A stretch of 64,000 nucleotides of DNA. It comes from Zootoca vivipara. Its lineage: Eukaryota. Shown in pieces: positions 1 to 64,000 of the stretch. The notes under the pieces are model-generated. The model saw nothing but the letters and a program-made list of their open reading frames with translations, made no database searches and was not told the DNA's origin. The stretch lies in the NCBI RefSeq assembly GCF_963506605.1, contig NC_083277.1, forward strand, positions 88,412,001 to 88,476,000, given 5' to 3'. The position numbers were made by a program, and so were the translations under genes. Position 1 is the first letter of the stretch. Each line of letters begins with the position of its first letter.

Positions 1-781
1 ATCCCACCCATCTGGCTGGGTCTCCCCAGCCACTCTGGGCGGCTTCCAACAGGAGATTAACAATACTTCATTAAATACTTCATCAGTCATTAAAATACTT
101 CATCAGTCATTAAAAAAACTTCCCTAAACAGGGCTGCCTTCAAATGTCTTCTAAATGTCAGGTAGTTATTTATCTCTTTGACATCTGATGGGAGGGCGTT
201 CCACAGGGCGGGAGCCACTACTGAGAAGGCCCTCTGCCTGGTTCCCTGTGACTTTGCTTCTCGCAGTGAGGGAACCACCAGAAGGCCCTCGGCACTGGAC
301 CTAAGTGTCCGGAGAGAACAATGGGGGTGGAGACGCTCCTTCAGGTATACTGGACCAAGGCCGTTTAGGGCTTTAAAGGGAAACACCAACACTTTGAATT
401 GTGCTTGGAAACATACTGGGAGCCAGTGTAGGTCTTTCAAGACCGGTGTTATGTGGTCTTGGCTGCCACTCCGTTCATCACCAGTCTAGCTGCCGCATTT
501 GGATTAGTTGTAGTTTCCAGGTCACCTTCAAAGGTAGCCCCACATAGAGCGCATTGCAGTAATCCAAGCGGGAGATAACTAGAGCATGCACCACTCTGGA
601 GAGACAGTCTGCGGGCAGGTAGGGTCTCAGCCTGTGTACCAGATGGAGCTGGTAGACACCTGCCCTGGACACAGAATTGACCTGTGACTCCATGGACAGC
701 TGTGAGTCCAAAATGACTCCCAGGCTGTGCACCTGGTCCTTCAGGAGCACAGTTGCCCTATTCAGGACCAGGGAGTCCCCC
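1..781 (-). mobile_element. L2 LINE, 5'-truncated 3' end (ORF2 C-terminus plus 3' UTR)
   Basis: Minus-strand ORFs 478-783 and 90-440 encode ...SRLDYCNALY... and HWLPV..FK...LWNALP, typical of the L2 RT C-terminus. Frameshifted. Near-identical to 51194-52084. Confidence 0.9.
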
Positions 782-1329
782 ATAAATTTTACGTTTCTTT
801 ACTCCTGGAATTCTTAGAGTTTCAGTATATTATACCATTAAAAAAATGGACTTGACGTATCAGCTGATAGTTGTCTGCATGCCAAGCCTAGGCTTGAATA
901 GTGAGTTGACCTAGTATGACTCATTGTTGTTGTTTGCATTTGATCCTGGAATGGTGACACCTGCACAACATTAATATCTTGCGAAGGGTTATTTGGACAT
1001 TATTGGATGGTTGATGTTTCTTTGACTGATGGCTTTGGGAAACCACTTATGCAAAGAAGCAGCAGCCAATGTAAATTTTGCTCTTCTGAAAACTGTCAGG
1101 ACTTTTTATAGCTACTGTCACCTCCCATAGTTGCACATCTCTCTTGCGAAGCATAATGTTTCATTCCAGTACTGAAGGAGACAGCTTGGGAATTGGAACT
1201 TCTGCCAGCACCTATCCATTTGCTGAGAGCTGCTGTTGTTTTCAGTGGGTATTAGTTTTATATATGGATTGGGGGGTGGGGGTGGGGAAACAGATTTTCA
1301 AAATAGTTTTGCTTGCAAGGCATCTAAGA

Positions 1330-1749
1330 CAGGGGTCCCCAGACTTACCCGCCTTCGGGCTGGTCCCCGCCGCGCCGATCGCGCGGCGGGCCGGAGGGCG
1401 GGGGAGTGCGCGCGCAGTGGGCCGGAGGGTGGGGGAGTGCGCGCCAGTGCGCATGCGCACACCCATTTACTGGCGCGGTGGGGTGCTTCCAGGCCGGAAA
1501 AATCGCCGAAAATTGTTTGTGCGCATGCGTATGGGCCTCCCCCGACCCGGAAGTGCACCTCCCCCGACCCGGAAGTGCACCGGAAATGACCTCTTCTGGG
1601 TCGGGAGAGGCCCATACGCATGCGCAGAAACGATTTTCGGCGATTTTTTTCCAGATCTGGAAGTGGGGGGCGGCGGGGGTCGTCGCGGGCCGGATTGGGA
1701 GGCCAATTGGGCCGCATCCGGCCCGGGGGCCGTAGTCTGGGGACCCCTG
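1330..1749. mobile_element. Non-autonomous hAT transposon (MITE), GC/CpG-rich, young
   Basis: TIR CAGGGGTCCCCAGACT...AGTCTGGGGACCCCTG and perfect 8-bp TSD ATCTAAGA (1322-1329, 1750-1757). Confidence 0.92.
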
Positions 1750-3303
1750 ATCTAAGAGATCAGTTGTTTCCTATATGACGCTGGCATGCTCACCTTAGCA
1801 AAGTATGTGTGTTTGTTTTGCCACATTATTGGTGGGATATTGGGGTGACTCATTCATTTCTCTTTTGCAGGTACACAATGATATACCATTGTGGCTCCCG
1901 AAATTGCAAGATAGGTAGTCCAGGGATTCTCTTGAACTGTGATAAGCAGTATGCGTGGACCACTGTCTGCAAACTTACTGCATTTATTCCCTGTGTAGGG
2001 AACTCCTGCACAGTGAACAAATGTGGAAGTGGAACACCAAAGGATGATATGGGGTCCTCAGTGCCCTGGAGAAGGGAATCATATTTTAATACGCTGTATG
2101 TTCAATTATTCATCTTTCACTTTGGCCTTGAAATTACAAACTGGCCCAGGGTTGAAGAGACTCAAGGGATTGTTGCGGCAAGACAAGTGACCACATAAGT
2201 AAACCTTTCATACTATTGTATCCTGTGTGTGCAGGGTCAGTTAACACTTCACTCCCTTTGTGTCTTGGCATTGCACGGGGATGAAATCTGAGCTAAATGA
2301 GGGAATAACTCTGGCAAGTGGTCTGTCTCCGTCTACACTGTTATGGAGCCCTTTGCTAGGTTTGTGCCAGAATTAGTGGGAAGAGTTCATGTTGCTAGTC
2401 CTTGTTTGACTTAGGAAATGCCCCCTGTTGAAAATTAGTCACTAGCTGGGACTCCTTTAAGCTTTGTTTAAAAGTCATCATAAAGTGTGATGGTCTTGAG
2501 GAGGCTAAAGTGGAACAAACAATCCTGAGAATTCACTGTGGTTTAGTTAGAAGTAGTGGGATTCAAGCCTTGGCTGAACTACACCCTTCTCACCTGAAAG
2601 TCAGGTCCCTTAATCCCAGCTGTTTAGTGTAGGCGGTGGCTCCTGAATGGGAAGGGAAAGTCACCTATGCAGGTTCAAAGGCATGACTTGGGTTGTGGGT
2701 ACCTGAATGGCAATATTTTCCCCCATGTTTGCCTACCTACATGCTAAGATCTGGAAGCTTTGCTCTGGGTGCCTCCAACCTTCTGAAGCCTAGCTTTGCT
2801 GACAGAAAAAACATGTTCTACGTGCTTCATTTTTTGAAAGAAAGTCTTGTGTGTGAGCTTCTCCTGCTATATGACACAAGGCAGCATCATGGGATGCGGT
2901 TTCCTGTTGCAATGACACTGGTGATGTTGGTGGAAGCCAAGGGTGGGAAAAACTGGCATGAGGAACTGGGATAAAGGACATGAATGCACAGCTTGGAATA
3001 CTCACGGCTGATTCAAACAACTGTTTTTTCAACAAAATGAAGTCACTGTATGATTTGGCTTTCTGGTGGGAGATACTTTTAACAGTGAAGCTAGGATTGC
3101 GAATGCTCAGACACACGCCAATATCAAGAACATCTCATATAGCCCCCTGCCATGTGAGGCCAGATGTCCAGCTCTCTGTGTCCAACAGTGGGGAGCGAAA
3201 AGCACAGAACAAGGTTATGATGGAGATGTCATGTTTCAGAGATCTGCTTGGACCTTCCTTTTAAAAAAATTCTAAAAGGTTAGCGGAATGAAAGTGCTCA
3301 GCT

Positions 3304-3343
<40 letters not shown>

Positions 3344-3345
3344 TG
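3304..3345. repeat. (CT)n(GT)n compound microsatellite
   Basis: Direct observation. Confidence 0.95.
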
Positions 3346-3514
3346 CGCATGCATATACATGCACATGTATATGCAACCATTTTTTAAAGGTACAGACTAT
3401 GGTTTAGGTGCTGGTGCCATGGGAGTCCCTACTTGTCACTAGGCAAGTAATATTGCAGGCACTATCCATTCAGGCAGTCAGAGTCCACAGAACATTGCTA
3501 GGGAAATGCTAGCT

Positions 3515-3650
3515 CAGGCACCCCCAAACTGCGGCCCTCCAGATGTTTTGGCCTACAACTCCCATGATCCCAAGCTACCAGGACCAGTGGCCAGGGAAGA
3601 TGGGAATTGTAGTCCAAAACATCTGGAGGGCCGAAATTTGGGGATGCCTG
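3515..3650. mobile_element. 136-bp palindromic hAT MITE
   Basis: TIR CAGGCAyCCCCAAA...TTTGGGGATGCCTG and perfect TSD TGCTAGCT. Confidence 0.92.
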
Positions 3651-3972
3651 TGCTAGCTGGAGAAAATTGCATTTTTCTAGCGACAAAACATTATGGCATG
3701 TGTGCTGGGAAAAGGCACCCTGCTACCTAATTCTAAGATGTCTGGGCTGCATCATCTTCAATAGCTGAGGAAGAAAAGTGCTGTTTTCTGGAAAGGTATA
3801 TTGGCTTGGATTCTTTGCAAAAACAAATAGCTGTGAAGCTTTGTGCTCAAATCAATAAACTGGTAAGACCCTTCAGAGTGGTTTGTTTGCAACACATTTA
3901 AAAATAAAATAAAATATCACACCATTTTCCTCAATGAAAATATTGAAGCTTCACACAGATTCTTTTATTGTA

Positions 3973-4337
3973 TTTAAAGCCCTAAACGGCCTCAGCCGAG
4001 TATACCCAAAGGAGCGTCCCCACCTCCATCGTTCTGCCCGGACACTGAGGTCCAGCGCCGAGGGCCTTCTGGCGGTTCCCTCACTGCAAGAAGCAAAGCT
4101 ACAGGGAACCAGGCAGGGGGCCTTCTCGGTAGTGGCGCCCACCCTGTGGAACGCCCTCCCATCAGATGTCAAAGAGATAAATAACTACCTGACATTGAGA
4201 AGACACCTGAAACTTCAGGGAAGTTTTTTATGTGTGACAATTTAATGTATTTTAAATTTTTGTTGGAAGCCACCCAGAGTGGCTGAGGAAATCCAGCCAG
4301 ATGGGGTACGAATAATAAATAATAATAATAATAATAA
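3973..4337 (+). mobile_element. L2 LINE 3' fragment with (AAT)n tail
   Basis: ORF 3934-4245 contains FKALNGL...LRSSAEGLL...LWNALP. The 3' UTR is shared with the other copies. Confidence 0.9.
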
Positions 4338-5004
4338 TTAATGTATTGTCCTTGCATGTCTTTTATAGAAAGGGGTTCATTTGCTAAACTCTATAAATCT
4401 AGAAGAATCCAGGAAAGAACAACACTGAGAAGAGGTCCCTGGGAGAGGTGCATAGGAAATGCCTCTTATTTGATCATTGTTTGGATCAGAAAATACAAAA
4501 GTTTCCTACCCAGTATTCTATGAGCCTACCTATTCCATATAGTAGTAGTAGATGAATGCTGTGTAGTCCCTATTCTGGTCCAGTAGTATCTGCATTGCAC
4601 CAGGTTTTGGTCCTAATCCTTTTTTTATACCCCTCCCAGTAGTTTTTCACTTGTATAAAATATGTCTATTCGATCAAAAAGAGAAACAGATGTCAAAATC
4701 TGGTGTTTTGCTAAGAGAAAGTGCTGTTTAAGATACCTTAAGAAAATGAGCATCTCTTCCATCAAACAACTTGCACAAAACATGGGCCAATTGCAAACCA
4801 TTAGGATGGCTTTGTGTGGGGAGTTGCTAAGAAAGAAACACTGAGAAGGGCTGGTGTTGCTGTAGCTACAGGTCAAGCATGCACTTGTCCCTCTCTCGGT
4901 CCCAGCCCTGGCAAGGTTTGACTGAGATTAGGCACCCCCTGAAAAGAATGTGTACCTTTCTTGTAGGCAAGGAGATAAGCTTAAGGGCAGGGTGTTTGAA
5001 GGAG

Positions 5005-5145
5005 GTGGGGAATCATAGCTCAGTGACTCAGGGATTCCAGTTTCAATCCCTGGCTTCTCCAGGTAGGGCTGGGAAGACTGTGAGGCTCTTAATCTCAGGG
5101 CTGTGCATTCGAGTTCCACATTGGGCAAAAAGATTCCTGCATTTT
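5005..5145 (+). mobile_element. Degenerate tRNA-derived SINE fragments (Squam3-like head joined to a Squam2-like piece)
   Basis: Similar to 13410-13520 and to the reverse complement of 28651-28783. Confidence 0.55.
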
Positions 5146-5362
5146 GATGTTGTATGTCTGTGTTAAATGAGCATGATGGGGGTGGGGGTGAGCACACTAG
5201 CACTTGCATGAAGATTGGACCACTACAGTGGGAAATAGAACCCTTTAATTTTTCTTGGTTGGGGAAAAAATGTTTCTGTTTTCTAGTAATCGTTGTCAAC
5301 TTTTGGCCAAAGCTGTAGGCTTGGTTTTGCAGCTTCAGAAATTAACTTTGACTGCTGCTTTG

Positions 5363-5363
<1 letters not shown>

Positions 5364-5404
<41 letters not shown>
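5364..5404. repeat. (GT)n microsatellite
   Basis: Direct observation. Confidence 0.95.
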
Positions 5405-5407
<3 letters not shown>

Positions 5408-5943
5408 AAAATACAGCAAATGTTTGCTGCTGCTTATGTTCCCCTTCACTTACCCTCGGCCCCAAGCTGCCCTCAAGCCCACATGCTAGGTGTGGCTGTC
5501 TGCAAAGGAAAGCCTGCATGAGTCTGTTTTCCATGTGTTTGGGAATCCTGCACATCTGGGGAACTTCCAGAATATGTGGAAAACACATAGGCGATCATTT
5601 GCAGACATCTGCACCTATATTACCATGTGACCTCAAGGTCAGGGGTGTAGCCCCACAATCCCACTCTCTGTGTGGTACCTCTTCATGCAATGCATACTTG
5701 GAGAGGCCTTTACTTGGAAGCTAATCCTGTTTATTTCAGGACAACCTTTTACTCCCAATGTTTGGTTGTGTATGGGTGAGGGGACAGGGAAAAGAATATT
5801 TGGCCTGAGGTTTAAGGTGGAAAGAATGCTTCCAAGAGTCATGTTTGCATGATGGTGAGAAGCAGCTATGTACAAGAATCAGCTAATGCTTGATTTTCAC
5901 TGGGGGAACTGCATATGTTTGAAGATGAGTCTTCATACAGCTA

Positions 5944-6163
5944 CAGTCATAACTCGGTTTAAGCACGCTTCGGTTTGAGTACTTTCAGTTTAAGTACTCT
6001 GCGGACCTGGAAGTGTTTACTTCTGGGATCTGCCGCGCCCGCATGCGCAGAAGTGATCTATCGGCACTTTGCGCACACGTGCTATCGCTGCTTGGATTAA
6101 GTACTTTTCGGGGTGCAAATGGCACCCCGGAACCAATTAAGTACTTAACCCAAGGTACCACTG
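5944..6163. mobile_element. Tc1/mariner (Tigger-like) MITE
   Basis: TA|CAGTCATAACTCGG...AAGGTACCACTG|TA. Termini are shared with 29329-29590. Confidence 0.85.
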
Positions 6164-6612
6164 TATGGTGGAGTACCTCTTGGACAGTGGCCAGGGGCGT
6201 CTTGCGCATAGAGGCAAGTGGTGTTTGTGTGTGTGTGGGGGGGTGCCGGAGGGATCTCTGAACCATGGCGCTGGATAGTCTTAAGATGGCCCTGACAGTG
6301 GCATTCATCTGACCTCTGGTCAGTGCCATAGCTGCCAAGTTTTCCCTTTTCTCGCAAGGAAGCCTATTCAGCATAAGGGAATTTCCCTTAAAAAAAGGGA
6401 GAACTTGGCAGCTATGGTCAGTGCTGCTGCTGCTTACTGAAAAGAAGAGAGGGAGGGCCAAGGCTGGTACAGAACCAGTCCAGCACTCCTGCCGGTGCAT
6501 TTGCAGCTTGCTGCTGCCCCCCTCCCTCCAGGTAATCAGCAGTGACACCCCCCTCCACAATCTCACCATCTGATACAGATGTACACCTTGCAACTAGAAC
6601 ATTAAGCATGTA

Positions 6613-6855
6613 CAGTGGTACCTCTACTTACGAATTTAATGCGTTCCGAATGCACATCCGTAAGTCGAAAAAATTCGTAAGTCGAATCCCATAGGAATGC
6701 ATTGGGAGAAAAAATCCGTAAGTCGAAGCAACCCTATCTAAAAATTCGTAAGTCGAAAAAATCCTATCTAAACCGCATCCAAGATGGCGGACGGAGCTCT
6801 GTTCGTAAGTAGAAACATTCGTAAGTAGAGTTATTCGTAAGTCGAGGTACCACTG
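6613..6855. mobile_element. Tc1/mariner (Tigger-like) MITE with repeated TTCGTAAGT(C/A)GA units
   Basis: TA|CAGTGGTACCTC...GAGGTACCACTG|TA perfect termini and about 8 internal CGTAAGT repeats. Confidence 0.92.
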
Positions 6856-8715
6856 TAGTACCTTTAAATGCCCTGGTGCAGTGAGAGAGCGGCAGCCATG
6901 GTTTCCTGATTCTGTCATCTGCATACCTGTGTGTTACACCTAGGGCAGTGGTGGGCCTTGGGGTCTCAAATTTCAGTGGTGCACTGTGCGATGTCAAAAT
7001 TCAGCACCTCACTGCCTCTCACCTTCCATTCTACATAATAGTTGTGGAGATGCCTGCAGCGCCCCCGAAATTCCACGACCAGTGCAACTGGTTGCGCTCC
7101 CCTAAATCTGCCTTTGGCCAGAGTTCTGCTCACTAAAATGGATGAGGAAAGAGCAGTGGAAAACAAGATTGGGGAGGGCACTGGCAATACAGGTTTGCAG
7201 TGGCTGTAATGGCCTATTGGGAAGCTTGAGTGGGTGCGTTCTGTGACCAAAGGGCAAGGTGGCCTCTTTTATTGAGCTTGAAGCTACACAGGTGTCTAGA
7301 GAATTTTACTGATGAGCGGCCATATAAACTTCAGTAATTATAGCAGTAAGTATTCACACCATTAATAGAAGCCTGAGATGAAGTTACAGTCCTAACCCAA
7401 TCAATCCTAAGATTTCACATCTCAGACCATGTCCTGGGATTTTTAAGAAGGCAAAAAAGGATTTCCTCTTCTGAATAAATTAAGGGTCTGTTCAGTTATG
7501 TCCGTTTCTTGAGTTGGTTTAAATCTTATAGATTAGGAACATTTAGTCTGCCAAGAAATGCATTCTCTTGATTTACTGTCAGCATGTTTTCTAGGGCAGA
7601 ACTTCCTTTATGTTCACTAACCAGCATTTTGCTTTTATGGGAGTACAGTGCTTTGGATTGTGCTGTCTGAACTGGCAGTATAATTACAATTTCAGGTATT
7701 TTATTAGGATCTACTCTTTATTTGTGCTTTTAAATATGCATCATAGTAGTATGGGATTATACCTTTCTTTGATTGGCACTTTGGGATTTTGCAATTCTTT
7801 TCACTTGGAATGTAACTAGGCCTGTAACTCACAGATCCGAGCCTCTCTTGTGCAATGGAGCTATGGGTATGTATTTCTTTCCAGCAGACAGAAGCTTGCT
7901 TAATAAACGAGTCTGTATGAGCTGAAATGACAGGTACAGAAGTTACTCAGCATTGCTAATTTGATCTTCCCTTGATTATTCTTTCCCCAGCATCTAGTGT
8001 GTATATATATTTGGCTGAATGACTAGCCGGATTGGTTATAGAGCAGCAGAAAATGGGGATTTATTGTGCATCATCTGGGAACTGGAACAAGCTGTGAATT
8101 TGAAGATGGTGCAACAGCTCTGTTTATAGGGAACAGAAGCTAATAGTTAAGTTGGGCTTCTTATGTTGTGCTTTTATGTGGTACACTTCAGCATCACTTC
8201 TAATGTTTAATGGGCTATTGAAGAGATGTGTTTGAGAGACCTAGGAAGATCACCACCAAGCATGTGAGTCAAGGGTGTGTGGGCACATTTTGCATTCTGT
8301 TCATGATAGGCGTGGGTGCTTGCCTACACCATAGACAGAATGCACTTATGCGACTCTTTCTTCAACGCAGAAGGGTGTTTCCCAGCAATTGTCCCATCAC
8401 CCCAGGCATGGGGTATATTGTTGTTACTTTAGCAAGACGTGCCTTTATGAGATTGTGTGCTCCTAATCAAAGCACCTATAATGAAGCCCAGTCCTGGATT
8501 AAAAGTATGTAAATAATTGCATCATCCACCATAACTGTGGAAGGATAATTGCAATGTTTTTTAAAAGTATCTTTTGCTTTGCAAGGATGTGCTGTGCTAT
8601 AGCATCATGGAGGTATCTGAGACATTACAGATAGGCATTTTAGAATATTTTCTTGAGGTAACTATGGACATCAGGCTTGAAGTTTTGTAAACTGGGATAT
8701 AGGACTCCCACAATT

Positions 8716-8810
8716 TTGTTGTTGTTTAGTCGTGTCTGACTCTTCGTGACCCCATGGACCAGAGCACGCCAGGCACTCCTGTCTTCCACTGCCTCCCGCA
8801 CCTTGGTCAA
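8716..8810 (-). mobile_element. BovB (RTE) LINE extreme 3' end
   Basis: Matches 23186-23282. (CAA)n tail on the minus strand. Confidence 0.85.
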
Positions 8811-10530
8811 TCTTAGTGAATAGAATTGAATTATTTTGGGGGGCAGAGCATCAAGTGTATTAATGTTGTGTGTGTGTATGTGTGTGTCAGGTAACATGGC
8901 TATTGTAAAAAAAAATTTCTTATTAGCTCCTTAGGATGACGCAAATCTAGGGATTGGAAGACTTACAATTGTGAACAGTTAATGAAAGCTGTTCTGTTTT
9001 CTTGGAATCTCTTACGGCACAAGTTTGCATTGTGATGTATTTTTAACAAACATAACAATCTGTATTGTGTAATTTTGTGTACCAGTACAGCGCAAGGGCA
9101 GAACAAATGATCGTCTTGTTAACTGAAGCATCATGATCAATGATGTATAGCAGAAAAATGCAACTTTTCAAGCTGCATTGCAGTATTCATAGACTCTGAC
9201 TCAGTCCAGAATCTCATTTGAAAATGGGCAACAATGGAGCTTCAGTACAGGGGGAAAGTGTTTGTGAAGTGAGTGTTCTAGATTCAAGCAAAACCTTCCT
9301 ATTGATTCTCAAAGGTTGGACATGTGCTATGCTCCAAAATACAAATTGTGCTCTAAGTAGTGTGTTTTAAAATTATTTACTAGTTTTAAGTTTCTGGGTA
9401 TAAAAGGTAAACATGCTTTTTGTGCTTACCCTGCTGCACAGGCTGGGCATCATTAAGTGTGGAGACTTAGTTTGGAACAGTCTTAGTTGCCTCTAAGGAA
9501 TCTTGCCTCTAAGATTCTATTATCCTTGAGTGGCTTCATTATACTATTCCTTAGATAGTCCCAGAAAAGTTGGAAATTAATTAGTCTTCACTATTGCAGG
9601 GCAGCAACAGCAGATATATCATGGATCTGGCTTTGGTGAACAGCTGACTGGTAAATGGTTTGGTTGTGGTGGTTAAATTAGCCCATTGTTATGGATTTAG
9701 ACTTTTGGTAGCAATGACTCCTTTCAAGGTATAGCGGGTGTCTGCTGTGGAATCTGTGGGATTCCTGAATGCTTTGGGGGATCTCCCAGTTAGCATGACT
9801 GGTGCTCTTTCATAATCTTTGTGGAAGAGAGAAATGGAAAGGGTCATTATGGCCCATCTGGTCTCATGGATATAAGAAGGCCTCCTTGGTTTGGGGGAGA
9901 ACTCCAGGTGACCAGACAATAGCAAGAGCACAAGTGGTGCAAGTATTGTACCAAATGCAATTGAGAACAGATGAGAGTGCACTTTTGTGCCTACCATGTG
10001 GCAGTGATGGTGGTGAACAAAGCTTGCTTCACCACCACCTTTGCATCTTCAAGAAGCTGTCTGGGAGAGCTTTCCCCAGTGATGAAGGGGCTGCTGCGAT
10101 CATTCCACAAAGGCACTAAGCAGTTGGAGGCCTGCTGTGATAGACAGAATCCTGAATGGTTTGAGTCTCATTAGCAGAAAGACAATACTGTATAGTATTG
10201 GAGAGATGCTCTATGTGTTGGAGGGAGGCTCTGTTAGTAGAATGGAATGTTCTCCCTCTTGAGATGAGATCGGCACCAACACTGAATGGACTCCAGTTTG
10301 GGATTACAAAGTTTATCTTTCATTGAATCTTTGAGCAGTAAGAATGATTATATATAATGGTCAGATTGAGGTTCACGTGTATTGATTTTTTATCAGAAAT
10401 GCTTTACACTGGGCATACTGATCCATATTGTTGTTTGTATGGTATCTGTAAGCCATTCTGAGAATGTATAGTGATGTGTGGGATATGAATCTACTAAATG
10501 AATAAATGGGACTTGGTGCAAGTTGGAAAA

Positions 10531-10875
10531 GGGACGCGGGTAGCTCTGTGGGTTAAACCACAGAGCCTAGGGCTTGCCGATCAGAAGGTCGGCGGTTTGA
10601 ATCCCCATGACAAGGTGAGCTCCCGTTGCTCGGTCCCAGCTCCTGCCAACCTAGCAGTTCGAAAGCACGTCAAAAGTGCAAGTAGATAAATAGGTACCAC
10701 TGCAGCGGGAAGGTAAACAGCGTTTCCGTGTGCTGCTGTGGTTCGCCAGAAGCGGCTTTGTCATGCTGGCCACATGACCTGGAAGCCAAATGCCGGCTCC
10801 CTCGGCCAATAACACGAGATGAGCGCCGCAAGCCCAGAGTCGGTCACGACGGGACCTAACCTAACCTTACCTTTA
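10531..10875 (+). mobile_element. Sauria SINE (Squam1), full length
   Basis: GGGACGCGGG head, tRNA-like A/B boxes, (ACCTTT)n tail and TSD CAAGTTGGAAAA. Confidence 0.93.
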
Positions 10876-13409
10876 CAAGTTGGAAAACCTTATCGCCCAT
10901 CTGTATTTACCGACCCATGAAGACACATACCAGCAGTTCATACAACCATGATTTGTCCTGAATCTCCACTTTGAACCAACTGCCTGTTTGTAGCTGGACA
11001 TCAGTGTCAAGTTGGAGGTTATAGAAAGGCTTCTAAGTCCATATAAGTGGTTAGCACAAAGCAAATGTTGTTTACTGCAGTTGTGGAATTGCACTTAGAC
11101 GAGTGGATTACAAGGTGATTTATAAGACTTGGCAGACATGGCTTGTGTAATGTGAAACCTCAGGTTCAGGAGCAGACGATTCCTGGGGTCCCTTTCATCC
11201 TCCCCCTCCCTTTTGGTGCATTTAGTTCACAGTGTAACACAGTGTAAGATGTGAGGCACACTTATGAGTTGGCATAACATTTTTGCACAGAGTTGCAACC
11301 AAGACCTGCGATTCAAAACAGGAGAGGGCTCTTTGCAATCTATGGTGTCAACAGCTTCTGACTTCCTGTCTTGCACCACCTGTCTCCTAATAGGACTAAC
11401 TATCTAATAGGACTAACTATCTTAAGCCAAGTAATCACTTTCAATAGTGAAATCTTGGAAAGAGTTCAGACTCTGTCCTCTTGAATCCTGTGAGATTGGG
11501 TTTTACAGATACCGTAGTAACCTCTCAATAGGATTGGGGTAAACTTATTAGTGCTCCTGTGATGTACACAAGTGAGTCCTAACAGTACATGCAAATGTTT
11601 GTTTTAATTGCTCATGTCTGATGGAGTCTGTGCCTGTTATGGCGCAAGCTTAAAAGCATGTTACCACTGCTAAAAGTAATCTCCATCTCCTAAATGTAGA
11701 AATGGATAATGACTTGCAAAGGAAAGTCCTGGGTCTGTTTCCTTATCTAGGTCTCATTTGTAGCAGATTGTTACTGTGGTTTTGGCATGTCCCGTGACTG
11801 GTTCTGTATTGTTCTTTACATATCTGCTGGACTTGGTTGCTTCCTTGGGACTATAAACGTGGGATACTTTTCAAGTTACGTTAAATATGTGCAAATACTT
11901 TAGTGTACTGTACTCCCATGTGTGTAACAAAAGAGTAGAGATGAACTCTGAAAAGCGATAGTATTTGTTCCCTCTTGTTGAAGCAGCTTTCACAGATAGG
12001 CCTGACTGTAATATTCCTAAATAGCTCAGAGATCTTTTAATGACTCCTTACTAGGGACACTGGGGAATTCCGATGGGAATGGGAGGAGAAATTGCCAATG
12101 TTCATTTATTCATCCCTTAAATCAATCCAGCAAACACGACTGGCACTGCTGCTGCTGTTGCTTTCCATCCACAAACGATACACCATTGATTACATGCACC
12201 TCTATTTGCATTGAGTTCCCTTTGCATTTAAATGAATGGGATGGAATACTGTACATTGCACAGTTAATTGTGTAGGTTAAGTAACAAATTGTCTAAGTTA
12301 GGTAATTTTGCCATAGTGGACTGCAAGACAAATGGTGTGGTTTTTGGTAGAAGGCTAACTGCAGTGAAAGGGAAACAGTGCTGCACATGATAAATGCAGT
12401 GCGGAATGAGGGCAGGGGGGAAGCCTTCTTACATTCCCAGCCTCTACCTGCTTTCCCCCCTTGGATAGTCACTTTTCTGCAAAGGGCCGGGGCGAAATGT
12501 TTGATTCTGGCTTGCACTTTTTTTAAAGGCCTGAACTGTTCTCACAGCACTTGCTGAGATGTTGTATGTTCCACAGCAAATGATTCAGCATGGGGCTTAA
12601 TTCGTCTTCCTCTCCCGTGGCTGCTTGCCTAGGACATATGAGTCCTGCACATCTGGCTTACATGGTTCTGACACTGCAGCTGACACACCATGCCAGGTCT
12701 TTCCAGATGATCATTTTTGTTGAGATGGAAATGTTTAGCTTGGTGGCTTTAGGCGTTTTTCATACCTGAAGCAAAAAGTCAAAATGACAGCTCTTTGTTA
12801 CTAACTTAAAAACAAAACAAAATAAAAAGCTTGGGTATGATTCCACATAATGAGTTAGGGGAAGAAAGTTGTGATTTCTTAGGAATTTGCTGCACAGAGT
12901 GAGTGCTCCACGTTGCTTCATTATAAGGCTGGCTCTGGGTGTTATTGAGTTGGAGTGGTGGTTCCAGATGACATATTCCAATGCAATTGTGATGAAATCA
13001 CTTATTATTTAATGTTTTGGTGCTGGAATATGCTGTTATTCCCTGCCAGTTACTTTCCTTTCAGTCACCGCATGTGTGATATGCTGTGATTTGGTCTTCA
13101 TTTGGCCAACCTTTGCTTTGAAAGCCTTGCCATAGGAACTCAGAACTCTCTGTCTTATACTGAGTCAGATCATTGGCCCTGTATTGTCTACACTGAAGGG
13201 CACCAGCTCTCCCAAGCTTTCAGGCATAGATTCTTTCAGTTCTTAATCCCCCCCCCCCAGACAGAGAGCTCATGTAGTCTTAGGAAGCTCCTCAGACCTG
13301 GAATGCACACCTTTTACGAGCAGAAAACCGCAACCAACCAGCCATCCCCAAGTGGAGCAATCCCTCGCAGCAATTTTCCCATACCTTCCCCCCTCCACCC
13401 GCAGGAAAT

Positions 13410-13870
13410 TGCCATAGCTTGGTGGTAGAGCACATATACTGCAAGCAAGGGGTCCCAGGTTCAATCCCTGGCATCTCCAGGTTGGGTCGGGAGAGATCCC
13501 TGTCTGAAACTCTGGAAAGCCACTATTCAGTGTATAAAGGTAAAGGACCCCTGACAGTTATCCAGCCGCAGACGACTCTGGGGTTGTGGTGCTCATCTCG
13601 CTTTACAGGCCGAGGGAGCTGGCGTTTGTCCACAGACAGTTTTTCTGGGCCATGTGGCCAGCATGACTAAGCTGCTTCTGGTGCAACAGAACACCGAAAC
13701 CAGAGCAGCGCACGGAAACGCTGTTTACCTTCCTGCCGGAGCGGTACCTATTTATCTACTTGCACTTTTTTTGGCATGCTTTCGAACTGCAAGGTTGGCA
13801 GGAACTATTCAGTGTAGACAATGCTAACTAAGCTAGATGGACCAATGGTTTGACAATATAAGCTGGCTTC
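13410..13870 (+). mobile_element. Older tRNA-derived SINE (Squam3-like) interrupted by a Sauria SINE
   Basis: tRNA head TAGCTTGGTGGTAGAGCA...GGTTCAATCCC. The body resumes after 13804 (CAGTGTAGACAATG...AGATGGACCAATGG). Confidence 0.7.
13535..13803 (-). mobile_element. Sauria SINE, 5'-truncated
   Basis: Reverse complement of the family body and TSD ACTATTCAGTGTA. Confidence 0.92.
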
Positions 13871-14974
13871 TCCTGCCCTCATCCCGCGCAAAGCAATCAC
13901 TTTTGCCATTGTGTGCAGGGAGTATAGACTGGAGAGAGTAGCTGGATACCAAAAATAAAGTCTAGTCTTGCCTCATTCATCCCCCTGTCTGGTGAGGCTT
14001 TTCTACTTCCTGTATGGACCTCACCAATAGCAGCTTGAAAAGGATGCTTGGGTACTAGGAAACTTCTCTTTCTGCTGCTTCTGAATCTCATTAAGGTAAG
14101 TTTGGCCTTAGTCTTACTTAAAATTGTGTACCAGCTTTCGAATTATCTATTGGTTTGAAGTCCCCTCCTCATAGCAATACCTTGCTTGAAAAAAACCAAG
14201 CGCCGGTGCACTGCAGTCATTTCTTTTCAATGCGTAAATCCAGCTCAGAAGCCTCTACAGTTAGCAGGAATAAAAGGAGCCATTGTGTATCTGGCACATT
14301 ATCTGAATGTGAGATCCACCATCCTATTGTTTTCCAGCAACCTCCTGACCCTCAGTCCTGTTCACACTAGACATTGCAGGGGAGGTTTGAACTTGCTATG
14401 GAAAATGAAAGCTTTCCTCTCCCTGCCAGTTTAGGCAATGAGAGTTCAATTGCAAATTGATTTCTTTTGTATTTGCTCTGCTGAGCAGCCCCTGGCCACA
14501 GGATTAGCTCTGCTTAATTAGTAGCTCAGTGATGGCTCCTGTTGTGTGAAAACCTTAGTTTTGTGATGCTGAGGTTTGTGTTTCCTTCAGCTGAAGGAAC
14601 AAAAAGATGGGAAAGCCAGGGCACTTTTCTCTACTCATACCCAAGTGCTGGAGAATTGTTTCTTCCTGGGTGAAATTCATTGATGGGTTGATTATTTAAT
14701 GTCTATACCGCTTAGTATGTTAAAAAATATCTCGATAAGCAGCGTACAAAAAAACCCTGAAGCAACGGACAATCTAAAGAAAATACTACAAAAATGTGTT
14801 GCTCTGTGTTCAAAGCAGCCTCAGCAACTTGCGTCTCTGGGCCAAGTCTGGTGCCACACACAGAGCTATGGAAGCCCCAGCAATCAGCTGATTGTTGGCA
14901 GCCCAGGCAGCATTGCAGGAGCTGCTGATGGGCAGTGTCCGCAAAAACACCCCTGGCCAGCTGTATCTGTACTT

Positions 14975-15190
14975 GTTACTTATGTAATGTGTATCCCTCC
15001 CTTCCTCCTGAAGGAGCTCAGAGCAGCAAACATACAAATGATACAACAATTAAAACACATCTGAAAACAATTCCAGTACAGATGCAGGCTGGGAAAGATC
15101 TTCAGTAGGGTGCTTGAAAGGTGGTGGCACCTGCCGAATATGTAACAGGAAGGAAGTCCAAAGAGAAGATGCCATGACACTAAAGGCCGG
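14975..15190 (-). mobile_element. Old L2-like 3' end remnant
   Basis: Degenerate similarity to L2 3' UTR and ORF end (...atccctcccttcctcctgaaggagctcagagcagc..., ...gccatgacactaaaggcc). Confidence 0.5.
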
Positions 15191-15454
15191 GGTGTGGACC
15201 TTGGGGTGGAGGGCATGTCCTGGGCTTCACAGCTTCCATTCTTGGTGGGGTGGAGACAAACAAAGGCTACCCAGGCTGTTGCTTTTTGTCTCTTGGCAAA
15301 ACCATTGGCTGGTTTTTAAAGTGTACTGGGGAGAAATCTGGAGCTCCTTGTGGTTATTTGTTTGAATTAAACATCTTGGACAGCAGCTGCCTCCATCAAG
15401 CAGGGATTGATCTGTCAATTTCAGTTTCTCTGATTTTCATTTTTCTACTCTTAA

Positions 15455-15697
15455 GTAAGGTAAAGTTAAAGGGACCCCTGACCATTAGGTCCTGTCGTGA
15501 CCGACTCTGGGGTTGCGGCGCTCATCTCGTGTTATTGGCCGAGGGAGCTGGCATACAGCTTCCAGGTCATGTGGCCAGCATGACAAAGCCGTTTCTGGCG
15601 AACCAGAGCTGCACACGGAAACGCTGTTTACCTTCCCGCTGTAGCAGTACCTATTTATCTACTTGCACTTTGATGTGCTTTTGAACTGCTAGGTTGA
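15455..15697 (-). mobile_element. Sauria SINE, 5'-truncated
   Basis: AAGGTAAAG tail and family body on the minus strand. Confidence 0.9.
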
Positions 15698-18600
15698 TCA
15701 GCATTTTAGCACAAATTTCTCCAAACACACACATTTTGCAAAACAACGTCCCCTAATATAATACCTTTCTGTGTTCATTTTTTGCATACAGTACGTATTG
15801 CAAGATTTGGATAAATGCAAATTTTGAAAGATATGTGCGTGTTTTGGTTTGGATATTGTTTCGGAAAGTGAAGTGGGGATCAATTAGGTACGTGGACTGA
15901 ATCAAATTTCTTGCCCATCCTTACCTTCAAGACAAGCTGGTGCCCTTCCTTCGTGGCTGCCTTCCTGCCTTCCTTCCTTCCTGATAGGAAGTAGGAAAAG
16001 AATTTGCATAACTATATGATTATGTACCAAACCAGTTCCTACTAGCACCACTTTAAAATTGGCAGGAAGCTGTTGAGATGCTCCTGCTGAGATCCTGACC
16101 CAAGAGGAAGAGTGCAGCAGGCTGCTGTGCCCTCCATGTAGGTTAGGCATTCAAGCAAGGCAGTGAGGAGTGATGGGAAAGAAACTGTTGACAGTGGCTG
16201 TGGGAGAGCAGTTGTGCCAGGTCGGGACAGTGACCAAGGTGGGAGTGGGCTATTGAGGGCACCTTGCCAAAGTCCCTCAAAGCATAGCTATTGAAAAAGA
16301 AGCCCCTCTGAATGTTTTTATACATCACAACATAGATTTAAGGTAACTTTGCAACTGATGCTAAGAACTCTGTTTTATTATCCCCTACCCCACCCCCGGA
16401 AGTCAAATTTGTGAATATGGTTAATCGGCCATCATTTTTTTCAAATGACCAAAGTGGCTACTAAGTTCAAAAGACCTGCTGTGCAAATAGATCTGGTTCA
16501 GGTGATCGTATCTCAACTCACTAAGCGGCAAGGAATTCAAGCTCTTTGCTGGTATGTAGAGCCCCTTCACTTGAGCTGCGCTTAAACTTGGAAGTGTCTA
16601 ACCAATCATTAGTTTCCCATTTCATCCAAACTTGGAAATGATGGTCGCCAGTTTAAGAACATCTGCTGCAGCTAGTGGTTAAGGAGGAGAGAACTTAACC
16701 ACAGGCCTGGGATGGGATGCCACACTAAGCCATATCTTGGCTTAGCTGCCACCCAACACTGATTTAAAAGGACCGGAGAGGCGCAAAGCGGCTGCAATCT
16801 CATCCCTGGTAGTTTGCATCTTCACATATTAGCACTAAGCTATGGTTTGGCTTGCTATTCCTTGCAGATTTAGCCATTATGAGGTGTATACAAATAAAAT
16901 AAGCTATACTGCTTTTTGCCACCTTGACTGTATATAAGGGTATGCCTCTTAAAGTTTTCAAAAATGGTATCCTGTATGTGTTTTTGGCCCGTTGCCTGAC
17001 ATTAACAATAGTAAAAATATGTAGAAGGAATAGAGATGTCATATGCATCCTGAATCTGCTCTGTGGCCCCATCCGTGTGCACTGTGAGATTATTGTACTG
17101 GAAAACAGCCTATGACCTCTCCCACTCTAAGAAAATGTGAGTCATCGCTACCCAGACCCAGGAAATGTAAGTATCTCACAAGCAATATTACTCTTTCCAG
17201 GTGCTTTCCCTAGATAGTGGCATGTGCTGCCTAGCTTTGGCACTGCAGCTTTCAGGAAGTGATGGCCTATGGTTAGAACTTAACTTGAACCTGACTTTAT
17301 AGAAGAAGTCTGGAAAGAAGCTGCAGGAGATGCAGGTCACCAGCTGGACTGAGGTGGTGGCACACCTGCGATAAGAAACCGATGAACTATATTTCGGCAA
17401 ATCTGTTAATATAGCAGGTAAGGTGCAAGGCTGTGGAAAATCACAGCACAAAAGGTTGGAATTGAGGCAAGTGTAAACTGCAGGCCTAAGCATGCTTACT
17501 TGGAAGTCAGCCTCCCTGAACTCAGTTGGAGTTACATGTAAGCATGCAGTAAAACCAGGTAATTGGAAGCAATTTAGGAGAAACTCTAGTGTAAGCAAAG
17601 AGAGAATTCTAAGGGACCAACTGCAGGATTCAGAAGGAAGTGACATTGACTGTTTTGCCTGGATACTTCTGAAGAGCTGCATGCCGCAGTTCCACACAGA
17701 AATGGTCAGTAAATCAAGAAAGTGACATGTTGGGCATGCATTTTTGATAAGGTTCTGACTGCAAGAAATTCCTTGTAGCTGGTTTATTAGAGTGGGGGAT
17801 GAAAGTCTGGCGTGATGGAATATCCTTGAAAGATGTCGTTGCATATCTGGTGGATGCTGTGCCATAATGCACAAATTGATAGTATGTTCTTCTTTTTTGC
17901 CTTCTCCCCCACATCTGTTTTCCTTGATCAGGCAAACGACATTCACTTTATCAGACTGTGTTACAGCAGAGATTAATATTGGTCTTCCTCCCTTCCATCC
18001 CTGATTTACACCAGCAAGCTTTTTCTTCTCTGTTGGACAATGGACAAGAAGAAGCATGAAGGCACCTCGACTTCCTTGTGTTTAATCCTTTCAGGACAAG
18101 AATATCCCAGCCCAAGACCTGTCACTGAAAAGCAGCTTCATAGCCCAGCCCTGGCTGCTGAAAGAATATTCCTCTTCTGATGTTTACATCTTGCTTTTCT
18201 TTCAACTAGTAGGATGCATTCCAGACTGTCCCTTTTTAAGAAACTGGTAACCTTTATAGAACTAGCTACAAATCTATATGCTTTAAGAAACGAAAAACAC
18301 AGTAATCTTTAGAGGACAATATTAGCTGTGTTGCTATGGTGCAGTGTGGGGGCGGCTAATTAGACACAGATACATACAAAGTTTTCTGGTGTCCATGGCA
18401 ACTATCAGGCGTAAGAAGAAGAAGAAGAAAAATAATACAGTAACTTGAAATGCCCCCCCCCCCAAATCCTTCCTGGATAGTGTAGCTTTTGTCTTTGACT
18501 ACTATTGTGAAATTCTGCAATGATGTTTGAAAGGAGAATTCTACTTTCATTTTATTAAGAGCCTTTCGACAGTTGGGACAGGTTTAGCCTGTATACACTT

Positions 18601-19477
18601 GTCACCTCCTCCCTGACAATTGCAAGGAGACCTATTGATTACAGTAGAAAGGTAAATTTGTGAGAGAGGGAGGTGACTTCTATACAGTTGCACTGGATAG
18701 AATGCAGGTGAAAAGGGAGATTCCAGACTGGGGTTGAGATAAAGCCAATTCAGGTGAGATTTGTGTCTATGTGGGGAAGACCATTTTTTGCATTTGTGTA
18801 TGTGGTGTTTTAATTCTAGTGGCAAATTATGACCTGTGCTCCTGAAGGTTGGTTCGTTAGGCTGCTTCATTATGCAAATAATTCTGTCCAGCCTGCAAAA
18901 CACCGACTTGTCATGCACCCAGTAAGGGTGTGCACTGACCCCAAGTTGCAATGAATGCTTTAAGTGAGAAGGCAAGGAAATGTGTTTTCTTCCTTTGCAG
19001 CATACATAGGATCTATAGGGAGATATAGGATTTGTTCCCTATTTCAAGCATGCAGAAAGTCTTTGGTAGCAGAACTGGGAAATAAATGTGCCGGAGGCCT
19101 TGGGAGACCCACTGTTGGTGGGAGTTGACAATACTGGGTTAATACGTCGACAAAGAAGTATTGTGAAAATGCTGTGTGGAATTTATTAGTGGATTTGACA
19201 CTGTCAGACAGGCTCATTTGAGACCGGGAGTGGCCAGCTCATCACAGAAAGTTATTGTCTCTCTTTCGTTGTCCATATACACTTGCTTTTCTAATTCATT
19301 ACCAGTCAGGAATGGGTCACACCCACTTAGATTGGATCTTTTCCTCTTTTGAATGAATCTCATTTTCCTCTGTGTGCTTTGTAGTAATGTGGCACACCCA
19401 TCTCTTGCATTGCTGGGCCTCTGACCTCACTTTGCAATAACATCCACCACATTCCCCCTACTCCCATTGCCTGTACC

Positions 19478-19516
19478 TGTGTGTGTGTGTGTGTGCGTGT
19501 GCGTGTGTGCGCGCGC
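19478..19516. repeat. (GT)n/(GC)n microsatellite
   Basis: Direct observation. Confidence 0.9.
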
Positions 19517-22500
19517 ATGCTTTTATATGCCAGCTGAGGATAGCCATATGTGTCTCATGGAATGGTCTGTGGCTCACATAAGCTCTAGGAAAGAAGCTGA
19601 ATGGCATTTAGTTCCAGATGAGTTCCAATGGCTGTGGATACGAAAGTTGCATGGTTTAACACTGTACAGTCACTTAGAAACAGCCCATCTCTGTGGGTTC
19701 TCTTTTTGCTGATTTTTTTAAAGGATATGTTAATAGTTGGGCTTGTAAGGTAGCTTCACAGATCATTCTTTCTCCTCCTCCCACCTTAAAGTAGATGGGA
19801 CCTTTTAATATTTTTTAAAGCCTTTGCTTTATGGAACTTAAACCAAATAATGATTGAATATAGGTAGGCAGGAACCATCCCTTATGGTATAACTGTGATT
19901 TAAATTGATAGGATGAGACAGTGTTCTTGATTAGTCAGCCTGCAAAACTGAAATCCTGGACTTATTTAGGAATAATAATGGAAATGGTACCATGAGGACT
20001 TGAGCAAAATTCAGGCAACATCATAAAATGGCTACTCTTTTTAAGGACAGGTTCTGTGCTGGTTGGCTCTGTTCAGTGTTGTGTAAACCATTGTGCACAT
20101 TCTGATGCATGAATGATCAGCGTTGCAGGTAAGGTGGAAATAAAGCAGCCAGGCTGTACTCACCTATTAAAATGTAAAGAGTTCTGGTTGAGCAGAGCTG
20201 AGTGTCGGAGACTTAGAGGGCAAGAAGTGAGTGTGTCCATTAATACCCTTTGTCATAAGAGTTAAAAGGGGTCTTTCTCCGGGAGGGAGCAATTCTTATA
20301 ACACCCTTATAAATAAATAATGAAATGAAATATTAGTAGAGATGTGCACTAGAATGCTGATGAATTCTCATGGGGATTTTTTTTTTTTAAAAAAAGAATT
20401 GCAACCAGTTGTGGAAATGCGGCAAACTGAACTTAATACAGTATTGAAAAAAATGATAGTCTGAGAGAACCCCAAAATTGACAGGTTTGTCTTTCACTAG
20501 ATGGAAATAGATGCTTCCATCTTCCTTTAAAGGTGTCAAAGAAGTGTAGGAGTGAGGATCGGGCAATGACGGCATTGTAGGGGATGGTGGCTGGAGGAAC
20601 ACATGGCTGCCTTGCTCGTTAGATTCTGTGCAGAGTGTCAGATGTTGCAAGCATGTGTCTGCCTCAGCCCCTTAAGGGACTTGGCAAAGACTAAGCAGGC
20701 CAACGTGCTTGGAACATATCTGAGGTCATAGGTTTGTGAAATCTATGCATAATGCGATGCAGGCCTTGTTTGGGCTCATGCTGGTGTCATCTGGAGTTAA
20801 ATGTGAGTTGTAAATAAAAGCTTCCTTTCCAATTGGCTTGTTGAACTGTGCTTGGTGATAGCGGTTTTGTGAGGCTCTGCGTTGATCTGAACTTTTGGAT
20901 GCGTTCCCAGGCCTTCTCTCTTTTGCCTCTCCCACCCAGTCGTGCTGTGTAGATCCTCTGTGAATCAGGCCTGTCCACTGCCTCAAAGAGCCGAATGCCG
21001 AATGGAGGTTTGTAGCAAACCATGGAAAAGGATTGAACATGGCTGTGCCATCATTATAGAACGGTGGTGGAGAGCTCTCTCTGCTGATCTCACAAATGCC
21101 ATCATTATATTCATTCATTCCCCTAAAGGAAAAGATGATCTCCCCCTTTCTAAATCCTGAAATCCCTAAGTTTTAAATGAACAGGTATTATGCCACAGGT
21201 GGGGACCAGCATGGCTGTTTTGATTTTTAAACAATGGGGCTGGTGTGCTGGTGTTTAAACTGTTCACAGAAACGGTAGAATGCACATCTGTTGGATAATT
21301 TCAGGTAAATAGTCCCCGCTTATCTGGCTATCATTCACATTTAAAAGGGCTGTTTCCTGCCTTTAAGATACCATGGCAACCATGTTAGCAATTCAGAAAC
21401 AAGTAAGGTAGTTTCGGGTGGGAACTTTGGCTTCTCTGGGTAGCTTGTGAGAGCAGCCGCAGAGCTAGAAGTTGTTCAGTGCAGCACAAAAGCAAGGTCA
21501 GCTTCCCACAGGAACAATATGCAAAACCCAGATCCTAGAATGTGCCAGGAGCAGGTTGCTCTACAAAATGCGAGAGGAACTTTATACGTTGTAAGCTAAC
21601 ATAAACTTACGAGGTGGAGCAGGCTTTGCATCTCAATACTTTGTGCAAGGAAATTCCTGTTGGAGCTGCAACAAACCTACTCTCAGGGTCTCCAAAGGTT
21701 GATGTTGTTTCCATAAGCCAAATAGTTGCTGGATATTCAAAGCCAGTGTATGTGCATATTTGATTTCAGCATATCTCAGGATATTTGGCAGCCAGCAACT
21801 GATATGCAGTGGCATTTAGTGTTGACATATCAGCTATTAGTACCTGACAATGGTTGTCAGTATCTGATAGTTTATACTTTATGGCACTGTTGTTTGACAT
21901 CTTGATGAGCAACAGGGAAGTCTAAAGTACTTGGATTTAAAACTTTGATGGATTTCAGATATACAAATTTTTAGCCCCACAGAGTAGATTCTGTTCTACC
22001 CATAATCCAAATGATTTATGTTGCTAGTTGATGATCCACCTTCCAGAATCGCTGTGATCAGCATTGCAGGTACTCCGTGCCAAAGGGAACAAAATTCTCC
22101 TCCAAAATAAACTATGAAAACTAATCAGATTTGCAGGCATTTATTTAATTCAAATAGATGGTGAAGTTGTTCTTTAAAAAGCCTGCGGGTGTTCTGTTAT
22201 GGATGTGTGGGAAGAGAAGGCATGTTAAGTATTGTGGCTACAAGAAAAAGGCAGAATGATAGAGACACATATTACTGTATAAAACTTTTGATAATCCAGC
22301 AATTCAGTTGCATGACATTCTCCATTGCCCTGATGGCTGTAAATGGTTTAGAAAAGTCACTGCAAGTTAAGATGCTTGGAATTCCAGATTTCTGCAGCAG
22401 AGTCTGTGGGCTCATGTGGGCCAGGATCAACCTGAAGAATATTCTGAGATGGCCATTGAAAACTCCTAATGAATTCTCAGAACACCAGAGAAGGTGGCTG

Positions 22501-23185
22501 CAGGAGGAAAACTAATTACACCTTCTTGCTCACAGTTTTGGGGTTGCAGGGCATTGTGTACTTGAAACAGGCCTAAATATAGAGCAGGAGAAACTCTTTG
22601 CTTGGAGACAAGAGCTGAGCCTCCTTGCAGCTGAGCTTCACTGATGTAAAAGGTCTGTCCGTCTTTCAGCTGTAAGTAGAGCACTCTAATGGTACCTGAA
22701 TCAAAGCTAGAGTTTGCTCTTGTATTCTGTTCTAGATTTCTCCCATTCTATTGTATTCAATCAGTGACTGCCAGGGTCAGGGCCTAACAATGGGGATACA
22801 AGCCATTTGCAAAGTTTTTACTGCTCATCTTCTGCGAGCAACACTAGCTCTTGAACTTCCAGTAGGGTTTTTATTTTTTAAGTATGGCTCATTTTTCAAA
22901 CTGGGGTGACTTCAAACCTCGTGAACTGATTTTCCTTTACCAGCTAAACCAAAACTTATCATAGCTACAAAGTTAATCTAATTATTTCCCATGTTTTAAG
23001 TGCAATGTAACATTTCCTTGCGGTCTGTGTAGGGAAAACTTTTTAATTTTTTTTTTAAAAAATGGGGTGAATTGAATGCTGGTAGAAGTTGTTGACTCTG
23101 GAGATTTATACCCAAAGTAATCATCCTACCTCAGCTTCTATTTTTATTTTTCTAAGTCAATCTCTCTGTGTTAAAATGTTGGGCA

Positions 23186-24150
23186 TTGTTGTTGTCGTTT
23201 AGTCATGTCCGACTCTTCATGACCCCATGGACCAAAGCATGCCAGGCACTCCTGTCTTCCACTGCCTCCCACAGTTTGGTCAGACTCATGTTAGTAGCTT
23301 CGAGAACACTGTCCAACCATCTCGTCCTCTGTCATCCCCTTCTCCTTGTGCCTTCGGTCTTTCCCAATATTAGGGTCGTTTCCAGGGAGTCTTCTCTTCT
23401 CATGAGGTGGCCAAAGTATTGGAGCCTCAGCTTCACGATCTGTCCTTCCAGTGAGCACTCAGGGCCGATTTCCTTCAGAATGGATAGGTTTGATCTTCTT
23501 GCAGTCCATGGGACTCTCAAGAGTCTCCTCCAGCACCATAACTCAAAAGCATCAATTCTTTTCTTTATGGTCCAGCTTTCACTTCCATACATCACTACTG
23601 GGAAAACCGCAGCTTTAACTATATGGACCTTTGTCGGCAAGGTGATGTCTCTGCTTTTTAAGATGCTGTCTAGGTTTGTCATTGCTTTTCTCCCAAGAAG
23701 CAGATGTCTTTTAATTTCATGACTGCTGTCACCATCTGCAGTGATCATGGAACCCAAGAAAGTAAAATCTCTCACTGCCTCCATTTCTTCCCTTTCTATT
23801 TGCCAGGAGGTGATGGGACCAGTGGCCATGATCTTAGTTTTTTTTGATGTTGAGCTTCAGACCATATTTTGCGCTCTCCTCTTTCACCCTCATTAAAAGG
23901 TTCTTTAATTCCTCCTCACTTTCTGCCATCAAGATTGTGTCATCTGCATATCTGAGGTTGTTGATATTTCTTCCAGCAATCTTAATTCCAGCTTGGGAAA
24001 CATCCAGTACAGCCTTTTGCATGATGAATTCTGCATATAAGTTAAATAAGCAGGGAGACAATATACAACCTTGTCATACTCCTTTCCCAATTTTGAACCA
24101 ATCAGTTATTCCATATCCAGTTCTAACTGTAGCTTCTTGTCCCACATAGA
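23186..24150 (-). mobile_element. BovB (RTE clade) LINE, 5'-truncated, RT region plus 3' end
   Basis: Minus-strand ORFs encode SPCLFNLYAE...NNLRYADDT (RT YADD motif) and FPVVMYGSESWT...IDAFELWCWRRLLRVPWTARRSN, which is BovB-type. Frameshifted, with a (CAA)n tail. Confidence 0.95.
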
Positions 24151-25408
24151 GCTACATTGAACAGTATGGCTTGCAGAGCTGTTCTCATTGTAGCTACACC
24201 TGACATTCACACTGGGTGGTATCCAACTAACTCATTTAATCAGTGATAGAGTTCCACTTGCACAACAGAGATCTCCCCCCTTTTCTCTCCTCCTGCACTT
24301 CCTAGATCAGTTCTGAAAGTTCCTCCAACACCCTGGAGTAGGTTTTTTGGGGTGGGTGGGTGGGGAGTAAGTGGCGGGAGAATTTCATTGTGCAAGCAGA
24401 AATCCTTGTGCTGATGGAACAAGTTAGTTGGATACTTCCTATTTATTTATTTTTTGTAGTAAATTTTTTATTTAGCAATAAGCCGTAACAGCAGCAACAA
24501 AACAGGAACCTTCAGAGTTGAGCCACAAATTTAGCTCTTCATTTCCTGGTTACCAGTGCAAATAAGGGAACAAAGTAACATAGTTTTCAGATAGCTCCCC
24601 TCCCCCCCCAAAAAAATCTTGTAAATTTTTAAAAGTATAGCAATATTCTTCCTGACACTAAACTCAAATATTTTTCAAAAGGATCCTTACAAAGAGGGCT
24701 TTGAGTAAAATAATGAGCAATATCCTATATAACTGGGTAATTTCTTATAGTGGTCATCTAAAAAAGCAGAGGGCATGACTTTAAATTTTAATTCTGTAAA
24801 CAGGTTCCTAAATGGAACTAAGGTAATTCGTTCTAAATAGTTACCTTTTCTGGTGATCTGGCTTGACACCCATGTTGGATACTAGTTTTTTTCCAGGTGT
24901 TTGTTTTAGCTGATAAAACAAACGACTAAGGATAAGTATACCTGAGAAAACATCTCATTGCTTGTGTCCTGTTAGCTTCTCTGAGATCCCCTAGAGATGC
25001 TCTATTAATGATACCACCTGTGCTGCAGGTTTAGACACCAAGTGTTCAAAAGAAAGACATTCTTAGTACTGTAGTTGTACCCCAGCTATGGAACTACTCA
25101 TTGCAAGCTTGTCAAAGTTGAACCATAGACATGTTTTGGACCAACCTCTTTTGATTGGCTTTCGTGCCCACAGTTAAATTAGCAAAGGGTGGAAACATGT
25201 CAATGGTGTTCTAATATGATGTCATATAATTTGCTGTTTTCCTTTTCTTGCATTACGTACTCTGAACTTCAGGATAGTGTGTGTGGATTATAAAACAAAA
25301 TACAGTGGGATGAACTTTCTGGCTTGAAGGGCAGCCATGGAAGCCACAGTGGTGTACTTGTTTTGTAAAAAGGTTATTTGTATAACGCTAAGCCTAATTT
25401 ATGAAGAT

Positions 25409-25765
25409 GGGATGCGGGTGGCGCTGTGGGTTAAACCACAGAGCCTAGGGCTTGCCAATCAGAAGATTGGCGGTTCGAATCCCCGCGACAGGGTGAGCTC
25501 CCATTGCTCGATCCCAGCTCCTGCCAACCTAGCAGTTGGAAAGCACGTCAAAAGTGCAAGTAGATAAATAGGTACTGCTACAGCGGGAAGGTAAACGGTG
25601 TTTCCGTGTGCTGCTCTGGTTCGTGAGAAGCGGCTTTGTCATGCAGGCCACATCACCTGGATGCTGTACGCTGGCTCCCTTGGCCAATAGCGTGAGATGA
25701 GCGCCGCAACCCCAGAGTAGGTCACGACTGGACCTAATGGTCAGGGGTCCCTTTACCTTTACCTT
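25409..25765 (+). mobile_element. Sauria SINE, full length
   Basis: TSD TAATTTATGAAG (25395-25406, 25766-25777). Confidence 0.93.
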
Positions 25766-26267
25766 TAATTTATGAAGGGAATGGATGAGCCGTGTGATAC
25801 TGCCAGCATCGTTGCTATTAGAAATTCCAGACATCATTCAGTTTGTAGAAAATGTCACAGCCAATAGGTTTACATGACATGAAGGACAACCAATTTGAAC
25901 AGTGTAGGACTTACTGGGAAGTATCCCTCTTTAAGACACTTCAAAGCTAATAATTGGGAATACAAGGATTCCAGGGTTCCATGCTTTGCATGATGGGATG
26001 TTTATATGCCCTACCAACCTTAGAGAGCTGAACCCTTTTTTGTTTAAAACAAATCGAGATATTTGCACGAAGCAATAAATCTTTATGCAATCCTAGGTCA
26101 ACTATTTAAATCAAGAAGGCTGTCACTCTGCACATGCTCAGAACCACATCAGCGTTATTTATCAGTGTGCTATTTTTTCTTCTTATTGGACATGGCAAAT
26201 GAAGTCCATCATACATTTGTGAAGTTACTGCAGCTAAAACAGGATTCTTTTATATTGTGTTGTTGTA

Positions 26268-26349
<82 letters not shown>
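26268..26349. repeat. (CT)n(GT)n compound microsatellite
   Basis: Direct observation. Confidence 0.95.
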
Positions 26350-26350
<1 letters not shown>

Positions 26351-27243
26351 AAGGACACATGCTCCCCAGCTGCAGGGTGGGATGGGTCATAAATGCTATA
26401 ATTGTTTTTTCCCCAAGACCTCCCTCCCACTGAATAGTTCTATTTGGCTGATTTTTCCCCGTGGCTGCATTTTTCCAAGCTGAATCTCATTTTGTTATTT
26501 CCTGCCCATATTTCTGACCTCTTTAGTTTCCTTTTGTGGCTTGCCTCTTGTCCACAGCACAGCTCTGTGTCTGCAGCTTTTAGTATCATCTCTGTGTACT
26601 GAGTTGATTTTTCTTAACTCTCTATGAAAATATGAATAAATATGAATAAAGCTTGACAGCTTCCCTTAGTCTGCCGGACTGGTCCCCCACCCCCACTTTA
26701 AAGACTTTGTCAGTTTGTACCTTGGCACTGTTTCCTTATAGTTTAGTTTAAAAACAAAACAAAAAACTAAGACCATAAACAGGAGTAAAAGCTCCTATCA
26801 AGTACTGCAGTGCGTGTAACTGAAGCTGCAACTTTCTAAGCAGTAAACCCCATTGAACAGTGGGAATTATTTCTCAATAAACATGCATAGGATGCCAAGG
26901 ATACTTTTGGTGCTTGAAAGTGCTTACGGTAGTTCACTCTAATCTTTAAGAATGTGGCTTGTCCTATCAAAGGAAAACCGGCCACTTATGTTTTTAGGGT
27001 AGGGATGCCCTTGAAGTTTTGGATAGGAGCCATTTTTATTGACTTGCCAAATACTACTACTACTTCTTTTTTTTTTTAAGTCACCCGTTCCACCTTGCAT
27101 AAAGTTCTATGGCAAATGTTAAAAGCAACAAAAACAAAGGAAACTTCTGGTTTTCTGATCTTTTCAGTTCTGATCTCAGTAATGTCCCAGATAGGTATTA
27201 GATAAATCATGAAGCAGGAGTATAGAATTCTATATGATTCTAT

Positions 27244-27383
27244 NNNNNNNNNNNNNNNNNNNNNNNNNNNNNNNNNNNNNNNNNNNNNNNNNNNNNNNNN
27301 NNNNNNNNNNNNNNNNNNNNNNNNNNNNNNNNNNNNNNNNNNNNNNNNNNNNNNNNNNNNNNNNNNNNNNNNNNNNNNNNNNN
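27244..27383. other. Assembly gap (N run)
   Basis: 140 N. Confidence 1.
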
Positions 27384-27400
27384 ATAGAATCATATAGAAT

Positions 27401-27459
27401 TCTGCACCATTTTAGTGACCTCCAGGTTCTAATAATATTTACCAGTATGTATGTATGTA

Positions 27460-27492
<33 letters not shown>

Positions 27493-27572
27493 TTGTGTGT
27501 GTTATTATTATACACACATATATATTACCGGTAAATATTATTAGAACCTGGAGGTCACTAAAATGGTGCAGA
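27401..27572. repeat. 47-bp inverted repeat with microsatellite loop
   Basis: Arms 27401-27447 and 27526-27572 differ by one mismatch. The loop is (TATG)n(TG)n. Confidence 0.9.
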
Positions 27573-28011
27573 TTGATGGCGGTGGCTCAGCCTTCAAGCA
27601 AGAAGAAGTACTTCTCCAAATAGTGCCTTGCTAAACTATGGAGTTTGGTACAAGATGTAAAGATGGGCACCCGCCTTAGGGTGGGGTTAGACAAATTCAT
27701 AAATGATAAGGCTGTCCACTCTGAAAGCCAGTTACTGGGGAACATGAGTGAAGAGAGTGCTGTGGTGCTCTTAAGCTATATACACATAGTATATTTAAAG
27801 CACCCCCCCAAAAAAGAAAGAATCCTGGGAACTATAGTTTAAGGTGCTGAGAACTGTAGTTCTGTGAGTGGCGATTGACAGTTCCCAGGATTCTTTGGGG
27901 TGAGTCATGTGATTTAAAAGCATAGTGTGTATGATATTCAGCCATATATTGCTTGTGGGCTCCCATAGGCACCTGGTTTACTGCTATGGGAAACATGATG
28001 TGGGTCTAGAT

Positions 28012-28147
28012 CAGGCATCCCCAAACTGCAGCCCTCCAGATGTTTTTGCCTACAGCTCCCATGATCCCTAGCTAACAGGACCAGTGGTCGGGGAAGATGG
28101 GAATTGTAGTCTAAAACATCTGGAGGGCCGAAGTCTGGGGATGCCTG
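28012..28147. mobile_element. 136-bp palindromic hAT MITE
   Basis: Same family as 3515. TSD GTCTAGAT/GTCTAGCT. Confidence 0.92.
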
Positions 28148-28650
28148 GTCTAGCTATACCTTTGGTTTGACTTAGCAGGGCCTGTTCTTATATTCTTACT
28201 GTTTGTTTCATTAAATTAGGGTAACTATAGTACACCCCCCCTCCGCCCACCTTACAGGACTGAGACTTCTTTTTTACAGCCACCTTTTTACAAAATAAAA
28301 CACAACTCCCCCCCCCAACATCTCCATTTGAATCCTGTGTTTAAATAGTTAAATCAAGAAATGCCTTGACACAATGCAGTTTCTGTCTCATGTGGTAACT
28401 TTTGAAGCCCATCCAATCATTTTTAGAGTTTTAGGAAATGTTTGTTAACTTAAAAGGTTTTTTTTCCTTTTTATAATACATCCTGATCTTGTTTCATCCT
28501 CATTAAAACTCTGTTAAGTAGTTTAGACTGTGACACAGAATGGCTCGTCTAAGGCCACCCAGTGAGCATTGTTTTCTCCCACGTCCAACCTCAACATATT
28601 ATTTTCTACATACTAGACACTGAGTGTAATGCTTTTTTTAAAAAATGGTT

Positions 28651-28783
28651 CATAGAATTGTAGAGTGCTAAGGGACCACGAGGGTCACCTGGTCCAGCCC
28701 CCTGCAATGCAGGAATCTTTTGCCCAACATGGGGCTCGAATCCACAGCCCTGAGATTAAGAGTCTCATGCTATGCTAACTAAG
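28651..28783 (-). mobile_element. Short tRNA-head/CR1-tail SINE (Squam2-like)
   Basis: The minus strand shows a tRNA-like head (CTCTTAATCTCAGGG...TTCGAGCCCC) and a CR1-type tail (...CTCTACAATTCTATG). Confidence 0.7.
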
Positions 28784-29328
28784 TTCTAACCAGGAATTCT
28801 GCTTGGGACTTAAGGGTAAAAGGAGAGTCTTATTTCAGTTCCCTCACCTGCTTTTCTTTTCTCCCACCCCAACCCCACTTCCCCAAACAAGGGGGATGCT
28901 CCCCCACCACTGCTAATGCTGTTGAGATTTACTTAAGCCACCACAAACAGGTATGGGAAGGTTTTCACCTAGCAAATGTTCAGTATCAGCAAGCGTTCCT
29001 GAAGCATTCCTTAAGTGCTCGAATGGAGAAAAAGGCCTCGAGTGTAAATAAGGAGAAACTAGTCTTTGAACCACGACAAAAGCAGGTGGGGCACGGTGGG
29101 AAATATATAGGGAGCTTCTGGGAATACCTTTTTGAGAGGGAGGCAGATTCAGAGGCCTGTTCTTAGGAGTTATTCAAGATTACATGACAAAACTCACTTA
29201 TTATAAGAACAGAGGTTTTGGCTGTCATTATCTATACCTCATATATAAACTATAGCAATGCTACACATGAAGGTCAAGACAGACAAAACATATAAGGGAG
29301 GGTGGAATTGTATGTTAAAAGACACATA

Positions 29329-29590
29329 CAGTCATACCTCGGTTTAAGTACGCCTCGGTTTGAGTATTTTCAGTTTAAGTACTCCGCGGACCTGTCTGGA
29401 ACGGATTAATCCACTTTCCATTACTTTCAATGGGAAAGTTCGCTTCAGGTTAAGTTCGCTTCAGTTTACGTACTCCACGGACCGTTTGGAACAGATTAAT
29501 CCACTTTCCATTACTTTCAATGAGAAAGTTTGCTTCAGGTTAAGTACAGACTTCCGGAACCAATTGTGTTTGTAAACCGAGGTACCACTG
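29329..29590. mobile_element. Tc1/mariner (Tigger-like) MITE with internal direct duplication
   Basis: TA|CAGTCATACCTCGG...CCGAGGTACCACTG|TA. Confidence 0.9.
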
Positions 29591-29763
29591 TATGTTAATT
29601 GGAGGCATATGAAGGGGAGAAACTGCTGTGGGGCTTAAACCTTCTTCTGCCTGCTAATTCCCCCCATATGCCCCCTCCCCCGCTCTTTTTAAACTGCGTT
29701 TCCCCCCATCCTCCCCATTTTGACTCTGAGATTAGTGGTAATCCCTGCCATGGGGGGAAATTA

Positions 29764-29820
29764 ATAGAATCATAGAGTTGGAAGAGACCACAAGGGCCAT
29801 CCAGTCCAACCCCCTGCCAA
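29764..29820 (-). mobile_element. CR1-type 3' tail fragment
   Basis: ATAGAATCATAGAGTTGGAAG...CCAACCCCCTG is the reverse complement of the CR1 3' end with its TTCTAT repeat. Confidence 0.75.
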
Positions 29821-30662
29821 ATTACCACTGCAGGCTAAGAAGGACCATGCAGAGGTGCTCACCCACATCCACCGATTTTACTCTATAAATGCTTTCCTAC
29901 CCTTTCCCAGTTTGTTTCAGTTGTCATTGGAATTGACGAGAAGAAGCACTGTTACTAGCTCTTCAGTCCCTGTTCCTTTAAAAGTACAGTATGGCCAAAG
30001 TTAAAGATTAGCTGTGGTGCAAAGCTTGAGAACAATAGCTTTCAGGAGACCACATTTAAGTCACCACTTGAGCACATCACCTTTGCTCACTGAGCTGAAG
30101 GGCTGTTTCTCTTTGGTCAAGTGCAGTAATGTTTGTAGCAATGGCCTGTGGAAGTGAAGAGGGTTTTACAAGCTGGGGCTGCAGTGTTTGTGCAAAGCAT
30201 ATGTAAATACGCAACTGTAATACATATAATTCTTCAATATATTTATTGATATGCTTTTTATAGGGTAGAAGCACACAAGTAAAATTCATTACTGGGCATC
30301 CATTTGCTCATAGATTCACAGTTAGACTGGATGGCCTTTGAGTCCTTTTTAACCCCTTGCTGTCAAGAAACTATTGTGTTGGTGTACACCAGTTCAGAAC
30401 TGTAAAGCAAGCTGGATTTGGGTAAATAATAATAATAATAAATTTTTATTTATACCCTGCGCTCCCCAGTCAAAACCAGGCTCAGGGTGGCTAACACCAA
30501 TAAAATTACAATAAGACATAAAAGAAAAGAAAACAATTAATTAAAATACAATATTAAAATTTAAAATGCAGCCTCATTTTAAGTAGTCCATAAATCCAAA
30601 CAATGAGGGAGGAAAACACAGGGGTCAGACTGAATCCAACCCAAAGGCCAGGTGGAACAGCT

Positions 30663-30981
30663 CTGAAGGAGCGTCTCCACCCCCATCGTTCTGCCCTGAC
30701 ACTGGGGTCCAGTACCGAGGGCCTTCTGGCGGTTTCCTCGTTGCGAGAAGCGAAGTTGCAGGGAACCAGGCAGAGGGCCTTCTTGGTGGTGGCACCCGCC
30801 CTGTGGAACGCCCTCCCATCAGATGTCAAAGAGAAAAACAGCTACCAGATTTTTAGAAGACATCTGAAGGCAGCCCTGTTTAGGGAGGCTTTTAATGTTT
30901 AATAGATTATTGTATTTCATTTTTCTGTTGTAAGCCGCCCAGAGTGGCTGGGGAAACCCAGCCAGATGGGCAGGGTATAAA
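30663..30981 (+). mobile_element. L2 3' fragment nested in the minus-strand L2
   Basis: LKERLHPHRS...LWNALP...AALFREAF and 3' UTR running into the gap where the tail is expected. Confidence 0.9.
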
Positions 30982-31123
30982 NNNNNNNNNNNNNNNNNNN
31001 NNNNNNNNNNNNNNNNNNNNNNNNNNNNNNNNNNNNNNNNNNNNNNNNNNNNNNNNNNNNNNNNNNNNNNNNNNNNNNNNNNNNNNNNNNNNNNNNNNNN
31101 NNNNNNNNNNNNNNNNNNNNNNN
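30982..31123. other. Assembly gap (N run)
   Basis: 142 N at the position of an L2 microsatellite tail. Confidence 1.
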
Positions 31124-31682
31124 AAAGATGACAAATCCCACAGGACCCTGGTCTCCTGTGAAAGAGCGTTCCACCAAGTTGGGGCCAATACTGAAAAGGC
31201 CCTGGCCCTACTTGAGGCCAATCTAGCCACTTTATGACTTGGGATCTCCAGAACATTGTTGTTTGTGGACCTTAAGGTCCTCCGCGGGGCATACCAGGAG
31301 AGTATTTCCAAATTTTCACAGGAAAATAAGACAAGAAAATTTAGCAGGTTTTTTTTTTTAAATAAGCTATTTAAACTTGAATGAACAGTGTGTGCTTGAC
31401 AATGAACCTTGTAATATTATTCATTTTTCTCTTTTCTGCTCAGTACTGTCTATTTCTGCTGCAGCAGCATTGTTTATACTTCCTATTGTAGGACATCCGC
31501 ATAACAAACCTCCACAGATCAAACCCACGCAAGCCAGATCACAGAGGGGCTACAGTTGGGGGAATGTTGCATTGCAGAATGGTGCCGATGGGGCAAATAG
31601 CTCCAGATGGTGCCAGCAATCCAAGCTGCATATTACAAGCACTTTTTCATCTCCCACTCTTGGTCGCCAAGTAGGCTAATCT

Positions 31683-31683
<1 letters not shown>

Positions 31684-31772
<89 letters not shown>
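31684..31772. repeat. (GT)n(GA)n compound microsatellite
   Basis: Direct observation. Confidence 0.95.
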
Positions 31773-31773
<1 letters not shown>

Positions 31774-32053
31774 ATTTGAAGACAATGGTCTTTTTCCACT
31801 GGTGTTCCCCAGCCACTGAGATTTGGAGACACACTGCCTTTAAACCTGGAAATAGCACACAGGCACTGTGACTAGTAGCCCAGCAATGAATCCGAATGTC
31901 AGTCATGCTCTTTGCATTTGAGAGAGAAGCTCTAGGTGTGGAGGTGACAGAGAGCCAGGCAGAGAGAGGTCTGTGTGTAGTGTGTGGGTATTTCGGAAGA
32001 GAGAGTGTGGGGTGGTTTTTGTGTATGTATGGTCTGCATGAGAAATAGATGTA

Positions 32054-32600
32054 CAGTGGTAACAGACCCAGGTGGCGCTGTGGTTAAACCACTGAGCCTA
32101 GGGCTTGCTGATCAGAAGGTCGGCGGTTCGAATCCCTGTGACGGGGTGAGCTCCCGTTGCTTGGTCCCAGCTCCTGCCAACCTAGCAGTTCGAAAGCATG
32201 TCAAAATGCAAGTAGATAAATAGGAACCGCTACAGCGGGAAGGTAAACGGCGTTTCCATGTGCTGCTCTGGTTTGCCAGAAGCGGCTTTGTTATGCTGGC
32301 CACATGACCTGGAAGCTATACGCCGGCTCCCTCGGCCAATAATGCGAGATGAGCGCCGCAACTCCAGAGTCGGTCACGACTGGACCTAATGGTCAGGGGT
32401 CCCTTTACCTTTACCTTTTACCTCGGTTTAAGTACACAATTGGTTCCGGAAGTCTGTACTTAACCTGGAGCATACTTAACCTGAAGCGAATTTTGCCATT
32501 GAAAGTAATGGAAAGTGGATTAATCCGTTCCAGACGGGTCTGCGGAGTACTTAAACTGAAAGTACTCAAACCAAAGCGTACTTAAACCGAGGTATGACTG
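32054..32600. mobile_element. Tc1/mariner MITE whose left TIR is split by a Sauria SINE
   Basis: TA|CAGTGGTA ...SINE... CCTCGGTTTAAG...CCGAGGTATGACTG|TA. Reverse-orientation relative of 29329. Confidence 0.85.
32065..32419 (+). mobile_element. Sauria SINE inserted in a MITE
   Basis: Family body and (ACCTTT)n tail. Confidence 0.92.
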
Positions 32601-33448
32601 TATATATGAAGTGCATATATGAATGAGAAAGAGATGCATGTTTGTGCATGTGCTATGTGAGGGAGAGAGTATGATGTGACCAACTGGCATATTTCCTCCC
32701 CTGCTCTCTGTTGGATTGTAACAACATAGTTGCATATGTGTGAAATCAGTGTTATGTGATCTCCAGGCAGGAACGGTGGTGGACTCCCCTTCACTGGAAG
32801 TTTATAAGCAGAAGTTGGCCTGGGACTTGCCTGTCCATTTCCAACAGCAAGGGTTGACAGGCTGGGCTCCCTCACCTGCTTGCTTGCTTACTCCAAGGCC
32901 ACCACAGCTCCTGCAAACCAGCACACCCTGGCCAGCCCCAGAGGCACCATTTGCCTGGGGAGCTTGTAACCAGGGCTGCTGCAATAAACAGCTGTGCAAG
33001 CCTTTGGGAGGCAGAGACACGAAAGGGCATCAGAGGAGGGAGGGAAGGAAAGAGGGACAGACGGCAGTGTTGCCCGTGGCACCCCTGACCATCATTCAAG
33101 GCACCCCAAGGTGCCACGGCACACTGGTTGAAAACCACTGATTTGACTTACAAAATGTTGATTAAGAACCCCCAGAACCATGCATATTTTACCTCACTAT
33201 GTGGTGACTTTGCCTTCTGAGTGATGTGTTCATAGTCAAGTTCCTATTTAGTCATTTTTGTTGTGTCATAAGTTGCTCTCTGTTTTGCCTTTGTCCTCCT
33301 GAAGTTCAGGAAGTTGAACATACCGGTACTTCATGCCATGGTGTGAGTGTAACATCAGTACCCAAACATAGCCCTTCTCAATGCATTCACTCTTTAGAAA
33401 TAAGATGCGTTGTATTTGAGAGGATATACTCCCGAGTATGTACTCCCC

Positions 33449-33802
33449 GGGACGCAGGTGGCGCTGTGGGTTAAACCACAGAGTCTAGGGCTTGCTGAGC
33501 AGAAGGTCGGCGGTTCGAATCCCTGTGACGGGGTGAGCTCCCATTGCTCGGTCCCAGCTCCTGCCAACCTAGCAGTTCGAAAGCACGTCAAAGTGCAAGT
33601 AGATAAATAGGTACCACTACAGCGGGAAGTTAAACGGCGTTTCCGTGTGCTGCTCTGGTTCGCCAGAAGCGGCTTTGTCATGCTGGCCACATGACCTGGA
33701 AGCTATACTCTGGCTCCCTCGGCCAATAACATGAGATGAGCGCCGCAAGCCCAGAGTCGGTCACGACGGGACCTAATGGTCAGGGGTCCCTTTACCTTTA
33801 CC
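33449..33802 (+). mobile_element. Sauria SINE, full length
   Basis: TSD TATGTACTCC. Confidence 0.93.
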
Positions 33803-36800
33803 TATGTACTCCTAGTTATTAACACCATGCTCAAAATTGAAACCCATGTTAAGATGCAAACTAGAGAAATAATGATAGGAACGAGGCAATTTGGTGCTTG
33901 GAGATTTTGCGGAATGCTAAAATAGAGCTTATATTGGAAATCTTCCCAAAGGTACATAAAAATAATTTCTATATTGAATTATGCATGTTTAATACTACTG
34001 ATTTTAACAGCTGCACTTTTGGTATTGATCCAGGACTAAATATAGCCAGTTCTAGCCATCATGTGAATTGTGCTTTAGAAAAACATTTCATAAGGATAGA
34101 TTGGGGGGGGGGGGAGAGTGAGGTCCTTAACTAGACAGAATACTCCCATAAACCATATTGTATATCCCTTTACTTGCTTCCCATATAATGTAACTTCTAA
34201 GGCCAGAGGATCAAGGTACCATAGGGCAGATGGCTAAATAAATTGGGTGGGTTTTTGTTTTGTTTTTACTATCTCTTAACATTTGAAATTCTGGTTTAAA
34301 ATAAACTGGTTTAAAAGGAAACCTTAATTTAATAGAAGGGTATAAAGGCCTATATACACAATATCTTAAACTAAAACATGAACATCTATCAAACAGCTGC
34401 TGTCACATAGAAAAAAAGAGAAACATGGGGAGGGGTGTCGTGGGGGGTGGTGATGACCTTCTGAGGTTAGTGGTACAGTGCTTTAAATATTTATTCAGAA
34501 TTAGTCCCACTTAGTGCAGTCAAGTAGGTGGGTATGGGATTGCAACTAGGCTGAGCAATGGATTCTTGGCCACACATAACATGCTCTTTGCCAGGGTATG
34601 TACTCCCCCCGCCCTCCCAAGCTTTCTGTGGTTGTAGGTGCTGTCTAGCTGGCTGGTTTCCCTCTGGACCTGGCAGAGGGGTATTTAATCTACTTCCAAT
34701 AGCCGCTCAGCCAGCCTTTGGCTGACTTCAGGATGAGCTGCTTTCAGCATTGTATTCTTTATTTATTTGTTGTATTTACAACCTGCTCTTCCTCCCAAAA
34801 GAGCCTAGGGCAGCATAATACTTAGTTTATACAGTAACAGCACAGTTCTATATATGTGCACTCAGTAGTAAGTCCCACTTGTTTAGGGCTTACTCCCATG
34901 TGAAGACTTAGTCATGAATTGTCTCCATTGCTGTGGGCTTCCTCCCAGGCACTTCAGCAGAAGCATGAGTATACCATGCCAGGATACTCTACTGAGCCCA
35001 TGTAGATGGATCTTGCACTATTTTATGCCTTCCAATTACCTGAGCTCTGCAGTGCATTCAGTTGCAAATTATAAATTCTTATGAGTTAATATTATGAGCT
35101 GCTCCAATAGTCTTCAGACTGACAGAAGCAGAGAAAAATACTTGTAATAAATAAGTATGACTCTACCAACTGAACACCAGAGATACTAGCATTCCATTTT
35201 ATAGAGGTACCATATTTTTTCCCTAGTAACCATCAGCTCGTGCCTCTGAAAAATCCTAGACTTAGCTGCATTCGGTGTATGGTTACTCAGAAGTAAATTC
35301 CATTTTGGTAAATAGGACGTACTTACAAATAAGAGTGCATAGGATCAGTGACGTTGGGCAGAAGATTTGCCAAGATGGGATATTTTTTCTAGTGCTTTAT
35401 TGTTCCATGGAAAATTTTCTGTTTCATAAGTTCGTTAGTAACAAATGATTGAATGCCCTTTGCAAATACAAAATTAGGCAAGCTTGGCAGTTTCGAACGT
35501 GCAATTAATGTTTTTCAGCCAGTTCTCCCAAGCATTGCCTTTAATTATTTACAAGTACTACAAAAACAGTTTTACATGGTATAATATTCAAATAATATTA
35601 AACTTGCTTTAATTTCCCCTGTCAAATATTCCAGGTGTACTGGGACAAAATGTTAACATGGGGTACTTTTAAAGCTTTGTTTACAAATCACCAGTAAAAG
35701 AAACATACTAAATTACATCACACTTTCTAGCGCATCTGGAGATTTTCCAATGCAATTCACATTAGCCTAATTTGTATAGGATCACCCCCCCCCCCGCAAA
35801 AACCCATCAGATTGCTGCATAGGATTGCAGGCCCTTCAGCCTTCAAAGTTGTGATGTTGCTTAATGATATCCTTGCATATATACAGAAGGAGCCACGCAG
35901 AAATTTGTCTCTTATCCCTAAGCAGTTATCATTCTGCAGTTCATGTGAGCTGCATTATGCTCCTAGCTTGTATAACCATCATATTCAGATGCAAACCAAA
36001 ATGTTTTTATGTGTTAAAAGAATCCACCAATAATGCAAATTTCTGCAGGAAATACATGAGTTCCAAAATGGGAAACTTGATTTAAAGCTGTTATCTAAAT
36101 TAGCCCTCGTGTGTGATTTTAAATCTGGAATTTAAAAACAATCCGCAGGGAAAGATCAAAGAAATGAAATACGGCTTTTAATATTTTCAGGAGGTGCCCT
36201 CTGAAATTTATTCAGCTGATATAGTAAGTTTTGGTATAGCTGGGCAGTGTGTTAACCTTGTTCAAAAATGGGAGGCTGGTGGCATATCTAGGAGTTCTGT
36301 TTTTAGTACAGCTGTTGATTCCCACTTCAATATGGTACAATATGTCCTTTCTTCTGGCAGATCAAGCAGAGCAGATAACAGCAAAGGTTGCTAGGTTCTT
36401 AGCTGGGGCAATCAGAATAAGGTCCATTATCTGACTGTTAGCTCAGGACCCCAAACTGTGCTTTTAAATTTAATTTTCACTTTTTTCTGTGTATATTGTT
36501 ATGTTCCCTTGTTGCTATGGCCATTGGCTGAGGCGAATAAAGTTTCTATTCTATGGTACAAAAAGAAGTAACATCCATTAGCACACCTCTGCCTTATGGG
36601 TCAGTAGCTGCAAAATCAGAGTGAAGGGTGAAGTGTAACATGGAGTTTAAAGTATTATTTTTCTCTACCAAATCAATGGACAGATGTAAGTAAGGCAGTG
36701 ACTAGAAACTACCATACTTTTGACATGGTTTGTTCATGATTCCTATCATTGCTAAATAAAAAAATTCCTTCAGTAGCACCTTAAAGACCAACTAAGTTTA

Positions 36801-36807
36801 TATTTTG

Positions 36808-36845
36808 GTATGAGCTTTCGTGTGCATGCACACTTCTTCAGATAC
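36808..36845 (-). ncRNA. Minimal type I hammerhead ribozyme motif (intact core)
   Basis: Minus strand reads GUAU-CUGAAGA-A-GUGUG CAUG CACAC-GAAA-GC-UC^AUAC: stem I GUAU/AUAC, conserved core, palindromic AGCU stem III. Confidence 0.8.
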
Positions 36846-37028
36846 ACTAGAAACAGAAGTGTCAGACCCTATATATATATACAGAGGGTGGTGGGGGTGG
36901 GTGGAAATGGGAGATGGGCTGATGGGAGTGGTAAACCTGTAGATGGGTGTTAATGGCTGCTGATGGCTGCAATTAGTCCTGGGCTGAGGTGCTAAAGAAA
37001 GCTAGGGTCTGACACTTCTGTTTCTAGT

Positions 37029-37066
37029 GTATCTGAAGAAGTGTGCATGCACATGAAAGCTCATAC
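37029..37066 (+). ncRNA. Minimal type I hammerhead ribozyme motif (sense to GAS7)
   Basis: GUAU-CUGAAGA-A-GUGUGCAUGCACAU-GAAA-GC-UC^AUAC. CpG decay turns the stem II closing pair into G-U. Confidence 0.75.
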
Positions 37067-37198
37067 CAAAATATAAACTTAGTTGGTCTTTAAGGTGCTA
37101 CTGAAGGAATTTTTTTATTTTGCTTCGACTCAGACCAACACGGCTACCTACCTGTAACTAGTCCTATCATTGCTGTACCTCTTCAAATTACTTACCAG

Positions 37199-37312
37199 GG
37201 GCAGTTTCCAGAGGGGCAATCTGTTACAGCAAAAACAACAGTCTTAAGATGGAGCAAATTTATTGTGCCATACACTTTTTGCCAACTGCAGTCCACTTCA
37301 CTAGAGGTATAA
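37199..37312 (-). mobile_element. Older degenerate PLE-like terminal remnant
   Basis: Same layout as the PLE left arm (...cttaaga...aaatttattgtgccatacacttt...gtccacttcactaga) but heavily mutated. Confidence 0.4.
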
Positions 37313-37369
37313 CGTATCATCCTACATTCTAGAGGGTCTGTCTGAGGTCAGTAGATTTGTGTCATCTTA

Positions 37370-38027
37370 CAGGGTTTGCCGATCGGAAGGTTGGTGGTTT
37401 GAATCCCCGCGACGGGGTGAGTTCCCGTTGTTCGGTCCCAGCTCCTGCCAACCTAGCAGTTCGAAAGCACACAGTTCAAGTAGATACAGTGGTACCTCGG
37501 TTTATGAACACAATTGGTTCCGGAAGTCTGTTCATAAACTGAAGTGTTCATAAACTGAAGCAAACTTTCCCATTGAAAGTAATGGAAAGTGGATTAATCT
37601 GTTCCAGACGGGTCTGCGGAGTACTCACCCTGAAGCGTACTTAACCCGAAGCATGGGTGTATTTGGTTCCGTAAGTCTGTTCATAAACTGAAGCGTTCAT
37701 AAACTGAAGCGAACTTTCTCATTGAAAGTAATGGAAAGTGAATTAATCCGTTCCAGATGGGTCCGTGGCGTTCGTAAACTGAAAATTCATAAACCGAGGT
37801 GTTCGTAAACCGAGGTTCCACTGTAAATAGGTACCACTCCAGCGGGAAGGTAAACGGCGTTTCCGTGTGCTGCTCTGGTTCGCCAGAAGCAGCTTAGTCA
37901 TGCTGGCCACATGGCCCAGAAAAACTGTCTGCGGACAAACAGCTCCCTCGGCCAATAAAGCGAGATGAGTGCTGCAACCTCAGAGTCGCCTGTGATTGGA
38001 CTTAACTGTCAGGGGTCCTTAACCTTT
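37370..38027 (+). mobile_element. Sauria SINE interrupted by a Tc1/mariner MITE
   Basis: The conserved CAAGTAGATAAATAGG segment is split at TA by the MITE. Confidence 0.9.
37487..37823. mobile_element. Tc1/mariner (Tigger-like) MITE inside a Sauria SINE
   Basis: TA|CAGTGGTACCTCGG...CCGAGGTTCCACTG|TA. The TA duplication is shown by comparison with uninterrupted SINE copies. Confidence 0.93.
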
Positions 38028-41000
38028 TTTATTAGATGCCATGAGTGATTAGGGAATTGGGTGCTTATAGTGTGGCTGCAACTCACGATGTCTAGCCATC
38101 TTGGATGCAACACACATTTGCTTGAGGGGCCAAGATCTTCATGAAGCCAATGCCCGTACCCAGTGTGAATTGGACTTACCTGGACCCTGCACCCCTCCCC
38201 CACCTCCAGGCACCAGTAAGTAGTTCAGTGTGAGCAGGACAAGGGTGTGCTTTGCATTCTTGATTTGCATACTTTAGCCTGTTTTGTGCTAGAAAGGAAA
38301 GCTTGCAGTAGGTGTAGACATCTTTGGGCCATGACGTCATCCAAGACATTCTGAAGCCTAGAAGCCTGGGGCTTGAATCCCATTTTTCTTGCAACCCCCA
38401 CTTCCCAAATTATGGGGAGTTTCAATTTATGTGCAACTATGTTGCAGGGACAAGAAGTATGGGGAAATGTAAAAAAACGAGACTACTCACTTTTTTTTAA
38501 GTTGCATTAGGCAATGTTAGTTACTTAAACCAACAACATGAAGAAACTTCCTCTTAATTATGTGTTGTGCCTGCCCTTTTTGTTTCAAAGGAACCAAAGG
38601 TTCGGCCACTCTCCCAGACTCTCTCCAGCTTCACTACTACAGTTTTTTGGCAGCTGTATCGTATCTATTGATCTCCCAGGAATCCCTTTTGACATTTGAG
38701 GGGTAATCACATTAAAATTTTCTCACCAAGATCTAAAAATAGCTCTTTTAGTTTCTGAACTCTTGCTGACTCCTGTGGATTTTCTGCTGCGGCTTTTTTC
38801 TTTTCTTTTTTGGTTGCAAACTTCACCATTGCATTTATGGAAGCTAAACTGAATCCAAAAATCACTGAACATGACAGGGCTTCCACTTTGCCTTTCCCAC
38901 CTGTCAGGGCTGTTGACCCACTTGGGATTTGTGTCCGTGATCAGTTGCCTTCCGATAATAAACCGTGAATGGGCTTCGTCCTGTGATTTTGTTTATACAC
39001 CCAGGGATCAAATCAAATGCTAAAGTAAATTGAAAGAAAATCACGAACCCCTGTGAAAATCTGGAAACAATCTTTGCTTGTTTCTCAGAAATAGTAATCA
39101 TGTAAAGGAGAGTTGTTAACCCCCGGCAGTTTGGGGTAGCTATGGAATTCCCATATGGAATAGAGTTTCACAGAGTCTCGCAAAAGGCAGCACTTCTAGA
39201 CAGTGCAATCCTGTGCATGTTTACTCAGAAGTAAGTCCACAACTCACTAATAAAGTAGGTTTAGGATGGTAACCTGAAGTTCATGTAGACTGGGATGTTA
39301 GCCATAGAGGTTAAATAGATTAGAGTTGTCATATTATTTGGAATCCTCTCCGTATTGGAGCCACAATTGTGTATGAATTGGGGAGGGAGAGGGGAAATTC
39401 CGACTTCTTCTTACAGCAGCGTCATAAACTGAAAGTAGGCTGTTGTGTTCTTAACGATTCTTCCTCTGGTCCCCTTCTTCTCCAGCTCACACAGCAGTGA
39501 ATCCCATTGCTTATCAGTTGCCGCACTCAAAATTCATCCGGGACAGACATCTAGTTTGTCTCATCTAGTCACCACAATTTGAAACAAGTGGTGCCTTCCC
39601 TATTGTCTTTTTGTGCCATACACATGTCTGTTCAGTTGAAGCTGAAGCCTTAAAGAAACAAGCTTGTATGTAGATAGACACTGTTTTACCTTATAGCAGG
39701 AGTGGGGCTCCTCCAGCCCACCGTGCAATTTTGACCCATGAGGCCATTTCCCCCAAACCATGGCCACCTACCCATCAGCTTATGTCACTGGTGACGTCAT
39801 CTGATGGATGAGAGGACAGGTTTGAATTCTGCATTGGCAGCCAAGGTAGCAGGATTTAATCCTTCCTTGTTGGCTGAGTGGGAATTTAACTCAGAATTAA
39901 AGTAGCTTGCTTGTGAAATTGCAGGGGCTTTCAGAAGTCCTGTGTTCTTGTTTGAGCCTCCAGCATGGGGGCTGCCTTAAAGCCTTTGGCAAGCCTGCTC
40001 CCTCCTTCTTTAAGTTACTGATCTCAGAAAATTAAGGAGGAAGTGTGGGGAGACTTGGAAAAGATCGAGGAGGGGGGCTTAAAAGGGGAGACTTGCAAAG
40101 TACAAGGAATTTTGAAAAGTGTGGTGTGCCTCATCGCTTTTGTCATCTGGAGCCATTGGCTTGCATGAACCTCTAGTTTCCTTCGCTTTCTGCTTCTGGC
40201 ACTTTTGAATCTAGATTATTAGCTCTGCATGGGCCATTAGGCTGTGCTGCTTGCTTGACTCTGCCCTCCAAACCCACCCGCTCATGCATAGAAGTGTCAC
40301 TGCATTTCCTCTGTAAAATATTGGAAGGTAGGCAGCTGCCTCTTAAACCTAGCCTGTTTATAAAGAAATGGATAATTCCTTCTCCATATTCTCTTCTCCC
40401 CACACCTACCCCAATTTACTTTCTCTTGCAAGCAAGCAAATAGAAAACCGCTCAGCTTTTTCCTCTCCACTCCACTTCCCCAGTGGCACAGTCAAATGAG
40501 GGAAGCAGTCGGCAATCTTCATAGGCAAACCAAGGAAGGAGGGAGGGAGAGAGGAAGAAGACCCTTCCTTTAATAAGGGCTACTACAGAGTGAGAGAGAG
40601 AGAGAGCAGTTGCACAGCAAAGCACTGCTGGCTGGGGCAGAGAGAACCAGGCCCTCTGCAGCCATTCAGTTTCCATTTGTGCTCTTGCTTGAGGCTTGTC
40701 GGCGACACTAGGAGAAGCTACTGTGCAGCTGACCGCGTTCGCACGAACAGTAGATGTAGAAGTAAGCTTGAGTCTGGAGTGCAGGTGGGTGCTAAAAATG
40801 TTTCTTTCGACAGAACTGCAAGCATGCTAAGGGGTAGCCTAGGTTACTGAATCCTTCCCACCTTTCGATCTCTACCTACAGTCTGAAAAGCTATAGGCCT
40901 GCAATAGATATATTGTGCTTATCAGGCTTGTCTCTCAAAAGAGGCAGCCTTGAAATGATCACCTGTCTTTATTGTTCAAACAAACCCCCTTTCCTCTATA

Positions 41001-41551
41001 TACCGTGTTTCCAAGCCACTTTTAGTGTTTTCATATCGATTTTTGATGTGCATAAAACCAGATTTGTCACTGTTGCACAACTGAGAGATCCTTTAAAAAA
41101 ACAAGTGTGGGGATGAAGTCTTGCATATGAAATGTCTTTGCATATTGCTGGATGAAAAGTATATAAAAATCAGGCTCCTGCAAGCATACAGCGCTTTATA
41201 GGCAAATGTTGTTTCACAGAAAGTGGACTCTCGAGACTCACCTCTGCATCTGATTCTTTTCTTTGGAGGGCCGGTTGTATCAAAGTTTAATCTTACGCAA
41301 CTCTTTCCTGTTGGGGTTCCCAGTTCTGTTTAGATACACACACAACTTTGAACCGGAGTGGAGAATCTGAAATTCCAAGCAATGCCAATAACTTGACTCT
41401 TAACTTCCTATTCACACTCATCCATCTTTGTGTCCTGGCCCTAATCTGTGGAAGGGAGATATAGGTTGGGTTCACCTTTGCCTCCAGAGAGCCTGGATGT
41501 AGATTTGGTGATGCCTGACTCTTCCCTGTTACACCAGCCTCAGGGCTTTAG

Positions 41552-42053
41552 TCAGGCATAAGGAATCTTTTTTATGCTGAGGGCCACATTCTTTAAAGGC
41601 TAATCTGTTGGGGGCCACATACAGGGCCACTCTATTTTGGCTCTCTCTTTTCTCTTTTACTGCTACATTCTCTCTCTCCTTCCCTACGCAGCAGGCTGCG
41701 TGTTGAGGGACAGGTTGCTTTTGTCAGGAGTCTTATTCCTTGCATAGGACTTTGTCCCCCTCTTTCTAGCCCCCCACGGCTCCCCTCTCCTCTCCCTAAG
41801 GGGTCTCTGCTCCTGTGTGCACTAGCACTGCATACAAATTGTAGTTTTGAAGCACATTCAAAACACATTCTTTCCCTCAAGGAATTCTGGGCACTGTTGT
41901 TTGGCCTTCACAGCATTACAATTCCTAGCAACCTTTAGCAAACTGCAGTGCCCAGGGTTCTTTGAGGGGAGGGACTGTGTTTTGAGTGTGCTTTAAAGGT
42001 ATAGTGTGGGCACAGCCTAAATTGGGCTGAGGGCCACAGGTTGCCCACCTCTA
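41552..42053. mobile_element. Old hAT-like element with a nested palindromic MITE (about 41825-42018)
   Basis: Degenerate termini (CAGGCATAAGGAATC... and ...CAGGTTGCCCACCTCT). The internal imperfect palindrome is similar to 27776-27942. Confidence 0.45.
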
Positions 42054-42747
42054 GCTTAAGCAGATCAATAACGCCCCAGCTGTACCTTACCATTGGTAGA
42101 ATATGTCCACAGGTCCTCCACAGCAATGTGTGGGACTCTCAGTAGAGGGACTGTACAGCTGCTTGCCATTCCTTAACCACCTTCACTCAGTGTGCTAAAA
42201 CTTGAGGGGAAAATAGCCCGCAGACAATGGGTGGCAAGCAAGCACTCTTGCACTTTATCTGCAAAATAGGGGGTGCTTCCACGCACACCAGAGCATTGTG
42301 CTGCAGTGTTCTGTGCTGCATAGGCTGCTGCCCTGGCGGCACCTGCTGCAACAAGCTCATGCGAGAGAGGGTTGGCCCTGCCATGCAGCAATGTGAAGTG
42401 GTCAGCTTTGTGTTGATGTTTTGCACTGACACTGGCAAGAAACGAAAAGTTATCACTCAAAGAAATGAAAATCTTTAAAGGTTCTGAGGAGAGGCTGCAG
42501 GTAAAGAAAACTTGAAGTGGAACAAAGCCCTGTTGGTCTCCAGGGGCTTGGAGGGCCTTGAAAGCTGTGGCATTGGGGCTTTGGATCGAGTATGCTTGTT
42601 AGGCTTAGTTTAGCGTCCATTCAGTTACTGAAGAGGACCATATAGAAAGCCATGTGCATCTAACTGCAAGTCTCCAGACCCAGGTTAAGTTGATCAACCC
42701 CGGTTTATGAAGCCTGGATGTGCCCCCTGTTGGGTTATGCTGTGGAC

Positions 42748-42883
42748 CAGGCATCCCCAAACTTCGGCCCTCCAGATGTTTTGGACTGCAGTTCCCATCT
42801 TCCTTGACCACTGGTCCTGTTAGCTTGGGATCATGGGAGTTGTAGGCCAAAACATCTGGAGGGCCGAAGTTTGGGGATGCCTG
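42748..42883. mobile_element. 136-bp palindromic hAT MITE
   Basis: Perfect TSD CTGTGGAC. Confidence 0.93.
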
Positions 42884-44442
42884 CTGTGGACTCTCTGAAC
42901 GTGTGACGCAAGTCTTAGAGCTCTTACTTTGCAGCTGTCCTTGGTCTCTCTGCCTTGTGACTCTGACAGTTCAAGAACTGCTGAAAAGCTACCAACAATG
43001 AGCCTATTCTCCAGAGCTCAAGAGGGCAACAAAGCCCTTTAGAGGTGTCCTGCTAACGCCATAGTGTGTGCTTGTGGCGAGAGTGGTATGTGCAGTCTGG
43101 GCTTGGTACATCTCTCATTCATTTGGGCAAGTGACTCTTGAAAGGGTCATCGGGGGCTAAGCTGCACCATCATGTTTGCTCCTCTTGGGTTCTCTCCAAC
43201 TGTACAACTGCTGAATGCCACCCAGTCATAAATACTACAGCAATGCCAGGCTTTTGTTTCTGTTGCTCGTCTTCAACATTGGCAAAACAAGCAATATTCA
43301 TCCCAGGTTGGGTCTGCTCTCTGGAGCTGAGATTCCTAACAGGGTCATTTTGTTCAACTGTGAATTCTTCTACCAACTGAAAAGAATCTTGATTTGAGTA
43401 ATCGTAGATAGAAGTTGTTGGTTGCTATAACAACACGAGCATATCTATTTGGGTGCTCACATGATCCCTGTTCCAGTTTCTAAATATAAGCCCAATCTCA
43501 CACGGTATATCTGATGCCATGGAAACCAAATGTTCTGTAAAGATGCAAGGAAGAACCAAAATTTCAGCAACATGAACATTTGAGGGTGATTGATTGGGGG
43601 CTGGGGGTGGGGAGAGCTGGTCATTGCCACAATCATAAACTGCATGGTACATACAGGGCTGCCCATGGTTTGGGCATTCGTGTTGCATTAACACACTTTT
43701 CACGATGTTGTTGTATAATTTCCAAGTGTTTATCTTTTCTCCTGACCTGACCAGTATGCTATTTCATATGGAATCAGATAATTCTGGATTTATGTGCTTC
43801 AGGGATGGGAAACCTGCTTCCTCCTAGACATTTCAGACTCTCATCAGCCACAACTAGCATAGCCATTGGGGTATGATGGGAGTCTAACAGGCCACAGGTT
43901 TTCCAGGACAGCAGCTCTCCAAGTGCAAAAGGCCTTTCTTTTGCATTCCTGGTCCCTGAGGCCCTTTCTTCAAGGGGGATGCTGGGAACTGAAGTTTGGA
44001 TCTTCTACATACAGAGCACATGTTCTGTCTCTGTCCTGTGGTCCTGCTCAACCCATTCAGGCACTTGGAATTATAGGCTGCGAAGGAACTAGGTCATTTA
44101 GTGCAGCTGTTTGACCTGTTTCCATTTTCCAACATCTCTTAGCAGCGCAGCCTGTGTCAGCTACATTGAACCGTGCCAAAGAGAGGAAGTTAAACGGAAC
44201 CAGCTTTATCAGGCTAGAATTCTCTGGAAGACAGTAACAAGTTATATGTAATAAAAAATATGCTCAAGGTTTGCAGTCATTGTTTTGCTGGTAAATTGCA
44301 GCTAACACAACCATGCACGATTTTGAAAGGTGTTACATTTGTCTGTGGCCTGTTTTGTAACATTGTTTTCTTTTTTTTAAAAAAGTTGCCTGTTACAATG
44401 ACTCATATTTTGCTTTTATTGTGCTGCTGTTATTGTATATAT

Positions 44443-44578
44443 CAGGCACCCCCAAACTGCAGCCTTCCAGATGTTTTGGCCTACAACTCCCATGATCCCT
44501 AGATAACAGGACCAGTGGTCAGGGATGATGGGAATTGTAGCCCAAAACATCTGGAGGACCAAAGTTTGGGGATGCCCG
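44443..44578. mobile_element. 136-bp palindromic hAT MITE
   Basis: TSD GTATATAT/GTATATAC. Confidence 0.9.
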
Positions 44579-44585
44579 GTATATA

Positions 44586-44802
44586 CAGTAATACCTCTGC
44601 GAACGTCCACCTTGTATAGCGTCCATTCCAGTGAACGTCTGCTGAAAACCCAGAAGTTCTGGAACGGGTTACTTCCGGGTTTGTGACTCTTGCATGTGCA
44701 TAAGCACAAACTGCTCTGCGACACGGCGCTTTGCCCTCCGTCCTTTTCGGCTAGCAGCCGGGGCTCCGGAATGGATCCCGGCCACAAAACGGGGTACGAC
44801 TG
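44586..44802. mobile_element. Tc1/mariner MITE abutting the hAT MITE
   Basis: TA|CAGTAATACCTC...GGGGTACGACTG|TA. Confidence 0.8.
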
Positions 44803-45873
44803 TACCAGCCAGAGATCTGTCTGCATCAGAGGTAGCCAACCATCAGAAGTTACCTGCAATCTATATATATATAATATGCCCCTCCCTTCCTCCCAAAGGA
44901 GCCCAGGATGGTAAACACCAGAATTTTGAAATTATGCAATTTAAAATAAGCATATCTGTTTTGAAATGTTTTAATCTAAAAACATTTAAAAGCAATCACC
45001 TTCACAGTTAGCTAATTTACTTCAGGATCTGGACTTGCTAGTGAATAGTGCAAACTGTACCCCCTTTGCACGAATAACTGTGTCAAGTGCGCAGATGTTT
45101 CCTCATCAGGGTCCCTCTTTTTCTTGTGGGGGTTTCCTGCAGTTTGTAAATGAGAAGTGGTTTTCTCTGTTGAGTAAGGCTTGAACTTTCGCCATGGACA
45201 TGCATCCTATTCAGGATGGGTCAGGAAGTCATGTGCTGCTGTCTTATGTTTCCGCAGGCAGCATAAATCTGCGGCGTCAGCTTGTGCAGCCCTAGGCATC
45301 TCCATAGGTTCACAGATGGACCACATTCACAGTTTAGCTCAGCCAGACAGTGGCTGTGTGGAAAGATGTATTATACTTTAATGAGAGCTGTGTGTGTGTG
45401 TGTGTGTGTTTGGGTGTGTCCATGATTCTCACTAAAGTGTTAGCTTTGCTAGGAAGAGCTAGAATTCAGTGTTTAAAAACTCTGGGCCAATATAATTCTC
45501 ATCTATTAGACCAACATAATTAGATCTCCTTAATGTTAATCATTAAAATTACAATTCAGAATGACTCCTTTCTGGATGTCGATTTTGCAGAGGTTAGGAA
45601 GGGCAAATCAGATGCTAGGAATGCTGGAAGTAGTTAGGGGTATATAAAAGAAGGTGGGCAGGCACTGAGGTTCTCAGAAGCCAAGCTGTATATAGTTTAT
45701 ACCATTGAAAGTCCAGTCCAGACTTCACTTGTGTGTGAGACAATCCTCACATCAAGCTTTTCCCTGGAAGATCTAAAGGCTCAAACCAGAGTGTAATGGG
45801 GAAGGCATTCCACTGGGTACCCTGGTCCCAAATTGTTTAGGGCTTTATATACCAGCAATACTGGGTCTATACT

Positions 45874-46362
45874 GGGACGCAGGTGGCGCTGTGGGTTAAA
45901 CCACTGAGCCTAGGGCTTGCCGATCAGAAGGTTGGTGGTTCGAATCCCTGCGACGGGGTGAGCTCCCGTTGCTCGGTCCCAGCTCCTGCCCACCTAGCAG
46001 TTCGAAAGCACGTCAAAGTGCAAGTAGATAAATAGGTACCACTCCGGCGGGGAGGTAAACGGCATTTCCGTGTGCTTCTCTGGTTCACCAGAAGCGGCTT
46101 TGTCATGCTGGCCACATGACCCGGAAGCTGTACGCCGGCTCCCTCGGCCAATAACGCGAGATAAGCGCCCCAACCCCAGAGTCAGTCACGACTGGGCCTA
46201 ATGGTCAGGGGTCCCTTTACCTTTACCTTTAATTTATGAAGGGAATGGTTGAACCAGCCATGTGATACTGCCAGCATCGTTGCTATTAGAAATTCCAGAC
46301 ATCACTCAGTTTGTAAAAAATGTCACAGCCAATATGTTTATTGGGGTCCCTTTACCTTTCCC
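45874..46362 (+). mobile_element. Sauria SINE with captured flank and second tail
   Basis: SINE at 45874-46229, captured segment 46230-46340, second tail 46343-46362, TSD TATACCAG(C/T)AATA. Confidence 0.9.
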
Positions 46363-47599
46363 TATACCAGTAATAAAACCATGAACATTGCTGGGCCACT
46401 GACAAACAACTAATGCAGTTCTTTCAACATAAGGCATGGGTGAGCATCCCTAGGGTCACCACTGAGCACCCTGGCTGATGTGTTCTATACTAGCTACAGC
46501 TTCCGGACTTAGCACAGGGGAAAGCCCACATACAGAGCATCATGGTGGTCTAACTAGGAGGTTGCAAATGTATGGACCGCAGTAGTCAGGCTATTCATTT
46601 TTTTCTTAGATTTATATCCCACCTGGACAATCCAAGGCAGTGCTCATGTGGTTCTCAGGCCATCACCCATCCAGGCACTGGCCAGAGCTACATAAACCAA
46701 CCCTGCGTCAAATATTCTCCAAACACGTTCACATGGAATTGGGGCATTTGGCAGGGCTGAAACGGTTCCTTGCATCCTCCCCTACGTTGAACCTGTCCTC
46801 TGGTTTTCACCTCCACTCCCAGCAGCAGTTCTTGTGTCACTTTCCCCTGCTAGTGGCCTCCTCACATTCCTGTGATTGTAACACACTGCCAGTTCCTCTG
46901 CAGCATGCACACAGCCAATCGGAGCTGCCTATGTAGTGACATCACAAAGTCAATTCAGAGTGAATGTGGAAAGCTATGCTCTCTGTTGAGATGCTGGAGG
47001 GAAAGCTGTGGTGCAAACATTCTTGTTCTCAGTCTTGCCCTGAGAAAATGGTTAAAAGTGAAGCATTTGTTTATAGGGTGCTGGGGGTGTACATGGGGAA
47101 AGAAGTGTTCTTTAGTTCAAAACTAATAAGTACAGCTTGTCCTCTATATGCCAGATCCCACGTCCTCACAGTGCCCATTTGGCCATGTGAGTTTATGTTT
47201 CACTTTGTAGCCCTGAACACAAGCCGGGTCAATCTTTGTACAAAGGGTTGGCTTGATGTAAGTTCAAGGGAAAAGTTCCCCAGAGAGACAGAAATAGGGG
47301 ACATGGGAGGCCAGAGAGGCTACGACTGAACCAAGGGAAGCTTGACAAAGCGGTCCTTGTTTGTCCTGTCTGTGCATGAGGAGCAGTTGGTCAGTGGTAC
47401 AGACCCTCGCTTTGTGCTCCCCATCACCTACACAGACATTTGAAAGCTGGCAGAGGAAAAGACTTTCCAGAAGCTTCACATCTGGAAAGCTTCTAGAATG
47501 GGTCCTTTTGATTTCCAAAGAACAAAATTGAGGGAAGGGAAGTGCTGAAGTGTTTGACACACACACACACACACACCCCTCTGACCCTTGCCCTTCCTC

Positions 47600-47756
47600 T
47601 GAGTTTTGATACTGGACACTGGCTCATTACTCACACACAAAGCAGAACAAGCAGTGGGTAATTTCCTCACTCCATCTCACAGAGGGAGAACTAGTTTGTG
47701 ACCAGCTCCAGCTTGGGACTTAATTTCTACAAAGGACTTGGGCAAAATCACCAATG
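47600..47756 (+). other. Candidate GAS7 alternative first exon ending in the initiator ATG (5' boundary approximate)
   Basis: ccaATG|GTAAGA at 47754-47762 is a strong donor directly after ATG. A phase-0 join to exon 2 gives M-KPRK..., like the mammalian M-KPG... short isoform. The context is non-repetitive. Confidence 0.4.
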
Positions 47757-48797
47757 GTAAGATGGCATTATTTGGAGAAGAGCCAGATGCACTGATAAAT
47801 GTTTATATTTGCAGATATAAATGTTTTACACCCTTCCATTTTGAAGCTTGGCCATAATTATATCTTTGGTCACCTTCATCCTCTTGAGCTTCTCTTTGAT
47901 GCTGAGCGAGTCTGGGAAGGGCATGGGGAACTTGATGGAGTTCCAAGATTCGTCGTTATGTAACTCTTAGTGGTTTGGCTGAAAGAAACCAGAATGTCTG
48001 AAGGGGCAGGATATAGCTAATTTTCTTAATCGTTAAAAACGTTCGCACATAGAAAAAGAAGACATCTCTCAGAGCAGCTTTAATGAGTGCCTAACGCTTC
48101 ATCCATTAAATTGTTACAATGCAGCCAGCCAAGCCCTGGCATTTGAAAAAAGAAAAAGAAATCACTAGGTCTTGCTAAATGAAGGTAAGGGAGAAATCCT
48201 GAGAGTCTGTGTGTGGGAGAGTAGATTTCTTTTTTCTTTTTTCATTTTGGGAAAAACACAACCAAATGTTGGAGCAAGTGTATTTATTAACAAGAAGCTG
48301 ATGATAAAGCAAAAGATCTTCTTGGGCTCCTAGTATGACATTTTGACTGAGAACAGTGAAGAAGGACCAGCTTGTATATTTTTCTGCAACTGTTATGGCT
48401 GCCCAACTACAGCTAACTGCCACGATTCCATAGACCTTATCTGTATAGGAATAATAGCAGGGCAGAATATAAATGTTATAGTAGTCATCATAAGTATGTA
48501 AGTGTAGCAACACCACATAACATATCCCCTGCAGTGTTTCACTGTGAGCATTAAAACTAAGCACACTACTGGATATTTACGTGCAGTAACCTGCACAAGA
48601 GCCCATTTCAGCCAAGTAACAGAGGAATTGCATGAAAATCTGTACAGTAGATCTACAGTACAGTAGATCTTCACAAAACAAAACAAAAGTGCATGTGGTT
48701 TTGGGCACAGTTCGTCCTTCCTTCCAAACTCACTGTATTCATTTCTGCTTGGGTGAATTCATTGTCTGTAGCAAATTACTGTGGGTAGCACCTTTTG

Positions 48798-48799
<2 letters not shown>

Positions 48800-48840
<41 letters not shown>
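48800..48840. repeat. (GT)n microsatellite
   Basis: Direct observation. Confidence 0.95.
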
Positions 48841-48843
<3 letters not shown>

Positions 48844-49552
48844 CCAAATATATCAAATGGTTTGCAAATTCTGTGGAATGGACATACTTCTGCATTGATA
48901 TTTGGTGTGTGTCTTGAAGATGAAGGTTACGTTTGGGCAGGCTTACACAACAACTTTTTTTGTGGGCTACAGAAGCAAACAGAGCATGGTTTTTAAGGTG
49001 GTATATGTGATTCTCAACTACCCTGTCTAAAAATTAATAATCTGTGATCTCTGCTGGAATGCTTCTAAGAATGAAGCTGCTTTAACAACTGCATGCGAAA
49101 ATATCATAGCAAATTTATATCCAGCCATCACAAATCTCTGTAAAATTTTATCTTTAAGTTTGGGACAAAAGCTAGAATCCTTTTTCTGAGTTCATTTCAA
49201 GCCAAAGCATGGCTGTTCCCAAGGGAGATGAATGTATCGGTGACTAAATGTATATTATACAAAGCTTTCAATATACTGTACTCAGGGGAACATATGCCTC
49301 AGAACAGAACTGAAGCTTATTTTCAAAGTCAGGGTTGAATCTGGATCATTTGTGTAGTAGTTTTTTTGGGCATGTACAACATGTCCTTCCTACATGCTGA
49401 GTACCCACAGCCAGCTTCCAAATGTGGGATTAGAAGATACAGGCTTTCTTGCTCAGAAGAATTTTCACACGCAGTTGAGCCCCAAAACACCTTGCTCTAG
49501 ACTTTCGGAAGTGTAGCTGATAAATGCATCCAAGAGTAACATTCTTAGGAGG

Positions 49553-49773
49553 AAAATAAAAAATTCCTTCAGTAGCACCTTAAAGACCAACTAAGTTTAT
49601 ATTTTGGTATGAGCTTTTGTGTGCATGCACACTTCTTCAGATACCTGAAGAAGTGTGCATGCACACGAAAGCTCATACCAAAATATAAACTTAGTTGGTC
49701 TTTAAGGTGCTACTGAAGGAATTTTTTTATTTTGCTTCGACTCAGACCAACACGGCTACCTACCTGTAACTAG
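49553..49773. mobile_element. Penelope-like element terminal remnant, near-perfect palindrome
   Basis: Arms at 49553-49640 and 49645-49733 with a 4-nt loop (ATAC). Same 3' extension as the 36754 copy. TSD ATTCTTAGGAGG(AA). Confidence 0.85.
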
Positions 49774-51193
49774 ATTCTTAGGAGGAACCACCCAGTGGAG
49801 CAGCAGTGCCGCATTGCCTCCTTTTCCCCTGGCAACATGTTGGAAAACAAGAATGTTCAACATGACATGATCACTTACGTAGTTGAACCTTCAGCTTATG
49901 AGTTGTTGTTTTGTTGCATATTACTGTGGTAGAGAGAAAGAGGAGAGTACACGGGGTTGTTAAGTAGCATATAGTCCAGGGAGAGCCCGTGTGGTGCCCT
50001 CCAGATGTTGTTGGACTACACTTCCCACCACCCCTGACCACTGGTCATGCTGGCTAGGGCTGATGGGTGTTGGAGACCAACAAAGTCTGGAGGGCACCAG
50101 GTGTAGTTTCTACCTTGATTTCTTGCCATCCCAGCTGTTCACACATTGCTCACTGGATTCCTCCTGGAGCGGAAATCCTTTCCCATGTCAGCTTGGAAGT
50201 TGTATACAACTTCAGTAGCAATCTCTGAAACAGAATATTTTCTCTTAGCTGGCTGATGTATAGTTCAGCTATTTGGCACACAGGCACAGCCCCCATATGG
50301 TGCTTTTGGGAAATGCATCTTACCGTATGTATAGATGGAGCTGTGTGCAAGAGGGAGAGACAGAGACAGAGACGGACGGAGACGAAGGGAGGGAGGGTGG
50401 GTTGGAGGAACTCTCACACACAAGTATTTTGTACAGAAAGCTAGATTGTTCATGGACAGATGTTCACAGATGGGTGCTAACAAAGTACAAAATTGCCATT
50501 GCTAAATAAATAGACAAAGAATTATTTTTGGTACTGTAACTCGCCTGCGCTGTAGCTTTTGTAGTGTTGGATTATGCAGATTTTACTACTACATGTTGTC
50601 TTGCAGCTTTGTCTGCTCAGCTTGTAGAAAGCTGGGATCCTGAGATACAGGAGCGTGATCTTGTTGCAGTGGGCTCCAGGTCACAGTGAAAATGTTTCTG
50701 AGAACGGTTCCTGTCAATTATTTCCCCCTATCCTCACATGAGAAAGTGGGTTTCCCTATTGTGCAACCCATGGGTCAACCCTACTGCTCCTGTCTTCTCC
50801 TGCCCTTGCTAGTTAGTCCTCTGCCAAATAACACAGTCCTTGTCTACCAGTTGCCTCCAGGTGCCCAAATATTAATTAGAAGGTATTTTTCTCATCATTG
50901 GCCATGGCAGTCTGTTTAACCTCCAGCTATCCTGCTGTGGAGCCTCAAAGTTCTCCCCCAGCTTTTCACACCTTCCTGTTTATAATTGCACCCAGTGGCA
51001 TTTGCATGTTCAAGATACTTCGCTCATAGAAGAATATACCTCACCTGATGAGTTGTAGCTGGCCAGGTGAACTGACTGCTGAATAGTGCTGTGCTTGAGG
51101 TAGTGCTGTGCTGAATTTTCGTGAGGGGAGGAACTGTAGCTTAGTGCAGGGTTTCCCACATTTCGGGCTCCAGCTGTTTTTGGACTACAATTG

Positions 51194-52084
51194 CCCTCAT
51201 CTCAGTGTCTGGAGGCAGTTGGAGGTTGGATGGCAGCTAACAGATTGAGGTTGAATCCTGACAAGACAGAAGTACTGTTTGTGGGGGACAGGAGGCAGGC
51301 AGGTGTAGGGGACTCCCTGGTCCTGAATGGGGTAACTGTGCCCCTGAAGGACCAGGTGCGCAGCCTGGGAGTCATTTTGGACTCATAGCTGTCCATGGAG
51401 GCGCAGGTTAATTCTGTATCCAGGGCAGCTGTTTATCAGCTCCATCTGGTACGCAGGCTGAGACCCTACCTGCCCGCGGACTGTCTCGCCAGAGTGGTGC
51501 ATGCTCTAGTTATCTCTCGCTTGGACTACTGCAATGCGCTCTACATGGGGCTACCTTTGAAGGTGACCCCGGAAACTACAATTAATCCAGAATGCAGCAG
51601 CTAGACTGGTGACTGGGAGCAGCCACCGAGACCACATAACACCTGTCTTGAAAGACCTGCATTGGCTCCCAGTACGTTTCCGAGCACAATTCAAAGTGTT
51701 GGTGCTGACCTTTAAAACCCTAAATGGCCTTGGTCCAGTATACCTGAAGGAGCGTCTCCACCCCCATCGTTCTGCCCGGACACTGAGGTCCAGCACCGAG
51801 GGCCTTCTGGTGGTTCCCTCACTGCGAGAAGCAAAGCTACAGGGAACCAGGCAGAGGGCCTTCTTGGTAGTGGCACCCGCCCTGTGGAACGCCCTCCCAT
51901 CAGAGGTCAGAGATATAAACAACTACCTGACATTTAGAAAATACCTAAAGGCAGCTCTGTTTAGGGAAGTTTTTAATCTGTGATATTTGATGTATTTTAA
52001 TGTTTGTTGGAAGCCACCAGAGTGGCAGGGGAAGCCCAGCCAGATGGGCGGGGTATAAATAATAAATTATTATTATTATTATTA
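51194..52084 (+). mobile_element. L2 LINE, 5'-truncated, with (TAT)n tail
   Basis: WMAANRLRLNPDKTE...SRLDYCNAL...DHITPVLKDLHWLPV...LWNALP, with one stop and one frameshift. Confidence 0.93.
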
Positions 52085-52110
52085 CTTCCCTTCAAAATGC
52101 CACTGAAGTA

Positions 52111-52319
52111 CAGTGGCACCTCGAGTTACGAACGCTTCGGGTTACAAACTCCACAAACCCGGAAGTAGGTGGTTGCGAACTTTGCCCCGGGATACGAACG
52201 CAATTCCTCTTCCAGGGCCGCAGGAGGCCTATGTAGGGAATGTGTGCCTCAGGTTAAGAACGCTTCGGGTTAAGAACGGACTTCCAGAACGAATTAAGTT
52301 CATAACACGAGGTGCCACT
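52111..52319. mobile_element. Tc1/mariner MITE
   Basis: TA|CAGTGGCACCTCG...CGAGGTGCCACT|TA (terminal G lost). Confidence 0.85.
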
Positions 52320-52560
52320 TACATATGTCTGATGTGGAGTTTGAGTCTAACAACATCTGGGGCTCCACAGGTTCCCCATCCCTGGTGTAGATGGACTGAC
52401 TCACTGTAAGGCAGCTACCTGTGTATTTCAGACTGACTGAATAACAGTAACTTCCCAAGCCTAAAGTTTCAGCCTTTTTTTTTAAAACCTCTTCTTTTCC
52501 CACTTCATCAGTGGAAAGGGTTTTGAAGCTGTCAGCTGGGGGCTCATTCTTGAAGGGTGA

Positions 52561-53072
52561 TGTGGTGTTTGCCCATTCTTTGGGGATACGTTTGTATTGG
52601 GGGAGAGAAAGGGTTAATAGGTTGACCAATAAGAAAGCCTGGAGGCGGAGCCTACCTGATTTTGAGAGTTAGTTCAGTTGGTTCTTTTGGGAGGGTAGAT
52701 AGAGGAGTTAGAGTGAGTTAGAGACAGGGACAAGACTGAGAGGGAATAGAGCAGGCATCCCCAAACTTTGGCCCTGTAGATGTTTTGGACTACAATTCCC
52801 ATCTTCCCCGACCACTGGTCCTGTTAGCTAGGGATCATGGGAGTTGCAGGCCAAAACATCTGGAGGGCCGCAGTTTGGGGATGCCTGGAATAGAGTGACA
52901 GCGTTTCGAATATATTTTAAACTTTAATCTTCATTGTTAACTCTACCTGACTGAGACTCAATACTTCACCGGGGAACCCTGGGTTTTTGCCACAAAATTG
53001 GCGACAGTGGAAGAATAAAGTACTGTAGTGGTGTACAGGTCAATAGTGACACGATCAGGGTATCACGCCACA
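52561..53072 (+). mobile_element. Solo LTR carrying a nested hAT MITE
   Basis: TGTGGTGT...ACGCCACA termini, 5-bp TSD GGTGA, CCAAT at 52626, GC box at 52642 and AATAAA at 53014. Confidence 0.75.
52752..52887. mobile_element. 136-bp palindromic hAT MITE
   Basis: Perfect TSD GAATAGAG. Confidence 0.93.
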
Positions 53073-54734
53073 GGTGACTAGGTGTTCAATACTCCCTGCC
53101 CTGCCTCCTAGCTGTTGCCAACTTGAAGCAAGGAGAACGAGCCTCTGGCGTTAGTAAAGTATAGCCGAGGCAGAGAGGTTCAATCATTGCTGGAAGTCAA
53201 AGGCCAAGGCAGTGGCACTGCTTGGAGGAAGAGAAGAGCTCAAGTTTATCAGAGTCCCCACTTAATGTAATCCCAGACAGTGGGATGTAGCCTTGGCGAC
53301 AGTGAACTATCCAATGGTTTTCTGAATGCCGACTTAGGTGTGGAGACCTGAAAAACACCTGGGAATTGTATGGCGGCATTGTGTGCAGGAACAGCGTCGG
53401 CTTATGTGTGGTGCATACTTTTGCAATGAGTAATGCTGTTATGCTACTATGATAATGAGACTTAGGGGCTTTGGTGTTACCTCTTTGCTGTTCCGTCGTT
53501 GACCTACTCATTTGGGCAGCTTCTTCCCCCGAGGCATATTGTTGGAGCAGGGCCGCATTACGGCGTACGTCACCCCTGACTGGTCAGAGAAGAGCTCGTT
53601 CTAAGATTCCCAGCTGTGTGTACACGGCCAAAAGCTATTCATGCACAGCTGCTTGTCATCGTCTTGGAGCCTTGCCCAGGCTTTTCTCTGCTCTGCACCT
53701 TGCTGTTTCTAGCCATTGCGATTACATAAGGAAGTTTATAGGATAGTGAGCTGGAGATCTAATTGGGTTGCCTCCTCCACCCGGTTCCTGCTAAAACGAG
53801 GGCAGTGTAATGGGAGTGTCATTCAGATTTGCTCCTAATGACTCTCTGTCCCCATGTGATCAGGGCAGAGCATCAAATGTGTGGCTACAAGGCTAGGGTG
53901 CGATGGGAACTGTGGGTGTCAAAGAGACCATTAGCTGAGGCTGCGTGTGTATGTGTACACATGAATATATGTACACACAGCCTGCTTGAGATAAGTGGTT
54001 CTCCTAATTGCAGTGCCTTGCTTTTTTACCATACAAGTTGTTGTTATTTGAATTTATAGACCTCCCTATACCCAATGGTCTCAGGGCAGTACTGGGGGGT
54101 CTCAGGGCTGTTCAGTGGCATAGTGCTGTTTTCCCCTGAGTTACAGTATCAGCCTTCCCCAACCTGGTGTCCTCCAGATGTTTTGAATAGCAACTTCCAT
54201 CAGCCCCAGCTAGCATGGCCAATTATGAGGGAAGATGGGAGTTGTAATCCAACAACATCTAGAGGACACTGGTTGGGGAAGGGTAGTGTAAGTATTTGAG
54301 TGTGCCTTCTGTTGGTGGTTTGCTTATTCCTACTGCAGCTGTTCTCAGTTCTCACTGCCTCCACTTCTCCTTCCATGCTTCTCTGGCCACAATAAAATTC
54401 CCTGGTGGCCATTTGAGAAGCCAGGCCTCCAGGGTCATTTGCCACAGGATTCCAGAGTGTTGGCTGGACCTAGGGGCAAAATGCCGAACTTAATCTCAAG
54501 ATTTGATAATTTCCCCCAAAGCTTGGAGCTCTAGAATTTTAAATCCTTGTCCTTTATTGCTTCTGCAGGTTTGATTACGACAAGAAAATTTAAATGGCAA
54601 GGTGGTGTTGGACACAAAGTTGGTTGATTTGGAGAGGCTTTTTTAAAAATCCTCTTCCAGAAGCCAAAAGGACACCTTACCTATGTTGACAGCCATTGTA
54701 TGTTTATAGGATTGAATACCACCAGCCAAATATA

Positions 54735-55085
54735 CCATATATTCCGGCATATAAGACGACTGGGCATATAAGACGACCCCCAACTTTTCCAGTTAAAATA
54801 TAGTTTGGGATATACTCGCCGTATAAGAAATACGACCCGGCGTATAAGACAACCCCCGACTTTTGAGAAGATTTTCCTGGGTTAAAAAGTAGTCTTATAC
54901 GCAGGAATATACAGTACTTTATTTTTCCGTGTATAAGACGGGTTTTTTAAAAACCAAAAAATTAGATTTAAAATTGGGGCTCGTCTTATACACAGGTAGT
55001 GCTGAGGGGTGTTTTCTTAATTTGGAGTACCCAAAAATAGGGGGCATCTTATACATGGGGGCATCTTATACACGGAAAAATATGG
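54735..55085. mobile_element. Two tandem Tc1/mariner MITEs (CCRTAT-type termini)
   Basis: 54735-54914 and 54917-55085 are separated by a single TA. Both carry TATAAGAC/GTCTTATA subterminal repeats. Confidence 0.75.
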
Positions 55086-55227
55086 TACTGGTGATAATGA
55101 AATAATGTTGGACAATCAACATAATTGAGGAGCACCATTAGGTTGTGGGGGGGAATTCCATTTGCCATAGTGTGTTTTCGCCTTTGCTGATAATTTTCAT
55201 CATGCTTGTTCTTACAGATGTGTATTA

Positions 55228-55468
55228 CAGTCAAACCTCGGTTGTTGAACATAATCCATTCCAGAAGCCTGTTTGGCTTCTGAAATGTTCGATAACTGAG
55301 GCGCGGCTTCCGATTGGTTGCAGGAGCTTTCTGCACTCAAGTGGAAGCCGCGTTGCACGTTTGGCTTCCGAAAAATGTTCAAAAACCAGAACACTTACTT
55401 CCGGGTTTTCGGTGTTCGGGAGCCGCAATGTTCCAAAATGGAGGCGTCCAGGAGCCGAGGATTGACAG
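55228..55468. mobile_element. Tc1/mariner MITE
   Basis: TA|CAGTCAAACCTCGG...CCGAGGATTGACAG|TA. Confidence 0.8.
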
Positions 55469-55953
55469 TATAGGTGTTCAATTGGTGTACTGGTAGCATG
55501 TTGTGTTTATAATAATGATTTGTATAACAGCATATCTATATAACAGAATAGCTGTCTATCTATGAGCCTAGTATGGACACAGAATCTGCTTATATGATTA
55601 ATTCTCCTTGGAGACAGTGTTCTGTATTTCTGTTTCCCAAAAGTCACATGCAATGATATGTTGGATTGTCAAAGCTACAATACTGGCTCCACGACATTCC
55701 ACCATCTTCCCTGCCCTTAGGGAACGTCTGTGCTTTACAGAAGATAGTCTGAATACATTTCCCAGGCTGCAGATGGGAAGATAATTGGGGTGTTTGGGTT
55801 TTTAGGAGTGTTTACCTCTCCTATTTCCCATATCTTACCACCAGGAATAATAAAAGATACCTCAGAATTTCATACTGTACCTGTTCTGTCCAATCTTTTT
55901 ATCATCATCTGGAAGCAAGTTTTAACAGGCTTTTTCTGTTGTCCTGTCATCAG

Positions 55954-56074
55954 AAACCTAGGAAGGTCATACCTCAAGTCGGAGAAGACACTCAAAATGG
56001 CCACCTCCCACCCGGCTGGCAGAGTTATATGTCTCCCCAGGGACGAAGGTACTACGTGAACACTTTCACCAATG
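55954..56074 (+). CDS. GAS7: GAS7 (growth arrest-specific 7) internal coding exon 2, linker plus most of the WW domain
   Basis: Acceptor tttttctgttgtcctgtcatCAG (ends 55953) and donor G|GTAAGC (56075). 121 bp, phase 0 in and phase 1 out. Translates KPRKVIPQVGEDTQNGHLPPGWQSYMSPQGRRYYVNTFTN, matching mammalian GAS7 KPGMVPPPPGEESQTVILPPGWQSYLSPQGRRYYVNTTTN as recalled. Exon 1 (SH3) and exon 3 were not found in the window. Confidence 0.93.
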
Positions 56075-58094
56075 GTAAGCTTCATTTATGTGATCCTTTT
56101 ATGCGTAAATGTTTATCTCCTCTGAATTCTCTAAAAACTTAAGGCAGCTAATAATTTTTACTTAATTAAAAAAAATAGCTTGAAATTTTTCCAGTTTCTC
56201 ATTCAGATTCCAATCCTGACACATTTTAGGCCTGGGTTTCTAGTATTTCCTCTTCTGCTCTCAAGTGACCACATAGTCTTAATTTGGATTCTGCAGAAGA
56301 ATAAGCTCACTTTTGTTCAAGACGATAACCCCAGGGGATGGAAGTTCATAAAAGGTCAAGAGGTTTTAAGCAAGCAACCATCAGCTTGAAATAGCAGTTA
56401 CTTTGCTGCTGCTGGGATAGTCAGGACTTGGAGCTGATTTTGATAGATTTTTGCATTATTGTGGACAGAATGGACATGCTTGCGGTCCCTGGGAACCTCT
56501 GTTCCTTGTAGACATAGGAGCAGTCTTGTCCTCTTCCTTGTTCTTCTCCACCACCTCCTCTTCCTTCATTTCCATACTGCCATGTCCACGTCCACCTCTT
56601 CCTCCTCCTCCTTCTCAGCCTCCACCCCCATGGTAGATCCATCCACCACTTGGGGGAAATGAGCCAAATTTCCAAAGGAGGGGTGTGGGTGAATGGACCA
56701 GAGCCAGGAATTTAGTGGGATACGTTTTCGTGATACCTTATCCCAGGCTTTTGGAATAAGCAACTTTGGATTCTGACCTGGCATCCACCTTACAAATTAG
56801 CAGAATGATTGGCCCCCAATCCTGGGCCTTGTTAAGGTATGTCTGTGGGAACTTTGAGTGTTGGTATTTCTTCTGGGACGGTGTCTCAACACTGTAGTAG
56901 TGCTCTGTGCAAGTTACTTTGAGTGTGTGTGTTTCATTGTTGCCTTTGGGCATTTATGGATAGGGAATTCATTCCATCCCCAGAAGGGACAAGACTACGG
57001 GCTGGAATAGCCCTAATCACATGGAATTACCAAATAAATAACACTATGGGCCATGAGCCTGAAATAATCATTAAAAAGTCTGTGGGGCTGTGATGTTTTG
57101 CAACCATGGGTATCATTTTGAAATATGGCCTGCCCCTTTTAAAATAAAGGACGTTTGGAAACTTTGACTTCCCCAAGCATCAGCGCAGGAAATCCGTAAT
57201 GCCTTACGTGTCCATTCAGGGGGTTTTCTTTGTGGTTTAGCTAAATCTTCATCACACCAGAAGTGACTGACTGACCGATCCTTTGCTATGGAAATTTGCA
57301 CGAGACACAAGCAGGATTTAAAACTGTGTTGCAACAGGGTGCAAACCCACCCACCCCCAACTTTGGTCGGGATTGTTTGCCACACATTCCATGAAGAATT
57401 AATATCACCCAAACAGTGAGAATTTCTGCTTCGAGCTGGGCCCTTAGCAGCTGCTCCCATTTTCCAAACGTGTAGTGCCTGGGATTGCATCCTACAGGGA
57501 GGGAGATGACAGCTAAATTAGGTTTTGAATTTTACAGGAGTCCATGACAAATTATTTATGTTCAAACAATAAAGCTCTCCTTCTAATTGACAGTTCTCTG
57601 TTTGCATTGTAGCATGTCCCCTTCTCCCCATACTTTCACAACCGACTAATATAAAGTAGACACTCTTAATTTACTTGTATTGAGCCATGTGGTTTCTGCT
57701 TCCTTCTTTTTAGGATCAGATACATAGCCAAATAACGCATTTGTCTTTTGGTGACACCTCACATTCCACAAGGGCTCTGATCTCTTAGCCTAATGCTTTC
57801 TAGGCATTAATGAATTGCAACTTCTGTTTCAGGCTTTTTGTTATTCTTTGTCATCAAACATAGGCGGGGTGGAACCAAAGTTTTGTTTTGGTTTTTGGTA
57901 GAAGAGATTTCCTTTTAAGCAAGCAAGTTAAATGTTGTGCTGTAATGTATTTATTTGTTACTCTTACACCCGCCCTTCCTCCTGCTGGAGCTTGGTGTGA
58001 GGTAATAGGGTACCTGTCCCAGGTGCAAGCCAGATCGAGAATGAAAAGTAGCCATCAAAGAACATGATGACAGTAATTAGAATTGTATTACGTA

Positions 58095-58186
58095 TGGGAC
58101 AGCTGCATATTCCTGCATTGCGGGGGGTTGGACTAGAATGATCCTCGGGGTCCCTTCCAACTCTGCAATTCTATGATTCCATGATT
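58095..58186 (+). mobile_element. CR1-tailed SINE/CR1 3' end
   Basis: GGGGTTGGACTAG...GGTCCCTTCCAACTCT...ATTCTATGATT. Confidence 0.75.
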
Positions 58187-61100
58187 TTCAGCATGGAAAT
58201 ACTGGATAGATTTTCAGGGCAGGAGAAAAAAAGATGTCACCTTACTTGGAGGCTTAGTGGGGGCAGCTGGACAAGCAGAGCAGCACTGTGGCAGCTTCTT
58301 ATTACTCCTGCTGAACTCAGCAAATCACATTCAGCCCTTGAGCAGTCTTAACTGAGAAGGAGAAAACAAGGGGGGGGGTGACTCTGGCCATCTGCTGCAA
58401 ATCTGATCATAACAGGCAGCATTTCTTTCTTTATTTTACTTTTTTGAACGGCAGCTCTGAGCAGGAATAGCCTACCTGAGCAGTAACAACTAGGGAATTT
58501 CAGCAGCAGTGCCCTTGAGGGTCTACAAACCTGCCTTAGATATTACCGGTAGCAAACTTTCATTTCTCCCATATGCCCCTGTATTGCTAGTTATAAACAT
58601 AGCTAAAGCACTAATGAGTGCAAAGAAGCACTGAAGGACTGTGTACGATTATTTCTCCGATTCTACATTAACTGACGAAGCCAATGGCCCTTTTCAAATT
58701 TGTTTGAATATACTATGCAAATTGACCATAGTTTAATCGAATTCACCTCAGATATATGGCAGACCTGCTTCTGATTTACCCAGCATCCTTTGGATGGGCT
58801 TATTGGTCGATTCAAGAACTGTAAGGCCAGGGCTTAGACTTAAAGTGAGAATTTTATTGGATTTGGGTACAGCATGGATTTCCGCCCCCACCCCACCCCT
58901 GCTCACATTCTTGTGAAGACATCACCTTCTAAGAAGTTTTATTTGGTTATAACCTGTAGTAGTAGTAGTAGTAATAATTATTATTATTTAAAAAGTGATT
59001 CAGTCCGAAATTTAATTGAGACTTTCTGTTTGTGATGAGGAACAGAGAAAGTCAAAACTGCAAAGAGCAAGCTCTCCCCCCCCCATCACACTTGATAAAA
59101 ATTTTCCTTGTCAAAGAATTCTGAAACAGAGGTGCTGACATTCAAAACAAAAATCATCAACAGAAAAAAGAAGCACCGTGATTTGTGGAATGTGCTGCAA
59201 CATACACCCTTATGAAAGTTCTCAGTTGCCCCCTTCACTTTCACATTTTTTGAGGTAAACTTCTTTTCATTTCATAACAAATGTGTACTGTATTTTCTCC
59301 AGATTTCCAATTTCCAGCCATAGCTAGGCATTCCATTTGCCAGTTCTCTGTATATTGACATGAATGCAGGTGCTGAAAGAGGAAAGTGGACAAATTATAC
59401 ATAAAAGAAGCTCCATGCACATTTGCTGCTTCAGTGAGGTCACACACACACACACCCGTCCCTGCACTGCATTTGCATGTTGCTCTACACACCAGAGTGG
59501 TGAAGACGTCTCCACCTGATCTGTATTATCTGCTGGGTTTCCCTGCAACTGCAGCCCCCCTGAACTTTTATCTCAAAAAACCTCAGCTTAACCAAAGTTT
59601 ATGTTTTCAAATCGCATGGAAGCTGGTTTGAAGGAAAACATCAGGCAGGAGTATTCCTCCAGAGACGACAGGATAGATATGGATTGTGGCTAATGTCATG
59701 TATACATGGTTCCACTGTGCTTTCCTGAGAACATTTTTCTAATGAAACTTGAACTTTTTTTGGGTGTGTGTGTGTTTTTTTTAAAAAATATAGATTTTAA
59801 TGAGAAAAAGCAAGTTGGGGATCCCAGCAATAGCAAATTGATACTTTCCCTTTCCCGCACCTCTCTCCTCTGTTTCCCCATTATGAGTTCCCGTAGATTA
59901 AATCTTAAAAGTTTGGCAAATTAAGCCAGGAATTCAACAAACACCCACTGCATGGTAGCAACTTGCAGATTTACCTTTACCATGTGACCAAGCGGAGAGC
60001 TTTTGGCCCCACATTTAATGGTATCCAGGAACCAATCCAGGGAATTTTACTCTCTTGTGGCCAGAGACTATGGACCACTCCATGAGGCTTGAGCTGTCAT
60101 TTAGTAAATATTCACGTGATTTCACCATGAAGATATGCATATTATAAAGATCCGGAGTGTGTATGGCCATGTTGTTAGGATTTTGCCTCCCTTCCCCCAA
60201 ACCTTTTAAAAAGGGTAACACCTATTTTTATTATGAACAGCCAATGTAAAGGTCATGGAAAACCAATAGCATATATATTATTGACTGGAAAAATTGAGTT
60301 TTGTAGGGAGGAGAGCTTGAAGCAGAATTGTAAAGTTGGGTGTTGCTTTAAAGGGGTCTTTTCAAAAGATGGAGTCATTAAAAATGGTGCGGGGAGTATT
60401 CCGAAAAGTGCTCTCAATTGATTTAACCCAGGGCGGTCCAATGTCTCAGAACCAAGTGGCCTGCAGGAGGACTTAGACACAGAACCCAGAGGCTGCATAT
60501 TATATCAGAGTGGCCCACAGAGTAATCCTGGTAATGCATTTGATCTTGCTGTTCACAGCAAGCCCTGCGAGACATCCTGCCTTTCCTCTGCATTCTAATC
60601 ACGCAGTGACCAAAATAATAAAGTGAAACCTCCGAAAGAACAGAAAAGGCTCCCAGAACTAGGTGGAGGAGCGGCCTCTGCTAGTGTGAAGTGGTGGGGG
60701 AGGGCTGCTGCTAAAAGACCCCCATGAATAGCAGGTGCGGCTAGGCTCTGTGGCTTGCACCCACCCGTGACCCTGCCATCCCAGCTCCTGCTGCCCTGGG
60801 TGAGCTTAGAGGGCCAGCAGGGGAAGGACTGGCATGTTTGGCCTGACAGGGGCTGAGGGATGCGCACCAAGCACCTGTCTGATCTAAGTTTATTACCTAC
60901 TGATGGTGTGGGGTTTGTTTGCACACTCCTAGTTCCTCCCTTAGGCATTGGGAAGAGAGGGTTTTTTGTGTTTTTTGTGTTTTTTTTGGCTGAGGGTAAA
61001 AGGCTGGAGCTGTCCCTCACAGCAGGCAATGGGTGTTTAAAATGATTGAAAAAGGAAATAATTGAATGCATTTTTTACCCTGTTCCTTGTTAATCCAAGG

Positions 61101-62729
61101 TTGTTTCAAACTTGGCAGTGAAGAATGGACTGTAGCCTCTCCTTTGACACAAGATATAAATCCAAATGGATGAAATATACCGAATTGCTTGTCTTCCATA
61201 AAACCTTATCCAAACAGGATATATTTCTCTTTCATTTCCTTTTATATACAAAAGCAGTGAAGTCAACTACTAAAAATCCCTTTGTTTCTAATACATTGTT
61301 CTGTCGTTTTGGAGCATAACTGTAAGCATCGGGCCTGAACTGCCTTGGGTATCTCGCAGTCTCCAGCAGTGGGCTCTTTGCAAGCCTTATGTCCCATTCC
61401 TGGGAGAGGACAGTCTTCTCAGAGATCTCTCAGGGTTTCTGGTGGCCTGGTCGCCTGGCCTAGCTTATTGCTGGTGGCATTTAGTCGTTTAGGAAATCAG
61501 TAGCTGTCAGCTATGTTTTGTCCTTCTTGGAGGAGAGTAATTGTAGCCTTTTAGGTAAATTGCCATGTGGCATTTGTGTAGTGTTCAAAACATAGCAGAA
61601 CCTGCCTATTGTGGGGAGAAAAGTCAACACTATCCTGCCAGCTATCCCCAGTGCACAAAAAGTCCTGATAATCTCCCATTCATGTTTAGTGTCTTGGTCA
61701 TACTGTACATGCTATTGCTTCCTGGTTAATTTCACAGTCTGGTGGGCATCCCTGATGCTGTTTATATGATCAAGTTCACCCCCCCCCCCCAAGGAAGGAT
61801 GGGGTTTGTGCTCTTCGATGGAAGGCTGCGGTACCACTTCCTGATTTGTTCTTTTAAAAAGCAAAGCTATGGAGAACCTAGAAGAACTCCTTCTTGTGAA
61901 ATTCCCATAGATAAATGTGTTGTGATCTCAAGGCCCGCCTTAGCATGACCCCTGCCCCCAACGCTGGAATGCTCTTTAAGCATTTCATGCCTGCAGGATT
62001 GGCCCACCTTTGTTTCAAGATGTTAGGCTGACAAAGCTCCCATGGAATTCTGATTGTGCAACATATGCAGGGTGGTGGCTCCAGGTGTCTGTAGGAGAAA
62101 AGGTTGCTTGCAACAAACCGAAAAGGCCATTCTGCTGCAGCTTGTGAAAAAAGCTCTTGTTAAAGTAGGCCCTGTGAAGAGCAAAGATAAAGTCTCCTCT
62201 ACATCCCAGGTACCAAACATTTTGGAGTGTACCCAGTGCTAGTCCTACTGAGAGGAGTCACATTGAGTAACTTGGGTCCATTGATTTTGGTAGGTCTAAT
62301 TTCAGTATAGTTCAATCTGTGTACAAATTACTGGTTTAAACACAGCGAGGGGGTTTGTTCTTGTCTCATGTTTCAAGTCAAATTTGCCCATCACTGTACA
62401 CACCAGCAAGGGTTGATGTGTACTGAAGTCACCTGCTGTATGTGTATGCCAGTGGGAGAGACTGGGCAATGATATCTTCATCTGATAAGAATTGGTTGTT
62501 TAGTTTCCCTGCCCAGTTTCCACCCCCAGAAATCCCGATGGAAAGGAAACTTTCACAGCTGAGTCTCAAATAAGGAAACAGTGCTCAAGTTGCATTGTGG
62601 CTGGCTTGAGGGAAACTGCATTAGAACGCAGTATTTTACCAGAAACTACAGGATTGCTCCGGATCCTGGGTAATGTCATGTGCACATGGTTTCAAAAATG
62701 GAGCCAGAGTGAACAGTATTGTAATGTGT

Positions 62730-63110
62730 AAAAGTAAAGGTAAAGGTAATGGTACACCTGACAGTTAAGTCCAGTCGCGAACGACTCTGGGGTTGTGGCA
62801 CTCATCTCGCTTTACAGGCCGAGGGAGCCGGTGTTTGTCTACTTCTGCAGACAGTTTTTCCAGGCCATGTGGCCAGCATGACTAAGCTGCTGCTGATGAA
62901 GCCAGAGCAGTGCACGGAAACGCCGTTTACCTTCCCGCTGGAGCGGTACCTATTTATCTACTTGAACTGTGTGCTTTCGAACTGCTAGGTTGGCAGGAGC
63001 AGGGACTGAACAACGGGAACTCACCCCGTCGCGGGGCCTTGAACCGCCGACCTTCCGATCGGCAAGTCTAAGCGGTGCAGTGGTTTAAACCACAGCGCCA
63101 CACGTGTCCC
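62730..63110 (-). mobile_element. Sauria SINE, full length, different subfamily
   Basis: TSD ATTGTAATGTGT and family body on the minus strand. Confidence 0.92.
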
Positions 63111-64000
63111 TGCATTGTAATGTGTTCACAGCCCTAATTGGATGAACCTTTTGCCCCTCATAAGTATATTACAGAGTATTGGGGAGGGAAAACACCCAAG
63201 GTTTCTGTAATGGCGAGTCAAAGCTGAACTCAAGTTCTTGCAGGAACCATTTTGTGAGTCGCTTCCCCCCTCTATGATAAAAGTACCCACCATGCATCTA
63301 TCAAATCTTAAACAGTTTGGGAGGAAGGGACATAGCTGCTCTTCCAACTTCCCTCATTGCTATGTTTTTCCTTGATGCTTACATGCAGATAAACAAGAGA
63401 TCCCATACATATGACAGAAGCGGATTGTCTGTCTCAACTTCTGTTCTCCCACCTCATTGTTATTTCCTCGTTGTTAATTTACTTCTCAGAAACAGAAATT
63501 GGAAAGATTTTCTAGAGCTGGCCTTGCTGTGCCACTGAAGTTGAGCCTGGACTGTCCTTGCTCCATAGACAAGGGAGGGTAAACTGGGAAGATATCTTGT
63601 TTCTGACAGTGCCATCTCTGAGTAGATGTGACATAACTTCAGAAGCTGTTGCCATAATGAACACTTTCTTTGTTCCAGTTCACTATGAAGAGCCCGTAAC
63701 AGTCTCCCTTTTTAATTTTTAAGAGTCCTGTATTTCCATGCCTGTCCCTAGTGCTTTCTGGAAGCTTGACTGTAATCTATGTGGGAGGGTTGTGTCTGGG
63801 AGTCCAATATTCTCCAGCCTGGTGCCTTCCAATATTTTGGGCTACAACTGCCCAGCCAGCATAGGGGCTGTGTTGGCAGGGGATGATGGGAGTTGTAGTC
63901 CGAAACCCTCAGCCAAAAGGCTGGGATAGCTATTGTGTTCTCTTTGACTATTTCCTCAGCCATGACCACTCTTAAGGTCCCAGTGTGTCTAGTTTGTTTG

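Follow-up and report, generated by a model that had tools for sequence, protein, structure and literature searches.

A SINE in Zootoca vivipara carries the 3' flank of a neighbouring SINE, most likely as the trace of a break repaired by copying DNA

How did a SINE come to carry unique sequence that belongs beside another SINE, 20.5 kb away? The question is raised by a stretch of 64,000 nucleotides from Zootoca vivipara (the window; NC_083277.1, positions 88,412,001 to 88,476,000 of the forward strand). Positions 46230-46340 of the window are a 111-nt copy of 25766-25872. The copies differ by five substitutions, one of them at a CpG, and by one 4-nt indel. The original prediction had reported this match, a second SINE tail behind it and a TSD around the whole, and all three were borne out. 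It had offered two origins. The first, a 3' transduction or an RT switch onto GAS7 RNA, is disfavoured by the results below. The second, SINE-primed ectopic repair synthesis that overran the end of the donor, is supported, and so are the choice of donor and the local nature of the event. The recipient unit most likely records a break that was repaired by copying DNA.

The recipient unit lies on the plus strand. It contains, in order, a TSD, 13 extra bases, a SINE, the captured flank, 2 nt, a second tail and the TSD again. The left TSD copy (45848-45860) agrees with the right copy (46363-46375) at 12 of 13 positions, and this single TSD encloses the whole unit. The 13 extra bases at the 5' junction (45861-45873) hold a short direct repeat of the TSD end and the SINE start, probably the result of a slip. 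The SINE (45874-46229) is full length, at 355 nt including its first tail, and has a box A-like motif at 45884-45894 and a box B-like motif at 45937-45948. Next comes the captured stretch (46230-46340), copied from the right TSD and 3' flank of the donor. The next 2 nt (46341-46342) are absent from the donor and the SINE alike. The second tail (46343-46362) is a 20-nt stub that starts at SINE position 335. A flank and a new tail within one TSD, as found here, are also the marks of a transduction.

The donor is a full-length SINE at 25409-25765, upstream of the recipient on the same strand. Its TSD stands on either side of it, at 25395-25406 and 25766-25777. The template comprised the right TSD copy and the unique 3' flank (25766-25872, plus strand). 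The captured copy begins exactly at this right TSD, and because the TSD is present on both sides of the donor, the direction of copying was from 25.4 kb to 45.9 kb, as predicted. The flank at 25778-25900 has two matches in the 1.44-Gb genome, both in the window. The genome-wide search that had been proposed as a check thus returned donor and recipient only, and the flank is neither a high-copy repeat nor part of a SINE subfamily. The first T4 run in the donor flank lies at 26036, beyond the captured stretch.

The surrounding gene is GAS7, on the plus strand. Its WW-domain exon is at 55954-56074 (plus strand). Its FCH exon lies 53 kb past the end of the window and matches the GAS7 chains 6ikn and 6iko in the PDB. 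A motif search of 264 kb found no SH3-like first exon, and no upstream exon was located. Nothing about the capture suggests an effect on GAS7. The window also contains two young copies of a palindromic element, about 98% alike and each with TSDs, at 36751-37161 and 49550-49773; the longer has an extra central part. At 27401-27572, a 65-bp inverted repeat (92%) surrounds a microsatellite beside a masked stretch.

We take the SINE family at both window loci to be Sauria/Squam1. The recipient SINE agrees with published descriptions of that family, which is abundant in lacertids, in its size of about 360 bp, its boxes A and B and its 3' end of short direct repeats, here a tandem tail (PMC10058329, PMC10702118, PMC10670947). 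An Rfam search with the SINE returned no match. Exact SINE tail motifs number an estimated 43,000 or so in the genome.

The recipient body was compared with the donor body against a panel of 87 SINE copies. Common-allele differences at sites 32, 118 and 171 and an extra A near 144 separate the two, which confirms the predicted differences at copy-variable sites. The bodies have no rare variants in common in this panel, and 68 of 86 copies resemble the recipient body more closely than the donor does. The recipient body is not the donor's. None of it up to about position 311 was taken from the donor, and at most the last 45 nt or so could be copied. Those last 45 nt are uninformative, and the copied tract within the body is unmappable for this pair. 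Across the panel, the common variant sites occur in many combinations with no clean subfamilies, which suggests frequent recombination among SINE copies.

Units of the same kind were found elsewhere. Three genome-wide patterns, each a tail, a gap of 35-216 nt and a second tail, gave 23, 6 and 72 matches (101 in all). Reversed-pattern controls gave none genome-wide. Seventy matches were examined as loci; the other 31 were judged by their first 80 letters and mostly run on into SINE. Among the 70, 18 loci have a non-SINE spacer and an enclosing TSD, scored by script or by eye, with the TSD weak or unclear in L045, L063, L066 and L102. L034, L037, L044, L062, L082, L087, L097, L100 and L104 were rejected as two separate insertions, the TSD closing the first SINE. 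SINE-only partial dimers and other elements inserted in SINE heads also fall outside the class, and L064, L101, L148, L164 and L170 are ambiguous or outside the donor tests.

About 45 of the 72 third-pattern matches (e.g., L067-L077 and L080-L096) are such partial dimers, in which a tail is rejoined to SINE position 170 or so. Their junction has the same 3-nt microhomology each time, and some lie inside one TSD. They represent either a recurrent junction or a dimeric subfamily. At L024-L028 (G000:C2:43939986-43943683), a full SINE is followed by a tandem array that spans about 3.5 kb. The 154-bp unit of the array contains the last 49 nt of the SINE and about 105 nt that begin with the SINE's own TSD. 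The array is similar to SINE-derived satellites (PMC10702118), and a capture-like junction may have seeded it.

Donors were retrieved for 14 of the 15 spacers searched genome-wide, the window case included. Thirteen of the 14 are on the chromosome of the recipient, 1.6 kb to 5.3 Mb away, and 8 are within 50 kb. With a same-chromosome chance of at most 0.095 each, this gives p = 7e-13. Five of the 13 cis donors are on the same strand as the recipient: those of L040 (1.6 kb), L043 (6.3 kb), L035 (19.4 kb), the window (20.5 kb) and L045 (48 kb). Two of these five lie downstream of the recipient. The other eight are on the opposite strand, at L098 (27 kb), L030 (32 kb), L063 (39 kb), L066 (385 kb), L033 (1.48 Mb), L031 (2.07 Mb), L093 (3.86 Mb) and L103 (5.3 Mb). 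The L102 donor is on a different chromosome. The L065 spacer has no donor genome-wide, and those of L061, L069 and L099 have none within 50 kb. The supposed common intron and the shared orientation of the window pair, which had been thought telling, are a coincidence; what recurs is proximity.

The donor sequence starts at a SINE 3' end in 12 of 14 cases. Being within 200 nt of a SINE end has a chance of about 0.6%, and the patterns require two tails or heads within about 220 nt, so this adjacency and the stub lengths (21-74 nt; median, 32.5) are partly set by ascertainment. The L066 and L098 donor sites have no SINE in this assembly. Three donors are 5' truncated, beginning at SINE position 134 (L030), 186 (L093) or 40 (L040). 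Their recipients are near full length, so these donors cannot be the transcribed parents. T5-T6 runs are present within the copied flank of the donors of L035, L040, L045, L102 and L103, or 5 of the 12 SINE-adjacent donors.

Several copied tracts reach back into the SINE body (L035, L102, L103, L147, L153 and L155). L035 has no mismatches to its donor over about the last 215 body nt and 64 flank nt, and 7 in the first 139. Identity between L102 and its donor begins at about position 105. Seven of 13 exit junctions have at least 2 nt of microhomology (chance, 0.17; p = 0.002). Three, including that of the window, have added bases, and three have 0-1 nt of microhomology. At L031 the exact microhomology is 3 nt (script value, 9). 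L093 contains two templates, from 3.86 Mb and 139 kb away and both beside SINE tails, as if both broken ends had invaded different SINEs. The second template at L119/L093 (G000:C5:34702509-34702708) ends in an inverted SINE tail.

If these units arise when a DNA end invades a homologous SINE, the opposite end should be able to invade as well, which predicts captures of 5' flanks. Two patterns of a head, a gap and a second head were matched 21 and 57 times (78 in all), and 51 loci were examined. Eleven of the 51 were scored by script as a 21-42 nt head stub, a spacer and a full SINE in one TSD; the TSD of L170 is doubtful. Donor tests covered 10 of these mirror cases (3 genome-wide, 7 within 50 kb) and recovered donors for 7. 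Five of the seven are the 5' flank of a SINE 6.6-37 kb away: L155 (6.6 kb), L154 (24 kb), L147 (33.5 kb), L189 (34 kb) and L153 (36.8 kb). Two are on the same strand and three on the opposite one. The donors of L159 (962 kb) and L181 (148 kb; partial) lack a SINE. L158, L161 and L180 have no donor within 50 kb. In L147, L153 and L155, near-perfect identity extends from the flank into the SINE head for 90-165 nt and then decays. Over both classes, 16 of 17 donors searched genome-wide are in cis.

Many other head-side matches are the partial dimers viewed from the 5' end (positions 1-183 and a full SINE). Short elements of two kinds (L146, L149, L156 and L157; L167, L178, L184 and L193) are inserted at SINE positions 21-33 or so at unrelated loci, which suggests a target preference for the SINE head.

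Our main reading, to which we give a probability of about 0.68, is that one end of a SINE invaded a homologous copy close by, was extended past it into the flank and was then end-joined to the stub that remained. The starting point would be a broken recipient, or an open integration intermediate, with the gap about 20 nt short of the 3' end. The long SINE-bearing end would then invade a homologous SINE that was physically close, here 20.5 kb off. Synthesis would pass through the donor tail and 107 nt of unique flank. The overrun strand would finally be end-joined to the stub on the other end, by microhomology or with a few added bases, presumably because the stub is too short for in-register re-annealing. 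An equivalent process at the SINE 5' end would give the mirror class.

We infer a break, an invasion and the enzymes that they call for from several features: donors are close and on either strand, entry is at SINE ends, tracts are partial, stubs are short, junctions bear the marks of end joining, and captures occur symmetrically on both sides of the SINE. Entry through common homology is seen in 12 of 14 donors of the 3' class and 5 of 7 of the 5' class, which start at a SINE end. Exit by microhomology or a small insertion is seen in 7 and 3 of 13 junctions. Against invasion stand L066, L098, L159 and L181, the donors of which lack a SINE in this assembly. Homology-led entry would apply to them only if the donor SINE were polymorphic, and microhomology entry fits them better. 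The window exit junction is also a 2-nt insertion rather than microhomology.

Repair of this kind has engineered counterparts. Tremblay, Jasin and Chartrand (2000), Richardson et al. (1998) and Belmaaza and Chartrand (1994) reportedly found that a double-strand break in a LINE is repaired from other LINE copies, with one-sided invasion closed by end joining. One-sided invasion and long-tract gene conversion (LTGC) resemble the lizard events in homology-led entry from one end, synthesis past the homology and nonhomologous closure. Those were engineered breaks in cultured cells, whereas these are natural germline events fixed in a lizard. They also differ in that both SINE ends are involved here, the overruns are 40-190 nt and the spread of donor distances can be measured. 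SDSA, LTGC and templated insertions are reviewed in PMC7407515 and PMC4888836, and TMEJ after partial resynthesis is described for the human germline in PMC7615360.

The age of the copied flanks bears on when capture took place. Non-CpG flank divergence per lineage, pooled over 14 events of the 3' class, is 42/2952 (1.42%). Private variants of the recipients outside the copied part amount to 34/2504 (1.36%). The ratio is 1.05 (95% CI, 0.65-1.70) and 0.5 is rejected (p = 0.002), with the caveat that donor-allele polymorphism and error-prone synthesis raise flank divergence and source-copy variants raise body counts. From this pooled ratio we infer capture at or soon after SINE insertion. L035 and L153 are contrary to capture at insertion; their tracts are perfect and the rest of each recipient has several changes of its own. 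TSD mismatches, with boundaries set by eye, number 1/89 in young and 6/117 in older events, a nonsignificant difference (p = 0.14) that leans toward capture at insertion. Flank age and body age correlate at 0.34 per event (p = 0.23).

Capture may have occurred during integration itself. Either free end of the intermediate would invade a nearby SINE, copy part of its body and its flank and then complete integration. We hold this version tentatively, at somewhat less than even odds.

A double template switch by the RT of the partner LINE at integration is an unlikely source of the class. The RT would make 20-70 nt of tail cDNA, jump at microhomology to nearby RNA or DNA and then jump back to full-length SINE RNA. 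This would account for the one TSD around every unit, the microhomology at exit junctions and a capture age equal to the insertion age in the pooled data (ratio, 1.05). It would also suit the SINE-less L066 and L098, which have 1-3 nt of microhomology on the tail side and 3-4 nt on the stub side. Precedents are tripartite chimeric retroelements made by a double RT template jump within one TSD (PMC2104539) and three L1 insertions that contain DNA copied from close to the insertion site (PMC11702581). As here, these have three pieces per TSD and junction microhomology. Their pieces are RNA copies or target-adjacent DNA, whereas the middle piece here is the flank of another SINE, kilobases to megabases away on either strand. 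A random landing within 200 nt of a SINE end would be expected in about 0.6% of cases, yet 12 of 14 donors start there, although the patterns themselves favour adjacency. The switch leaves the mirror class unexplained, the stub there being the SINE head at the far left, and the templates are on both strands. A switch onto nascent GAS7 RNA would use a sense template upstream in the same transcript. That arrangement fits the window locus only: eight of the 13 cis donors are on the opposite strand and two of the five same-strand donors are downstream. The mirror class, the three donors that lack a 5' end and the T5-T6 runs that were crossed also disfavour it.

Template switching at a replication fork (FoSTeS/MMBIR) is quite unlikely. 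The fork would leave at the SINE end, copy 40-190 nt nearby and return slightly upstream, duplicating the stub. It accounts for that duplication, both strands, both ends, the SINE-less donors and the two templates of L093, and it has a likeness in the short inverted duplications known from humans, which lie within 5 kb. It predicts captures at any age, however, and the pooled divergences (1.42% versus 1.36%; 0.5 rejected) speak against that. Fork switching and invasion with end joining are hard to separate by sequence alone. The human duplications, from the 1000 Genomes data, are copies of pieces under 1 kb within 5 kb and show a local bias (PMC4617611). Class 2 TSIPs include experimental insertions from distant sites without chromosome preference (PMC5110952). 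Both resemble the lizard captures in being short genomic copies with end-joining marks and an intact donor, and the 1000 Genomes class shares the local bias. The captures differ in lying within a retroposon TSD. They also differ from TSIPs in that 16 of 17 donors are in cis, reaching megabases, and in that the end of a SINE is where 12 of the 14 donors of the 3' class begin.

A true 3' transduction is very improbable for the window and largely refuted for the class as a whole. The donor would be read through by Pol III or Pol II and retroposed nearby, gaining a second tail. The captured stretch of the window donor has no T4 terminator, so Pol III read-through is possible there, and the donor is upstream of the recipient and in sense with GAS7. 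LINE and SVA 3' transductions likewise place an element, its parent's 3' flank and a new tail in one TSD (PMC13141329 and PMC7980453, on LINE transductions in dogs). Against this origin, the donor body is less like the recipient body than 68 of 86 copies are, and three donors without a 5' end are paired with near-full-length recipients. The T5-T6 runs in the captured flanks of five donors also count against it, and the cis bias and the mirror class are left unexplained. The lizard units differ from LINE and SVA transductions in that the body is not the donor's, the donors are local, some lack a 5' end, the second tail is a stub of the SINE 3' end and there is a mirror class at the 5' end.

An assembly artefact, or the chance neighbouring of two independent SINE insertions, has a negligible probability. 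The flank copies differ by five substitutions and an indel, which argues against an assembly duplicate. The unit lies inside a TSD, donors have been identified for 14 + 7 cases and the controls are empty.

In a control set of 76 SINE 3' ends and 57 5' ends from 1.26 Mb, flanks are shared by the targeted pairs and by no others. Captures without a stub are absent from the same ends, a sample too small for a rate of 1 in 2000. Our literature search, with subscription papers and supplements outside its scope, found no account of SINEs that capture the flanks of neighbouring copies on both sides; older Alu work may have examples. The Sauria/Squam1 papers, in the portions available, cover satellites and orthologous loci and not flank capture between neighbouring copies, and the available part of bioRxiv 10.1101/2025.10.25.684559 contains nothing relevant to it.

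The capture at 45.9 kb is real and recurrent; this one genome has 14 + 7 events for which a donor was identified. The events are best read as homology-led templated insertion, a mechanism known in kind, with a two-sided SINE signature that we did not find in the literature. Visible cases are rare, at about 18 per 43,000 tail motifs for the gap sizes searched. Silent conversion between SINEs that lie near each other may be commoner, with these cases as the fraction in which synthesis overran. A SINE and a foreign flank in one TSD need not mean transduction, so parent-offspring links and orthology calls made from flanks can mislead.

The captures are a countable natural record of the ectopic partners chosen by broken or integrating repeat ends in a vertebrate germline. 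The partner is nearly always on the same chromosome, on either strand and at kilobases to megabases. If capture does occur during integration, new SINEs would be recombined at birth with their 3D neighbours, and this would go some way to account for the mosaic pattern of subfamilies. False "transductions" would then arise at both ends, and the donor distances of 1.6 kb to 5 Mb would be a fossil map of germline chromatin contacts.
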